Virus record (IMG/VR): IMGVR_UViG_3300035498_001325
Source: an uncultured virus (IMG/VR IMGVR_UViG_3300035498_001325)
Taxonomy: Duplodnaviria; Heunggongvirae; Uroviricota; Caudoviricetes
Strand: one strand, 5' to 3'
DNA length: 64,000 nt
Part shown: positions 1 through 64,000 of the stretch, one piece after another
Numbering within the stretch: the first letter of the stretch is position 1
How the letters are laid out: each line of letters opens with the position of its first letter
Translations under genes and position numbers: made by a program
Notes under the pieces: generated by a model
Databases searched by the model: none
Told to the model about the DNA's origin: nothing
The model's input: only the letters and a program-made list of their open reading frames with translations

Positions 1-86
1 AAGATTTTGATAAGGGAATAAGAACACCTAAATGGTATGAAGCTGATGAATTAAACGAAGATGATTATATCGCTGAATTAGAATAA
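1..86 (+). CDS. 3' end of a gene entering the window; probable N-terminal half (IntN) of a split intein, likely the end of dnaE-N
   Basis: Frame from base 3 reads DFDKGIRTPKWYEADELNEDDYIAELE-stop. W-x-x-A-x-E-L-x-x-x-D-x-I resembles the motif closing intein N-lobes; it is acidic and followed by a terminator. Confidence 0.55.
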   Translation, partial: DFDKGIRTPKWYEADELNEDDYIAELE

Positions 87-112
87 GGTACTCCTTTTGG
101 AGTACCTTTTCT
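85..112. terminator. Bidirectional intrinsic terminator
   Basis: aaggtactcc-tttt-ggagtacctt hairpin plus T-tract between convergent genes. Confidence 0.75.
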
Positions 113-115
113 TTT

Positions 116-1117
116 TTACATTAACTTTAAAGCCAAAACAACACCTTTTAATGTGTCATTATTATTTAATTCTGCTATCTTAGCTATTTTATTTATCATT
201 TTCTTTCTATCGAGCAAATTTCTAAAATCTTGTGTTTTTTTAATTAACGCATTTGTACAAATATCTATTTGTCTTTTTGTGAGTATACCTTCAAGAAATA
301 AAATTGCACTTATATAGTAATAGTAATCATTGTGTTTACTTAAATTAAACTTATTTATACAATCTGAAAAAGTAATATTATAAGTTTCTATGTTTTCATC
401 AAATATAAATAGATTTACTATCTTAAAATAAGAATTTAATAATTTCATTCGTTTTTCTTTAGGAACTTCCCAACTTATTAAACATTCTTTAATTTCTTTT
501 AAATCCATTATATTAAATAAACGAGCAACAAAATATTCATCCTCACTAAAAACATTATATTGTAAGAGTATATCATATAAATTATGTTTTTTAATAATGT
601 TTTTTGCAAGGAATTTTTTATTTAATGTACTATCTGTTAAAAATGCTGTAATTATTTTTTTATTTTTATCTTTTTCCCAAAGACTTAGCTTTACCATTTT
701 ATTTAAGATGGTATTAGACATTTCTTTAATAATATGCGATAACATAACATTGTCCATTTTATCATAACTGCTTCTTTCTATCCCGATTAGAATATCGCAG
801 CAATTGATAAAATCTAATTTTTTAAATTTATTTAAACATAAATTCCAAAAGTTTTCTTTTGATAAAATATGTTTTTCTCCTAATATCTTATTGCTAAACA
901 AATCACAATCAAAATATTTGGGGTATTTTTTAAAGACTTCATACAAATCTTTACCTGTTATATATTTGTTTACTAACTCAATAAAATCTTTTTCAGACAT
1001 ATTTTCTACGTGAGATAGATAATATTTCTTTTGATAAAAGTTCATATTATCAGTAATAACCCTATCTATTTCTTCTGTTGTATAAACTGTATCATCATAA
1101 ACTCCTACTTCTTTCAA
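116..1117 (-). CDS. Hypothetical protein, member of the C-terminal L-x-G-x5-K-L family
   Basis: 333-aa ORF ending DTLKGVVLALKLM. Confidence 0.75.
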   Translation of the reverse strand: MKEVGVYDDTVYTTEEIDRVITDNMNFYQKKYYLSHVENMSEKDFIELVNKYITGKDLYEVFKKYPKYFDCDLFSNKILGEKHILSKENFWNLCLNKFKKLDFINCCDILIGIERSSYDKMDNVMLSHIIKEMSNTILNKMVKLSLWEKDKNKKIITAFLTDSTLNKKFLAKNIIKKHNLYDILLQYNVFSEDEYFVARLFNIMDLKEIKECLISWEVPKEKRMKLLNSYFKIVNLFIFDENIETYNITFSDCINKFNLSKHNDYYYYISAILFLEGILTKRQIDICTNALIKKTQDFRNLLDRKKMINKIAKIAELNNNDTLKGVVLALKLM

Positions 1118-1255
1118 TACATACGCACGTCCTTTCTAAAATCAATTATAATGGCTGTATTTTGCGTTGTACGAGGTTTTGTTTAACCTTAGGTATAATT
1201 GTTTACCTAAAGTTAAATCGCCTTGTAATTGAAAATACAGCCTTTATATGGTATA

Positions 1256-2380
1256 TTAACCTCTTAATTTAGCAGTAACAATTTTTCTTATACCAATCAT
1301 ATCTTTAAGTTCTACGTCACATCTTTTCTTTGTGAAAGCATCGATATATTTAAGTTCGTTTATATCGGTTGATACAATAGTCATATCAAGTATTCTTTTA
1401 AGATAAAGATTAAAAGCATCGGTAGGAACATTAGTACCTAAACAAACAATAAGATTGATATACATAATCAAATTGCAATTATACAAGTAACCTTTTGCTT
1501 GTAAAGCCTTGTAAATAAGATTTCTCTGATAAAATTCAAGGTGTCTTACTGTAATTCTATTGAAAGGAGTACAAGAAAGGTATCTTGCTATAACTCCTGT
1601 ATCAGTAGATGGCTGAAGAATTACTGTACTTGGCATTTTTGATAAGAATGCATCGCTTATATTTGCAGGGTTTGTTAAAATAGTTTTTACCATACTTGGC
1701 ATATGCTGAAAGAGGTAATTAACCGTTTCCTCATCAATAGAGTTCATACATTCAACAAGTTTAGATTCACTTTGAATAGAACTACCTCTGCTTGCAATGA
1801 TTGCTAAATCAGCAATGTTCTGCTTCATTGTCTTATTCATATAACGATTACAAATAATAAGCGTATCGCAAAGATTTGTTAATTCGTTACTTCTTGAAGA
1901 ATAATACTTAATAAAACTAAATAATGCTTCCCATACCTTGTCAGTAGATTGATTTACAATAGTTTCAAGAGTTTCAATAAAACCCTCACCATCATTTCTC
2001 AATATATTATTGAGCTGTCTGTAAGTAAGCTTATTAGCAATTAAATTGTAAACCTGTGTACCTACAATAATATTTACTTTTTTAAGAGTATTTGCAACAA
2101 CATACTCATTCTTATTGAACAGTTCATTCAAAGCTGCTGTAACCTGTGAATTAGAACCTGATGTGTTTATTTTATTAAGAATATTTTCATCATAATCACT
2201 GATTACTACAACAGGTGAACTCTGAATAGGTGTATAAGTAGAAGTTGTTGTATAATTAGAAGTTGGTCTATAAGTAGTATCGTAATCGTCATACTTTGTA
2301 GCTGTTTGTGCATTTCCTTCGATAGTACCATAGTCAACTAAGTTCTTTATGTTGTTTATAACTTTCTTGAAATTCATCAT
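1256..2380 (-). CDS. Hypothetical protein (start revised to 2380)
   Basis: SD aaggagg precedes the ATG at 2380; the longer start overlaps its own promoter. Confidence 0.75.
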   Translation of the reverse strand: MMNFKKVINNIKNLVDYGTIEGNAQTATKYDDYDTTYRPTSNYTTTSTYTPIQSSPVVVISDYDENILNKINTSGSNSQVTAALNELFNKNEYVVANTLKKVNIIVGTQVYNLIANKLTYRQLNNILRNDGEGFIETLETIVNQSTDKVWEALFSFIKYYSSRSNELTNLCDTLIICNRYMNKTMKQNIADLAIIASRGSSIQSESKLVECMNSIDEETVNYLFQHMPSMVKTILTNPANISDAFLSKMPSTVILQPSTDTGVIARYLSCTPFNRITVRHLEFYQRNLIYKALQAKGYLYNCNLIMYINLIVCLGTNVPTDAFNLYLKRILDMTIVSTDINELKYIDAFTKKRCDVELKDMIGIRKIVTAKLRG

Positions 2381-2431
2381 ATTTGTTTCCTCCTTAAATG
2401 TGTTAGTGTTGTTTTGTTTTACTGTAAATAT

Positions 2432-2460
2432 ATTATAGCACATTTTCTAATGTTTGTCAA
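2432..2460 (-). promoter_or_regulatory. Sigma-A type promoter
   Basis: TTGACA-17-TATAAT on the minus strand. Confidence 0.8.
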
Positions 2461-2494
2461 GTACTTTTTAAGATAAAAAACTAAAAAATAATAC

Positions 2495-2523
2495 TTGACA
2501 AATAACGGTATTTGTGATATAAT
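2495..2523 (+). promoter_or_regulatory. Sigma-A type promoter
   Basis: TTGACA-17-TATAAT with extended TG. Confidence 0.8.
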
Positions 2524-2585
2524 GAGTATACAAAACAAAAAAACACTAATTATAAAAAGATAACTATAAAAAGGAGGCTTTAATT

Positions 2586-3071
2586 ATGTATGGTATATTT
2601 TATGATGAAGAAAAAACAAGAGAATTGAGTTATGATAACCTTAAAACTTATTTAGCAACAAAGAAACCAAAAAACCTTTTGGAGTATATGTTAAAAAAAA
2701 CTAATGGTATTGTATTTTACAATATTTCATTTTATGGCGATGCTTTTAAGAAAGGCTTGATAAATAGAGATGATATAAGGAGAGATTTATTTGACCTTGT
2801 ATTGCAGGGAAATATCTTTGCTATTGAAACAGGTAGTATAAATCTTTCAATAAATGGTACTGATGATTTTCTTTCATTATATAAATATGGTGGTTTCACT
2901 CTTGAAGATATAGAGAGAATATACGCAGCAGTAGAAGAAAATTATAAAGACTATTATTATAAGCTCTATGAAAGATTAAGATTTGAAAAGAAAGAAGAAG
3001 TAGAAGAATTTATTAATGTTATTAAAGAATACTATAATTGTAATCTTTATGCAAAAGATAATTGTTATTAA
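2586..3071 (+). CDS. Hypothetical protein (weak paralogue of 28728..29260)
   Basis: SD aaggagg, own promoter and terminator. Confidence 0.75.
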   Translation: MYGIFYDEEKTRELSYDNLKTYLATKKPKNLLEYMLKKTNGIVFYNISFYGDAFKKGLINRDDIRRDLFDLVLQGNIFAIETGSINLSINGTDDFLSLYKYGGFTLEDIERIYAAVEENYKDYYYKLYERLRFEKKEEVEEFINVIKEYYNCNLYAKDNCY

Positions 3072-3311
3072 AAAGATAATGATTAAAATTATTTTAAAAA
3101 GCGGACTTTAATAGTTCGCTTTTATTATAATTTATTATATTTTATCACTTGACAGCATACTATTATTAGTAGTATAATATATGTATGGATATCCAAAAAA
3201 GCAACACAAAATAATATTTTTAACTAAGAAACAGTCGTATATAGTAGAAATATATATGATTAACAGAACATTTTATTTTTTAAATAAAAAAGAAGAAAAG
3301 GAGATTGAAAA

Positions 3312-4193
3312 ATGAATACATTTAATATTGACGAGGTTGCAGACGGACAGGTAGTGACTATTGATGCTGTTTTAACTAATTTAGCATTTATAAAAGCTAA
3401 GAATAATAGCTTTTTTATTTCAGGTACAACTTCCAATAAAGACGTGTCTATTCCAATTCGTGTATGGAACGCAGAAGAAAATCAATACGAAACATTAAAA
3501 AATACTAAGTTTATTTCTTTATTAGGAACTATAAGCATTTATAATGGAACGAAAAGTTTAATTATAAACAAAACAAAGAAATTAGAAAATTATAATCCTA
3601 ATGATTTTATTCCTATGTATGAAATTACTGATGAAAAAAAGTTTTTCATTAGGACTATCATAGATAATATCGAGAACGAAAATTATAAAAAGCTAATAGA
3701 TAGTTTAATAACAAAGAAATATTGCAAATTAGGTTGTTCTATTTTTAAGTACAATAAGTATAATGGTAATTATGAATATATTTATGATTTACTTAATATG
3801 GCTGATTCTTTATTAAGAAATAATAGCTCAGAGTTGTACGCTAATATAGATAAAGAAGCAATTTATACAGCGTTGATTTTGTATAATATTGGTAGTATAG
3901 AAGCTCAGAAATATGATGAGTTTAGAATGGCTGATGATTTAACAACAATAGGTAAGTTATTAAGTGTGCCTGTATTATCTTTAAAAATCATCGTGGAAAC
4001 TTGTAAAGAACAAGAGATAGATACAAATGGTATAGATATTGTAACATTGTTATCTCTTATTACAAGCAATAACAATGGTAAACCTGCTAATATTAAAGAT
4101 GTACAGTTCTTTAGACAGATTATTTATATAGTGGAAAGTTTTTGTAAGATGGAAACTTCTATTTCAGATATAGTAGAAACAAAAGAGGTGTAA
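3312..4193 (+). CDS. YhaM/CBF1-like OB+HD protein with degenerate active site
   Basis: Collinear with 5058..6038, but has LYNIG in place of LHDIG and lacks the HH motifs. Confidence 0.65.
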   Translation: MNTFNIDEVADGQVVTIDAVLTNLAFIKAKNNSFFISGTTSNKDVSIPIRVWNAEENQYETLKNTKFISLLGTISIYNGTKSLIINKTKKLENYNPNDFIPMYEITDEKKFFIRTIIDNIENENYKKLIDSLITKKYCKLGCSIFKYNKYNGNYEYIYDLLNMADSLLRNNSSELYANIDKEAIYTALILYNIGSIEAQKYDEFRMADDLTTIGKLLSVPVLSLKIIVETCKEQEIDTNGIDIVTLLSLITSNNNGKPANIKDVQFFRQIIYIVESFCKMETSISDIVETKEV

Positions 4194-4196
4194 TGT

Positions 4197-4403
4197 ATGC
4201 AAATCTTTGAGTTTATGAATCAAAGTCAATTTACTATGCAAGATAGTAGTGATTTTGAAAAAGAGTTAGAATCCGAATTAGACTTTAACGATATAAGTAT
4301 GTCAGATAAAGGTAGGAATGAAGATTATAACGATATAAATATAAACAAAGATGTAAAAGTAAATATTCCACAACAAGATAAATATTTATTTAGTTTTCTT
4401 TAA
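4197..4403 (+). CDS. Small acidic hypothetical protein
   Basis: SD gaggtg; follows 3312..4193; terminator at about 4412-4433. Confidence 0.6.
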   Translation: MQIFEFMNQSQFTMQDSSDFEKELESELDFNDISMSDKGRNEDYNDININKDVKVNIPQQDKYLFSFL

Positions 4404-4434
4404 AATAAAAAAGAGAGGTTTTATCCTCTCTTTT

Positions 4435-4704
4435 TTATTCGATATTATCGTGCATCATATCCATCATTTCAAAGAAATCTGATTTTTCAAATTCTCTATC
4501 TTCTTTTTTAGCTCTAACAACTGTATATGCTGCATAATAACAAAACATACTAATAATAAACATTACACCCGACATAAACAGACCAAGTTCCAATATTTCA
4601 TAACAGATTGATATTCCTAAAAACATAATTGCAGATATTATACCTAATGTACCGCAAAAAATCATTGTAATATCGTCATCGTCTTTGTATTTTCTTTTTC
4701 TCAT
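4435..4704 (-). CDS. Small membrane protein, two predicted TM helices (start revised to 4704)
   Basis: Two hydrophobic stretches; SD ggagg; ATGA overlap with the upstream gene. Confidence 0.65.
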   Translation of the reverse strand: MRKRKYKDDDDITMIFCGTLGIISAIMFLGISICYEILELGLFMSGVMFIISMFCYYAAYTVVRAKKEDREFEKSDFFEMMDMMHDNIE

Positions 4705-4877
4705 AGTTCTACCTCCGTGTTTAACCATAATAAAATCTTATCTAAACAGGTTTCTGTATTTATTATGCAATCGTCATTTATACCATCATAACAAATACAG
4801 TGTTCACAGGCTAATTTTGTTAATAATTTAGCCATATCTAAAATCTCCATTTCCTTTAAGCTTTCGTAATTTGTCAT
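4701..4877 (-). CDS. Small Cys-rich phage protein, 58 aa (not in ORF track)
   Basis: MTNYESLKEMEILDMAKLL..CEHC..C..C..WLNTEVEL; SD gaggagg; promoter at 4899-4927. Confidence 0.7.
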   Translation of the reverse strand: MTNYESLKEMEILDMAKLLTKLACEHCICYDGINDDCIINTETCLDKILLWLNTEVEL

Positions 4878-4898
4878 TATTTCCTCCTCACTCGATAT

Positions 4899-4927
4899 AT
4901 TATACTATACTTTTTAAAGTTTGTCAA
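4899..4927 (-). promoter_or_regulatory. Sigma-A type promoter
   Basis: TTGACA-17-TATAAT on the minus strand. Confidence 0.75.
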
Positions 4928-5057
4928 GCTTTTTAAAATTTTTATTATTATATTTTTTGATAATATTAGTTAATAATATATTATAACTATTATATAATAA
5001 GTAAAATAACAAAAACCAATAAATAAAAATATATTTTAAGGAAAGGAAAAAGTAATT

Positions 5058-6038
5058 ATGGCAAAATTAAATACATTTGAAATATCCAAATTACAAAAGG
5101 GTGACACAGGAGTTGTTGACCTTGTTATAAGTAATAGTGAATTAAGAGAGAAAAAGAATGGCGAATTGTTTATAGATGGTTATGGCTCTAATATGACAAT
5201 TCCGCAGGTTAGATTTAAGTGCTGGGATAACATCACAGAATCTATGTATAGTGAAATATTTAAGAAGATAGGTGCTATAAGAATTAAATATCGTTGTGAT
5301 GAATATAATGGAGAAAGATATTTAAATGTTTTTCAATATGAAGATATAACAGAAGAAGCTTGTGATATTGATGGTCTTATTCCACAATGTAAAATATCTA
5401 CTGAGAACTTAAAAAAGTATTTCCATAATGTTGTTAGTAAAATACAAACAGAAAGCTATCAAGCAATAATAAATGAATTATTAGTAGATAGATTTTTTGA
5501 AATAGGTGCAGCTTTTATTTGTCATCATAATAGAAGGGGCGGTTTAGCAGAACACACTTATCAAGTATTATGTGCTGCTAAGTCTTTAGTTGAAAGAGAT
5601 AAGTCAGAAGTTTATAGTAATGTAAATCCTGATTTATTATATACAGGTTGTATATTACACGATATAGGTAAATTAAGAGAATTTCACGCAAACTGTTTTG
5701 GAATAATTGATGATTATTCAACAGCAGGAAAATTACACGGGCATATAAATATGGGTGTTGATATGATAAATGAGTGTTGTTATAAATTAGGTATCGATAA
5801 ATACTCAGAAGAAATTATGTTATTAAACCATTTAATACTTTCACATCACGGTAAAGAAGAATGGGGAAGCCCTGTTAAACCTCAAACACTTGAAGCTATA
5901 GTGTTAAGTTATTGCGACAATTTAAGTGCTAAAGCAGATGCAGCTAAAGCAGAATTAGATAAAATAGCGGAAGGTGAATGGAGTGGTAAGGTTTTCTCAT
6001 TGGATAACACAAGATTATATAATCATAAATCAGAGTAA
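5058..6038 (+). CDS. YhaM/CBF1-family 3'-5' exoribonuclease (OB fold + HD domain)
   Basis: CHHNRRGGLAEH, LHDIGK, GHI, SHHGKEEWGSP, CDNLSA motifs. Confidence 0.85.
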   Translation: MAKLNTFEISKLQKGDTGVVDLVISNSELREKKNGELFIDGYGSNMTIPQVRFKCWDNITESMYSEIFKKIGAIRIKYRCDEYNGERYLNVFQYEDITEEACDIDGLIPQCKISTENLKKYFHNVVSKIQTESYQAIINELLVDRFFEIGAAFICHHNRRGGLAEHTYQVLCAAKSLVERDKSEVYSNVNPDLLYTGCILHDIGKLREFHANCFGIIDDYSTAGKLHGHINMGVDMINECCYKLGIDKYSEEIMLLNHLILSHHGKEEWGSPVKPQTLEAIVLSYCDNLSAKADAAKAELDKIAEGEWSGKVFSLDNTRLYNHKSE

Positions 6039-6071
6039 AAATTAGAGGGTGGATTTAATTATCCACCCTTT

Positions 6072-6440
6072 TTATACTGAATCGTTTTCTATATTATATG
6101 TATTTTGCAAATAAGCTAGATTCTCAATACAATTATTTAATGCTTCTACTTCTGTATTCCCGTATCCAAGTATACTTATTTTTGAAAAATCAACAGATGT
6201 TACTATATATTCACATTTCCAAATATAATCTTTTATTTCTGTATATGAGTTTTCACAATTAACTGATATTTTATATGTTTCATCTTTTTGTGACCAAGGA
6301 GAATTTATAAATAAAGCCCATTGCTGCATATCTTCTTCTGATATTTTTTCATCATTTTCATTATAGAAAGTTTTAAAATCATCAGTATAATAATTTTCTT
6401 TTTCCATATAATCGAAACTGCCTGCTAAATATTTTTTCAT
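6072..6440 (-). CDS. Hypothetical protein
   Basis: SD ggaggtg; promoter at 6460-6488. Confidence 0.7.
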   Translation of the reverse strand: MKKYLAGSFDYMEKENYYTDDFKTFYNENDEKISEEDMQQWALFINSPWSQKDETYKISVNCENSYTEIKDYIWKCEYIVTSVDFSKISILGYGNTEVEALNNCIENLAYLQNTYNIENDSV

Positions 6441-6459
6441 TGTTTCACCTCCTATATTT

Positions 6460-6525
6460 ATTATATCACATATATTTTATATTGTCAAACTGTTTATTGA
6501 CAAATAACGAAAAATATAGTATAAT
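6460..6525. promoter_or_regulatory. Back-to-back divergent sigma-A promoters
   Basis: Minus 6460-6488 and plus 6497-6525, both TTGACA-17-TATAAT. Confidence 0.8.
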
Positions 6526-6550
6526 CTTTTTAAGAGGTGGTGAATAATAT

Positions 6551-7642
6551 ATGTATATGAAAGCAAATTATGGAATGTCAAATTTTATGGAAGCTTATTT
6601 GAAAACTACTGATGATATTGTTAATAATAGAATGTTTTTTAAAGAAAAATGTATGGACATATTTACTCTTATAAACTATTCTCCAATAATATTGGAGGAT
6701 ATATATGATTGGTTAATTAATTCTTGTTTTAATACTATATGCTTCACAAGAAATGGACATACTTGTTTTATAAGTGATTTTTTTAGCTTGATACAAAAAA
6801 GAATAGAAATAGTTAATAGGCATCCAACAAATTTAAGGTTTGATTGTAATGATAATAAAAAAGAAAAAGCTCAAAAATCTTTAGATATTATCAACTCTAA
6901 ATGTTTTAAAATAGTAGGTAAGAGCTTTAAACAAATATTGAACGATTGCATTAAAAATATGCCATTAGATAAACATTCGGATATGAGTGTTTATTATTTA
7001 TTAGCTAAAATAGGAACAACTTATATAAATAAAGAAAATATTATAAAGCTGTTTGATAGAATGGTTATTTTAGAAGAAGAAAAGAAATATGCTTATTCTA
7101 ACGGACAATTCACTTTATTGGAAGATTTTTTAGTTGTTAATCTTATTGATTACTTAAAAAACTATCCTGAATACATTATTCCTTATTTAAAACACCATAA
7201 TATTGAATTTGGTAATTATATTAGAACAAGCCCTGATAAGTTTAATGTTTTATCTTTTGTTGCAATGCTGCAAACTAATAAAGAAATGTATGAGATATTT
7301 TCAATTAAGAGCTGTCAAACTGCTATTTTGTTTAAATTGGCTAATATGAAGATAGAAGATGTGATAAAACATAAAAAATATATAAATATACTTCCTATTG
7401 ATGAAAAACACTTAATAGATAACCAAATAAAAAAAGGAAAAGCGGATGTTTTAATTAGATATATCTTATTACAGGATAATATTACATTAGAAAGAGAAAC
7501 TCAGCTTTTAAATTTGGTTGCTAAATATAAGAAAATGTTTACGGAAAAAAATGTTCAATATATAATAGATAATTATGAATGTAAATATGATGAAAACAAA
7601 GACCTATTAAATGGATATTTGTTAGCAAGTAAATTGAGGTAG
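6551..7642 (+). CDS. Hypothetical protein, paralogue of 7752..8906
   Basis: Near-identical last ~70 aa to the next gene; ends DLLNGYLLASKLR. Confidence 0.8.
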   Translation: MYMKANYGMSNFMEAYLKTTDDIVNNRMFFKEKCMDIFTLINYSPIILEDIYDWLINSCFNTICFTRNGHTCFISDFFSLIQKRIEIVNRHPTNLRFDCNDNKKEKAQKSLDIINSKCFKIVGKSFKQILNDCIKNMPLDKHSDMSVYYLLAKIGTTYINKENIIKLFDRMVILEEEKKYAYSNGQFTLLEDFLVVNLIDYLKNYPEYIIPYLKHHNIEFGNYIRTSPDKFNVLSFVAMLQTNKEMYEIFSIKSCQTAILFKLANMKIEDVIKHKKYINILPIDEKHLIDNQIKKGKADVLIRYILLQDNITLERETQLLNLVAKYKKMFTEKNVQYIIDNYECKYDENKDLLNGYLLASKLR

Positions 7643-7692
7643 AATAAATCTACCTCTTTTTTATAAAGATAAATTTTAATACTAAAAAATTC

Positions 7693-7721
7693 TTGACAAA
7701 CAATAAAAAGTATGATATAAT
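7693..7721 (+). promoter_or_regulatory. Sigma-A type promoter
   Basis: TTGACA-17-TATAAT with TG. Confidence 0.8.
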
Positions 7722-7751
7722 ATAATTGTAAACAAAGAAAGGAGGAAAATT

Positions 7752-8906
7752 ATGAAAGGCTTTGAAAATTTTTCTATTGATTTTAGAGTAAAAAACAATA
7801 AAAAAGAAATGGAAAAAGTTAAGAAGTTTCTTGAAGAACCAAAGCATAGAGATTTTGAAAAAACTCTTTTAGAAAAATATAACATAATAGATATTTTTCA
7901 ACTTATAGAATGTGCTAATGGTTCTTTAAAAAGATATTATAAAAAACTTTTATCTACTCAACTTAGTATTTTATTTCAGATGGGTTCTAAAGAAGTAGTT
8001 CCTAAAATATATTATATCCCATCAATAACGATAAGTAATACTTTTAATTCAATACTCGATAATGTCAGATGTATTACTACATACAAACCAACCTCTAAAA
8101 AATATATTAGAGCAAAATTAAAGATGCAGGAGTTTGACAAAAAATGTATTAAAGTTTTTGGTAGAGATTTCAAAGAGATACTTAATGATTGTATTAAAGA
8201 AACTTTAAACAAATACAGCGGAATTTTCTATGGTAGAGTTTTGAAATTTAGTATCATTCTTACTTATTTCAGTTCAGACTTTTTAACACTTAAAAATATG
8301 AGGGGAATGTTAAGATTTATTCATCGTCATCAGATTGGCAATCCTTCATATTTGTTTAACAGATATTTCTCAATAAATAAGTTAATACAATGCTATATTA
8401 CAGCCCCTTCTTATATGACAGAATATTGTTCAATGAGTTATGAATTTAACGATGAGTATATTAAATATCTTATTCGTTGTCTAAAAGACAAAAATACGGT
8501 AAATTCTATAATGAATTTAAGTAACATTTCATTAAGAACAAAACAAGTATTGAAAAGTTATGATTTTTGGGAAACGATAAAATATAAAAGCAAATTGCCT
8601 GAATTTTCTAAACTTACTTTTAAAAACAATGTTGAAGAACTTTATCGTCAAATGAATTTTGATGAAAAACAATTAATAATTGGCAATATGAAAAAAGGTA
8701 ATGCTGATGTTTTGGTTAGTTATATATCTTTACAAGATAATATTTCTTTAGAAAAAGAAAAAGAACTTTTAAATTTGATTATTAAGTATAAAAAAATGTT
8801 TACAGAAGAAAATGTTCAATATATAGTAGATAATTATAATTGTAAATATGAAGAAAACAAAGATTTGTTGAATGGGTATTTGTTTGCAAGTAAATTAAAT
8901 TCCTGA
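7752..8906 (+). CDS. Hypothetical protein, paralogue of 6551..7642
   Basis: SD aaggagg; ends DLLNGYLFASKLNS. Confidence 0.8.
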   Translation: MKGFENFSIDFRVKNNKKEMEKVKKFLEEPKHRDFEKTLLEKYNIIDIFQLIECANGSLKRYYKKLLSTQLSILFQMGSKEVVPKIYYIPSITISNTFNSILDNVRCITTYKPTSKKYIRAKLKMQEFDKKCIKVFGRDFKEILNDCIKETLNKYSGIFYGRVLKFSIILTYFSSDFLTLKNMRGMLRFIHRHQIGNPSYLFNRYFSINKLIQCYITAPSYMTEYCSMSYEFNDEYIKYLIRCLKDKNTVNSIMNLSNISLRTKQVLKSYDFWETIKYKSKLPEFSKLTFKNNVEELYRQMNFDEKQLIIGNMKKGNADVLVSYISLQDNISLEKEKELLNLIIKYKKMFTEENVQYIVDNYNCKYEENKDLLNGYLFASKLNS

Positions 8907-9030
8907 TGAATTAAATATTTATTTTTAAAAGACAGAGTAAAATCTGTCTTTTTTATTGCAAAAAATTAAAAAAAATATTTTTTCTTTATATATAAAGGCA
9001 AATATACAAAAAAGGAGAGTGAAAGAACAA

Positions 9031-9144
9031 ATGAAGTTTACAAGAATTGTAAGAAAAAAATACCAACAGTATAAAGGTAAGGTTTATGATTTAACTGTTG
9101 AAGATAGTCATTCTTACAATATTGATAATTTAGTGGTTCATAAT
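9031..9144 (+). mobile_element. C-terminal half (IntC, 38 aa) of a naturally split intein
   Basis: SD aaggag then MKFTRIVRKK..VYDLTVEDSHSY..VVHN, followed by +1 Ser of the DnaE GRG-S-x-AGS motif. Confidence 0.9.
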
Positions 9145-12100
9145 TCAGGTGCAGGTTCTTTAGTTTGTTATGCAACAGATATAACTAAAGTTGACCCTAT
9201 TGAATATGACCTAATTTTTGAGCGTTTCCTCAATAAGGACAGAGGAAAGCTGCCTAAACAATATTGGGCATTAAAAGTGAACTTAAAAAGGTGTGCTTAA
9301 TAATATTTAAGTGCTAACGGTAAAAGTTAAATAAGACTACCTGTTGAAGCCTTACAAGGAGATAATAGGTATATGATTTGTAATCATAGGTAGAATATAC
9401 TTCTACAGACGAAATAGCTTTCTAAGAGAGTCTAAGGTGCTTTAAAAGCATAGCTGATAATACCGTGTCTTTAATAAGATGTAACGACTATCCAATTATT
9501 TGGAGTACCATTATAAAATGGGAAGTGCTTTTATACAAAATTATTTATGAAAAATTGTTTTGTAAAGATATAGTCTAATGTTATAGAAAACTATAAATGA
9601 TAATGGATATTGATGCAGATTTCTGTATTTACAATGGTGATAAGGTTTTTGAATACTTGAATAATAAGTATGGTAAAAATCACTGTTGTAATATTATTAC
9701 TTTCCAAAGATTACAAACTAAAGCAATAATAAAAGATTTAGCAAGAGCTTTGGAAGTAGATTTTAGTGAAGTAAATCAATTTACAGCATCTATACCTGAT
9801 AAGATTGATGATAAAGATGTACATATAAAAGATTTAGTTGATAATCCTCAATTTTCTTGGTTTTTTAATAAATATCCACTTATTAAGAAACACGCTTTAA
9901 AATTAGAGGGAATACCTAAATCAACATCTCAGCATCCTGCTGGTATTGGTGTTGTACCTTGTGAAATAACTGATTTAGTACCTGTTGTTCCTGCAAAGGA
10001 AACAGCAAGTGGTATGAAAACATATTTATCACAGTTTGAAAAAGATTTCGTGGTCCGTTATATAAGAAATTATATAAATGAATCCTGTGAACTGCTGGAA
10101 GCCTAAGTATATAATTATCATATATATGGTAATCAGCAACCAAGACAAATGGTAACATTTGTAAGGTTCAGAGACTAAGTTATGGAGTCCAATTTGAGAA
10201 TTTGTTTAAAGATTGGATGGTAAAAACTCAAGAGTGCAGGACACCTAAGTATAAATATTAAATCATTTATATATGGTGATGATATAGTCCGATACTCTTA
10301 TGAAAATAGGAGAGTATAAGATAAAGAGCTTATACATAACAATAATGCAAACTGAACAAATGGGTGTAAACATAACTGCACCCGTAAAAGTGGGTTATAT
10401 GCTGGAAACTGCTTAGAGCCTTTATGCACCTACAATATTTTGTGTTTATTGTAGTCGAAACAGTTAAAGGATTGCACAATCAGCAGGCACGATAAGGTCC
10501 GCCTCAGAGACTATGAGAATATCTCAGGTATATAATGGTGACGTTATATATCAACCCCACTAAATAGAATTTATTTCTATGAATGATATAGTCCAGACTG
10601 AATATGAATTAACATATTGTAATTCTATGTGGTAATGTCACACATAGGATAATGGCTGAAAAGTCCAGATAACAAGCAGAAATGTCTTGTTTTTATCGTA
10701 AAAACATATATAATAAAATTATGATAAAATAATGATAAAAAAGGGTCAAGCTAGATGTATTAAAACTCGCAACGTGCAGCCAACTTAGATTTATGGTTGA
10801 TAAGATAAATCAAAAATATAATTTAAACTTAACAGAAGATAAAATACCATTGGATGACAAAAAAACTTGGGATTTAATTTCAAGTGGTAAAACATTAGGT
10901 GTATTTCAGTTTGCTTCTCCATTAGGAATAAGCACTGTAAGAAAAATGCACCCTGCAAATATTGAAGAATTAGCAGCAGCAACATCATTCATTAGACCTG
11001 GTTCATCAGGACTTGACAACTATATGAAAGGTAAAGATGATGCTACAAAAGTTGCTAAAACCGATGAAAGATTAGATAAATGCTTAAAGTCCACTTATGG
11101 GGCTATCGTTTTCCAAGAACAGATAATGATGCTTATATCTGAATTACTTGGTGTTTCATTTGGTCAAGCAGATATATATAGAAGAGCATTAGAAAAACCT
11201 AACAAAGGAAAAAATGTAAAGATAGTAAAAGAGTTCAACGAAGCAGTTGTAGAAAAAGCAACTCAATTAGGATTTTCTCCAAAGGTTGCTGAGAATGTTA
11301 AAAATTCTATTATTGAAAATTCAGGTTATTCATTTAATAAATGTTTAGCAGGCAGTGAAATAATTTATGATTATGATGTAAATAATTACAAATTATTAGA
11401 AAATAAAAAAATAACCATTAAGGAAATGTACTTAATTAAGAATGATATGGATTATGCAAAAGAGCATTATCAGATAACATTAAGAAAATTATATAATACT
11501 TATGGTTATGGTTTTGCTTTATCTATGAATGAAGATGGTAAATTGATAAAAAATAAAATTATTGATATAACATTTTCAGGTAAACTTCCTGTTTATAATG
11601 TAGAAACAGAAACAGGTGAAAAGGTTAAGTGTACAATGAATCATAAATTCCCTACACCGAATGGAAATAAGTTGTTAAGTGAATTAACTATTGGTGATAA
11701 ATTATATGTAAATGATAATTATACTACTAAACTTTCAAAAATAAAGAGTATTACTTATTTACACGAAGAAGATACTTATAATATTGAAATGGCAGACCCA
11801 TACCATAATTTATTGATGAATGATGGTATAGTTGTTTGTAATAGCCACGCTGTATGTTATTCAGTTATTTCATATCAAACAGCTTGGATGAAAATGAATT
11901 ATCCTATTGTTTTCTATTCAATTATGCTTGATGATTGTAGTGAAAGTGATTTTACATTATTCTTACAAGAAGCAAAAGCAAGAGGTATTGAAATAGGTTC
12001 TCCTGATATAAATAAAAGTAAATATTTATGTCAGATAGAGGGTGACGATACAATCAGAATAGGACTTAAATCAATAAAGGGCGTTGGTCCTGCTGCTGTA

Positions 12101-13000
12101 AAATGTATTGAAGAATTACAACCATTTGATTCATTAAACGATTTTATGAATAAAAAGACAGCTGCCGTAAATAAAAAAGTATTAGAAGCTTTAGTAAATA
12201 TTGGAGCTTTAAATTCTTTAGGTGTTGAAATTGATGAAGAAGATAAAGTGTTATATAAAAATACTAAAATAGAGGAAAATAAGATATATTTTGACAGAGA
12301 ACAGTTAAAAATCTTTTTTAAACACTATATATTGGAAACAGAGAAGAAATCAATTCCTAATTATTTAATACCAAAATCTAATTTTAAGGGTAAAATACTT
12401 AATCAATTTGAAATGGTAGAAGAAGATGGTGGATTTGTTATTCCCGAAGATAAACTTTCTCTTGTGGAAGTAGATTTAACAGAAGAAGAAAAAGCAAAAT
12501 ACAAAACGAGAAAGAAACCTAAAGGAGAGTTTAAAGATTTAACTAAATCAGTAAAAATATCTCCATTTAAAAAAGTATTAATGACTTATGCTAATGAATT
12601 AGATAATATCAAAGAAGATAAAATTGCAAATTATATTAATGAGTTTGAAGCACTTGGATATTCATTTATAGAACATCCTTGTCAGAAATATATTAATAAA
12701 ATTTATGATAAGAATAATCCTAAATCAACTTTTAAAGATATAAAAGATGGTTCACTTTGTCTTACCTGTGGTTTTATAAATGGTATTGAAGAAAAGCTTA
12801 CTAAGAATAAGAAAACATATTATGTTGTAAACTTAGTAACACCAGTTGATATTGTTCAATTACAGTTATGGGGTAATCAATACGAAAATTTAAAAGACAA
12901 AATTCAGCTTAAAAAGTTAATTATTGTCAGAGGTATTAAAGGATATGGCAGAATATCTGTCGAAGCAATAGAACCTGTAAAAGTAGGTTCAAAAAAGTAA
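9031..13000 (+). CDS. dnaE: DNA polymerase III alpha subunit, C-terminal half: join(9031..9255,9606..10046,10348..10367,10744..13000), 980-aa precursor with N-terminal IntC and an internal intein
   Basis: Splicing restores SGAGSLVCY, FERFLN, LP|DIDADF, SQHPAG, QFEKD|QTEQMGV|VKLDVL, GVFQF, VFQEQIM, GYSFNK|SHAVCY and a C-terminal OB fold. Confidence 0.92.
9256..9605 (+). ncRNA. Group I intron dnaE-I1, 350 nt, no ORF
   Basis: Exon ends in U; P1 tgcct/gggca with U.G; core gctaacggt, aataccgtg, gtaacgacta, aagatatagtcta; ends in G; restores PDID. Confidence 0.9.
10047..10347 (+). ncRNA. Group I intron dnaE-I2, 301 nt, no ORF
   Basis: Core actgctggaagc, aatcagcaac, ttcagagactaa, gatgatatagtcc; U before and G at the end; in-frame join KD|QTE. 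Confidence 0.85.
10368..10743 (+). ncRNA. Group I intron dnaE-I3, 376 nt, no ORF
   Basis: P1 gggtgt/gcaccc; core atgctggaaac, aatcagcagg, tcagagactat, aatgatatagtcc; join GT|G gives GVVKLD. Confidence 0.88.
11342..11842 (+). mobile_element. Cis mini-intein in DnaE, 167 aa, no endonuclease
   Basis: FNK|CLAGSE...KCTMNHKF...TYNIEM...VVCN|SHA. Confidence 0.9.
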
Positions 13001-13040
13001 CCAAATTAAAAAATCATTTAATAAAGGAAGTGACTAACAA

Positions 13041-14015
13041 TTGATAGAAGCAACAGAATATCAATTTACAAACGTATTTTCAGAAAGACCAATAGAATTT
13101 AATGAGAATGGTCTTGCAACAGTTTCAGTTGGTTTTGATAAGAGTTTAAAAGAACCAAGACCATATAACAAATATAGTATAGCAGCTGAAAAAGCTATAT
13201 TAGATAGAATTTATAGAAGATATACAGGAGAGGTTCAGACAGTTTCATTTTTAGCTGATTTCCATTGTCCTGATTTCGATGCTAATTTCTTTCATACATA
13301 TATCAAGAATAATAGAGATAAGAACCTTGATTTGATTATTTTAGGTGGCGATGTTTTTGATTGTGGTAAGTATAGTTCTAAATTCGTTAATAAAGATACT
13401 GCTTCAATTGCAGATGAAAAGAGAAGTACAGAATATGTATTTAGCACATTAAGAAAAAGTTTTCCTAATACAAAAATTTTATATATAATTGGTAATCACG
13501 AAAAAAGAATTGATACTTACATCTATAAGGGATTAGGTGATGTAACTAATGATACGATTAGTACGGGTACAAAGTTTATAGATGAACTTTGCAATAAGTA
13601 TCAGATAGAGTTCTTAGTTTCAAATGTAATTCAGATTGGTGATGTTATTTTCACACACGGTACTAATTATAATAAGAACCCTTTAATAAGTGCAGAAAAG
13701 GACGTAGAACATTATAAGTCATTAAGACATATATTACCTAATGAAAACTTTAAGGCTTTAATTATGGGGCATACACATCACGCAGCTAACTTCGCAGCTA
13801 CTTCTAATAATTCAGAAATATTTATAGCTGAATCAGGTTGTATGTGCCACGATATTCCTCAATATCATTTTGATAGTAAGTGTAGCACTGCTTGGAAGAA
13901 TGGTTATGCAACTATTAGATTAAATAGAAAAGGCGAATTTTTAGTAAATGAATCAAGGGTTTATATGGCAAACAGAAGTGAATTAGATAACCCTGCTGAT
14001 TATTGTATAGATTAA
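13041..14015 (+). CDS. Calcineurin-like metallophosphoesterase
   Basis: DFH, GDVFD, GNHE, THG, GHTH motifs. Confidence 0.85.
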   Translation: MIEATEYQFTNVFSERPIEFNENGLATVSVGFDKSLKEPRPYNKYSIAAEKAILDRIYRRYTGEVQTVSFLADFHCPDFDANFFHTYIKNNRDKNLDLIILGGDVFDCGKYSSKFVNKDTASIADEKRSTEYVFSTLRKSFPNTKILYIIGNHEKRIDTYIYKGLGDVTNDTISTGTKFIDELCNKYQIEFLVSNVIQIGDVIFTHGTNYNKNPLISAEKDVEHYKSLRHILPNENFKALIMGHTHHAANFAATSNNSEIFIAESGCMCHDIPQYHFDSKCSTAWKNGYATIRLNRKGEFLVNESRVYMANRSELDNPADYCID

Positions 14016-14067
14016 AAAAACAAGGGGGAGATTTTTTCTCCCCCTTTATATGAAAGGAAATAGTTAT

Positions 14068-15039
14068 ATGAATGAAATTTATAGAATTGTAGATTCAAGA
14101 GATAATAAAACTAAGTATATAGGAAAGGTTGCTTCTCGTGATGAAACAAGAGATAGCAAGGTAAGATTTAAGGAACACGTTTGTAAAGATTTTTGGGCTG
14201 CTAATATGGTAGCAAAAATTTATAAATTAGATTCTTTTAAGCATAATGGTAAGCTTGTTGTAATTGATGAAAAAATGGGTAATAATGAAATAATGTTCAT
14301 TGAAAATCATTTAATGTCATTATATAATACTAATGAACATTGCAATGAACAGTTTTCTTTTACAAGCGGACAGATTTTAAGTAATAACCTTAATGATTAT
14401 AATTGGGTTGAAATTACTGATGAAGAAATAAAAGGTGAAGTAGCTCAGTTTGATGAATATTTCAACAGAGTAATGAGAAAGAGCGATAATGCTAAGAATA
14501 GAAACTATATTTCTCAGCTTTGCAATAATTTATTAAGAAAAGTTGAAAGACTTATAAATAAATTCCCTTCTGATACTGTAAGACTTACTGTAAAGTATGA
14601 TGAAAATAATAAAGTAAAATTAAATTTTGTAGAGAATAAGGAAAATAAAAGAGCGGAAGATGTAAAGAATATTGTAAATAAGAAAGTAGAAGAACTTAAA
14701 GCAAAGAATACTCTTTTAACAGGTTTTATTACATACGATAAAATTAAACCTCATACTCCATTTGGTACTTATGGAAATATTGTTAAGATTGAAGAAAAGG
14801 TTTCCACAAATCCAAAGTATAAGTATGAAGATAAGAGATATTGCAATATTAGATTTGAAGCTAATAATGGTAATTTATTTACAATGCAATTATGGAGAGA
14901 AGATATAGATAAGTTCAGACCTTTATTAAACGAAGCAAAGAAAAATCCTAATACTAAATACTTTGTTTATGGTCAAAAAAGAGAAGATAACGGCTACGAA
15001 AACATTACAGTACCTAAAGGTATATATAGAGCTAATTGA
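14068..15039 (+). CDS. GIY-YIG-like nuclease domain fused to a C-terminal OB-like domain
   Basis: EIYRI..KYIGK..RFKEH at the N-terminus; C-terminus resembles the DnaE OB fold of this window. Confidence 0.55.
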   Translation: MNEIYRIVDSRDNKTKYIGKVASRDETRDSKVRFKEHVCKDFWAANMVAKIYKLDSFKHNGKLVVIDEKMGNNEIMFIENHLMSLYNTNEHCNEQFSFTSGQILSNNLNDYNWVEITDEEIKGEVAQFDEYFNRVMRKSDNAKNRNYISQLCNNLLRKVERLINKFPSDTVRLTVKYDENNKVKLNFVENKENKRAEDVKNIVNKKVEELKAKNTLLTGFITYDKIKPHTPFGTYGNIVKIEEKVSTNPKYKYEDKRYCNIRFEANNGNLFTMQLWREDIDKFRPLLNEAKKNPNTKYFVYGQKREDNGYENITVPKGIYRAN

Positions 15040-15101
15040 TTAAAAAGATATTCAAAAAGGGAGAATTTATTTCTCCCTTTATTTATAAGAGGGGGTTAAT
15101 T

Positions 15102-15929
15102 ATGATTTTTAAAATAAAAAATAAAGAAAAATTTGAAGCAAGGAAGAAACAAAACAAAAAAATTAGACAAAATTCTGACAATGAATTATATAAGATTGCA
15201 AAAAGTATGTATGACGGAGGATTAAAAAAAACAATAAGAGAAGATAAAGAAATTACTGAAAGAATAAAAGGATTATTTAATGTTTTAACTCAGGAAAATT
15301 TAAATGAGTTACAAAGAAAACTAATAATATTAAAAATACAGGAATTAAATAATCATTTATTTGCAATAGAACCAAAAGGAATTGAAGAAATAAATAAAAT
15401 AAGAATAAATCTTGAAGAACTTTATAATTTAGCTAAAAATAAAAGACAAATAGATTATATATATGGATATATATTAGTACCTGTCAAAGAAATAGATATT
15501 TATAACTTTAAACAAAATATAAAAGAAAAAATCGAAATTAACAAATATACTATATTTTTTGATAATTATGGTTATGTATATATGCAAAAATATTACCCTC
15601 ATAGATATGGTTTTATAAATATAACATTTAGAATAAAAGAAAAAGATTGTATGGTATTAACAGATTATATAGATGAAAATAAAACAAATGAATTTAATCA
15701 TCAAATAATTGCAAAATTAACAGATGATTATGAATTTTGTAATTTAAGTGAAGCTGAAATAGAGTATTATTTACACGATGCAAATTATGAAGAACGTAAA
15801 GTATATATAGAATATGAAAATAAAAAAGATATTGCAGGAATAAATAAATTAATATTAGAATATAGAAAAAAATGGGGAATTAATAATGAAGAGATTAGTG
15901 AAGATTTCAGAGAGAATAAAAAAGTTTGA
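15102..15929 (+). CDS. Degenerate paralogue of the putative ADP-ribosyltransferase 18086..18853 (start revised to 15102)
   Basis: Shares IKNKE-F..R N-terminus and KIQELN with 18863; shares LTD-Y..NL with 18086 and 18863. Confidence 0.6.
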   Translation: MIFKIKNKEKFEARKKQNKKIRQNSDNELYKIAKSMYDGGLKKTIREDKEITERIKGLFNVLTQENLNELQRKLIILKIQELNNHLFAIEPKGIEEINKIRINLEELYNLAKNKRQIDYIYGYILVPVKEIDIYNFKQNIKEKIEINKYTIFFDNYGYVYMQKYYPHRYGFINITFRIKEKDCMVLTDYIDENKTNEFNHQIIAKLTDDYEFCNLSEAEIEYYLHDANYEERKVYIEYENKKDIAGINKLILEYRKKWGINNEEISEDFRENKKV

Positions 15930-16083
15930 AAAAATAGCGAAAGTAATAGAAAATAAATTAAATAAAATTGATAAAGATTATTCTCACGAAAATGAATTGT
16001 TAGGAATTTCTCCTTCTGAATATGAAATATATAATATTTCAGAAATTGAAAGTATGTTATCGGCAGGCATTGTTTGTAAATAA
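15886..16083 (+). CDS. Small protein with N-terminal MKRL tag
   Basis: MKRLVKISER; loosely resembles the N-terminus of 18086..18853. Confidence 0.5.
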   Translation: MKRLVKISERIKKFEKIAKVIENKLNKIDKDYSHENELLGISPSEYEIYNISEIESMLSAGIVCK

Positions 16084-16116
16084 TTATATATTCTTATATT
16101 AAGAGGTGATATTAAT

Positions 16117-16677
16117 TTGGTAATTTTAGGTTTAGATATATCCTTAAATAGAACAGGATATTTTGTTTTTGAAAGTGATACAATGGAAGTTTTAGATTAT
16201 GGTGGTATACCAAATGAAGGTGCGGAAGAAGATAAATTATTAAATATATATACAATAATAAAAGATATAGTAGAAAAATGGAAACCAGAGGGTTGTGGTA
16301 TTGAAAAAGAGTTCGCAAGTAGAAATCCTGATGTATTGATGAAATTAAGTCATTGTCACGGTTGTTGTTTAATTATATTGGCTCAAAATAAAATAAGATA
16401 TACATATTATCCTGTTATGACATTAAAAAGTGAAACATTAGATGAACTAAAACTTAAAAAAGAAGATGGTACAAGAAAAACTGGTGATGAATTAAAAGAA
16501 GAAGTAGCGGAAAAGATATTTGATATTTTTGGTAAAGACCAGTTTATTAAACCATTTAAAACTGATGAAACTGATGCTGCAAGTGCTGCGTATGTATATT
16601 ATAAATTAAATGGCGAAGATATAGTTAAAAAGAAAAAAGAAGCTAAGAAAAAGGCTAAAAAGAAAAAGAGGGAATAA
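16117..16677 (+). CDS. RuvC-like Holliday junction resolvase
   Basis: ILGLDISLNRTGY, GIEK, DETDA acidic motifs. Confidence 0.8.
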   Translation: MVILGLDISLNRTGYFVFESDTMEVLDYGGIPNEGAEEDKLLNIYTIIKDIVEKWKPEGCGIEKEFASRNPDVLMKLSHCHGCCLIILAQNKIRYTYYPVMTLKSETLDELKLKKEDGTRKTGDELKEEVAEKIFDIFGKDQFIKPFKTDETDAASAAYVYYKLNGEDIVKKKKEAKKKAKKKKRE

Positions 16678-16693
16678 TCCCTCTTTTTTATGA

Positions 16694-17161
16694 TTAAAAA
16701 TTAAATAATTTCTTGATTGCGGCTTCTGGTAATTTTTTACCATTAATATAAATATCAAACATAACCCACGCTTTATATTCTCGTATTTCACCTGTACCTT
16801 TTGGTTCTTGTAAAATTTCCATAGTACGTATTTCGTTTGTTCTTGCTTTTGCTGCACATTCTGCATAAATATATTCGTGATATGGATGAATGTCTTTAGG
16901 TCTACAAGGAAGTACATCCATTATAGTATACTTAATTTCTTGGTCTAATGGAGTATCTGTTTCAGGGAAAGTTGTTTTAATGGTTTGTTGTTTTGGGAGT
17001 CCATTTACTTCAAAAGTTGAGTATACACATTCCCCTCTATTGGAATCACCTTTTTTGCTATCAAAATAATATACACTTGTACATACAATGTCACAAGTAA
17101 CAGTGATTGGAAAATAATCTGTTATATCTTCTAATGAACTTTTACATATTAATCTTTTCAT
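16694..17161 (-). CDS. Hypothetical protein with MKRL tag
   Basis: MKRLICKSS; SD gaggt. Confidence 0.7.
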   Translation of the reverse strand: MKRLICKSSLEDITDYFPITVTCDIVCTSVYYFDSKKGDSNRGECVYSTFEVNGLPKQQTIKTTFPETDTPLDQEIKYTIMDVLPCRPKDIHPYHEYIYAECAAKARTNEIRTMEILQEPKGTGEIREYKAWVMFDIYINGKKLPEAAIKKLFNF

Positions 17162-17253
17162 TATTCATACCTCTTTTTTTAGTTTTTATATATTTTAAAA
17201 ATATAAAACATTCTTAATATAATAAGTATAAAATTTTGAAAGGATTGAGTAAT

Positions 17254-18036
17254 TTGTTAGGTTGTATAATTGGTGATATAGTTGGTAGTATATATGAATT
17301 TGATAATATAAAAGAAAAAGATTTTCCATTTTTTCAAGAGGAATGTGAATTTACTGATGATACAATTATAAGTATTGCAATTGCAGATGCTTTAATGGAG
17401 TATAAACGGAATGGTAAAGACTTTAAGGAAGAATGTATAAATAAAATGAAATATTGGGGTAACAAATATCCTAATTTAAGTTATGGGGATAGTTTCGACA
17501 GATGGTTAAAGACAGATACAAGAGAACCATATAATAGTTTTGGTAATGGTTCGGCTATGAGAGTAAGTGCTATTGGTGAATTGAGTAATAGTTTGGAAGA
17601 ATGTTTACAATTAGCTCAAATATCAGCAGAGGTAACTCATAATCATCCTGAAGGAATAAAAGGTGCGGTTGTTACAGCAGGTTGTATATATTTAGCAAAA
17701 CAAAAGAATAAAGAAATAATAAAAGACTTTGTGAGTAAATATTATAATTTAAACTTTGATGTAGATGTTTTAAGATATATATATGATTTTGATGAAACTT
17801 GTCAAGGTTCAGTACCACAAGCAATAAAATGTTTTTTAGAAAGTAATAGTTTTGAAGATACTATAAGAACAACAATAAGCATTGGTGGAGATAGCGATAC
17901 ATTAGCTGCTATAAGTGGTAGCATTGCAGAAATATTTTATGGTATACCTGAGAACATCAAACAAGAAACCAATAAATTCTTAAATGATGAAATAAGAGAA
18001 TTTTTAAATGAATATAATAAAATGTTGCAACAATAA
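17254..18036 (+). CDS. ADP-ribosylglycohydrolase (DraG/ARH family); TTG start probably at 17254
   Basis: GDIVGS, FTDDT, GNGSAMR, VTHNHP, GGDSDT motifs all intact. Confidence 0.92.
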   Translation: MLGCIIGDIVGSIYEFDNIKEKDFPFFQEECEFTDDTIISIAIADALMEYKRNGKDFKEECINKMKYWGNKYPNLSYGDSFDRWLKTDTREPYNSFGNGSAMRVSAIGELSNSLEECLQLAQISAEVTHNHPEGIKGAVVTAGCIYLAKQKNKEIIKDFVSKYYNLNFDVDVLRYIYDFDETCQGSVPQAIKCFLESNSFEDTIRTTISIGGDSDTLAAISGSIAEIFYGIPENIKQETNKFLNDEIREFLNEYNKMLQQ

Positions 18037-18085
18037 ATACTTTTCGTTGTGTTATTTTTATAATAAAAAAGGAGAAGTGTTAATT

Positions 18086-18853
18086 ATGAATAGAGTTTGC
18101 AAAAGAGTAAACGAATTACAAAAAATAAAGAAAATGGTTTCAATGTATAATTGGATTAGTAATAAGATAGACGAAGAAAATTTAAAAATCACTGCAAGTA
18201 TAAATAAAAAGAATTTAGAATTATTAAAAATTGGCAAGGAATTACTTGCGTATAGGATATATTTAGCTTCAAAGGGCATAGATATGTTAGAATTGCAAAT
18301 AATTGAATATACCGCTCAACCTATTGCAGATTATCAATATACAGGTACTAAAAAAGATAAACTTCCTGTTAATTTATTTAAAAATGCACAAGATATTGCA
18401 AAAAAATATTTAGGTAGTTGTATATATAATGGTATAGCATATAGAGGTATTTATGTTGATTTAGATAAAATCGATATTAATAATTTAGAATCAAGTACAG
18501 ATGCTGCTATTTGGAGAAGTCAAGTAGATAGTTTTTCAATTGATAAAAAAGTTGTAGATAATTTTAAAAATCAAAATTTTAATGGAGAATATATCGAAGG
18601 TAAAAATACTCCTGTAAAAATACAATTTACTCCAAAAGACGGAATATACTTCAATATTTTTTGGAAAGAATTAAAAGAAATATATATTGAAGTTTATGAT
18701 GAAGAAGGAAAAGATATATTTTCAGATACATATAGTGATGTTGATAAAAGTTTTAAAAACGAAGAAGAAGTAGCAGCAATATTGACAGATGGTTTTACGA
18801 TTTATAATTTAGAAGAAATAAAAGATGAAGTTTTAAAATATAAGAAAGGATAA
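18086..18853 (+). CDS. Putative R-S-E class ADP-ribosyltransferase (start revised to 18086)
   Basis: AYRGI ... DSFSID ... NEEEV in the expected order; adjacent to an ARH gene. Confidence 0.6.
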   Translation: MNRVCKRVNELQKIKKMVSMYNWISNKIDEENLKITASINKKNLELLKIGKELLAYRIYLASKGIDMLELQIIEYTAQPIADYQYTGTKKDKLPVNLFKNAQDIAKKYLGSCIYNGIAYRGIYVDLDKIDINNLESSTDAAIWRSQVDSFSIDKKVVDNFKNQNFNGEYIEGKNTPVKIQFTPKDGIYFNIFWKELKEIYIEVYDEEGKDIFSDTYSDVDKSFKNEEEVAAILTDGFTIYNLEEIKDEVLKYKKG

Positions 18854-18862
18854 GGTGGTATT

Positions 18863-19594
18863 TTGTTACTTACAATAAAGAACAAAGAAGTTTTTAATTC
18901 AAGAAGAAAAAATAATAAAAGGTTGAAAGAAAATCCTAATGATAAAAGAGCAAAAATGGCGAAAGGATTTATTGATTTTAAAATAAGAGAAAGAATAAGG
19001 ACTGAACAATGTATACTTTCAAAAATACAAAAATTATTAAATACAATGCTTGCATTAAAAAACAACAATGATAAAAATTGCAAATTACAAATAAATATTA
19101 TAATGTATAAAATACAAGAATTAAATGGTTTTTTTACTCTTCTAAAATGTAAAACGGTAGATAAAATAATTGACGAACATAGCGTAACTTTGGATGGTAT
19201 TTATTCTTTAGAGGAAAACAAAGAAACCATAAACAATGAAATATTTACGATAAAATTAATTCCGAAAGATAAAATAAATCCATTAGAATTAGAAGAATCA
19301 TTAAGAGATAACATAACAACAAACAATGTCAATTTATTTTTTTCCAACGAATCAAGTGCTATTTCAAGAAAATATTTATTTGATGAGTTTTTAGATAAAA
19401 ACAATATTGTTGTAGAAATTAAAACAATTAGTAATACCCCATTGTTTTTAAACAAATATATTAATGAAGATATAAATAAGGATTTTCGTTTAATTGCGTA
19501 TCATTTTGATAATTGGGTTATTGATGAATTAACAGATAATTATGAAATAATTAATTTAGAAAAAATCAGAGAAGAATTAAACATACAGCAATAA
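18863..19594 (+). CDS. Degenerate paralogue of the putative ADP-ribosyltransferase
   Basis: VIDELTDNYEIINLEKIREEL vs VAAILTDGFTIYNLEEIKDEV; lacks YRG and ExE. Confidence 0.6.
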   Translation: MLLTIKNKEVFNSRRKNNKRLKENPNDKRAKMAKGFIDFKIRERIRTEQCILSKIQKLLNTMLALKNNNDKNCKLQINIIMYKIQELNGFFTLLKCKTVDKIIDEHSVTLDGIYSLEENKETINNEIFTIKLIPKDKINPLELEESLRDNITTNNVNLFFSNESSAISRKYLFDEFLDKNNIVVEIKTISNTPLFLNKYINEDINKDFRLIAYHFDNWVIDELTDNYEIINLEKIREELNIQQ

Positions 19595-19644
19595 ATATTT
19601 TTTCTTTTATTATATTTAAAATAAAAAAAGAAAGGATAATTTGT

Positions 19645-19914
19645 ATGCAAGAGTTTAAAAGAAATGATATTGTTAAAAATTTTAGACGTGAATTTTTAAA
19701 TGAGAATGAACACGATTTCATATTTAAAATATTATATATTGCAGATAATACAGAAACTAAAGAAAAACAAGTAGTATATCAAGCAATGTTTTCTAATGAA
19801 ATGTTAGGTTATGATTATAATGTTTTAATTACTCCATTATCTTTATTTACCCAAGAGGTAGATAAAACTATTTATCCAAAAATAAAACAGAAATATGTAT
19901 TTGAAAAATTGTAA
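19645..19914 (+). CDS. DUF1653-like small protein
   Basis: KNFR..IADNTETKEKQVVYQAM..R/P..F pattern. Confidence 0.65.
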   Translation: MQEFKRNDIVKNFRREFLNENEHDFIFKILYIADNTETKEKQVVYQAMFSNEMLGYDYNVLITPLSLFTQEVDKTIYPKIKQKYVFEKL

Positions 19915-19958
19915 TAAATAAGCCCTTAGTTGTTTTTCTAAGGGCTTTAATTTTTTAA

Positions 19959-22900
19959 TTATGCTTTACGAACCAATCTTTTAATTTTAGCTTGTATAAG
20001 GCGTTTTGTCCTCTTTTTAGCAAATGTTCTTCTATATATATCATCGTTATAACCACCATTTTCTATTTGTGTTAAAACACTTTTTTGATATTTCAGTACA
20101 TCTTCTATTTCAGTATCTCCAATACCTGCCTTTGATATTGCATTACGTATTTTATAAAAGCACTTCATACACTTTATGATTTTCTCCATATCATCTTTAA
20201 AATTAGAAAACATATCTTTGTGTTTATCATTTTCATTATAAATATCTTTTAAAATTTTCATACTATCATTTGAACCAAAAACATTGCCTATATCTGATTT
20301 TTTTAATTTAATTAATAGTCGCAAGGGATTAATATCTTCAAGAGTATAATCTTCTTCTGTTTCAACTATATCTTTTAAGTCTTCTAAATCAAAATCATCA
20401 TATATTTGTTTTTTGTAAAATAATTGCGAAAGCCTATCTTGATTTTTAGGCTTTACTGCTAAATCAACAAAACCATTTTTATCTTCTTGTGAAGATAATT
20501 GCACAATACAAGTTGAAAACCAAGATATGTTATTTTCGTTTTCTATAAAATCTTTAAAATCTTCTGGATATTGTTCTTTGAAGTAAATAAGTGATTTTTT
20601 ATCTTCACTTTTAAATTTATTAAGAAATTCTTTTATTTTTTTAATAATGACATTTTCTTTTTTTGTTTTCTTTTTTGAGTCAGAGTCAGAATCAAAGAAA
20701 TCTGGAAGATTTAATGTTGTATTGTTTTCAAATATCTTATTACAATCTGATTCGGAAAGTATTCCATTATCTACCATATCCTTTAATTTTTTACGAAAAC
20801 CCATTAAATTATCAGAGTTTTTAATTAATGTTTCTAACATAGCTTTATCTGAAATAAATTTTGTACAATATAAAAATGTTTCTACTGTGATTCTTCCTTT
20901 CAATGCTTCATAATTTTTTATGTTATTAACACATACGTCAATAACATCCCTATCTGATTCCCAATGTTTTTTATATTTTTCAATCAATTCAAACACAACA
21001 CTTAATTGTTCATAATCTAATTCAGTAGAAGAATTAATAACATATTTATATACATCGCTATTTTCATCTAATTTATTTTGAATTAAAAATTTAAATAAAA
21101 GCAATGAACCTTCGTGTTCACTAAAATCTTTATAAATTTCATCTATTTCATTATATCCAATAATATTACCAAATAAAAAAATAAAATCATTATCTGTGGT
21201 TATGTTACTTAATTTATCGGCAGTACCACCATTCAATATGAAATCAGCTACATCACAAAATCTTGTAGCTTTGTTTTTCCCGTTTTGAATTATAGTTAAT
21301 TTTAATATTTTCTTTAAATCTTCCCCATTGTCTTGTAATTTTTTATAACTTTCTACTGCATTTGCAAAATTGTTTTCTGATGTGGCAAATCCATTCTTTG
21401 TTAAAATATTTATTATATCAGTATCTTTTATTCCTACTCCTCTATTTGTATCTTTTACTTGACTAATTGCGTGTAATCTTATATAATGAATACTATCATA
21501 ATCTAAATCAACCATACTTTTTACTTGGTCATAAGATAATGGTTCTGATTTATCATTATCTTTCGTTTTTCCCACTAAACAATAATTTAATTCTTCCATT
21601 ATTTGTACAGATAAGTTAGAGTTTAACAATAAATTAAAACCTTCCGAACTGATTTTTCCTTCTTGTTTTGTTTTTGACAAAAAATCAATTTGTTCTTGTG
21701 TAAAATTTTGACTTGCATAATTTATCATTTGGTCTTTTGTAAAACCAATATTTGACAAAAATACAAGATTCTGCATTTCTTGCAATGTGAGATTGTATTT
21801 ATTATCAAAAATAATTTCCATAACTTCTTTTTTTATTTTTGAATAATTATCCTTTAAATAGTTTAACTCATCAGGAGATAATTTAGACATATTTTCTCTT
21901 GTAAAGAATTTGCCATTGCCTCTTGTAATAGGTTCTCCTTTTTTATTTTTAGGTACAAGGTTGTCTAATGTTTTATTTAGTTTCTTTTGGAAAGATTTTT
22001 CTGAATGTATTGTTTGATTTTTTTCATTTATTACATCTATATTTCCTTTCTCATCTAATGGGTATAATGGATTACAAATACTATTTATTGCCTTATTAAT
22101 ATCATTTTCTTTATTGTTTTTTATAAAATTGACAACTGCATTAAAATGTTTTACATCTAAATTAGATAAAAATACTTTATCGGCAAATTGCATTATTTTT
22201 TCATTATTAAGAGCTTCATGGTAAGTTTGTCTTAGTTTAGGTTCTAAATCATTTTTACAATACTTAACGACATATTTAACATCAATACCTTTTTCTAAAT
22301 CCGTTAAAAGCATTTTTACAAACGAACCATTTTTAATTAAATCCACATTACTTTTTAACGCATTAAAAACTTCTTTGTAAGGGCTACCATTACCACTTAC
22401 TTTTATTTTATCTGAGTACAAAAAGAATACTGTATGAATATTATCTATACTATAATGTTCGCTAACAAAATACTTAAAAAAGTTTTCAAGATTATTATAG
22501 TCTTTTATACCGCTCGCAAAAGAAGATAATACCTGTGCTAATGCTCTTTGTTTTGATTTAGATTCATCATAACTTTCTATTATATTTAAAAGTTTTTTCT
22601 CGGTAGATTTATCATTAATATTTCTGATTTTTACTGTACTTCTACCTCTGTCATTTGATGAATTATCTTGCTTATTCTGTTCAATTTTTGTGTCAATTTC
22701 ATTTTCTTCAAGAATTTCTTCTATTGGTTTTCTTATATTATCATAATATATGTTTAATTTATTGTTTTGTGAATCTTCTGCATTTTTGGAAACAATACTC
22801 TTAAATTGGTCTTTAAATATTCTATCTATATCTGATTTTACTTTATTTGCTTTTATGTCATCATTTAATAATGAGTTTTTATATAAACTTTCTAAAGCAT

Positions 22901-23096
22901 CATAGTCAGACATATTACCTATTTTATCTTTAAACCATTTAATTTTGTCTTGGTCTGAATAGTTAATAGTTTTTTTTGGATTTTTTGGATTATGAAAAAT
23001 AATCCCATTAGCATTAATTAATTTTAATATATATTCATCAAAATTATCAGGATAACCATTAGCAGCTATCCTATTCATAATTCTATTACTTCTCAT
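19959..23096 (-). CDS. Large (1045 aa) hypothetical protein ending in a KRLVRKA tag
   Basis: Long ORF; SD gaggag; terminator at about 19920-19947. Confidence 0.8.
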   Translation of the reverse strand: MRSNRIMNRIAANGYPDNFDEYILKLINANGIIFHNPKNPKKTINYSDQDKIKWFKDKIGNMSDYDALESLYKNSLLNDDIKANKVKSDIDRIFKDQFKSIVSKNAEDSQNNKLNIYYDNIRKPIEEILEENEIDTKIEQNKQDNSSNDRGRSTVKIRNINDKSTEKKLLNIIESYDESKSKQRALAQVLSSFASGIKDYNNLENFFKYFVSEHYSIDNIHTVFFLYSDKIKVSGNGSPYKEVFNALKSNVDLIKNGSFVKMLLTDLEKGIDVKYVVKYCKNDLEPKLRQTYHEALNNEKIMQFADKVFLSNLDVKHFNAVVNFIKNNKENDINKAINSICNPLYPLDEKGNIDVINEKNQTIHSEKSFQKKLNKTLDNLVPKNKKGEPITRGNGKFFTRENMSKLSPDELNYLKDNYSKIKKEVMEIIFDNKYNLTLQEMQNLVFLSNIGFTKDQMINYASQNFTQEQIDFLSKTKQEGKISSEGFNLLLNSNLSVQIMEELNYCLVGKTKDNDKSEPLSYDQVKSMVDLDYDSIHYIRLHAISQVKDTNRGVGIKDTDIINILTKNGFATSENNFANAVESYKKLQDNGEDLKKILKLTIIQNGKNKATRFCDVADFILNGGTADKLSNITTDNDFIFLFGNIIGYNEIDEIYKDFSEHEGSLLLFKFLIQNKLDENSDVYKYVINSSTELDYEQLSVVFELIEKYKKHWESDRDVIDVCVNNIKNYEALKGRITVETFLYCTKFISDKAMLETLIKNSDNLMGFRKKLKDMVDNGILSESDCNKIFENNTTLNLPDFFDSDSDSKKKTKKENVIIKKIKEFLNKFKSEDKKSLIYFKEQYPEDFKDFIENENNISWFSTCIVQLSSQEDKNGFVDLAVKPKNQDRLSQLFYKKQIYDDFDLEDLKDIVETEEDYTLEDINPLRLLIKLKKSDIGNVFGSNDSMKILKDIYNENDKHKDMFSNFKDDMEKIIKCMKCFYKIRNAISKAGIGDTEIEDVLKYQKSVLTQIENGGYNDDIYRRTFAKKRTKRLIQAKIKRLVRKA

Positions 23097-23228
23097 TTTA
23101 AGCTCTCCTCTAATTTAAAAAATTTCGTACTTCTTTATAATTTTAATATATGTTTTTTTGGTTTTTATTAAAAAAGCCATTTAATAGTTATATATATTTA
23201 TGACTAAATAGAAAGGAGGTTTATAGGC

Positions 23229-23435
23229 GTGGAAATATTTTTATTATTTTTCTTTTATTTAAAGATATTTTTACCATTTGTAATCGTATGGTTAATCTTA
23301 TCTAAAATAGTAATTGCTATTTTTAATAAAAAGGAAGATTTCTTTCTTAATTTATTAAATAATTTTGTTACGTTTTTCTTTTTTGTTTCCATAATAATGT
23401 ACATAGTTTCTTGTGTATATTTCGAACTTATTTAA
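23229..23435 (+). CDS. Small membrane protein
   Basis: SD aaggagg, GTG start, two hydrophobic segments. Confidence 0.5.
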   Translation: MEIFLLFFFYLKIFLPFVIVWLILSKIVIAIFNKKEDFFLNLLNNFVTFFFFVSIIMYIVSCVYFELI

Positions 23436-23495
23436 AGGAGGAAAAATATTATGGCTGTTATTTTTGTTTATATGGATAATGTTTTATATATGTGG

Positions 23496-23562
23496 TATTT
23501 GAAATAGTTATAACATTTATCCTATAGCTATAATTCAATAAAAGTATAGGAAATGGAATTAA
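23496..23562 (+). promoter_or_regulatory. Conserved palindromic element, copy 1
   Basis: TATTTGA..TATAACA..TCCTATA-N18-TATAGGAAATGGAATTAA; recurs at 30737-30800. Confidence 0.6.
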
Positions 23563-23603
23563 TTTATTCAAATACTATAAATATATAAGATTAAGAAAGT
23601 GAG

Positions 23604-24746
23604 GTGCTAAAAAACTTGAAAGTTTTATGTACAGCAGATATACACATAGGACAACAGGCTTATAGTAAAATTGATATAACAACAGGACTTAATACAAGAG
23701 TTCTTCACGGGCTTAAAGTTCTTGATGAAATGATTGATTATGCTATAAATAATGATGTTGAAGTTTTTGCTTTTGCAGGAGATTTTTATAAGAACAATCT
23801 TCCATCCCCTACAATTCAAAATGAGGTAAACAAAAGGATTAAAAGGTTATCTGATAATAATATATTATCTTTTATATTAGACGGTAATCACGATGTATCT
23901 AAATTAGAGAGTGCAAAGTCAGCATTAAAAACATTTAGTACATTAAATATTTCAAATATTATTCATAGTAAGTTCTTAAATGAATATATTTATACTGCTA
24001 AGAATAATAAGAAATATAAATTTGTTATGTTGCCTACTTATGCAACAAAGGAAGAATTAGAAGATATTATTAACAATATTGACTATACTTATCCAACCAT
24101 ATTTATAGGACACCTTACAATTAGAGGTGCTTTATTAAATGATTGGTTAATTGAAGATAAGGAAGAATATATTGATAAGGATATTTTCAATAGAGATAAT
24201 GTAATAGCTGTTATCTTAGGACACTTACATAAATATCAAATATTAGATAATTCTCCTTTAATGTTTTATACAGGTTCACCTGATAGAATAGATTTCGGTG
24301 AGGAAAAACAAGAAAAGGGTTTTGTAGTCTTAGATATTGATGAAAAAGTTGATTATACTTTTATTCCTAATAATGCAGAGAAGTTTAAAACTATAAAAAT
24401 AAATATTCGTGATATTGAAGATAATATCGAAGAATATATTAAAGACGAAATTACTTTACAACAAAAAAACATTAATGATTCAATTACAAGAATTATTATT
24501 GATATGAACACAGACCAAGTTTTTGATGATAAGAATATTTATGAATATATAAATCAATATTCACCAAAATATATTCTTAACATACAGAAAAACTACAATA
24601 CTAAAAAACATCAAAGAAATTCAAACATTACAAGCGATTTATCTATTGATAAGGCTTTAGAATTATTCTATGAAAACAAAAATAGGAGTGCTGAAAGAAT
24701 TATCTTAGGTAAGCAAATTTGTAATGAAGTGTTAAATGCCGAATGA
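23604..24746 (+). CDS. sbcD: SbcD/Mre11-family nuclease
   Basis: ADIHIG, AGDFY, GNHD, GHL, LGHLH, YTGSPDRIDFGE. Confidence 0.9.
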   Translation: MLKNLKVLCTADIHIGQQAYSKIDITTGLNTRVLHGLKVLDEMIDYAINNDVEVFAFAGDFYKNNLPSPTIQNEVNKRIKRLSDNNILSFILDGNHDVSKLESAKSALKTFSTLNISNIIHSKFLNEYIYTAKNNKKYKFVMLPTYATKEELEDIINNIDYTYPTIFIGHLTIRGALLNDWLIEDKEEYIDKDIFNRDNVIAVILGHLHKYQILDNSPLMFYTGSPDRIDFGEEKQEKGFVVLDIDEKVDYTFIPNNAEKFKTIKINIRDIEDNIEEYIKDEITLQQKNINDSITRIIIDMNTDQVFDDKNIYEYINQYSPKYILNIQKNYNTKKHQRNSNITSDLSIDKALELFYENKNRSAERIILGKQICNEVLNAE

Positions 24747-25602
24747 GATACAAGTAAATCTATTATCTGAAACAGAACAAAAGAATTTATTAAGTACAAA
24801 AATAGATTTACAATTATTAGACGATTTCTTTATTATAAATTTTAAAGATTTTACTCTTAATAATCAGGAATATATATTAAAGAAATGGAGTAGTTATTTA
24901 TTAGAAACAAAAGATAAGACTTTAGCAAATAATACCCTTGCTAAAATAAAGAAAAATAATATTGATTTTAATAGATTTATTGCTCATTATTCTGAATCTG
25001 AGCTTTTTATATTTAAAAGAAAATATTTAAAAAGAATGAGTAATTTTGATAGAAATGAAAAAAATAAGAATACTTTAGTTAAAGCATTTATTAAAAGAAT
25101 TTTAAATATTTATAATGACAATGAACCTTTAACTAAGTATTTTATAGAAAACATTCTTTATCAATCATCAGATTTATCTTTAGCAAATCTATTAGCTTTT
25201 TATGATGATGAATTTAAGAAAAGCAATAAAAAAGGAAGTTCTTATCTTATAGTAAAGCATATTGTTTGGGATATAAGTTCTTTATATAATATGCTTGATG
25301 TTTATAATGATGATGTATATAAAAATCATTTAAATAGGAATATAGTAAAATTCCAAAATAAGTTTTTATATATGGAATTAAATAAATATAGCAGATATTA
25401 TAGAAATAACTTTTCTGATTTAAGCTCTTTTATGGCTGCTTATATAGATTTTATAGACGATAAAGATTATAAAAAATATATGAAATATTTTCAAAAATCA
25501 GCATTAACAGCAAGCAATATAAATTTCAATAGTGAAAAATTATCTTTTGTAAAAGATAAAACAATATTAAATGGTTTAATTATGTACCATAAATTACATT
25601 AA
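24736..25602 (+). CDS. Hypothetical protein, paralogue of 25621..26550
   Basis: Ends KDKTILNGLIMYHKLH. Confidence 0.75.
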   Translation: MPNEIQVNLLSETEQKNLLSTKIDLQLLDDFFIINFKDFTLNNQEYILKKWSSYLLETKDKTLANNTLAKIKKNNIDFNRFIAHYSESELFIFKRKYLKRMSNFDRNEKNKNTLVKAFIKRILNIYNDNEPLTKYFIENILYQSSDLSLANLLAFYDDEFKKSNKKGSSYLIVKHIVWDISSLYNMLDVYNDDVYKNHLNRNIVKFQNKFLYMELNKYSRYYRNNFSDLSSFMAAYIDFIDDKDYKKYMKYFQKSALTASNINFNSEKLSFVKDKTILNGLIMYHKLH

Positions 25603-25620
25603 CGAAGAAAGGAAAATGTT

Positions 25621-26550
25621 ATGGAACTTACTGAATTTAACGCACAAATGAAGAATGTAAAGAATATGACTCAGGAAGAACAAACAAAATTTATAAATGA
25701 AGTATTTTATTCCGCAATACAATATGTAGGTGTTGCTTCATTTACAAATAATTTTAAATATTTTTCAGAAAAGTCAAAAGAATTGATTTACTTTAAAATT
25801 GGCTTTACATTTAAAGATATATATAGCAATAATTTTTATACACTTACTTCTAAAACAAGATTTTTCGTTTTTGTAAAAAATACAGAAGAATTTGATATTG
25901 ATGCTGTATTTTCTACATTAAGTCTTGAAGATTTAAGTATAATATCCAAAACTCCATCAATTTATAACAAGATAAAAAAGTATGCTCGCTTATACTTATC
26001 TTTCTTAAATTCTATATTTAATAGAATAAATGATGATGATGAATTATTACAAGTCTTTAAACAGTCAAACGTATTTGTTCAACAATATATATTAGATGAG
26101 TTTGATAAAAACTTTGTTGAAAAGGATAAAAAATTAAGTTTCTTAATAATAAGGAGATTTGCTTATTTGTTAAGAGATGTTAATGACGTTGTTGGTATTG
26201 GTTACGATTATCCTTATTACACTTATTATGCTAAAATGTTAGAAGCAAGAAGAGAGTTTAGACAAACTATTCAAAATGAATTTATGTATAATAAAATGAA
26301 GAAATATTATACACATTATTCAAGAAGATTTAAAGACTTTATTAGTGTATGGCTTACATATAAATGCTTTATTTTGGAAGATGAAGAAATGTATGAAGAA
26401 TTCATCAGAAAACTTAGACAATTCGGAATGAATGAAACTATCTCAACTTATTACTTTGAGAGATTAAGTAAAGAAGATTTTCTCAAAGAAAAAGATAAGC
26501 CAATATTAGACTCATTGCTTATGTATAGAAAAATCAAGGGGGTAAGATAA
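25621..26550 (+). CDS. Hypothetical protein, paralogue of 24736..25602
   Basis: Ends KDKPILDSLLMYRKIKGVR; shared DEF-K..KK-S-LI and QN-F-Y blocks. Confidence 0.75.
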   Translation: MELTEFNAQMKNVKNMTQEEQTKFINEVFYSAIQYVGVASFTNNFKYFSEKSKELIYFKIGFTFKDIYSNNFYTLTSKTRFFVFVKNTEEFDIDAVFSTLSLEDLSIISKTPSIYNKIKKYARLYLSFLNSIFNRINDDDELLQVFKQSNVFVQQYILDEFDKNFVEKDKKLSFLIIRRFAYLLRDVNDVVGIGYDYPYYTYYAKMLEARREFRQTIQNEFMYNKMKKYYTHYSRRFKDFISVWLTYKCFILEDEEMYEEFIRKLRQFGMNETISTYYFERLSKEDFLKEKDKPILDSLLMYRKIKGVR

Positions 26551-26551
26551 A

Positions 26552-27181
26552 ATGGATATTATAAATAAAGATTATAAAGAAATTCCTGAGAAAAATTATG
26601 AGGAAATTATTGAGGAAACATCATTTACAAATGCTTCTATGGCAGATATTGAAAGATTAACAGAAAATATTATTGCAGGTTTACCTAAGTTAGATAAATT
26701 TGCAATAAGAAAAGAAATAGAGCAGATGATTGTAAATGTGCCTGAAAGTCCTACAACATTTGATATAAACCAAGGTTTAGCTTTAAGCCAAGCATACAGA
26801 GATAGATTAACAGAGGTTTATCTTAAAATTTCAAAGGAAGTTAAGATAAGAAAAAGATGTATCGAAATGTTATTCGATGCTAATAACTTTGTAAGTAAGG
26901 CTTCAAGTGCTGATAAGAGAAAAGGCGAAGCAAGTTTAAAATATCCTATGCAATTACTTCAATATGAAAATGCAAGTGCATTTATGGTTGAAATTGAGCA
27001 GGTATTAAATAATATGAAAACAATATTTGATACAATCAGTAGACAAGGTAGTATGCTTTCCTTACAGGTTCAGTTAGGTGAATATAGAAAGAAGAATAAT
27101 TCATCATTATTCGATGAGGAAGATAGTAATGATGAAAATGGTGCAGAAGAAAGAGAAACAGTAAAAGAATTAAGTTGGTAA
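26552..27181 (+). CDS. Helical protein with acidic tail; possible recombination mediator
   Basis: Coiled-coil character and position before the SSB genes; function is a guess. Confidence 0.55.
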   Translation: MDIINKDYKEIPEKNYEEIIEETSFTNASMADIERLTENIIAGLPKLDKFAIRKEIEQMIVNVPESPTTFDINQGLALSQAYRDRLTEVYLKISKEVKIRKRCIEMLFDANNFVSKASSADKRKGEASLKYPMQLLQYENASAFMVEIEQVLNNMKTIFDTISRQGSMLSLQVQLGEYRKKNNSSLFDEEDSNDENGAEERETVKELSW

Positions 27182-27263
27182 AAAAATTTTAAAAAGTGGT
27201 TTAAAAATAGAAAGTTTCTATATATAATACAATGTAGTTAAAACTACACAAAAAAATAAATAA

Positions 27264-27917
27264 ATGTCTTTTGAAAAAGACCAAGAAAAGGAGCGAATTA
27301 ATATGTCAACAAGATTTGATATGTCATGGGGCGATGTAACGTCCAATAATAGTAATGGAGGTCCTACTGCTAATTATTTAAAGTTGCAGAATGGCGAAAA
27401 CAAGATGAGAGTTGTTTCCGCACCTTCTAAGATTGAACTCCACTGGGAAGAAACAGTTGATGGTGCAAAGAAGAGAATTGTATGTATTGGTGCTAAGTGT
27501 CCTATTTGTAAAAAGGGCAAGTCACCTCAGATTAGATTTCAGGTTAAGGTGCTTGATAGAGCAGATGGTGAAGTAAAGGTTCTCGAATGTGGTAAGCAGA
27601 TTATTTCTTCAATTAAGAATTATGCTGTTGACCCTGACTATGGTGACCCAACTAAGTATGATATTAAGATTAAGAAGGAAGGTACTGGTAGAGATACCAA
27701 GTATAGTATTCTTCCATCTCCAAATAAAGGTGATTTAACTTCTGAGGAACTTGCAAAGGTAGAAGAAGCTCCTACTATTGCAGAGATTAACAAGTTCAGA
27801 AGTGTTGATGATATCTATTCAATGCAGTTAAGATGTTTGGCTGATTCTATTGCTGATTTAGCAGAAGAAGATGATACTACTATTACAGGTGATGACCCAG
27901 ATTGGGCTGATTTATAA
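27264..27917 (+). CDS. Phage single-stranded DNA-binding protein (gp32-like, Zn motif)
   Basis: HW..C..CPIC, YGDPTKYDIKIKKEGTG..TKY, acidic tail. Confidence 0.7.
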   Translation: MSFEKDQEKERINMSTRFDMSWGDVTSNNSNGGPTANYLKLQNGENKMRVVSAPSKIELHWEETVDGAKKRIVCIGAKCPICKKGKSPQIRFQVKVLDRADGEVKVLECGKQIISSIKNYAVDPDYGDPTKYDIKIKKEGTGRDTKYSILPSPNKGDLTSEELAKVEEAPTIAEINKFRSVDDIYSMQLRCLADSIADLAEEDDTTITGDDPDWADL

Positions 27918-27938
27918 GATTTAAAGGAGAAAAATTAA

Positions 27939-28589
27939 ATGGAAAATACAAGTGTAAATACAATTGAAATTATTGGTACAATTTCAGCAGAACCTAAGTT
28001 TAACCACGAATATTATGGTGAAAATTTCTATACTTTTGAAGTTACAACAAATAGATTAAGCGATACTGATGATGTTCTTCCTGGTATTGTTTCAGATAGA
28101 CTTATTAATATTGAAGAACTTGCTGTTGGTGCAAGAGTTAAGCTTACAGGTCAGTTAAGGTCTTACAATGTTAAGGAAGAAGAAAGGTCAAGACTTGTTC
28201 TTAAAGTATTTGTTAGAGAGATTTCTGTTTTAACAGAAGAAGCGGAAGATAGTAATGTAATTGAGCTTAATGGTTTTATCTGTAAGCCTACTGTTTACAG
28301 ACAGACACCAAAGGGCAGAGAAATTTGTGATGTAATTGTTGCAGCTAACAGAGCTTTCGGTAAGAGTGATTATATTCCTACTATCTGTTGGGGTAGAAAT
28401 GCTAAATTCGCTAAGAATCTTGAAGTAGGTGACAATGTAAAGCTTACAGGTAGATTCCAGAGCAGAGAATATAGTAAGAGAACAGGTGAAGATACATATA
28501 CAACAAGAACAGCTTATGAAGTATCTGTATCAAGAATTGAATGTATTACCTCAACAACAAGCGAGGAAGTAACTGAGCCTGCTGAGTAA
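27939..28589 (+). CDS. ssb: Tandem-OB single-stranded DNA-binding protein, clostridial type
   Basis: Two SSB repeats; YRQTPKGREICD, NRAFGKSDYIP..WGRNA, GRFQSREY. Confidence 0.85.
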   Translation: MENTSVNTIEIIGTISAEPKFNHEYYGENFYTFEVTTNRLSDTDDVLPGIVSDRLINIEELAVGARVKLTGQLRSYNVKEEERSRLVLKVFVREISVLTEEAEDSNVIELNGFICKPTVYRQTPKGREICDVIVAANRAFGKSDYIPTICWGRNAKFAKNLEVGDNVKLTGRFQSREYSKRTGEDTYTTRTAYEVSVSRIECITSTTSEEVTEPAE

Positions 28590-28727
28590 TATTTATAAAA
28601 TATAACCCCTACAAAAATATTCTATAAATGTTATTTTTAAATATCTCCACAAAAAAGGAAACCTTAATTGGTTTCCTTTTTTTATTTATTAATTTTCTTA
28701 ATTCTTCTTATGACATAGCCGTTCTTA

Positions 28728-29260
28728 TTATTCAAATATATCATTATATATATTGTAAGTTGTATCAATATGAGTTTCCACAAAATTTTTAAAATCAAGT
28801 AGCTTGTCCCAATCTTTACTTACAAGAATAATATTCATTTTTTTACAGTTATAAAATTTATTATTCTTATAAAAATTTTCTATAATATAAGCATATTCTT
28901 TAAATTCATCAAGACTTATTTCGTGATGTGCTAATGAATCTAATAGTCCATTATAACCAACCACACCTAATATATCATAATAAGCACCACTCTTTGTAGT
29001 AAAACAATCTAAGCCTTTTACTTTAAACATAAATCTTAATTCATCATCCACAATATCTTCGTTAGCCAATCTAAAATTGGGTAGTGGAAAGTCTGTTCTT
29101 ATTAATTTTAAATCGTATATAATATGTAAGTCATATTCTTTACGTAATTTATTAAAATTAATGTTTTGTTCAGAACAATATTTCAAAATATCTTTAATTA
29201 TATTTAAAGAATTATCCCTAAAGTGACTTGTATAAGCTGCGTATAATTCAGTTTCCATAG
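28728..29260 (-). CDS. Hypothetical protein (start approximate; probably METEL near 29258)
   Basis: ORF coupled to the upstream gene; weak similarity to 2586..3071. Confidence 0.65.
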
Positions 29261-29944
29261 TTAATTTCCCTTTCTGTACTCCTTTAATCCTAAACATTCA
29301 TCAATAACATAATCAAAACGCTTTGTATATTCCATATTCTTAAACTTTGTATAATTTTCTACATTCAACCTACAAGTAATAGGAATGTATTGACTATTTT
29401 CAGCACGATTATATTCAGGGATATCTTTAATCTTTAACTCTTTATTGATGATTCTTTCATCATTTTTTAAAGCTTCAATACAATCTTCAAGATTATATTT
29501 CCCATTAGTAAGATTACTATTAATATAATCAATAACAATAGCCTGTGGAATTAAATTGAATTGTATATCATATAATCTATCGTCAGCAAAATACAATAAA
29601 ACGATGGTATTGTTTTCGTCATTATAATTATCTTCATCAGGGATTAACATTACTTCATTGGTCAAATAACGAATATTACCGTCCAAATAATCATTTAAAT
29701 CTTTTTTAGTAATTAAAAAAGGTGTAAGTGGTTTATTGTTGTAAGTAATTGTTCTCTTAATCGTATTAAGAGTGTTATCAACCTTATCAATTTCTTCTTT
29801 GAAATTGAAGCCTGTATTTCTTTTAATGATTTCCTCACCTGCATATAATTCATCAATATATAATAACAATTCACTATTCTCAACTTCATAGGTGGTAATT
29901 CTTCTTATAATATTTAAATTAAAGTTTTTTGTATTCATAATCAT
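29261..29944 (-). CDS. Hypothetical protein
   Basis: SD aaggagg; promoter at 29969-29997. Confidence 0.75.
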   Translation of the reverse strand: MIMNTKNFNLNIIRRITTYEVENSELLLYIDELYAGEEIIKRNTGFNFKEEIDKVDNTLNTIKRTITYNNKPLTPFLITKKDLNDYLDGNIRYLTNEVMLIPDEDNYNDENNTIVLLYFADDRLYDIQFNLIPQAIVIDYINSNLTNGKYNLEDCIEALKNDERIINKELKIKDIPEYNRAENSQYIPITCRLNVENYTKFKNMEYTKRFDYVIDECLGLKEYRKGN

Positions 29945-29968
29945 TCCTCCTTTTTTTGTTGTAACTAT

Positions 29969-29997
29969 ATTATATCACATTTTTTATTATTTGTCAA
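29969..29997 (-). promoter_or_regulatory. Sigma-A type promoter
   Basis: TTGACA-17-TATAAT with TG. Confidence 0.8.
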
Positions 29998-30062
29998 GTA
30001 AAAATATAGTTATTTTTAACATTATTGTATGTATTTTAAAAAATAAAAAGAGGTATTCGATT

Positions 30063-30698
30063 ATGATTAAAAGATTAGTTAGAAAAGCAGATGACGATAA
30101 TATAGTTTCACAAATAAAAGACCTTAAAAATCAATTAAATATTAACCTTCATATTAGCGATAATGATATTACAAGTAATGAAGATTTTTTTAGAAAAATT
30201 CTTGAACTTGATGGCAATAGAGCAGCCATTGTATTATCTTTGTTGACCAATAGCAATATATCTGTGTTTAAGAAGTTAGTTGACTTTGATAATAGAAAAT
30301 TCGATATTTATGCACCATTATTAAAGTATAATGAAATTGATGAATCAACATTTGACGATTTCTGTAATTTAAATTTTAATGATGCAATAAAATCTACTAT
30401 AACAAGTTTATATGGTGGTAAGCAGTTAGATGTTTCAACTCTTGAAAAAATTATTGAATTAAGTAAGTCAGGTGATTTACAGGAAGAAACTATAAAATTT
30501 ATTATAGAGAATATTAGAAACTTTTCTACGCCCGAAGCTATTGTTAAAATTGTAGCAGTATTTGCAATTGCTGATACTTATGAGAAGTATAAAAATGATA
30601 AAGATTTTATTTTAGATAATTATACTGCATTTATGAATGTTTCAAATGATGTTAATAGTTTTGATGAATTATATGAAAAGCTCAAAGGAAATAATTAA
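30063..30698 (+). CDS. Hypothetical protein with KRL tag (start revised to 30063)
   Basis: SD gaggt then MIKRLVRKAD; terminator at about 30710-30737. Confidence 0.75.
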   Translation: MIKRLVRKADDDNIVSQIKDLKNQLNINLHISDNDITSNEDFFRKILELDGNRAAIVLSLLTNSNISVFKKLVDFDNRKFDIYAPLLKYNEIDESTFDDFCNLNFNDAIKSTITSLYGGKQLDVSTLEKIIELSKSGDLQEETIKFIIENIRNFSTPEAIVKIVAVFAIADTYEKYKNDKDFILDNYTAFMNVSNDVNSFDELYEKLKGNN

Positions 30699-30736
30699 AT
30701 AATTTATTAAAAGGACGATGAATACCGTCCTTTTTT

Positions 30737-30800
30737 TATTTGAGAATATATAACAAAATCCTATATTGATTATTGTGAAAAATAATAGGAAATGAATTAA
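30737..30800 (+). promoter_or_regulatory. Conserved palindromic element, copy 2
   Basis: TATTTGA..TATAACA..TCCTATA-N18-AATAGGAAATGAATTAA. Confidence 0.6.
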
Positions 30801-30883
30801 AAATAAAAATGGTTCTAATATAATACATTAGATAATAATTTTCCCTTATCTTTATTTATAGGTGTAAAGAAAGGAGGGATTAG

Positions 30884-31183
30884 GTGGAAACGCTTATAAA
30901 TTTAAATGATGAAAACAATAAAATAAAAAATCATTCAATCAATGAAGCTAACTGCTACGTAATAGACAATATGGGAAATTTATTATCACGAATAAGCCGT
31001 AATAAAGGATTTGTCTATATACGCAAAAAGAAAGCTTCTTTTTTTAATAATAAACCATTTATTATTAAATTAGATAAAGTTGTTGAGAATCCAACGAATG
31101 ATTTAACTAATGATGAAATTGAATTTATCAATTCAATAGTTGTCCGTAAAATTAAATTAAATGGAGGAAATTTAAATGGATAA
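30884..31183 (+). CDS. Stand-alone RRXRR/PLMP-like domain protein
   Basis: YVIDNMGNLLSR..IRKKKA..KPFIIKL resembles the IscB N-terminal pattern; overlaps the recA start. Confidence 0.55.
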   Translation: METLINLNDENNKIKNHSINEANCYVIDNMGNLLSRISRNKGFVYIRKKKASFFNNKPFIIKLDKVVENPTNDLTNDEIEFINSIVVRKIKLNGGNLNG

Positions 31184-34034
31184 GAAAGCAAAGTTAAGAG
31201 CTATGGCAAATGCCATTAAGAGCTTAGAAAAGGCAACAAAGAAAACAGGCGTAGCTTATAGATTAGGTGATAAGCCTGTTGAAAAGATTGAAGTAATACC
31301 AACTGGTGCTTTACCTTTGGATATAGCACTTGGCTGTGGCGGTTAATAAATAGCCTCATTTGTTTGGAAACAAACACTTGATAACTGGGTGAATTGCTAA
31401 GAACTCTATAAAAACGCCCATTATATTTTATAGACAATCAGCAACTAAGTTATTTTCAGCACTAAATAAAATATTCCTCCATTATTAAATGTTTTATTTA
31501 TCGGAAATAAAAAGCTCAACGACTAACTGATGAGTAGTGCTAACAATAAATCAGACACGAGTGCCCAGCACTGTTATATATAGTATAACACATATAAGAA
31601 TGGCAACTTATATGCCTAACGTAATAACGAGGGTGAAGATATAGTCTAAACTGAATATGAATTAACATATTGTAGTATTAAATAATATCTATTTAATATA
31701 ATGTAGGTGACTACCAGAATCATAGGATAAAGAGCCTATGAGTTAATATTTTTTGTATTCTAAAGGGCGTATAATTGAATTATTCGGTGCAGAATCTAGC
31801 GGAAAAACACTTATGGCTTCTAAAGCTATTGCAGAATGTCAAAAGCAAGATGGAATCTGTGCTATGATTGATATGGAGTAATTGCTCCCTTTAAAGAGTA
31901 ATCTTTATCGAAAAATATTTTTAATTGTCGGGGAAGTCTTAATTATTTTTACATACTAACTTGTCTTAGAAATAAGATAGGGGCAATGAGTAATTTCAAA
32001 GGTATAGTAATAAGTGTAAAAATAAAGATTATCGGACGCATCAAATCATCTAAATATAACCTCCATTATATATGATGAATGTTCAACGACTATTCTTGAA
32101 AAAGACAATGGAAATTTGTCAATAGAAGTAGGGCTTAAGTAAGCAGGTGAAATCCCTTTAAATCGAAATTGAATACTCCTATTTTTAATAGGAAGATGAT
32201 ATAGTCTATCCTTTATAGTGATATAAAGAAATATTAAAAAGAATTTTTTAATATTATTATAATTTAACGAATTGTAATTTAATAAAAAGCACGCATTTGA
32301 CCCATCATTCGCTGCAAAATTAGGTGTAAATATTGATGATTTATTTGTAAGTCAACCAAGTCATTTACAGGAATGTTTTGTAGTAATTGATAAATTTATT
32401 GATGCAGGTTGCGATTTAATCGTATTAGATAGTATTGCAACATTAGTCCCAAAGGAAGAACTTGAAGGCGAAGTAGGTAAACAGACTATTGGTCTTGTTG
32501 CAAGATATATGGGTCAGTTTTTAAGAAGAATTGGTCCAAAGTTAGATGAAAACAATTCTACTTTAATCTGTATCAATCAAACAAGAGATAATATTGGTGT
32601 TATGTATGGAGACCCAACAACAACCCCAGGCGGTGAACAAATAGCATAATAAATTATTTTATTAAATATTCTAATAATGCTTTGCCCCCTGTATAAAAAA
32701 TTCCGTAAATTGCTGGAAGTTTGTTAAAGTATATATGCTACAACATAAAACGAAAGTTTAAGTGTGATATGCTTAAAAAATATATATGTTGAACAATCAG
32801 CAGCTATGCCATAACAGAAATGTTAGGGAGAAGTTCAACGACTAGGAGTGAACCTAAAGAATATAAAAAATTCTATGGTAATAAAATCTCCCACGAAAAC
32901 GGGACACTGCTAATTATTAAAAAATCACTTAATAATTAGTTAAAGATATAGTCTAAAAATCCTTTATAAAAGGTTTATAGGATAAAGAGCCTATTGTAAT
33001 TGTTTTGAAAGCATTAAAGTTCTATAGTTCTATTAGATTACAGGTTGCAAGAGCTTCTACTCTTGATGTGATTGACAAGAACGGTGATTTAATTCAAAGA
33101 GGTATAAGAGTTACTGTTAAAAAGAATAAGGTTGAGAAAAACAGCCTCGCTATGTAGTAATATATAGCTGTAAATTAGGTGAACCAGTAATGGGTGTGTA
33201 TATATAGAATTTATTTTCTATATATGTGCTAACGGTAGAAGTGATATATATAAATAAGCTTCGTAAGAGATACTAAGGTGTTTAATTTTTAAACATAGCT
33301 GTTAATACCGTGCCAAGTTTAAGTAGAAATACTTTTAAGAGGTGTAACGACTAATTTTAAAATCTAAGTATAAAATAATATATATGATTTTAAAAACACG
33401 AGTGCCTAATACGATTATTATAGATAATCCTTATATAAAAATATATAAGCCGAACGTAATAACGAGGGTAAAGAGATAGTCTGAACTGCCTTTGAATTGA
33501 CAAGGGATAGTTGTTATATTTAGAATGGGAATATAATAAATGAGGAAACTCACAGAATTATGGGATAAAGAGCCTGTAAGATAACAACATTGTGGACTTC
33601 CATTCAAGAAAGCAGAATTTCAAGTATACCTTGATGGTAGAGAAGCTACCAAGGAATTAACAGACGATATTGCTAATATTGCTTTAAATATGGGATTAAT
33701 TCCTAAGTATGATGCTAAAGGTCAACTTTCTCAGACGGGTAGAAATTATAAATTAACTTATACTGTACCTGAAACAGGTGAAGTAGAAGAATTATCAGTT
33801 AAGAAGAAAGATGATGTAAGGATTGCACTTAAAGATTGTCCTAATATGCAGAAATATTTATTAAGTATTATCCGTGGTGAAATTGAAGCACCTGAAAATA
33901 CTATACCAAATGAAGATATGGATTCAGAAATGTCTGATGAAGATTTTGAAAAGATGATGAAAGAAGATAATTATGGTGTAGATGACGAAGATGGTGCAGA
34001 AGAATTAGAAAGTTCTTCATGGGATGATATGTAA
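31176..34034 (+). CDS. recA: RecA recombinase: join(31176..31343,31756..31878,32290..32634,33008..33132,33593..34034), about 400 aa
   Basis: Spliced product has [70 protein letters not shown]. Confidence 0.93.
31344..31755 (+). ncRNA. Group I intron recA-I1, 412 nt, no ORF
   Basis: P1 ggt/gcc; core aattgcta, aatcagcaac, tcaacgactaa, gaagatatagtcta; terminal G. Confidence 0.9.
31879..32289 (+). ncRNA. Group I intron recA-I2, about 411 nt, junction ambiguous
   Basis: Core ttcaacgactat and gatgatatagtcta; P1 ggagt/gctcc; in-frame stop at 31879. Confidence 0.8.
32635..33007 (+). ncRNA. Group I intron recA-I3, 373 nt, no ORF
   Basis: Core aattgctggaag, aatcagcagc, ttcaacgactag, aagatatagtcta; U before and G at the end. 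Confidence 0.9.
33133..33592 (+). ncRNA. Group I intron recA-I4, 460 nt, no ORF
   Basis: P1 aggt/gcct; core gctaacggt, aataccgtg, gtaacgactaa, aagagatagtct; join GT|T. Confidence 0.88.
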
Positions 34035-34120
34035 TAATTAAAAAAATCTATTAAATGATTTATTATAAAGTGTGTATAGAGTTTTTTCTGTACACACTTT
34101 TTTAATAAAGGAGAAAAAAG

Positions 34121-35005
34121 ATGAATGAAATATATAATGGGAATAGTATTGAAATAATAAAACAAATACCTGATAATAGTGTACATTTAATATTATCTGA
34201 TATTCCTTATGGTATTAGTTTTGATGAATGGGATGTATTACATAATAATACAAATTCAGCATTATTAGGTAGTAGTCCTGCACAAGAAAAAGCAGGAAAG
34301 GTTTTTAAAACAAGAGGAAAACCTTTAAATGGCTGGTCAAAAGCTGATAGAAATATGTCAAAAGAATATTATGATTGGTGTTTAAAGTGGACTAATGATT
34401 GGTTTAGAGTTTTAAAATCAGGTGGTTCAGTATTTATATTTGCAGGAAGAAAATTTCAACATAAAGTAATTTCAGCTATGGAAGATACAGGATTTATATT
34501 TAAAGATATGATTAGTTGGGAAAAAGAAATTGCACCACATAGGGCACAGAGAGTAAGTATAGTATATGAAAAAAGAAATGATTATGAAAATGCTGAGAAG
34601 TGGAAAGATTGGAGATTAGGCAATTTACGCCCTTTATTTGAGCCTATATTGTGGTTTGTAAAACCTTATAAAATAGGTGGTACATTAGTAGACAATATAT
34701 TAGAAAACGGTGTAGGAGCTTATAATTACATGAATTGGAACGAATATAATCCATTAACAGCCAATATTGTTAAAGTGAAAAGTACTAAAGAAGACCACGG
34801 AAAGCACCCCACACAAAAACCTATTGCATTAATGGAAGCATTAATTAAATTAACAACACAAGAAGAACAAATTGTACTTGACCCTTTTTGTGGTAGTGGT
34901 TCAACATTAGTAGCTGCAAAAAAATTAAATAGAAATTATATAGGCATTGAATTTAATAAAGAATTTTGCGATATTGCAAATGAAAGATTAAATAATTTAA
35001 AATAA
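34121..35005 (+). CDS. Orphan N6/N4 DNA methyltransferase, beta class (M.HindIII-like from memory)
   Basis: SDIPY, HPTQKP, DPFCGSGST. Confidence 0.88.
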   Translation: MNEIYNGNSIEIIKQIPDNSVHLILSDIPYGISFDEWDVLHNNTNSALLGSSPAQEKAGKVFKTRGKPLNGWSKADRNMSKEYYDWCLKWTNDWFRVLKSGGSVFIFAGRKFQHKVISAMEDTGFIFKDMISWEKEIAPHRAQRVSIVYEKRNDYENAEKWKDWRLGNLRPLFEPILWFVKPYKIGGTLVDNILENGVGAYNYMNWNEYNPLTANIVKVKSTKEDHGKHPTQKPIALMEALIKLTTQEEQIVLDPFCGSGSTLVAAKKLNRNYIGIEFNKEFCDIANERLNNLK

Positions 35006-35071
35006 ATAAAATATTTATTATTATTATTATTATTATTATTTAAAAACAATAAATAAGGAGAATGAGTATTT

Positions 35072-35614
35072 ATGAAAAGATTGATTAGAAAAGCATCAGA
35101 TTTAAACGTAAATGATTATTTTGTTATTGATGAAGATTTAGACAATTGCAAAAAAGAACTTAAAGAACTTTTATACGAAAATTTTGGTGATACATATGAT
35201 TTTACTTTAAAAACTGATGATTTTATAGAAATTTATAAAGGTGAACCTGTAACTTTTGAAAATCAGGACGAAATCTACGAAAGAATGGAAAAAGATGAAG
35301 AAGCAGGAGAAAAAATTGGATGGAAGTACGGTAATTATCAAACAGGTTATAAATTTAAAGAAGCAGAACTGTTTTTATATAAAGTACCGATTGGAATTTG
35401 TACTTTAGACAGTAAAGTTTTTAAAGATGATAATCTTGATTATGATAGTTCAAGAGATTTTACTTGTGGTATTCTTATTTATCCTAATGACGTTAAAGTG
35501 CGTTATGAAGATTATGTAAAAGAAAATCCTGAAGTTGAAAAAACTGTTAGCGATTTTCTTAATTCAATAGCAAGTGAAATGCAAAAAATAATAAATAAAC
35601 ATTTAGGCGAATAA
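35072..35614 (+). CDS. Acidic hypothetical protein with MKRL tag
   Basis: MKRLIRKASD; SD aaggag; terminator at about 35629-35655. Confidence 0.75.
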   Translation: MKRLIRKASDLNVNDYFVIDEDLDNCKKELKELLYENFGDTYDFTLKTDDFIEIYKGEPVTFENQDEIYERMEKDEEAGEKIGWKYGNYQTGYKFKEAELFLYKVPIGICTLDSKVFKDDNLDYDSSRDFTCGILIYPNDVKVRYEDYVKENPEVEKTVSDFLNSIASEMQKIINKHLGE

Positions 35615-35709
35615 TTAACATATATTTTACCCACTAAATATTTAGTGGGTATTTTTATTTATAACAGAGCTTTATTTATAAAATATTTTATATTTTCATC
35701 AATTTATTA

Positions 35710-35738
35710 TTGACAAATAATAAAAAGTATGATATAAT
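35710..35738 (+). promoter_or_regulatory. Sigma-A type promoter
   Basis: TTGACA-17-TATAAT with TG. Confidence 0.8.
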
Positions 35739-35776
35739 TAGTTTACCATAAAAGAAAGGAGCTGATAGTTAAAAAT

Positions 35777-36691
35777 ATGTCAGTGGATTTTACAAAATAT
35801 AAAAGAGGAAGTATTTGGTTTTATAGAGAACCACAGTGGATTGAACAGCAAAGGGGCGTACAGAGCCATTCAAGACCTTGTGTGATTATCTCTAATGATA
35901 ATTTTAACTCTTATTCCCCTGTCGTTAATGTACTAATGTTGACTACTAATCTTGATAAAGATAACGAATATCATATAAATATTTATAAAAATGGATATAA
36001 TACAAGATTGAGAGATAGTGCTATATTAGTCGAACAAATTAAAACAATACCTATTTCAGATTTAGGTGAATATTTTGGTATGTTGTCTGATGATATTATG
36101 AAAGAAGTTGATAGAAAACTTATAAAACATTTAAACATTGAAAATACTCCACATATTGCGATTGAAGAATTAGGTCAATTTATGGGTAAGTATAAAGAAA
36201 CTATTGATACTTATAATCAAATTAGCTCAAACTCTTTTATGAATGAATTAAAAGACCATATAAGCGACTTTATAAGAAGTAAGGGGAGAGCAGAAAGACC
36301 AAGATTAACCTCTGAAAATATTGTAAAAAATAGTATTGCAAATAAAGTAATCAATGATTCTAATTCAGATAACAATTCTAATGATGGTATTTCTAATAAT
36401 TCTAAAGAAAATGTTTTTAATAATTTCCCTAAGAATGGAATAATTATTGATGAAAACGGAATAAAGAATAATCTTGAAAAAAATCTTGAAAAAAGTATTG
36501 ATTTAAATAAGCCTATTGAAAGTACTATTGAAAAAATAAAAGAAAAAAGGCGTAAGAAATGGACTTCCGAAGAAATGAATTTTTTTATTGATAATTACGA
36601 TAATAAAGAACTACTTATGAATAAATATAATCTTACAAGACAGCAGGTAGTTAAAACTTATTTTTACATTAAATCAAAGGTTGCAAATTAA
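35777..36691 (+). CDS. PemK/MazF-family endoribonuclease domain with a long C-terminal extension
   Basis: KRGSIW..Q..RPCVIISND..N..LTT..EQIKTI. Confidence 0.8.
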   Translation: MSVDFTKYKRGSIWFYREPQWIEQQRGVQSHSRPCVIISNDNFNSYSPVVNVLMLTTNLDKDNEYHINIYKNGYNTRLRDSAILVEQIKTIPISDLGEYFGMLSDDIMKEVDRKLIKHLNIENTPHIAIEELGQFMGKYKETIDTYNQISSNSFMNELKDHISDFIRSKGRAERPRLTSENIVKNSIANKVINDSNSDNNSNDGISNNSKENVFNNFPKNGIIIDENGIKNNLEKNLEKSIDLNKPIESTIEKIKEKRRKKWTSEEMNFFIDNYDNKELLMNKYNLTRQQVVKTYFYIKSKVAN

Positions 36692-36776
36692 TAAAGGAGG
36701 GTGATTATCCCTCCTTTTTAATTATTCATATATGACTAATTAAGGTTAAATAATATATATAAATACTCAAACTTGA

Positions 36777-37145
36777 CTATTTATATTTTTTAACAAGACT
36801 TAATATTTTTTCATCAGTAGGGCATAATGGTAATTGTGATATTTCTTCTATTGTACTCCATTGTATTTTGTTATGTTCTATACAAACAGGTTCATTATTA
36901 ACTATTGAACATAAATAAAAATAAATATTTAAATTTTTATTTTCTATGTTACCTATTAACTTTTCTATTTTAATATCAATATTTAATTCTTCTTTACATT
37001 CACGAATAATACATTCTTCATTAGTTTCATTTAATTCAACTTTTCCACCAGGAAATTCCCATAATAATTCACAATTCTTTCCTTTAGGACGTTGACAAAT
37101 AAGAAATTTATTTTCCTTTTTTATTACAGCTGCGGTTACTACCAA
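36777..37145 (-). CDS. MutT/NudG-like Nudix hydrolase
   Basis: WEFPGGKVE..E..CIIRECKEEL Nudix box. Confidence 0.88.
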   Translation of the reverse strand: MVVTAAVIKKENKFLICQRPKGKNCELLWEFPGGKVELNETNEECIIRECKEELNIDIKIEKLIGNIENKNLNIYFYLCSIVNNEPVCIEHNKIQWSTIEEISQLPLCPTDEKILSLVKKYK

Positions 37146-37150
37146 ACAAA

Positions 37151-37312
37151 TTACCTCATTTCTAATTTATCTTCTAAATCGTGTATAGTTGAAATATAAT
37201 TATCAACTTTACCTACATAATCTTTAATTATATTATCTTTTTCTTGAACCTCTATTTTTAAATTCTCAATTTCCTTTTTTAAATTAGCAACTAACTTTTC
37301 ATATTCTGACAT
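37151..37312 (-). CDS. Small coiled-coil protein, 53 aa (not in ORF track)
   Basis: SD ggagg; MSEYEKLVANLKKEIENLK.. Confidence 0.55.
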   Translation of the reverse strand: MSEYEKLVANLKKEIENLKIEVQEKDNIIKDYVGKVDNYISTIHDLEDKLEMR

Positions 37313-37329
37313 TTTTAAAAACCTCCGTA

Positions 37330-38730
37330 TTAAATGATTTTTCTCATTACATTTTCTAATTCTCTTAGATTACTACACTCAAAAACTTCATTACAATAAG
37401 GAATATAATTTAAAAACTTATTATCCCATTCTTCTTCCTTGACAGGATTTAACCAATAGATACATTTGCATTTTTGCTGAATATTAAATAAACTTTCAGT
37501 ACCATCATCTTCAAAACTACCATTAATACCATCACCAATAACAATTAGTCTTGTTTTCTTATCAAATGGTTTTCTATTTAACCAATAAAAAGTATTACTA
37601 TAATCTGTACCAAAACCTAAATTAGCAGTTTTATATATATGTTCTACTGTATTTAAAACATCTTCACTTTCTTTTATTTCATCAGTAACATCTTTTAATT
37701 TTTCCATAAAAACATATATTCTTACATCTTGAAATACTTGTTCTATACCAATAACAATTTGTAATATAAATTTTACATAGTTTATCATACTGCCTGATAT
37801 ATCACAAAGCACAACTAAATTATTTTTATCTTTCTTTCTCTTTTTATAGAATATATCTTTAACGACACCGCTTTTAATACTTTGTTTAATTGTTTTCTTT
37901 ATATCAATACTACCTTTTCTACTATTCATTTTTTTTCTAATATATATATTATTTAATTTTTTAACAAACTTAGATAATAATTTTTTAATTGTAATAATAT
38001 CGTCTTTATCAAAATCTAAGAAATCTTTTTCATATATATCATCATATTCTTCTTTCATAATATCCTTAATAGCAGCATCTCCGTGTTTTCTTATTTCATT
38101 TTTTTCTAATTCTTCTTTTATTAAATCTTTTAATTTCTCATATTTTTCTTTTACAAGCTCCTCATTTTGATTATTAGTAGCTTGTGTTTTACCTGTTTCA
38201 TATCCCTGTTTTAAAAGTTCTTTTTCTATATCATTACTAACTGATTGTTGGTTGTATTGCATTTTATCAGCTATTTGTTTAGCTTCTTTTTTTAATTCTT
38301 CCTCTCCACCATATTTAAACATATCTGTTTTATTATCCAAATTAGTATTAAGGTTGTTGTTTTCTTGTGGTTGAGGGTTATCTAATGATTCTACTTGTTT
38401 TTCTTCACCAACATCATTGTAATTATCATCAAACATATCTTGCATTTGTGCAAACATATCTTCAAAATCTTCTTGATTAAATTCTAAAGTTTGGGTTTCT
38501 TCCTTATAAATAAAGAATATATCAAATAGTTTATTAAATTTTTCCCTATCTTCTAAGTTCTTTATCAAAGTGGAACTGAGAGTAATTTTGAAATCTTCTT
38601 TATCTTCCAAAGAAATATAATCTAATGATTTAATAGCATCTATTGATTCTGCAATAGATATTCTTACATTCATATCTCTTAGTATACTTACAAATTTAAT
38701 TATATTGTCTACCATATTAACTATCTCCAA
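37330..38730 (-). CDS. CoxE-like von Willebrand factor A domain protein
   Basis: LCDISGSM MIDAS, GTDY, IGDG, YWLNP. Confidence 0.85.
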   Translation of the reverse strand: MEIVNMVDNIIKFVSILRDMNVRISIAESIDAIKSLDYISLEDKEDFKITLSSTLIKNLEDREKFNKLFDIFFIYKEETQTLEFNQEDFEDMFAQMQDMFDDNYNDVGEEKQVESLDNPQPQENNNLNTNLDNKTDMFKYGGEEELKKEAKQIADKMQYNQQSVSNDIEKELLKQGYETGKTQATNNQNEELVKEKYEKLKDLIKEELEKNEIRKHGDAAIKDIMKEEYDDIYEKDFLDFDKDDIITIKKLLSKFVKKLNNIYIRKKMNSRKGSIDIKKTIKQSIKSGVVKDIFYKKRKKDKNNLVVLCDISGSMINYVKFILQIVIGIEQVFQDVRIYVFMEKLKDVTDEIKESEDVLNTVEHIYKTANLGFGTDYSNTFYWLNRKPFDKKTRLIVIGDGINGSFEDDGTESLFNIQQKCKCIYWLNPVKEEEWDNKFLNYIPYCNEVFECSNLRELENVMRKII

Positions 38731-38782
38731 ACATTATTTTTATTATATAAAGAAAAATATTAATTAAATTAAGAAAAAGTAC

Positions 38783-38811
38783 TTGACAAATAACAGAATT
38801 TGTAGTATAAT
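38783..38811 (+). promoter_or_regulatory. Sigma-A type promoter
   Basis: TTGACA-17-TATAAT. Confidence 0.8.
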
Positions 38812-38859
38812 TACATTGTAAACAAAAAACAAAGAAACTTTTAAAAGGAGTGAATATAT

Positions 38860-39630
38860 ATGCCAAGAGCACAATTTTTAGCAGAATTACAAGAAGGAAA
38901 AATAGATACAAAAAATAATAAACCTGTTGAAACAAATTTTGCATATAGCTATGATGAAATGTGTGATGCAAGTGCGTTAAGAAGTAAAGTTGCAGAACAT
39001 CCTATAAAGAGCGTTTTTAAGTATAAAATAGTTGATATTATCAAAGCAGGTCATAAACTTGCCTACGGTGAAGCTTATCAAAGCGTTTGCCCTGATGGTA
39101 CAGGTCACGTTAAGTTAGCAGAGAACAGAAAGCAGATTTGTCTTACTGTTGGTGAAAAAGGTAGCATAGCAAGATATAGAGCTATCGTTGAATATTTTGA
39201 CATTTATATGCCTGCAAGTAATATCAATGAATATAAGTTCTATAAAATATTCTGCGAAACACTTCTCGATAGTCTTGTAGAACCTGAACTTATTGATAGG
39301 GTATTACACGCACAGAAAGAGATGGTAAATAGACTTAAATTTGTTGGTAGTGGTAAGTATGGTGTAAATACTCAGGTTCTTGCTGATATTCAATTTGTTG
39401 TGGATAAACTTAAACAAGAGGTTGCAGATGCAGATATGGAATGGAGACATTACTGCTGTCACATTAAAGATAGATATGAATATATCGAAAGATGGAAAAA
39501 TTTTTCTGATATAGGCAGACAGAAAGAAAAGCAAAGAAATGGTTACTTATATAATAAGTATATTGTTGGTGATGGTATATTCCGTTATGAGGAAACAGGT
39601 TGTTGGAGCGGTGGCTATGAGCCTGATTAA
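38860..39630 (+). CDS. Hypothetical protein
   Basis: Own promoter, SD aaggag, terminator at about 39648-39677. Confidence 0.8.
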   Translation: MPRAQFLAELQEGKIDTKNNKPVETNFAYSYDEMCDASALRSKVAEHPIKSVFKYKIVDIIKAGHKLAYGEAYQSVCPDGTGHVKLAENRKQICLTVGEKGSIARYRAIVEYFDIYMPASNINEYKFYKIFCETLLDSLVEPELIDRVLHAQKEMVNRLKFVGSGKYGVNTQVLADIQFVVDKLKQEVADADMEWRHYCCHIKDRYEYIERWKNFSDIGRQKEKQRNGYLYNKYIVGDGIFRYEETGCWSGGYEPD

Positions 39631-39763
39631 TAAGTTGTTATAAATAAAAGAGGTGTTATAATATACACCTCTTTTTTATTGTTTTTAAAACTATTCATTT
39701 TCTTATTAAATATATAAAAAGAAGAAAAACTCTTTTCAAAATATATAAAAGGGGTGAAAGATT

Positions 39764-42700
39764 TTGAGTTCAGATATATCTAATAATTTTAATAATCAAA
39801 TAAAGAAAACAAAAAATCTATATCTTAACTCTACAAGGTTTAGATTTCAAGATTCAAGCGACAACGCAAGTTTAAATAATGTACATATTGGTGATACATT
39901 ATATGTTTCTAATATTAGTTCAAATATAAGTAATTCAAGAGGAATACCTCAAAATGAAATACAAATTGCAGACCAGCAAACATTACATATATTAAACAAT
40001 TTAACAGTTAATAATGTTTCTACTTTTGTTAAACAAGGTACGGGGAATAATGACAGTCCAAAGCCAACATTAACTATAAATACAGCAGACGATATAATAA
40101 CAGCAACAAATTTAATGGCAGAAAAAATAACAGCAGACGAAGCACAAATAGGTAAATTATTTGTTACTGATTTAATACCTGATAAATTAAGAATAAAGCA
40201 CATATATAGTTTAAATTCAGAAACTCCTATCGCTTCTACTTATGGTGCATATAGCAGTAATACGGATTATACAGACCAACTTAAATTATTGACTTATGGT
40301 TTGTATGAGTGTAGTGGAGATTTATGGGTTTATAGCGGTGAAAAGTCAGAAAATGGTATTCATTTTGGTACTAATGGTACAAGCGTACAATTATCTTCTA
40401 ATCAATCATTGCTTTCTATATGGAAAGATAATACACATACAGCAAGATTAAGTACAACAGGTATAAAAATTCAAAATAACGCAGGAGAAAACGATATAAC
40501 ATTAAACTTAAATGTAGGTTATCCAATGGATAATGGTAATGCGGATAATGTGATTGATTATCAAGATAAATTACAAGATAAAAGTTTGACCATTGGTAAA
40601 GGATATATGAATTCTTATCATATTGATAGTAAAGCTCATACTTATTTTAACATAAGCGAAGAATTATGCAACGGGCAATTAACTATAAATGCAGATAATA
40701 ATACTATTAATTCAGGTTCAAGAATGATTCAAATTTCTCCTAATGGGTTAAAATTAAGAAATCCCGTAGATGAAACAATGATTGATTGGGCTGCTGAAAA
40801 TGGTTTTAATCTTAATTTTACTACTTTTGGAAAAGGAAGTATGTATATAACAAATGAATGGATACATTATGAAATAAATCCATCAAAAGAGAAACATAGC
40901 ATTATAAACATATATCCATCCTATTTAGATTTTACAATATTATTAAATAATTCTGAGAACTTAGGACAATATCAATTTAATGAAACTGGTTTAGAATCAT
41001 TCACTGATGATAATAAATCTATTGTTGGTTTTAATCAAATTGCAACTAATAATAGCGATTTAACATTAAAGGCAGTTTCAAATAATATAAACTTAGATGC
41101 AGAAGTAATAAATATTAATGGTAAACTTTCTATAAATAACGGGTTAAATGATATAACAATAGGCAATTTGAATAATGGTAGTTTGAGTTCTGATACTATT
41201 GATGTAAATACTTTAAAAGCAAGCAATGGGACAATAAATCAATTACAAGTTACAAGTATTAATGGTGATACGGCATATATTGGTAGTGTAAGTAGTACAA
41301 GTGCTGATACAGAAACTATTTATGTTGATAAAATTACAAGCAATACAAAATTTACAGAATCAGATAATGGTATTCCCGAAAACGAAATACAAGTAGCAGA
41401 AGGACAAACATTCCATATATTAAAAGATTTAGTAGTAGATGGTAAAGCAAAAATAAAAGAAGTGGATATTGAAGATTTAACCGTTGATAAGGTAGAAGCA
41501 AATGAAATATCATTAAGAACAATAACTCCTACAACTATGGCAGTAGGTGCTACTGAATCTGATGAAGAAATTGAAGCTGTATCTGATGAAACTACTACTG
41601 AATTAAAAATTAAAAATGTAGAAAACAAAATGCACGTTATTTCTACTGATGGTATTGAATTAGATAATGATACAAATGTTTCAGGTACATTGTCTACAAA
41701 TAACATAACAATAAGAAATATAAGAAATGCAGATGGAACAGTAATAGCTTCTACTTATGGAGAATATAAAGGAAATAGTTCAGCAAGCACATGGGACAAA
41801 TTATTAACAAGAAATTTATATGAATGTGGTGGTAGCTTACACGTCTATCGTCCTTATTATCAAGGTCAATCTAAACAAAGCAAAGAAGGAATTGATTTTG
41901 ATGGTACTGCTTATGCTCATCTTTATTCCACATATGGTAGTAGTCGCAATGTCGGATTAGAGTTATATAGTAGTACAGAAAGCAACTCACAATATTGTTC
42001 TATTAATTTAGATAGTTACGGACTTACTTCTACCGTTCAATATTCAGGAAACCAATATTCTTATACAAATTTATATTTTGGTGGTGGTATGGGTAGAAAT
42101 GTATTAGATGTTTCACAACCTATAGGCACTTCTGGTCCTAACAATCAATTACGTATAGGTGGCTATGGATATTACAATGAGTATTATAAGTCTGATAGTA
42201 CTGCTTTATGGCATTATTATACTCAGTGGGATAATGGCGAGTTGTATATGAATACAAGCAAATACGCAGGTAGTGATACTGCAACACACGCTATGGCAGG
42301 ATATGCAACACTTAGACCTGATTATTTGCATTTAAACACAGATACTCCTGAATCTTCAAATGTACGAGGAGATTTTTATGTTGAATTTACAAATAGTAAT
42401 GCAATTTTAAAATTAGAAAAAATGAACAAAGTATCATATAGTAAAATATTTGAAATATGCCTCTCTAATGGAATGGGGAATGCTGATGGTGGGCATATAC
42501 AATATTTAAATTACTTTTATGATAAAAATGACAATCTAAATACTTTTGAATTTTATCAAAAAAGCAATGCAGGCGATTACGGTTATTTTTTAAACTATCT
42601 TTCATATGGTTTTGGTAATTATGATACAAATGACGGAACAACAAAATCCTCATATACTTATATATATAAAGATAACATTTTGTATCAAAATGGTATTACA

Positions 42701-44701
42701 TTTAAAACAGGAAAACAAAAAGGCGTAATATCTTCTGATACAGAAGATTATTCTTTATGGGATTCAAATTTTAATGATAGCGATACTTCTTATCAGTCTT
42801 ATTTAATACTTAACAACGATAAAGAGGGTATTACTTCTAATGAAGATAGATTAAAGAAAAATGGAACAATCATTAAATTTATAGGTTCAAATTCTGCTAA
42901 CGCAGCAGGATGGGAAAGTACACAAGATTCTGTTGGATATCCTGATGAAGAACTTGTAACTGGTGGAGATACAATAGCATATATATTTAATCCTGATGGA
43001 TTAGAAGCCTATACTTCAAAAGATACATCTATAGATGAAAACAAACTTACCTTAAAAGGTTTTGATATTATAGATGCTAAAGAGTTTTTAGTAAATGGAC
43101 AACCTTTAACAGTAGGAAGTTCAAACGAAATAAATATAGACCATCTTCAAGTTGATGAAATTTATACTACAACAAAAACAAAAGTAAGTGATGATGAAGA
43201 AGTTGAATATGGAAATAATTTGTCTATTAGTTTTACAGATAATGATAATAATACTGTAAATACAAAATTTAGTGGTAGCATTGAATCTAACGGTTTTACG
43301 TTAAAAGATAGTTCAGGGAAGCCACTTGCTTCTAATTACGGTACATATCAAAGTGGAAATTATGAGAACAAATCTCAACTTTTAACTTATGGTTTGTGGG
43401 AATGTAGTGGTAATTTATATATTTATAGTGGAAGTATTGCAAAAGATACAAATGGAAATTCAATAATAAATTATGGCACAAATAATGCAAATTATATAAC
43501 TTTAAATAGCAATAGTTATTCTTATGGACTGACTATGAATTATGATAGTGGAAATAACTCTGTCTATCTTAATCCTCAACGATTTAATATGTATTTTGGT
43601 GGCGGTTCAAAATTTGACCTTTGCTTTACTAATTCAAATTTGATAACAGTTGAAAACAAAACAAATGATAGTTATAGTTATTGGGGAAATGGTTTTGTTA
43701 ATATGTATCATCCAACAAGCGGTTCAGAGGGTGGTTATGTTTATGAACAATTACAAAACGGACAATTAACAATAGCAAGAAATAATTCAAGCTATTATGG
43801 TGCTGGTTCAAGATATATTCAAATTAAACCTAATTTAATACAAATGAGGTGTGATTCATCTGAAAAAGCAACAATTGATGTTGTTAGCAATGAATATTTA
43901 ATAGATTTTGTAAGTAATAAAGGTGGTTTAATTATTAATGATAATTACATTTATTACAGAACAGATTTTAATCAAACAAATGAATTTATCTTTTATCAGA
44001 CGAATGAAAACTCTAAATACATTTTCACAGGAACAGCAAATGATACTTTTTATGATGATTCTATTTATTTACAACACGATGGAATAATTGCAACTGGTAA
44101 TACCGAAAAATCTATTACAGGGTTTAATACAATAACAACAACAAATGTAAATACAACCGCAATAGAAACAACAACAATAAATGCCCCTGTAACAGAGTCA
44201 ACTGATACAAGTACAACTACTGAAACATTAACATTAAATGCAACTACTGTTAATATTGTAGGCAATCTTACAATTAATGGCGAACCAATATCTAATAGTA
44301 CATCAAACAATACATCTAATAATTCATCATTAAATTATGTTATTTGTGAAACAGATGGGGCAATTAATATAAAAGAAATTACAATAGAAAATTTTACTCC
44401 TGTCAAAGGAAGTACAATCACAATCGAATTTACAAATGCAGGTATAACAGAAGATAATATTAAATTTAATATAAATAATACAGAGTATTCTGTATATGCA
44501 AACGGTACAGAATTAAAGAATAATTTATTAAAGGCTGATAATGTTTATATGTTTATCTATAATGGTACAGTATTTAAATCATTGAATACAATAACAGATG
44601 AAACAGAAATAGAAGATATATTAAGCAATATAGTAGAAGGTTCTGTAAGTAACGAAGAAGTAGTTTCTCAAATGGAAAATTTAATTTCTATTGATGAATA
44701 A
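39764..44701 (+). CDS. Large beta-rich protein with three internal repeats; probable tail fibre or virion protein
   Basis: AS(T/N)YG-Y...LLT..L(Y/W)EC-G-L-(V/I)Y occurs three times; GIP-NEIQ-A twice; S/T/N/G-rich. Confidence 0.65.
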   Translation: MSSDISNNFNNQIKKTKNLYLNSTRFRFQDSSDNASLNNVHIGDTLYVSNISSNISNSRGIPQNEIQIADQQTLHILNNLTVNNVSTFVKQGTGNNDSPKPTLTINTADDIITATNLMAEKITADEAQIGKLFVTDLIPDKLRIKHIYSLNSETPIASTYGAYSSNTDYTDQLKLLTYGLYECSGDLWVYSGEKSENGIHFGTNGTSVQLSSNQSLLSIWKDNTHTARLSTTGIKIQNNAGENDITLNLNVGYPMDNGNADNVIDYQDKLQDKSLTIGKGYMNSYHIDSKAHTYFNISEELCNGQLTINADNNTINSGSRMIQISPNGLKLRNPVDETMIDWAAENGFNLNFTTFGKGSMYITNEWIHYEINPSKEKHSIINIYPSYLDFTILLNNSENLGQYQFNETGLESFTDDNKSIVGFNQIATNNSDLTLKAVSNNINLDAEVININGKLSINNGLNDITIGNLNNGSLSSDTIDVNTLKASNGTINQLQVTSINGDTAYIGSVSSTSADTETIYVDKITSNTKFTESDNGIPENEIQVAEGQTFHILKDLVVDGKAKIKEVDIEDLTVDKVEANEISLRTITPTTMAVGATESDEEIEAVSDETTTELKIKNVENKMHVISTDGIELDNDTNVSGTLSTNNITIRNIRNADGTVIASTYGEYKGNSSASTWDKLLTRNLYECGGSLHVYRPYYQGQSKQSKEGIDFDGTAYAHLYSTYGSSRNVGLELYSSTESNSQYCSINLDSYGLTSTVQYSGNQYSYTNLYFGGGMGRNVLDVSQPIGTSGPNNQLRIGGYGYYNEYYKSDSTALWHYYTQWDNGELYMNTSKYAGSDTATHAMAGYATLRPDYLHLNTDTPESSNVRGDFYVEFTNSNAILKLEKMNKVSYSKIFEICLSNGMGNADGGHIQYLNYFYDKNDNLNTFEFYQKSNAGDYGYFLNYLSYGFGNYDTNDGTTKSSYTYIYKDNILYQNGITFKTGKQKGVISSDTEDYSLWDSNFNDSDTSYQSYLILNNDKEGITSNEDRLKKNGTIIKFIGSNSANAAGWESTQDSVGYPDEELVTGGDTIAYIFNPDGLEAYTSKDTSIDENKLTLKGFDIIDAKEFLVNGQPLTVGSSNEINIDHLQVDEIYTTTKTKVSDDEEVEYGNNLSISFTDNDNNTVNTKFSGSIESNGFTLKDSSGKPLASNYGTYQSGNYENKSQLLTYGLWECSGNLYIYSGSIAKDTNGNSIINYGTNNANYITLNSNSYSYGLTMNYDSGNNSVYLNPQRFNMYFGGGSKFDLCFTNSNLITVENKTNDSYSYWGNGFVNMYHPTSGSEGGYVYEQLQNGQLTIARNNSSYYGAGSRYIQIKPNLIQMRCDSSEKATIDVVSNEYLIDFVSNKGGLIINDNYIYYRTDFNQTNEFIFYQTNENSKYIFTGTANDTFYDDSIYLQHDGIIATGNTEKSITGFNTITTTNVNTTAIETTTINAPVTESTDTSTTTETLTLNATTVNIVGNLTINGEPISNSTSNNTSNNSSLNYVICETDGAINIKEITIENFTPVKGSTITIEFTNAGITEDNIKFNINNTEYSVYANGTELKNNLLKADNVYMFIYNGTVFKSLNTITDETEIEDILSNIVEGSVSNEEVVSQMENLISIDE

Positions 44702-44727
44702 TAAAAGAGAGGGAGAAACTCCCTCTC

Positions 44728-45186
44728 TTATTTTACTTCCATATAATCAATCAAACACTCTAAGTTTTTATATTCATCAATACTTTCAATATCCTTTAAT
44801 ATTAAAAAATAGATTATATCATCATTTATTTTATTTGTAATTTCTTTTATCTTATTATCATTAAATGTTTTAATAAAATTATTTTTTTCTTCCAACAATT
44901 GCTGTTTTTCTTCTTGTATCTGTTTGTCAAATTCCATTCTTTTTTCATTTTCAAATGGAAGAAAGAATTTGTTAGTACGTTTTTCTATTAACTCAATTTC
45001 TTTTTGTGTAGTATAATCTTGAATATTTAATCCATCTTTATATTCTACTCTAAATGCAGAAGCAGAAAAGCAATATGTATTTATTGCTTCTTCTGTATTG
45101 ATAGGAATTATACTATTATATTCTTTTTTATTGTATTGTTCTCTTTCTTCTTCTGTTTTAAATCCTAACAAGCAATATATTGACAT
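44728..45186 (-). CDS. Hypothetical protein, paralogue of 45189..45602
   Basis: Shared LL-F..EE, YKDGL, IDYMEV. Confidence 0.75.
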   Translation of the reverse strand: MSIYCLLGFKTEEEREQYNKKEYNSIIPINTEEAINTYCFSASAFRVEYKDGLNIQDYTTQKEIELIEKRTNKFFLPFENEKRMEFDKQIQEEKQQLLEEKNNFIKTFNDNKIKEITNKINDDIIYFLILKDIESIDEYKNLECLIDYMEVK

Positions 45187-45188
45187 AT

Positions 45189-45602
45189 TTATTCTACCTC
45201 CATATAATCTATAAAACTATCTTTTATATCATCAATATTATCAGTAGTGGTTAATACTACAAAAATATTTTTATCTCCAATTTTATCTAATAATTCATTC
45301 CTTTTATTATAAGAAAAATTATTAACAAAATCATTTAATTCAGTTTCTTCTGTCTTTAAATCATTTAATATTTCCTTACTTAATGTTTTATTTTCTTCAC
45401 GTTCTATTTTTTCTTGGTTTATTTTCTTTTTATATTCTTCTGTTGTCAACCCGTCCTTATAGATATATTTAAAAGGATTTAGACTTACAATATATTGCCG
45501 TATTGCAAAATCTTTATTTGTTTGTATACGACAGTTATAAGTTTCTTGATACGTTTTAGCATCTTCTTCGTTATCAAAAGCCAACAAGCCTGTTATCCAC
45601 AT
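45189..45602 (-). CDS. Hypothetical protein, paralogue of 44728..45186
   Basis: Shared motifs as above. Confidence 0.75.
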   Translation of the reverse strand: MWITGLLAFDNEEDAKTYQETYNCRIQTNKDFAIRQYIVSLNPFKYIYKDGLTTEEYKKKINQEKIEREENKTLSKEILNDLKTEETELNDFVNNFSYNKRNELLDKIGDKNIFVVLTTTDNIDDIKDSFIDYMEVE

Positions 45603-45661
45603 AATTTTTCCACCTTTTTTATATATTTTTTATTTATAAAATAAAAAACAATAAACTTTTA

Positions 45662-48082
45662 ATGTTAATAAAAGAAGGTGAAAAAATGAATAGTGTTGTA
45701 ACAAAATATTTTGATGAATTATCTAATCAGAAAGATAAATTAGTAGATAATTTAAACACTATGGGTGTTGAAGCCGATAAAACAGAAAAATTTAATACTT
45801 TAATAAGTAAAGTAACTGATATAAAAATGTCTACAAATGATAATGAAGAAGATTATGTAGGTGAAATGATTTCAGGTGATTTAGTAAGCATAGAAAATAA
45901 AAATGTAACAAGGGTAAGAGATTGGACTTTTTATAGTGATGCTACTATACAAAACGTAAGTTTTCCAAACGCTTCTACTATTGGATATAATGCTTTTTAT
46001 AGTTGTACTCATTTAAAAACAGCAAATTTTAGTAATTGTACTACCATTAATTCAAGTGCTTTTTATTGTTGCTATCAATTATCAGAAACATCTTTTCCTA
46101 ATTGTACGACAATAAGTTCATCGGGGTTTTTTAGTTGCTTTAGTTTGCAAAGTGTTTCCTTTCCAAAATGTGAAACTATTAATACTTATGCCTTTTGTAA
46201 TTGTTGTAGCTTACAAAATGTTTCTTTCCCTGTCTGCACTTATATTAATGATTTTGCTTTTTATAATTGTCAAAGTTTAAAAACAATAGAATTGCCTAAA
46301 ACATCTTATATAGGAAATTCTGTTTTTCAAGGGTGTTATAGTTTATCTTATGTTGATATAGATAATACAAACTATATTGGTGATTATAATTTTTATAATA
46401 ATGGTGCATTAAAAAGTATAAGAATGAAAAACGCTTCATACATAGGTACATCTGCATTTTATTGTAATAGTAATTTAGAGGGTGAAATAAATATACCTGA
46501 TTGTAAAACTATTCGTGCTGGTGCTTTTTATAATTGTAATAAAATAACAAATGTAATTGATGATAGTGTTACAAATATAGAAACTATTGCTTTTTATAGT
46601 TGTAGTTCTTTAATTTCTTTATCATTTCCTAATGTTTCAGTTATTGGAAACTCGGCATTTCAAAATTGTACTAATTTACAAACTGTAAGTTTCCCCAGTT
46701 TAGAACGTATTTCGGTTTTTACTTTTTGTAATTGTTATAGTTTGAAATCAGTAGCATTACCTAATGTCTCAATAATATATTCAAATGCGTTCTTGAATTG
46801 TACAACACTATCACAAATATATTTTGAAAATTGTACACAAGTATCTGATTATATTTTTACTAATTGTCCTAACATAACAAAAATTACAGACAAAGAATTT
46901 CCTAATTTAAAAACTTTAAGTCAAAATTTTTTATGGTGTTCTACTAATTCCACTCAATATAATTATATTGAAGAACTTTCATTACCAAAAGTAACAGGCA
47001 TCCCACAATATTTGGCTCAAAATGCAATTTTTTTGAAAAAAGTAAGTTTACCTCTTGCTTCAACAATGGGAAACGCCCCTTTTTCGGGATGTTATAATTT
47101 AAAAGAAATAACAATTCCAAATGTTGCTAACATATTAACGTCCGCATTTTGGAAATGTTCGAGTTTACAATCAGTTTTTCTTCCTAAATGTAGTATATTG
47201 TATAATTATGCTTTTAGTAGTTGTTGGAATCTTGATACTGTAATATTGGGCTGGCAGGGAAGTAACTTTATTCTCAGTGGTACTCAAGCATTTACTTATA
47301 CTCCAATGTCGCTTTCAACCTATACGAGAGATGGTGAAAATATTGGTTGGGGAAGTATATATGTATTACCGTCATTGGTTTCAATTTATCAAGGAATAAC
47401 AAATTTAAGTATATACAAAGATAGAATAACTTCAATGACTGATGAAATGATTGAACAATATAATGATTATATGTCGAATATATCAATATTGTATTCAAAT
47501 ATGTTTTCTAATGCTAATTTATTAAGTGAATTTAATTTACCTAATTATAGTGGTAGTATTTATTATCAAGCCTTTACAAATTGTGTTAGTTTATCAAAAA
47601 TAAACATTCCAAACGCAACATACATAGGAAGTGGTGCTTTTATGTCTTGCAAAGCGTTAAAATACGCATATTTCCCAAAAGCAATAGAAATAGGCAGTAA
47701 CGCTTTTAATAATTGTGCTAATTTTTCAGCAAACGTATATGGTGGATTAAGTTTTGCTTATTTTGATAACATCAATACAATTCAAACTAATGCTTTTTAT
47801 ATGTGTTCTGCTTTATCGAAATTAATAATAACAAATAGTTCTATGTGTGTGTTAAAACATAGTAACGCTTTTGTTGCTTCTCCTCTTTCTAATTCTACCT
47901 ATTTAGGAACATATGGTAGTATCTATGTACCGTCTGATTTGGTTGATACATATAAATCAGCAACATATTGGTCACAATATAAAAACAGAATAACTTCTAT
48001 TACTGATGAAATATTAGAGGAAGTAAATAATGTTATTAATGGAATAGAAACAACATCAGAAGAAGAAAACTCAGAAGAATAA
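45662..48082 (+). CDS. BspA-type leucine-rich repeat protein
   Basis: Many ~22-aa I...AF..C..L..V-FP repeats; GSIYVP motif twice. Confidence 0.88.
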   Translation: MLIKEGEKMNSVVTKYFDELSNQKDKLVDNLNTMGVEADKTEKFNTLISKVTDIKMSTNDNEEDYVGEMISGDLVSIENKNVTRVRDWTFYSDATIQNVSFPNASTIGYNAFYSCTHLKTANFSNCTTINSSAFYCCYQLSETSFPNCTTISSSGFFSCFSLQSVSFPKCETINTYAFCNCCSLQNVSFPVCTYINDFAFYNCQSLKTIELPKTSYIGNSVFQGCYSLSYVDIDNTNYIGDYNFYNNGALKSIRMKNASYIGTSAFYCNSNLEGEINIPDCKTIRAGAFYNCNKITNVIDDSVTNIETIAFYSCSSLISLSFPNVSVIGNSAFQNCTNLQTVSFPSLERISVFTFCNCYSLKSVALPNVSIIYSNAFLNCTTLSQIYFENCTQVSDYIFTNCPNITKITDKEFPNLKTLSQNFLWCSTNSTQYNYIEELSLPKVTGIPQYLAQNAIFLKKVSLPLASTMGNAPFSGCYNLKEITIPNVANILTSAFWKCSSLQSVFLPKCSILYNYAFSSCWNLDTVILGWQGSNFILSGTQAFTYTPMSLSTYTRDGENIGWGSIYVLPSLVSIYQGITNLSIYKDRITSMTDEMIEQYNDYMSNISILYSNMFSNANLLSEFNLPNYSGSIYYQAFTNCVSLSKINIPNATYIGSGAFMSCKALKYAYFPKAIEIGSNAFNNCANFSANVYGGLSFAYFDNINTIQTNAFYMCSALSKLIITNSSMCVLKHSNAFVASPLSNSTYLGTYGSIYVPSDLVDTYKSATYWSQYKNRITSITDEILEEVNNVINGIETTSEEENSEE

Positions 48083-48150
48083 TTTTTAAAGAATAAATTT
48101 TTTAATTTCTAATATATAATATAAATGACAATTAAAGAAAGGAAGTAAAT

Positions 48151-49128
48151 ATGAAATTACAAATATTAGTACCTCAGTATAATGAAACTGATGAAATAAT
48201 AAAACCTTTATTAGATAGTATTGAATTACAACAAAATGTGAATTTAAAAAATGATGTAGGTGTTATTATTGTAAATGATGGTTCAGATATAAAATTATCT
48301 GATAAATTATTAAATAATTATTCTTATAAAATAGAATATTATCAAGAAGAACACAACGGTGTATCAGCAACAAGAAATAAATGTTTGGAATATGCAACAG
48401 CAGATTATGTAATGTTCTGTGATGCAGATGATATGTTTTTTAATGCTTGTGGGCTTTATATCGTTTTTAATGAAATAAATGGTGATGGATTTGATAGTTT
48501 GGTTTCTGTCTTTGTAGAAGAAACTAAATTTGAAAATAAACCTATGTATATTAATCACGATATAGATACAACCTTTGTTCACGGCAAAATACATAACAGG
48601 CAGTTTTTAATTGATAACAATATTAAATGGAATAATGATTTAACTATACACGAAGATAGTTATTTTAATTGTTTGTGTCAAAAGTTAGCAAGAGAATTAA
48701 AATATTGTCCTACACCATTTTATCTTTGGAAGTGGAGAGATAATTCTGTTTGTAGACACGACCCCAAGTATATTTTAAAAACATATAACAATATGATTGA
48801 TAGTAATACAGCTTTGGTAAAACAATTTCAACAGCGTAGAAGAAAAGAAGATGCTCAATTCTTTGTTACAACTATGATTTTTGATGCTTACTATACTATG
48901 AATAAAAAAGAATGGTTAGAACAAGAAAATCAAGATTATAGAAATAATGTAGAAAAAAGATTTACTGAATATTACCACGAATTTAAAGATTTATTTAAAT
49001 CTATTGATGAAAAAGTTAAATCACAAATTATTGTAGGTATAAAAAATAGAATGTTTGGTGAAGGTCTTTTCTTGGAAAAAATCACTTTTGATGATTGGAT
49101 TAAACATATATTAGATTTATATAAATGA
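48151..49128 (+). CDS. Family 2 glycosyltransferase
   Basis: VPQYN, VNDGS, GVSATRN, FCDADD, HED. Confidence 0.9.
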   Translation: MKLQILVPQYNETDEIIKPLLDSIELQQNVNLKNDVGVIIVNDGSDIKLSDKLLNNYSYKIEYYQEEHNGVSATRNKCLEYATADYVMFCDADDMFFNACGLYIVFNEINGDGFDSLVSVFVEETKFENKPMYINHDIDTTFVHGKIHNRQFLIDNNIKWNNDLTIHEDSYFNCLCQKLARELKYCPTPFYLWKWRDNSVCRHDPKYILKTYNNMIDSNTALVKQFQQRRRKEDAQFFVTTMIFDAYYTMNKKEWLEQENQDYRNNVEKRFTEYYHEFKDLFKSIDEKVKSQIIVGIKNRMFGEGLFLEKITFDDWIKHILDLYK

Positions 49129-49189
49129 TTTTTTCAATACCTACTATTTTAATTATAGTAGGTATTTTTTATAAAGGACTCGGTGAAAA

Positions 49190-50101
49190 ATGATGAATAA
49201 AAAAATAAATGAGTATTTAACAAGAATTGCAAAAGCAAAAAGCGAAATAATTACATTTTTAAATGGGCTTAATATTAACGTAAAAAATAGCGATAATATT
49301 GAACAAATTACAAGTCAAATTAAAAATTTAAGCATTGTACAAGCTTCAGGGGAAAATTATGATTTTTATAAATATATTCAAAATAATAATTCAGAAGAAG
49401 ATGGATATATTGATATAAATTATATTCCCAAAGAAAACACAATAATTGAAACAACATTTTATTTACCTATAAATGAAAATACTGCTACTGAGGGTTGTTC
49501 TCTTTTTGGAAGTAGAAGTTCAAGTTCTGATAACGATAAATATTATATGTATTTTAATTTAAAAAACAATTATATAAACTTTATGTTTGCAAATAAACAA
49601 ACAGGTAATAAAAAGTTTTCAGCTACAAACGATAATATCTTTACATTAAGAAGTGATACTAATGGGGTTAGATTAAATGGTAAATTGTTCTCATTTAATT
49701 CAACTGATGAAACAGAATTTTCTGCTTCAAAATATAGCATAAGATTATTTTCTGCTTATTCGGCAGATGGTAAAAGTTTACCTATGCCTGAAAGTTGTAA
49801 AATATATAGTTTTAAAATATTTGAAACAGATGGAAATTCAAATGATATTTTAGTTCATTATTATATACCATTTATAGATAAAGAAACAAGTAAGAGTGGC
49901 TTGTTAGATATTCTTACTAATAAAAAATATTATGGTAACTTAGAAACAAATGTAACTTGCAGTAATTCGGCAGATTGGATAAATGGATTACAAACAACTT
50001 CTGATGAAATCGCAGGAGATATTGAAATGCAAGGCGAAATAAATGATTTATTACTTAGTAGCGATACTAATACGATTGAGGTTTTGGAAATAGATGAATG
50101 A
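49190..50101 (+). CDS. Probable structural protein with a lectin-like beta-sandwich domain
   Basis: YID..Y-P, LFGSR, KIYSFKI, P..GL-D pattern seen in phage tail proteins. Confidence 0.55.
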   Translation: MMNKKINEYLTRIAKAKSEIITFLNGLNINVKNSDNIEQITSQIKNLSIVQASGENYDFYKYIQNNNSEEDGYIDINYIPKENTIIETTFYLPINENTATEGCSLFGSRSSSSDNDKYYMYFNLKNNYINFMFANKQTGNKKFSATNDNIFTLRSDTNGVRLNGKLFSFNSTDETEFSASKYSIRLFSAYSADGKSLPMPESCKIYSFKIFETDGNSNDILVHYYIPFIDKETSKSGLLDILTNKKYYGNLETNVTCSNSADWINGLQTTSDEIAGDIEMQGEINDLLLSSDTNTIEVLEIDE

Positions 50102-50930
50102 TTGGTATAAAATTTATAAAGTAGTTGAAGCAGGTGAAATTAGTACATCAGACGATGCAGTAACACAATGTAATAAAATGAAAATTTGGTTAGATAAAAC
50201 TTTTGGTGATATGATTCAAACAGAAGTAACACAAAAACCACATACCTCTGATGAAGCAGATAGTAGTTCTGCTGCTATTAATATTTATCCAAAAGGTATG
50301 AATAAAGTTGTAGGAATTTATTATTTTTTAAATTCTTATAGTAGTAGTAATAACCCTGTTGGATATTCCATAGGAATAAAAACAGGACAATATAGTATGA
50401 ATCATACTGTTAATATTTCTGACAACACAAACGAAAATTCATATTCTTGGTCAAAAAATAAAATATTAAATAATTTAATGTTAAAAGTTATAAAATTAAA
50501 ACAATGTTATATTTTTGATTTTTATCTTAATGATTCTTCTTTTTCTAAGAAAAAGTGTAGATTTATGGTAGCCGATATAAATGGCGAAAAGGTAGCTATG
50601 ATTTTCGTAAATAACACTATATATTATTCATTTACAAATAGTACTGAAACTACTAACTATGGTTCATTTCTTGTTAGTCAATCACTTTCTAATAAAAACA
50701 TAAGTAAGTTTATATTTCCATTCACTGATACTTGGGCAGACGGATTTTATATTACTGATAACATTATTGATGATAATAAACCATATAAATTAAATGGTAA
50801 AACATTCATTGATATATGTGGGGCTAATATGTATCGTGGAATTGCTGTCGAGGTAATTGAAGGGGATAATGAACTATTATATAATTCTATCGAAGAAGAA
50901 AAATTAAATAGTGAAAATGAAGAGGGATAA
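50094..50930 (+). CDS. Hypothetical protein, tandem paralogue of 50934..51764
   Basis: Shared DWYK-Y, NIYPKG, LKQCYI, FP-TDTW, IDICG. Confidence 0.8.
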   Translation: MNDWYKIYKVVEAGEISTSDDAVTQCNKMKIWLDKTFGDMIQTEVTQKPHTSDEADSSSAAINIYPKGMNKVVGIYYFLNSYSSSNNPVGYSIGIKTGQYSMNHTVNISDNTNENSYSWSKNKILNNLMLKVIKLKQCYIFDFYLNDSSFSKKKCRFMVADINGEKVAMIFVNNTIYYSFTNSTETTNYGSFLVSQSLSNKNISKFIFPFTDTWADGFYITDNIIDDNKPYKLNGKTFIDICGANMYRGIAVEVIEGDNELLYNSIEEEKLNSENEEG

Positions 50931-50933
50931 AAA

Positions 50934-51764
50934 ATGGAAGATTGGTATAAAGTTTATAATGTATCAGAAGAAAGTGGGGCAAGTGCTTCTGATAATCCTT
51001 TGATTACCTGTAATAAAATAAAAAGTTGGATTGATGAAAAGTTTTCAGATATATTGGAATGTGAAGTAACAAATTTACCAACATCTACATCAGAAGGGAC
51101 GGCATCGCAAGCGTGTGTCAATATTTATCCTAAAGGTCTAAATAAAATTTTAGGATTTTTTTATCATCAAAAGATTTATAATTCAAGTTCATCTCCTGCT
51201 TGTTATGTTATAGGATTGAAAACTTCAAGAACAGGTTCTTCTATAAGCATAGGTTCAACAGCCGTAGATAGTGATTTAGCAACTGAAAAATTATCACAAA
51301 TGATAACATCATTAAAGCTTAAAGTTATAAGACTAAAACAATGCTATATCGTTGATTTTTATATGAATGGATATAAGAAAAAATGTAGGCTTATGGTTTC
51401 AGATGTACATGGTGAAAAAGTGGCAACACTTTTTTATAATAGTGCTTTTTATTGTAATTTCGCAAATAGTACAAGTTATAAAAATTATGGTAATTTTTTA
51501 CTTAGTCAATCATTAGAAAAAAAGAATTTATTTAAATTTGTATTTCCTTGGACTGATACTTGGGTTGAAGGCTTTTATGAAACAGATAACATTGTTGACG
51601 ACAATAAGCCTTATGTATTTAACAATAAGACATATATTGATATATGTGGTAATAATGGATATCGAGGATTAGCTATTGAGGCTATCAAAGGAGATAATGA
51701 TTTATTATATGTTAAAGAAACAGAAGAAACAACCGAAGAAACAGTTATAGATAGTGAAGAATAA
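50934..51764 (+). CDS. Hypothetical protein, tandem paralogue of 50094..50930
   Basis: Shared motifs as above. Confidence 0.8.
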   Translation: MEDWYKVYNVSEESGASASDNPLITCNKIKSWIDEKFSDILECEVTNLPTSTSEGTASQACVNIYPKGLNKILGFFYHQKIYNSSSSPACYVIGLKTSRTGSSISIGSTAVDSDLATEKLSQMITSLKLKVIRLKQCYIVDFYMNGYKKKCRLMVSDVHGEKVATLFYNSAFYCNFANSTSYKNYGNFLLSQSLEKKNLFKFVFPWTDTWVEGFYETDNIVDDNKPYVFNNKTYIDICGNNGYRGLAIEAIKGDNDLLYVKETEETTEETVIDSEE

Positions 51765-51887
51765 CCCTATGATAAATGCTCTTATTTTGAATTATAAGGG
51801 CTTTTAAATATTAAATTGAAGAATTATACATTAAATAATTAAATACGCTTAAAATCAAAAATAGAGGGCTTTATAGCCCTCTTATTT

Positions 51888-52334
51888 TTATAATATTTCT
51901 ACATCTTCGTCATCTTCATCAATAGTAGTATTCTGAATTTCATCAGTTTCGTCTAATATATCTTCTAAATTATTATCAATATCCCAATTTGGACCATATA
52001 ATGAAATAATAACTTTAAAATCTTCTAAGTCGTGTTTTCTTAAGTTATCAAAATCATCATCAATGTGCATTAATTCGTGCATAACTAATAAATGTATCTG
52101 AGCAGGTGACATACTGCAACAAACAGGCTCATAAAAAGTAATGATGAATTTTGTGTTAGTCATAAATGTATATGGTGGTCTAACTTTTCTTGTATCAGCA
52201 TACTTCTTAGGAGATTTACTTGTTTCTTTTAAAAACAAAATCTGTTCTATATCAAAGTTGCCAAAATTTTGAGGGAATTTGTTTATAAGTTTTTTTGCTA
52301 CTTCCTTATATTCATTGCCAAGTTCTAAAGCCAT
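51888..52334 (-). CDS. Putative phage metallopeptidase
   Basis: HELMH followed by HDLEDF. Confidence 0.75.
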   Translation of the reverse strand: MALELGNEYKEVAKKLINKFPQNFGNFDIEQILFLKETSKSPKKYADTRKVRPPYTFMTNTKFIITFYEPVCCSMSPAQIHLLVMHELMHIDDDFDNLRKHDLEDFKVIISLYGPNWDIDNNLEDILDETDEIQNTTIDEDDEDVEIL

Positions 52335-52442
52335 ATTATATCCGCTTCCTTTCTTTTTTTATTTTAATATATAACAAATTTTTCTTTTTTTAAATTAAAA
52401 ACCATAACTATTTTTAATATATTTTTTTAGGTGGTGAAATAA

Positions 52443-53684
52443 ATGTACAATACATCAAATTGTTTATTAAAGTACCTTAATACAAAAGGTATTAGTTATT
52501 TTATAGGAAATAAAGTTAGAGATGATATAATACATAGTACAAATAAAAAGAAAAAAAAGTATATTTCAATAAGTATTATTACTGAAATTCCACAAGAAAA
52601 ATTGGAATATATATTTCAGAATAATATTAAAGATATTCAAAATGGTTGTATTAATATTAGATTTGGATTATATGAAATCAAATTATTTTCTTATTCAGAA
52701 CTTTGTAATGAAAAGAATGTTTTAGATAAGGTTAGAGGATTAAAGGATTTTACAATAAATTCTTTAATAATGAATGAAAAAGAAGATATTATAGATTATG
52801 TTTATAGATTTAAAAACATTAAAATTTCTTCTTTAGACGATTTAAATAATAAAATTATTAGAGCGGTAGGAAATCCAAACACTAATTTCAAAGAAAATCC
52901 TATTAGAATATTAAAGGCATTTAGATTAATGTCAACATTAGGATATGAAATTGAAGAACAAACATTATTAGCTATTGATAAATATAAAAGTTTATTATCA
53001 TCAGTAGAAAAATCTCTTATTGTTAAAGAATTTAATAAACTTATAAGAGGTAAAAACATAGCAAAAACTCTTTTACTTATGGCTAAGATGGGTATATTTG
53101 ATATAAAAATAGAAGATAAATATGATTTCTTCCCATTCATTAAAAACACTAAGAGTGTAAAGTTATGTGTTAGATTTAATAATTATAAGAGAATAACTCT
53201 TGTTGAATTATACGCAGCATTATTTTATTATAGACGTGAAAAGAATATTGCGGCTCAATTGCAACCCTTACAAATTCTCTCCGATGAAGATATAAGAAAA
53301 GTTGAATGGTTAGTAGATAATTTTATGTTATTAGCTAATAAGAATGAAAAATTAAGAATTGCTATTTATAATTCAATAGACGGTATAGTAAAAGAGAAGA
53401 AAATCCCTGTATTAAAAGAATTATTACACGATTTAACTAATATATATAAAGCATTGGGAATAAATATAAAAATAAAAGACGTAATGTTTGCATTATGTTC
53501 AAGACCATATTTCTATGAACAATTAGAAATTGATGATGAAACAATAATAAAAACATTTTATAATTTACACCCTAATGAAATAATTGATTTAAATAAAACA
53601 AAAGATAAAATACTTTATAAGTTAATTACATTAGATAAATACCCAACAGAAAATGCTTTAAGTGCTGTAATAGGTGTTATATAA
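52443..53684 (+). CDS. tRNA nucleotidyltransferase (CCA)-like protein with degenerate catalytic motifs
   Basis: IGNKVRD, KDFTINSL, DDL..IIRAVG, ENPIRILKAFR; the DxD position reads YISIS. Confidence 0.75.
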   Translation: MYNTSNCLLKYLNTKGISYFIGNKVRDDIIHSTNKKKKKYISISIITEIPQEKLEYIFQNNIKDIQNGCINIRFGLYEIKLFSYSELCNEKNVLDKVRGLKDFTINSLIMNEKEDIIDYVYRFKNIKISSLDDLNNKIIRAVGNPNTNFKENPIRILKAFRLMSTLGYEIEEQTLLAIDKYKSLLSSVEKSLIVKEFNKLIRGKNIAKTLLLMAKMGIFDIKIEDKYDFFPFIKNTKSVKLCVRFNNYKRITLVELYAALFYYRREKNIAAQLQPLQILSDEDIRKVEWLVDNFMLLANKNEKLRIAIYNSIDGIVKEKKIPVLKELLHDLTNIYKALGINIKIKDVMFALCSRPYFYEQLEIDDETIIKTFYNLHPNEIIDLNKTKDKILYKLITLDKYPTENALSAVIGVI

Positions 53685-53743
53685 TTCAAAAATTATAAAT
53701 CAAAAGAGGAGGCTAAAAAACCTCCTCTTATTTATTAAATCAT

Positions 53744-54103
53744 TTATTTTAAATCATCAATTAATATCGAATTCTTATTTCCTTCTTCATCACTATAAAA
53801 GAAAATATATTCATCATTATAATTGTTAAAACTATCTAACATATCCTCTTTTATTGCTGCTAAGATTTCTTCAAATTCTTCGTCTGTTACAACATAAGCT
53901 TCTCTATTATCGTCATAATTGTAACATTCCCAATCTACATCAAGGTTATTTATACAATCTTCTTCTACCTCAATATATTCCATTTCTTCCTCATCGTCTT
54001 CTTCAACAGTGCTGACTTCCTCATCGCTTTCTAAAAAGTTTTTCTTATTCTTATACTCAAAGTCATACATCATTTTTTCGTCTAAATTATAAATCTTAAT
54101 CAC
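53744..54103 (-). CDS. Very acidic small protein
   Basis: SD aggagg, GTG start; D/E dominated. Confidence 0.7.
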   Translation of the reverse strand: MIKIYNLDEKMMYDFEYKNKKNFLESDEEVSTVEEDDEEEMEYIEVEEDCINNLDVDWECYNYDDNREAYVVTDEEFEEILAAIKEDMLDSFNNYNDEYIFFYSDEEGNKNSILIDDLK

Positions 54104-54121
54104 AGGGTTGTTCCTCCTAAC

Positions 54122-54577
54122 TTACTTTCCGCTTCTCCTTGTATTTTTATAATTCAATTCCTTATCGTAGAAACTATATAAATTCTCCAATTCAGAATGT
54201 ATACCAGGATTCTTTGTTACTACTGAATCTTCATTCAATAATCTTTTAATATAATCTACAATATCTTTAAACATTAATTCAATTAAATTAAATACTTCGT
54301 CATAAGTATAATCTTTATTAGTGTCTATTAACGCATATTTGCTATCTACGACCTCATTTAATGAAACAACGTCTATATCATTACTTAACATCATTTCAGC
54401 TATTAAATCAACGTCATCGCTTAATTTATCATAATACATATTCATTAAACTATGAACTTCGTCAAACTTATCGCTTTTTACTTTCCAATGTAATACTCTT
54501 ATATTATAAAAATAAATATTTAACATTTTAAATAAATTAACTAAATTAACTTCTTCACTTGCGAATAATCTTTTCAT
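54122..54577 (-). CDS. Dps/ferritin-like protein with MKRL tag
   Basis: LHWKV..F..VH..Y..D.IAE ferroxidase pattern. Confidence 0.8.
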   Translation of the reverse strand: MKRLFASEEVNLVNLFKMLNIYFYNIRVLHWKVKSDKFDEVHSLMNMYYDKLSDDVDLIAEMMLSNDIDVVSLNEVVDSKYALIDTNKDYTYDEVFNLIELMFKDIVDYIKRLLNEDSVVTKNPGIHSELENLYSFYDKELNYKNTRRSGK

Positions 54578-54592
54578 ATTTACACCTACCTT

Positions 54593-54754
54593 TTACTTTA
54601 AAAATTGCATTATATAATTTTCAATATAAACCTTGGGTGTATTTTCACCATTATCCCACTTTTGCAAAGTTCTTAACGGTATTTGAGCCATTTCTGCAAG
54701 TTCTAACTGAGTTAAGCCTTTCTTTTGTCTTGCTTTCTTTATTCTTGTCATCAT
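54593..54754 (-). CDS. XRE-family helix-turn-helix protein, 53 aa (not in ORF track)
   Basis: MMTRIKKARQKKGLTQLELAEMAQIPLRTLQKWDNGENTP. Confidence 0.85.
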   Translation of the reverse strand: MMTRIKKARQKKGLTQLELAEMAQIPLRTLQKWDNGENTPKVYIENYIMQFLK

Positions 54755-54844
54755 ATTTAATCACCCTTACCTTTAATATTTATTTTACTTTTATTTTTTA
54801 ATACGTAAATTAAAAATAAATATATATTTTTTTGAAAAAAGTAC

Positions 54845-54873
54845 TTGACAAACAACAGAATAAGTGGTATAAT
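54845..54873 (+). promoter_or_regulatory. Sigma-A type promoter
   Basis: TTGACA-17-TATAAT with TG. Confidence 0.8.
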
Positions 54874-54925
54874 ATAATTACAAAAAACAAAACAACAAAA
54901 CATTTTTAAGAAAGGGGCTATTATT

Positions 54926-55432
54926 ATGGCAATCATTATTTACATCTTTTTAATACTTTTAGGACTTTGGGTTGGAGTTAAATTACTTCAAATATTCCAA
55001 ATCGTAGGACATTGGGTTAATGTAGGAGCAGGAAAAGTACACGCAAGAAAAGACCTTAAAAATCTCGACAAATCACTTAAATCAACATATCAGCAGTTCC
55101 AAGTAGATAACAACTACTTAGTAGGCTTAAATGAAGATATAAGACAGAAAGCAGTAGACAATGCAAGCGTTATTTGTCAAAGAGTAGATTATCAGGATAA
55201 GACAACAGAATTGTTAAGACAGTCATTAAGTTTCTTTAAAACAAGATATCCTCTTGCTGACGAACAGCTCTTGATTGAATATAGCAAACAGTTCTTCTTA
55301 GGTGATGTAGATGAACTTAGAGCACTTGAAAATCAGATTAAAGATAGTCATACAATTTGTGCAAAGGTTATGGCTAAAGGCAACAAACTTGAAAAACTTG
55401 AAGAAGCTTTCTTGTATGACGATAACTACTAA
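54926..55432 (+). CDS. Membrane-anchored hypothetical protein
   Basis: N-terminal hydrophobic helix; own promoter and terminator. Confidence 0.75.
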   Translation: MAIIIYIFLILLGLWVGVKLLQIFQIVGHWVNVGAGKVHARKDLKNLDKSLKSTYQQFQVDNNYLVGLNEDIRQKAVDNASVICQRVDYQDKTTELLRQSLSFFKTRYPLADEQLLIEYSKQFFLGDVDELRALENQIKDSHTICAKVMAKGNKLEKLEEAFLYDDNY

Positions 55433-55458
55433 AAAAATAGGGTGGATTTATTCCACCC

Positions 55459-57117
55459 TTATTTTATATCCTTAATTAATAATTGGATTGTAAATGTACC
55501 TTTTGGAAATTCATTATACTGCACTGAATAAATAATATTTATTTTTCCATTTAATTCATCAAATATATTTACTAATTGAGAAAAACCAATAGCTTTAAAT
55601 TTATTACCTTTTTGAGATAATTCCATTTGTACTACGTTTTTATTTTTACCTACTATTCTCTTACTTATTATTTCAACATCTTCTGTATAGAATAAAGGTT
55701 CTTCATTCTTTTCTCCAAAAGGCTGCAATTGATTTAAGTTATTAAGCATTTTATTAGATATTAAATTAAAGTCTATTTGATTGATTATATCAATAGAATT
55801 TTGTTCTATCTCATTGTTTTTTAAAAAATCTCTATAATCTTCATTACATATTTTCTTTAATTTATCTAAATTACTTGCTTCAACTTTAAGACCACACGCA
55901 CTTTTATGACCGCCACCTTCTATAAAGTCATTTTTTTCTACAATTTGATTTATAGGATAATTATATACAGACCTGCCTGAACCGTGTAAATGTTCTTCAC
56001 CGCATAAACAAAAACAAGGTTTATTATATCTGCCGCTTATTTCTCCTGCAATGATACCAACTATACCTGTAAGATTTTCTTTTATATGTATAACGATAAA
56101 ATCATCATTATCATCTACTACTAAATCATTTATTATATTGCTTTGTATTTCTTTTCTTTTTGTATTAAGATTTATTAAATAGTTTGCTTTTTGTTTGCAT
56201 TTAGCTATATCTTCTTCTAAGAATAAATCCATAACTAAATCAGCACTTTCTAATCTACCTGCTGCATTTATACAAGGAGCTATATAAAAACCTACATCAG
56301 TTGAAGTTATTTTGTGGATATTTAAAGCTCTTATAAGTTCTCTAAGACCTATATTCTTAGCACCTCTACTTAATAAATCTAAGCCTTTTTTTACAATTAG
56401 TCTATTCTCGTCTAATAAAGGCATTACATCTGCTATAGTTGCTATACAGGTTAATTCTGTTATTTCTTCAACTAAGAGAATATCATAAAAAGAAGTCTGT
56501 ATTTTATATTCTTCAAATTCTTTTAATTTATCTAGTAATGCAATAGCTAATTTATAAGCAACAAAACAACCGCAAATATTTTTAAATGGGTAACTATTAT
56601 CAATTTGAGGATTTACTGTTATTTCTGTTGGTAATATGTCATCCTCAAAACTATGGTGGTCAGTTACAATAACGTCTATACCTAATGAATTTGCGTATTT
56701 AACCTGTTCGTGAGCTTTTATACCATTATCTACTGTAATAATCAAGTTAGTGTTCTTATCGTCCGCTACGTCTATTAAATGCTGATTTATACCATATCCA
56801 TCAGTAAATCTATTAGGTATAAGAAAATTGACTGCAACAAATTCTTTTAAGGCTAAATACAATACAGTCGTAGAACAAACGCCATCTACGTCATAATCAC
56901 CTATTATTGTAACTATTTCTTTATTCTGTATAGCCTTTATTATTCTTTCTATTGCTTTATCCATATTAGTAAGCAAATATGGACTATGTTCTTTAATATT
57001 GAAATTTATGAAGTTCAATATATCCTCTTTACTCATTTTCTTATAATCAAGTATATTCTTCATTATATCTTTTAGTGTTTCTGCTTTGTTTAATATATTA
57101 TATTCCATTCCGTTCAC
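55459..57117 (-). CDS. recJ: Single-stranded DNA exonuclease RecJ
   Basis: GDYDVDG, TVDNG, TDHH, TIADV, INAAGRL, GSGRS, GGGH, PFGEKN. Confidence 0.92.
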   Translation of the reverse strand: MNGMEYNILNKAETLKDIMKNILDYKKMSKEDILNFINFNIKEHSPYLLTNMDKAIERIIKAIQNKEIVTIIGDYDVDGVCSTTVLYLALKEFVAVNFLIPNRFTDGYGINQHLIDVADDKNTNLIITVDNGIKAHEQVKYANSLGIDVIVTDHHSFEDDILPTEITVNPQIDNSYPFKNICGCFVAYKLAIALLDKLKEFEEYKIQTSFYDILLVEEITELTCIATIADVMPLLDENRLIVKKGLDLLSRGAKNIGLRELIRALNIHKITSTDVGFYIAPCINAAGRLESADLVMDLFLEEDIAKCKQKANYLINLNTKRKEIQSNIINDLVVDDNDDFIVIHIKENLTGIVGIIAGEISGRYNKPCFCLCGEEHLHGSGRSVYNYPINQIVEKNDFIEGGGHKSACGLKVEASNLDKLKKICNEDYRDFLKNNEIEQNSIDIINQIDFNLISNKMLNNLNQLQPFGEKNEEPLFYTEDVEIISKRIVGKNKNVVQMELSQKGNKFKAIGFSQLVNIFDELNGKINIIYSVQYNEFPKGTFTIQLLIKDIK

Positions 57118-57151
57118 CTCTTCCTCAATATATTATAAAAGCCTGTACTTT

Positions 57152-57300
57152 GTGACATACTCCCCCACCTACGCTACGCTAAGAGGTGGGAGCTTCTGAT
57201 TCAACAGACGTTTCCCACTCAATACATCCAGTGATGTAAGTATCAATGGGCTAACCCCGTGTGTCCCACGGTTCTTTTATACTAAGATAATGCTATTCGC
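57152..57300 (-). ncRNA. Probable TnpB omega/reRNA scaffold
   Basis: GC-richer structured stretch between the tnpB stop and the right end; position inferred from known TnpB systems. Confidence 0.55.
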
Positions 57301-58385
57301 ATACCCTCGTTTTTGATATTTATACTTGCATTTACATCCCTGTCGTGATGTGTTCCACATTGAGGGCAATCCCACGCTCTGATTGACAAATTCTTTGTAT
57401 CGGGGTTTTTATATCCGCAACAAGAACAAGTTTGAGAACTTGCAAAAAACTTGTCTATCTTAATCAGTTGTTTGCCTTGTTCTTCCAACTTGTATTTCAA
57501 AAATGTTGTAAACATTCCCCAACCATTATCCGCTACAGACTTTCCAAAGTTCAACGCTTGTGACATTGCTTTCATATCAAGATTTTCAATACAAACACAA
57601 TCGTAATTTTTAGCTAACTTGTTTGATAACTTATGTAAGAAATCTTTCCTTTGGTTAGTTACCTTTTCAAATAGTCTATCAACTTTTAGACGTTGTTTGT
57701 TACGATTATTACTACCCTTAACACACTTAGATAGTTTTCGTTGTTCTTTTGCAAGTCTTTTCTGTACTTGTCTGTAGTACCTTGGACACTCTGCAAAAGT
57801 GTTATTATTAGCAACGTATAACTCTTTCATTGAGAAATCAAAACCTAGGAAAGTTGTGGGTTCTATTGCTTGTACTTGGCTTTCGTACTCGCATAAGATA
57901 CTTACATAATACTTTCCACTTGGAGTTTGGCTAATCGTTGCGGATTTTATTTTGTAGTCATTTGGAATTTGCCTATGTACCTTGACTTTAACTAAATCCT
58001 TTAGTTTAGGTAATTTTAATAGGTTGTTTTCTAAAGTGATACTGCCTTTTTGATTGTTAGTAGTATAACTTTTTCTATTCTTATGCTTAGATTTGAACTT
58101 AGGAAATCCCACTTTTGGATTGGTGAAAAAACTCTTGAACGCTTTTTGCAAGTTCATCTGAACATTAGAAAGTGCTAAACTATCAACGTCTTTGAGCCAT
58201 TCAAATTCGGTCTTATACTGTGCAGGTGTATTATTTAGAGTTTGCTTATGCTCTTTGTAGTAGTCTATCTTATCTAATAACATCTTATTCCAAATAAACC
58301 TAACACATCCAAAACATTGAGCAAAGAATACTCTCTGTTCATCGTTTGGATATATTCTAAACTTATAGGCTTTATTACGTTTCAT
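57282..58385 (-). CDS. tnpB: RNA-guided endonuclease TnpB (start revised to 58385)
   Basis: AYKFRIYP, LGFDF, CIENL, SQTCSCCG, CPQCG, DRDVNASINI; SD ggagg. Confidence 0.93.
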   Translation of the reverse strand: MKRNKAYKFRIYPNDEQRVFFAQCFGCVRFIWNKMLLDKIDYYKEHKQTLNNTPAQYKTEFEWLKDVDSLALSNVQMNLQKAFKSFFTNPKVGFPKFKSKHKNRKSYTTNNQKGSITLENNLLKLPKLKDLVKVKVHRQIPNDYKIKSATISQTPSGKYYVSILCEYESQVQAIEPTTFLGFDFSMKELYVANNNTFAECPRYYRQVQKRLAKEQRKLSKCVKGSNNRNKQRLKVDRLFEKVTNQRKDFLHKLSNKLAKNYDCVCIENLDMKAMSQALNFGKSVADNGWGMFTTFLKYKLEEQGKQLIKIDKFFASSQTCSCCGYKNPDTKNLSIRAWDCPQCGTHHDRDVNASINIKNEGMRIALS

Positions 58386-58519
58386 TTTTTCTCCTCCAAT
58401 CCTAAAATTTATGATATTATTATAATACTTTACACTTAATTTGTCAATAGTGAAACGCAATTCTTCCCCCACTTTAGAAGTGGGGGAATTCTTGCTGAAA
58501 TTAGTTAAATAAATTTTTC

Positions 58520-58548
58520 TTGACAAATAATAAAATAAGTAATATAAT
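58520..58548 (+). promoter_or_regulatory. Sigma-A type promoter
   Basis: TTGACA-17-TATAAT. Confidence 0.75.
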
Positions 58549-58568
58549 AAGTATGAGGTGATAAATAT

Positions 58569-58640
58569 ATGAGTATTAATTTAATACCATTTATAGTTTT
58601 CATGGGGAGCGTTGTAATGTCTGTCAAAATATTCTTTTAA
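58569..58640 (+). CDS. 23-aa hydrophobic peptide
   Basis: MSINLIPFIVFMGSVVMSVKIFF, with its own promoter, SD gaggtg and terminator at 58641-58668. Confidence 0.55.
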   Translation: MSINLIPFIVFMGSVVMSVKIFF

Positions 58641-58672
58641 AAAGGGAGATAAATAATTATCTCCCTTTAACA

Positions 58673-59497
58673 TTAACTTTCTTTAATTGTATTAAACATT
58701 TCTTTTAAATCATTATTTATAATATGTTTTATCTTTGAATTAAAGGATTTATAATAATAATTATTACTTAAATCAAAAACCATAGAGAATAACAAATCAC
58801 AACTATATGAGAAATTATTCTTTAATTCAGGCACTTTATCTTTTAAATTAAATTGTTTAATACTGAAATTATCAAACTCAACATACCCAAAATTTTGTAA
58901 GATATATTCCAAGTTTTTATTTATATCTTTCTTATTTCTCAAACTCTTTTTGTCAAAAGTACTTGTATCGTTTACACAAGTTTTTAATATAATATTAAAT
59001 TCTTTAATTTTACATAATTGCTTAAAAGTAAAGTTGTGTGACATAACCTCACAAAACATATAATCTTTATCTGTTAATGCTTTAATAAGAGTTGTATCTA
59101 TTTTATATACTTCTATATGTACTTCGTTTATGTTCTTATTCTTTATTAAAAACTCAATATTTTCAATTTTATCTAAATCTTCTTGATGAATATGTATCTT
59201 AATATAACAGTTCTTTTTATTTAATAATCCTAAAAGCTCGTCTAACTGAGGATGGTTAAATAATTTTAATCCATATATATTTATTTCAGAGAAAAGCAAA
59301 ATTTCCTTTATAAACTCATATTTAGTTATATCTGCATATTCCACATAACCATAAGGATTATAACTACTAATAACAATATTATATATTTCAGGAAATTCAG
59401 GCTTATAGAAATCATCTTTTGTTTCTCTTACACGGTAATTATTCTCAAATACCTTTATAACATAGTTCCCGTTTTTGCATTTATGTCTATATTCCAT
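58673..59497 (-). CDS. Radical-SAM-like protein lacking CxxxCxxC
   Basis: KNGNY..RET-DD..PEFPE N-terminus recalls phage radical SAM proteins; Cys motif absent. Confidence 0.45.
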   Translation of the reverse strand: MEYRHKCKNGNYVIKVFENNYRVRETKDDFYKPEFPEIYNIVISSYNPYGYVEYADITKYEFIKEILLFSEINIYGLKLFNHPQLDELLGLLNKKNCYIKIHIHQEDLDKIENIEFLIKNKNINEVHIEVYKIDTTLIKALTDKDYMFCEVMSHNFTFKQLCKIKEFNIILKTCVNDTSTFDKKSLRNKKDINKNLEYILQNFGYVEFDNFSIKQFNLKDKVPELKNNFSYSCDLLFSMVFDLSNNYYYKSFNSKIKHIINNDLKEMFNTIKES

Positions 59498-59517
59498 TCT
59501 TCACCATTCCTTTTTTG

Positions 59518-60012
59518 CTATTTCATAACTTTCCACTTCAAATGGTAAAGAAAACTCGTCAGAGGTAAAGTATTGTTTATTGACTTTTGGAATTTCTTTA
59601 TTCTTCTATGAACACTTCTTTCAGTAATATCAAAATGTTTAGCAGTTAAGTATAATATATCACTTGTTTTGCAATTTGGTATATTATTTATCAAGTTCAT
59701 TACATAAACAATAGTTATATTTTTAGATTTATACTTATTAAATAATTTATTTACCATCAATTCATCATTAAAAGAATAAGTATTATTATCTACTTTTTTT
59801 GTAAATCTCTCAATCTTATTATCTTGTATGTTTTTTAATATAAGACTACTTGTTTTTTTAACAGATAAATCAGAATATCTATTAAATATTTCACGGGTAT
59901 AAGTATTAGGACTTTTTTGTTCCTTTTGATAATTAAAAACATAGTTAATTACAGCTTTTTCATTGATACCAATTTCTTTGCAATATTCCTCAATAGTTGC
60001 ATAAGATGTCAT
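59518..60012 (-). CDS. Putative helix-turn-helix DNA-binding protein
   Basis: TAKHFDITERSVHRRI and an N-terminal IEEYCKEIGI..AV. Confidence 0.55.
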   Translation of the reverse strand: MTSYATIEEYCKEIGINEKAVINYVFNYQKEQKSPNTYTREIFNRYSDLSVKKTSSLILKNIQDNKIERFTKKVDNNTYSFNDELMVNKLFNKYKSKNITIVYVMNLINNIPNCKTSDILYLTAKHFDITERSVHRRIKKFQKSINNTLPLTSFLYHLKWKVMK

Positions 60013-60255
60013 ATTTTTACCTCCCTTAAAAATTACTTATATACAACAAGTTCTTTATAGGATGATTATAACATAAATTGGTAATTAAGTCAATACCAGT
60101 ATAAAAATATTTTTAAAAATCATAAACATTTCATTTGTACTGTTAAGTATAATCTTATTTATTTTTCTATATAATATATTTTTTTATCAGTACAAAAGAA
60201 TATATTTAGTAAAAATCAAGTAGGTTATTTATAGTATTTTTAGGAGTGTGATATT

Positions 60256-61200
60256 ATGCCAGATTTAAAGAATCAAGAAATCGACTACACTACTTATGGT
60301 TTAGGTTGTATACCTGATGAATATGACCCAAGAGATTATGTTTATACTCCACCAGCAGGTGCAAGCTCAACTATTTATCCTATATCATTTAGATTAAAGC
60401 AAATGCCTATTAAAAATCAACAGAATATTAATTCTTGTGTTGCTCACGCTTGTGCTTTGATTAAAGAAATACAAGAGTATTATGAAACAGGTAGAGAATT
60501 AAGATTTAGTGTTGGTTTCCTTTATGGTTACAGATTAAGTAATCAGTATCAAGGTGAGGGTATGTACCCAAGAGAAGCATTAACAAATATGTTAAATATT
60601 GGTAATGTTTTATATGATTTATTTCCTGAAAATTTCGAATATAACGATATTCAACCTATCGTTACAGCTAAAAAGGCTAACTGCTTAAAGAACGCAGGTG
60701 AATATAAGATTAAGAGCTATGCAAGAGTTACTGATTCTAACTCTGTAAAAGCTGCTCTTTATGGCAACAATTCTCCTGTTATGGTTATTTGTAATATTTA
60801 CAATAACTTCTATAAGGTAGATGGTAGTGGTATTGTTCCTAATAAGAGTGGTACTTCAACAGGTAGCCATGCAATGGTTATTATTGGTTGGACTACTTTA
60901 AACGACAAAGAATATTATGTTGTTCAGAACAGCTGGGGTCCTGAATGGGCAGATAATGGCTTATGCTATATTCCTACTGACAGTGATATTATTACTGATA
61001 TGTATACATCTGTTGATAAGGAAAATACAACCATTACATTCTCTGATGTAACAGGTGGTAAGCACTGGGCTGAAAGTTATATCAAGACTTGTGTAAAAGC
61101 AGGTTTAATCAATGGTTATACAGACGGCACTTTCAAACCTAACGATACAATTACAAGAGCTGAAATTTGTACTATGTTTGCTAAGTTGTTAAATAAATAA
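60256..61200 (+). CDS. Papain-like (C1A) cysteine peptidase with C-terminal SLH domain
   Basis: NQ...SCVAH, SHAM, QNSWG..W; FSDV..HWA..GLINGY-DGTFKPN..ITRAE. Confidence 0.88.
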   Translation: MPDLKNQEIDYTTYGLGCIPDEYDPRDYVYTPPAGASSTIYPISFRLKQMPIKNQQNINSCVAHACALIKEIQEYYETGRELRFSVGFLYGYRLSNQYQGEGMYPREALTNMLNIGNVLYDLFPENFEYNDIQPIVTAKKANCLKNAGEYKIKSYARVTDSNSVKAALYGNNSPVMVICNIYNNFYKVDGSGIVPNKSGTSTGSHAMVIIGWTTLNDKEYYVVQNSWGPEWADNGLCYIPTDSDIITDMYTSVDKENTTITFSDVTGGKHWAESYIKTCVKAGLINGYTDGTFKPNDTITRAEICTMFAKLLNK

Positions 61201-61284
61201 TTTATTAAGCAAAAGTGAACTATAAATTTTACTAAATATATAAGAAAAAGTAGTAGTAAATCAAATTTTACTACTACTTATTTT

Positions 61285-61818
61285 TTATTTTAAATAATTA
61301 TATATATCTATCCAATTATTAACCCTATGTAAAAGTTCTCCCTCATAAAATTCTTGATTATAAGGTCTGTTATATACTAAAACCTTTATTCTTCTTTTTA
61401 ATAAATCATATATATTGTATGGACTATCGTCAATCATAATATCTATATTATTATTTATACAAGCTTTTCCTTTATTACCTGCATTAAATAAAATATTATC
61501 ATATAAAATTCCATTTTCCTTTAACCATTTAATAGTTTCATCAGAAGAAGAATAATCTCTTGCGGTAATAATAATTATTTTATTATTTCTTTTTAATTTC
61601 TTAATAAAAAACTTAGCATACTTTTCAATAAACAAATCTGTATTATAGAAAGTATTTATCATTTCATCATATTCAATATCGCCAAGCTCATTTTTTAAAT
61701 AATTTGAATTATTATAATTTGATTTATCTAAAATAATATTGTAATTCTTTTCAAGGAAGTTCCAATATTCATCACAAAAATTATTTAATGTGCTATCTAT
61801 ATCTATACCAATATTCAT
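61285..61818 (-). CDS. HAD-family 5'(3')-deoxyribonucleotidase
   Basis: IGIDIDSTL, ITAR, K, MIDDSP, PYN. Confidence 0.85.
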   Translation of the reverse strand: MNIGIDIDSTLNNFCDEYWNFLEKNYNIILDKSNYNNSNYLKNELGDIEYDEMINTFYNTDLFIEKYAKFFIKKLKRNNKIIIITARDYSSSDETIKWLKENGILYDNILFNAGNKGKACINNNIDIMIDDSPYNIYDLLKRRIKVLVYNRPYNQEFYEGELLHRVNNWIDIYNYLK

Positions 61819-61903
61819 ATATAATCCACCTTAAAAAAACCTTTTTATTTTAATATAAAAGAAAGAGTTAAATTTATAAAAAAATAAAAAGGGGGAGTTT
61901 TTA

Positions 61904-62167
61904 ATGAAAAATATCAAATATACAGATAACATTATATCTAAGGTAAAAGAATTATTAAAAAATACCGAGTATAGTGATATTCTTAAATTTGGAAATATTA
62001 GCATTGAATATGCTGCTGGTTTCTATTTGTTAAACAATATTACTTTTAAGAAAAACGGTAAAGCAATTTATGTATATAATCATAGAATTGCTTCTGAAGA
62101 ACAAACCTTATTTATTTATGATAGTTTTGACGAACTAATTGATGGAAATGTAAAAAGAACAGTGTGA
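61904..62167 (+). CDS. Hypothetical protein
   Basis: SD ggggag. Confidence 0.6.
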   Translation: MKNIKYTDNIISKVKELLKNTEYSDILKFGNISIEYAAGFYLLNNITFKKNGKAIYVYNHRIASEEQTLFIYDSFDELIDGNVKRTV

Positions 62168-62185
62168 GAAAGGAAAAACATATAT

Positions 62186-62539
62186 ATGTTAAAAATATGG
62201 GAATTGCTGTATGATTTATTTATAACAGAAATTGATGATAAACATTTTATGAAAGACTTTTATTTTGTAGGAGATATTCTTTATATTCCTACAAATGACT
62301 TTGTTGTTAAAGTAGATGTAAAAAAATCAAATTGGGGCGATTATTACGACACTGTATGTTTTGAAGTAATAACAAAAAATGGTGTTATAGATAAAATTGA
62401 AATTAATTTAGGTGTACTTTTTAATTCTAAATTCATAAGTGGGAATATAGAATGGAAGCCCGAAGAACCTACCAAAGAAGAAATATTAGAAATAAGAAAG
62501 TTTTTACATAATGTATTAAAAATATATAGCAAAATTTAA
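62186..62539 (+). CDS. Hypothetical protein
   Basis: SD aagga; same operon. Confidence 0.65.
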   Translation: MLKIWELLYDLFITEIDDKHFMKDFYFVGDILYIPTNDFVVKVDVKKSNWGDYYDTVCFEVITKNGVIDKIEINLGVLFNSKFISGNIEWKPEEPTKEEILEIRKFLHNVLKIYSKI

Positions 62540-62560
62540 TAGAAATGAGGAAAAAACAAT

Positions 62561-64000
62561 ATGGAAACAAAATTAAAAGTAACATTATTAGATTACACAC
62601 CTGAACCTGAAAAGTTAATTGCAGCAGCAGCTAAATTGTGTTATAGTTCATCTGACATTGAACACTTATATGAAAACCAAACTCCTGAGAAAGTAGAAAG
62701 TTTTTTAAATAGATTGGTAAATATAGGACATTGTTTTGATGAAGAAACAGAAGTTCTTACTTCTACTGGATTTAAACCATGGAAAGATATAACAGAAAAC
62801 GACCTTATTGGAGCTATTAATCCCACAACGATTGAATTTGAAGGTTTTGAAAAACCAATTCAATTATTTAATTATGAAATAGATGATGATATGATTGAAT
62901 TTAATCATAAATTGTTAAGTTTAAAGGTTACGACAGGACATAATTTATTTTGTTCAATATCAAATACTGCTAAAAATAGAGTAAATCCTACATTTAAATT
63001 GATAAGAGCAGACGAAACATTAAGAACAGGTAAGGAAGTTTGGGAATCTCCATTAAGGATGTTAAGATGTGCTAACAATAAAAACAACGAAACCAATGAT
63101 AGTGATATTATCTTCGCATTATATGGTTTTTTTATTGGTGATGGAAGTACTACAACCAATCATTCAATTATTTTTCATTTAAAGAAAAAACGTAAAATAG
63201 ACTATTTAAAAAATTTATGTGAGAAATTAAATTTAAAGTTAGATATATTAAAGAATGATAAATATAGTATAAAAAACTTAAAGGATGATTTTAAAGAAAT
63301 GTTTTATAATGAAAACAAAGATAAAACATTTCCTAATTCTTTTTTTACAATGACTAAAAATCAATTTGATTATTTTTTAGAAGGGTTACATAATTCTGAT
63401 GGTAATTATATGGATTATATACGATATCATAAAAGTATATATTATTTCACAATGAGCAAAGAATTAAAAGATAAAATACAAGCTTTATGTGCAATAAACG
63501 GTAGAGCTACTTCTGTAAAAGTTAGAAAAACAGGTTGTTATGTAATCAATATAAACAGGAACAAAGATAATACCCCTATGTTTAATGATTCAAGAAATAA
63601 AAAAGCTCATGCACAAAAAGTACATTATAAAGGGAACGTATATTGTGCCACTATATCAACAGGGCTTTTAATGATAAGAAGAAATGGATTTGTTTGTTTA
63701 TGTGGAAATTGCTCGCCAATGGAACACATTTCATTTACATTTGGTATAGAAGGTGTTAGTAGAACTTTAACGCATCAATTAGTTAGACATAGAATCGGAT
63801 GTTCCTTCTCGCAAAAATCCCAGAGGTATGTGTCTGAGGAACAATTTGAATATATTATGCCTGAACAAATAAAAGATAATTACCATACAAAACAAATTTA
63901 TACTACTTTAATGCACGATATACAGCAGAAGTATAATGATATGGTGGATATTTTATTATATCAAAAAATAATGGATAACAATAAAGATTGGAAAGAATAT
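62561..64000 (+). CDS. thyX: FAD-dependent thymidylate synthase, intein-containing, runs off the window (not in ORF track)
   Basis: AAKLCY, GH|CSPMEH, GVSR..THQLVRHRIGCSFSQKSQRY. Confidence 0.92.
   Translation, partial: METKLKVTLLDYTPEPEKLIAAAAKLCYSSSDIEHLYENQTPEKVESFLNRLVNIGHCFDEETEVLTSTGFKPWKDITENDLIGAINPTTIEFEGFEKPIQLFNYEIDDDMIEFNHKLLSLKVTTGHNLFCSISNTAKNRVNPTFKLIRADETLRTGKEVWESPLRMLRCANNKNNETNDSDIIFALYGFFIGDGSTTTNHSIIFHLKKKRKIDYLKNLCEKLNLKLDILKNDKYSIKNLKDDFKEMFYNENKDKTFPNSFFTMTKNQFDYFLEGLHNSDGNYMDYIRYHKSIYYFTMSKELKDKIQALCAINGRATSVKVRKTGCYVININRNKDNTPMFNDSRNKKAHAQKVHYKGNVYCATISTGLLMIRRNGFVCLCGNCSPMEHISFTFGIEGVSRTLTHQLVRHRIGCSFSQKSQRYVSEEQFEYIMPEQIKDNYHTKQIYTTLMHDIQQKYNDMVDILLYQKIMDNNKDWKEY
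62732..63709 (+). mobile_element. Intein in ThyX with LAGLIDADG endonuclease, 326 aa
   Basis: CFDEETEVLT, VTTGHNL, YGFFIGDGS, FLEGLHNSDG, VYCAT..CGN|C. Confidence 0.9.

Follow-up and report, generated by a model that had tools for sequence, protein, structure and literature searches.

The locus analysed here is a polymerase gene that is cut into two halves, interrupted by several intervening elements and in possession of an exon of only 20 nt, and it was examined whether such an arrangement regulates the enzyme or is simply what successive insertions have left behind. The gene lies at positions 9031-13000 (+ strand) of the window, by which we mean the whole 64,000-nt stretch of viral DNA that was analysed, and codes for the C-terminal half of a DNA polymerase III alpha of the DnaE type. 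When the four exons listed in Table 1 were joined by script, they gave 2943 nt that form a single frame of 980 codons with no internal stop. The palm, finger and HhH domains follow one another in order and all exceed their cut-offs (PF07733, PF17657 and PF14579), while the cut-offs of the NCBIfam full-length equivalogs are not reached by the gene pieces, which were scored separately; the PHP domain was found only in the N-terminal half of a relative (25.0 bits vs a cut-off of 26.4). A search of the ORFs of at least 100 aa in the 64-kb window revealed no other DnaE-type gene. We consider it very probable that the gene specifies the C-terminal half of the replicative DnaE-type polymerase of a large phage and that it has repeatedly been invaded by selfish self-splicing elements.

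Table 1. Positions in the window of the exons, introns and inteins of the split polymerase gene, with the predicted intron helices.
Feature	Position	Strand	Description
N-terminal polymerase half, end	3..86	+	last 27 codons and stop codon; tail of split-intein N-part at 3-83
Split-intein C-part (IntC)	9031..9144	+	38 aa, ends VVHN; then Ser as first extein residue
Exon 1	9031..9255	+	IntC and 37 extein codons, ends ...LP
Intron I1	9256..9605	+	group I, IA type with P7.1/P7.2, ORF-less
I1 P1	9251-9257 with 9264-9270		7 bp; U9255 paired to G9266
I1 P10	9259-9265 with exon bases 9606-9612		7 bp; read from sequence
I1 P3	9272-9279 with 9526-9533		
I1 P4	9317-9322 with 9461-9466		
I1 P7	9486-9490 with 9571-9575		
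Exon 2	9606..10046	+	147 codons, begins DIDADF with both catalytic Asp residues
Intron I2	10047..10347	+	group I, ORF-less
I2 P1	G10044-U10047 with G10052-C10055		weak: 3 exon bp and one intron pair
I2 P7	10173-10177 with 10285-10289		
Micro-exon	10348..10367	+	20 nt, encodes QTEQMG and first two bases of a Val codon
Intron I3	10368..10743	+	group I, IA type, ORF-less
I3 P1	10360-10368 with 10377-10385		9 bp; U10367 paired to G10378
I3 P3	10389-10394 with 10556-10561		
I3 P7	10509-10513 with 10589-10593		
Exon 4	10744..13000	+	third catalytic Asp motif (VKLD), finger, cis intein, HhH, C-terminal part, stop codon
Cis mini-intein	11342..11842	+	167 aa, Cys1...VVCN then Ser, within GYSFNK/SH motif

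The boundary bases are those given by the first-pass annotation, with T just before each intron (9255, 10046, 10367) and G as its last base (9605, 10347, 10743), and the junctions are independently confirmed by intron-less relatives and by the seamless tiling of DnaE profile coordinates. On NF004226, the N-terminal half of a relative runs to position 366, exon 1 covers 366-402, exon 2 covers 403-545 and exon 4 has position 554 on its first residue. In the close relative L003 the micro-exon is contiguous with exon 2, and the profile match is 7-8 positions longer (NF004226 403-552; Pfam 103-253). On Pfam DNA_pol3_alpha, the last residue of exon 1 is position 102 and exon 2 matches 103-245, and I1 does separate the proline from DID, as had been proposed; exon 4 matches DNA_pol3_finger and HHH_6. 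The micro-exon also aligns without gaps to the dnaE of the SPbeta-like phage. The 980-codon frame, together with the contiguous coding sequence of L003 and the more distant L090, bears out the earlier claim that these 20 nt restore the frame ahead of the third catalytic Asp motif.

The two relatives are informative in different ways. L090 has 57% protein identity and an uninterrupted ORF of 960 aa, in which residues 2-960 align with residues 1-976 of the window's product; it carries IntC and the cis intein, has an intron at none of the three sites, with an equal number of bases at each junction, and reads through the same 20 micro-exon positions. L094 is likewise uninterrupted across all three intron sites. 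L003, in which the IMG/VR loci L002-L004 are counted as one relative as they are identical across the gene, has approximately 94% DNA identity to the window and lacks I2, precisely at 10046/10348, while the micro-exon sequence and I3 are retained. It has two other introns, at window positions 9225/9226 and 11105/11106, and its I3 is a 2.2-kb version bearing an antisense endonuclease-like ORF. A scan of metagenome_contigs with exon 2 revealed no further close relative among 397 candidate stretches, and the sequencing-run search for the window returned two runs, with small shares of 0.07 and 0.05.

The three introns differ in how readily they are recognised. I2 aligns to the group I model RF00028 over its full length (model 1-253, P1-P9 core) and scores 72.9 bits where the gathering score is 50 (E 1.4e-16), and its limits are the sole 301-nt frame-keeping cut having both U10046 and G10347. 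When 2.1 kb were searched, I3 was also matched over model positions 1-253, with 32.9 bits and E 4.3e-6, whereas I1 yields only a partial match of 18.8 bits at 9563-9595 (model 219-251). In the Infernal-type check proposed by the first-pass annotation, I2 lies above the gathering score, while I3 falls below it and I1 is matched only in part; taken with the full-length alignment of I3 and the family covariation of I1 set out below, the claim of three group I introns at these positions holds.

For I1, the evidence comes mainly from its family, which we aligned as I1 and 14 ORF-less IMG/VR members (15 sequences). In the P3/P7-pseudoknot structure 98.4% of cells are paired, as compared with 34-46% when the partner is slid, although this structure had been built from the very alignment used to test it, which favours it over the slid controls. 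Both-side changes occur in 31 of the 57 pairs, P7 being invariant, and the covariation score was reached by none of 500 shuffles. The core motif is carried by 52 IMG/VR loci, and in these the guide sequence varies with the exon (UGCCU/GGGCA, UACCU/GGGUA, UGGCU/GGUCA). With a U-G pair in P1, a P10, the P3/P7 pseudoknot, P4-P6, the terminal G9605 and this covariation, I1 belongs, as judged from the aligned sequences, to an intron family that is widespread in phages and shows strong covariation.

In I3 the 5' site lies at a U-G pair of P1, and there are a P3/P7 core and a terminal G, G10743, which is the only in-frame one; the Rfam alignment shows P3, P4-P6, P7, P7.1, P7.2 and P8, and its P1 folds at -15.2 kcal/mol (z -2.6). 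P1 changes in step with the exon sequence in the family members L072, L086 and L070, and 29 of 46 predicted pairs stay paired via both-side changes in an alignment of four members and I2, the latter of which aligned badly and adds broken pairs. A scan with the I3 motif returned 24 loci, most of which hold an unrelated terminator-like hairpin and were rejected, leaving introns only in L069-L074, L077, L081, L085, L086 and L087. An Rfam scan of L003 4800-9600 at E 0.1 reported none, though the I3 of this relative is 94-98% identical to that of the window, and we put this empty scan down to stricter filters on the longer input. At least three further RF00028 matches were observed at a recA-like gene elsewhere in the window.

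I2 presents a more ambiguous picture. Its P1 is no more stable than that of shuffled sequence (z 0.43), and its P10, as read from the sequence, could have only two pairs and involves at most bases 10348-10349; with so weak a P1 and so short a P10, it is not assured that I2 splices itself efficiently. I2 is absent not only from L003 but also from L090, L094 and Bacillus phage G, and a second copy was not found when an exact 23-mer from I2 was sought in viral_contigs. Its presence in one allele and absence from another is the pattern that would be expected of a selfish insertion.

At the protein level, the first-pass annotation read one cis and one split (trans) intein; the cis intein is present, as are the C-part of the split intein and the tail of its N-part. 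The downstream ORF starts with a C-terminal splicing motif, ...VVHN/S, in which TIGR01443 intein_Cterm matches residues 17-39 (17.5 bits, cut-off 15.6), while the Pfam Intein_splicing profile (120-155) scores 25.5 bits, below its cut-off of 35.8. The N-part tail at the start of the window shows 89% identity (tblastn) to residues 646-672 of the N-half ORF of L008, which matches NF004226 to position 366 and then TIGR01445 intein_Nterm (30.0 bits, cut-off 24.5), its N-part beginning with Cys after GPGRG. On NF004226, position 366 is both the end of this relative's N-extein and the point at which the extein of the window begins. The N-half gene and IntC are separated by a gap of approximately 8.9 kb with eight ORFs of at least 100 aa, in none of which an endonuclease domain was recognised, and L094 has an unsplit intein at the split-intein site. 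The cis mini-intein has Cys1, an N-terminal splicing region and a terminal Asn followed by a nucleophile, and it lies within a conserved host motif; it scores 27.0 bits with TIGR01445 (cut-off 24.5) and 32.2 with Pfam Intein_splicing (cut-off 35.8), an endonuclease domain was not found in it, and the same site is occupied by an intein in L090. With only 27 N-half codons within the window, any count of splicing events for the whole enzyme is a minimum.

We propose that the three ORF-less introns would each excise themselves independently from the transcript, using guanosine as cofactor, and that the 980-aa product would then shed the 167-aa mini-intein. The 38-aa IntC would pair with the IntN that terminates the N-terminal half, and protein trans-splicing would join both halves at GPGRG/SGAGS. 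A promoter and terminator scan of 8700-13200 gave 27 promoters vs 32.2 in shuffles, i.e. no excess. With respect to origin, I3 probably occupies a homing site used also in other phage dnaE genes, I2 was probably inserted later, 20 nt upstream of I3 and where the active site is most conserved, and the micro-exon would be a by-product of the two insertions. As L003 lacks I2 yet shares both I3 and the sequence of the micro-exon, the tandem arrangement appears to be a recent second insertion and not a conserved device. An exon-exon helix was also considered, as 10032-10038 perfectly complements 10348-10354 and this is lacking in the I2-less relative; however, such a complement is found in 114 of 1703 (6.7%) equally spaced pairs of a 30-mer and a 20-mer taken from the window, and we take it as chance.

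The first-pass annotation had gone further, assigning the micro-exon a necessary double duty, for the 3' site of I2 and for the P1 of I3, so that polymerase production could be gated by the order of splicing or by skipping of the exon. The first part is not supported, as the P1 of I3 takes up the last 8 nt of the micro-exon (10360-10367) and the P10 of I2 at most its first two; the two introns hence do not compete and, with the ribozymes using opposite ends of the micro-exon, neither needs the other to splice first. The gating itself is a functional inference that is left unsupported when the introns use separate bases and I2 is missing in L003. Joining the 5' site of I2 to the 3' site of I3 would shift the frame, and translation would end 14 codons later without reaching the third catalytic Asp, which would make a skipped transcript non-productive; PMC11878797 both describes measured exon skipping between neighbouring group I introns of phage SIOphi and proposes introns as GTP-sensing switches. 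On these grounds the tandem could be thought to set the splicing order, or to generate exon-skipped transcripts, and thereby tune the amount of full-length polymerase, but the parts of the micro-exon used by I2 and I3 are separate and the arrangement is not conserved, I2 being missing in L003 despite its near identity, in L090, in L094 and in phage G; we therefore regard a regulatory role as quite unlikely. Exon skipping as such could occur here, and there is precedent for it in other phages. In a more specific form, which we judge very improbable, I2, the 20-nt exon and I3 could constitute a kinetic checkpoint at which I2, with its 3-bp P1, is slow or bypassed; if so, the phage would produce full-length polymerase mRNA together with a frameshifted transcript in a tunable mix. 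The reading frame of the latter would close 14 codons beyond exon 2, and the shortened protein, still equipped with IntC, could act as a competitor for the N-terminal half.

It might alternatively be argued that at least one intron, most likely I2, no longer splices and that this copy of the gene is non-functional or only partly functional. None of the three introns has a homing endonuclease ORF, the P1 of I2 is only 3-4 bp and indistinguishable from shuffled sequence, I3 falls below the Rfam gathering score, and the only RNA-library contig over the region carries no spliced joint. The contig (X1 record 3, 282 nt) skips 10043-10347, has GGAA instead and runs unspliced into I3; with the letters of the I2-less allele and the unspliced run into I3, it represents DNA or pre-mRNA of the relative and not a spliced product. 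Decay would, however, have to be reconciled with four exons in frame, 980 codons without a stop and intact catalytic motifs, with I2 having the best ribozyme score of the three introns, and with the window holding no other DnaE-type gene among its ORFs of at least 100 aa, and we give this explanation only a slight chance. The closeness of I2 and I3, and nothing else, would suggest that I2, the 20 nt and I3 are excised as one composite intron. Excision of 10047-10743 would shift the frame, L003 has the 20 nt joined to the neighbouring coding sequence, where they extend the DnaE profile match, L090 has the same 20 positions without interruption, and the P1 of I3 pairs with the last 8 of the 20 bases, with its U-G pair at 10367; that the 20 nt are not an exon is thus exceedingly improbable. 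We therefore favour independent splicing of a gene into which I2 and I3 were separately inserted.

Landthaler and Shub reportedly described, in 1999, a multi-intron phage gene with small exons and exon skipping, orf142 of Twort. The SIOphi report cites the same gene and describes several group I introns in one gene for Bastillevirinae phages as well (PMC11878797). Splicing in Twort and the Bastillevirinae was shown experimentally, whereas that of the gene in the window is predicted, and the intron hosts there are a family A polymerase, a terminase and a reductase, as opposed to DnaE. Closer counterparts of the introns themselves are found in the dnaE genes of Enterococcus phage EF1, the Staphylococcus SPbeta-like phage, Mammaliicoccus phage phi116 and Bacillus phage G, the introns of which are homologous to I1, with the same LP/DxD site, the same core motifs and a covarying P1 and P9; phage G also has a homologue of I3 in the same codon phase. 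Each of these records has one or two introns as compared with three in the window, and several of their introns hold a homing endonuclease ORF in the P6 loop, unlike the three ORF-less introns described here. I2 was not seen in the GenBank records of these four phages, which annotate the polymerase pieces as separate genes.

Similarly, the 'fractured genes' of Dassa et al. (2009; PMC2677866) include a DnaE that is broken by an intein into two same-strand ORFs with genes between them and that, like the gene in the window, carries a further intein; group I introns within the fractured DnaE loci are not described in the part of that paper available, in contrast to the three found here. The Jug (jumbo gut) phages, according to PMC12880540 (Sci Adv 2026), have genomes of 360-402 kb with a mean of 18.5 group I introns per genome, and metatranscriptomes support splicing for 37 of 76 of their introns. 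Inteins and insertion-split DNA polymerase genes are found there as in the window, the relative of which is a 379-kb contig. Micro-exons between group I introns are known from mitochondria, where the placozoan cox1 has one of 1 nt (PMC5436844) and exon 2 of the Agaricus bisporus cox1 has 3 nt (PMC2987802). Like the micro-exon in the window, these are left between independently inserted group I introns and are required for the frame; they differ in belonging to eukaryotic mitochondrial genes and in being much shorter than 20 nt.

Published precedents exist for phage genes with multiple introns, for small exons and the skipping of exons, for fractured DnaE genes and for huge phages rich in introns, and the gene opens no new question; it is a genuine and densely packed case of a type of gene fragmentation known from phages, each component kind of which is on record. 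There are nevertheless practical consequences for the annotation of phage genomes. Gene callers break the polymerase into at least four 'hypothetical' ORFs and miss the 20-nt exon, and RF00028 at its gathering score detects one of the three introns, leaving out the I1 family with its 52 IMG/VR loci carrying the core motif.

The C-terminal half alone contains five self-splicing elements in 4 kb, to which the relatives add two more intron sites, giving seven element sites, while the N-terminal half of a relative has one further cis intein. The intron-bearing and intron-less alleles of the window, L003 and L090 constitute a natural series for homing into neighbouring sites, and the gene as a whole provides a clean, fully mapped example of an essential phage gene that is heavily fragmented by selfish elements and yet remains coding.

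The C-terminal half of a DnaE-type DNA polymerase III alpha subunit, identified by Pfam and NCBIfam, is encoded on the + strand from an ATG at 9031, and its four coding pieces, when joined by script, give 2943 nt that form a single frame of 980 codons. The architecture proposed by the first-pass annotation, with three introns, a 20-nt micro-exon and inteins, is confirmed with exact coordinates, and the boundary bases that it claimed were likewise read from the sequence, a T preceding and a G ending each of the introns.

Coordinates of coding pieces, introns and other features (window numbering)
Feature	Position	Strand	Gene or score
Coding piece 1 (exon 1)	9031-9255	+	polymerase C-half
Intron I1	9256-9605	+	polymerase C-half
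Coding piece 2 (exon 2)	9606-10046	+	polymerase C-half
Intron I2	10047-10347	+	polymerase C-half
Coding piece 3 (micro-exon)	10348-10367	+	polymerase C-half
Intron I3	10368-10743	+	polymerase C-half
Coding piece 4 (exon 4)	10744-13000	+	polymerase C-half
RF00028 match 1	31334-31667	+ (gene)	recA-like gene; 52.8 bits
RF00028 match 2	31868-32228	+ (gene)	recA-like gene; 25.1 bits
RF00028 match 3	32591-32975	+ (gene)	recA-like gene; 22.1 bits
ORF of 304 aa, N-terminal PemK/MazF-like domain	35777-36688	+	
IS605 OrfB/TnpB-type ORF	57285-58526	-	

The exon joins are fixed by three lines of evidence, all independent of RNA structure. DnaE profile coordinates run across the coding pieces with neither gap nor overlap at the joins: exon 1 closes on Pfam DNA_pol3_alpha position 102 and exon 2 opens on 103, and the NCBIfam DnaE model NF004226 covers 366-402 in exon 1, 403-545 in exon 2 and from 554 in exon 4, the gap of 7-8 positions being filled by reading on through the micro-exon. 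A close relative with about 94% DNA identity (IMG/VR loci L002, L003 and L004, treated as one since the three contigs are identical over the gene) has no I2, its position 6441 corresponding to window 10046 and 6442 to 10348; in the L003 DNA exon 2 runs straight into the micro-exon, and the profile matches extend to NF004226 552 and over Pfam 103-253. A public sequencing run likewise yielded a 282-nt contig with the I2-less allele. Finally, L090, from a 101-kb IMG/VR contig, carries an uninterrupted 960-aa ORF with 57% identity end to end to the joined window product, lacking introns at all three sites and having the same base count at each junction as the joined exons; all three sites are likewise uninterrupted in L094 (51% identity), and dnaE of an SPbeta-like staphylococcal phage aligns without gaps across the micro-exon.

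I1 (350 nt) is nearly unseen by Rfam (18.8 bits, 3' end only). By blastn, its 5' part was found in dnaE of Enterococcus phage EF1, Mammaliicoccus phages, SPbeta-like staphylococcal phages and Bacillus phage G. EF1, the SPbeta-like phage and phage G have an I1-type intron at the same site between LP and DxD, with a terminal G in all, and in Mammaliicoccus phage phi116 the 5' junction alone was seen; a homing endonuclease gene is present in EF1, phi116 and phage G. A 25-letter core motif of I1 recurs at 52 IMG/VR loci, many in dnaE and others in different genes, and at these loci the guide sequence fits each locus's own exon. From an alignment of I1 with 14 ORF-less family members, RNAalifold predicted P2, P2.1, P3, P4, the P5 extensions, P6 and P7.2; once the invariant P7 was included as a pseudoknot, pairing reached 98.4% of cells versus 34-46% for slid partners, 31 of the 57 pairs changed on both sides, and the covariation score was reached by none of 500 shuffles, a large margin, albeit for a structure favoured by being derived from the same alignment. 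The predicted guide of I1 is of textbook form: 9259-9265 can form P10 with the opening 7 bases of exon 2, and the adjoining 9266-9270 can form P1 with the final 5 of exon 1.

I2 (301 nt) is a clear member of the Rfam group I intron model RF00028 at 72.9 bits, which exceeds the core scores of I1 and I3. In its P1 just three pairs involve the exon (GAU with GUC) and one further U-G pair lies within the intron; the helix folds no better than shuffled sequence, and a search for P10 yielded only two possible pairs, which together make this the weak point. I3 (376 nt) matches RF00028 over its full length at 32.9 bits, under the gathering score of 50 (E 4.3e-6, local search). Its P1 is a 9-bp helix of micro-exon 10360-10367 and A10368 with intron 10377-10385, including a U-G pair at the splice site, and in the family members L072, L086 and L070 (the relative's extra intron) the core is kept and P1 varies in step with the exons of each. 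By their P7.1/P7.2 insertions, all three introns are putatively assigned to the IA-type phage introns, a label based on the usual traits of the subgroups rather than on a subgroup-specific model.

Bacillus phage G has an I3-homologous intron in the same codon phase, immediately 5' of the VK(F/L)D motif. There (L001, about 7878-12895) the homologue begins after ...ALGL and the next polymerase piece (VKFD...) follows only after some 5 kb of DNA holding seven annotated genes, one of them for a NUDIX hydrolase; either the intron is very large or the polymerase is split at the level of RNA. In L003, I3 (6462 to about 8640) measures about 2.2 kb and holds an antisense 555-aa ORF bearing the homing-endonuclease-associated repeat PF18780.

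The I3 site is common to the window and phage G, and I2 is known from the window alone; L003 has the same 20 micro-exon bases and I3. L003 also has introns absent from the window at 5286-5624 and 9001-9406 (window sites 9225/9226 and 11105/11106), of which that 30 nt upstream of I1 leaves a 30-nt exon. Short exons in this gene, the micro-exon among them, are therefore the residue of independent insertions into neighbouring conserved codons. The first-pass annotation had further supposed that splicing order or exon skipping could gate polymerase production. This is unsupported, as the two introns use different ends of the micro-exon (I3 the 3' eight bases, I2 the first two at most) and nothing here shows skipping, which would shift the frame and reach a stop after 14 codons when joined in script; nor does the predicted pairing suggest a structural reason for an obligatory order. 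A perfect 7-base complement between exon 2 (10032-10038) and the micro-exon (10348-10354) is not significant, being matched by 6.7% of random window pairs, and is absent from the I2-less relative.

At the protein level, exon 1 starts with a 38-aa split-intein C-part that ends in VVHN before Ser and passes TIGR01443, and the final 27 residues of the corresponding N-part (89% identity to the relative's) are read from the window's first 83 bases. In the relative's N-half ORF (L008) the extein ends at NF004226 366, where the window's C-extein starts, followed by Cys1 and a TIGR01445 match. About 8.9 kb separate the two polymerase halves, which share a strand, and this interval contains eight ORFs of at least 100 aa, in none of which a recognised endonuclease domain was found. 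L094 has an unsplit intein at the split-intein site. Within exon 4, a cis mini-intein of 167 aa (11342-11842) that passes TIGR01445 is inserted between GYSFNK and SH. An additional cis intein (Intein_splicing, 75.1 bits), ending in VVTHN before C, lies upstream of the split-intein N-part in L008 (1-2016).

Elsewhere in the window, a ThyX (Thy1) frame (62561-64000, +) that continues past the window end has a central LAGLIDADG_3 domain, which is probably an intein. A recA-like gene (31176-34034, +) is in pieces, with three RF00028 matches and an additional gap ahead of the final coding piece at 33585; a small exon is expected in the short stretch between matches 1 and 2. Two paralogous ORFs of no known family (6551-7642 and 7752-8906, +) immediately precede the polymerase C-half and have a conserved C-terminal stretch in common, and a similar ORF occupies the same place in the relative (L003 3888-4994).

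Literature searches returned no account of this exact arrangement, which may nonetheless be listed in the supplementary tables of PMC12880540. Its ingredients are published: PMC11878797, which also cites Twort orf142, describes phage genes that hold multiple group I introns separated by small exons and documents exon skipping, and PMC2677866 reports DnaE genes that split inteins have broken. Organellar group I introns can be separated by exons as short as 1-3 nt (PMC5436844, PMC2987802), and huge gut phages have a mean of 18.5 group I introns per genome plus inteins and split polymerase genes (PMC12880540). The window gene is a further, unusually dense case of an already published kind of gene fragmentation.
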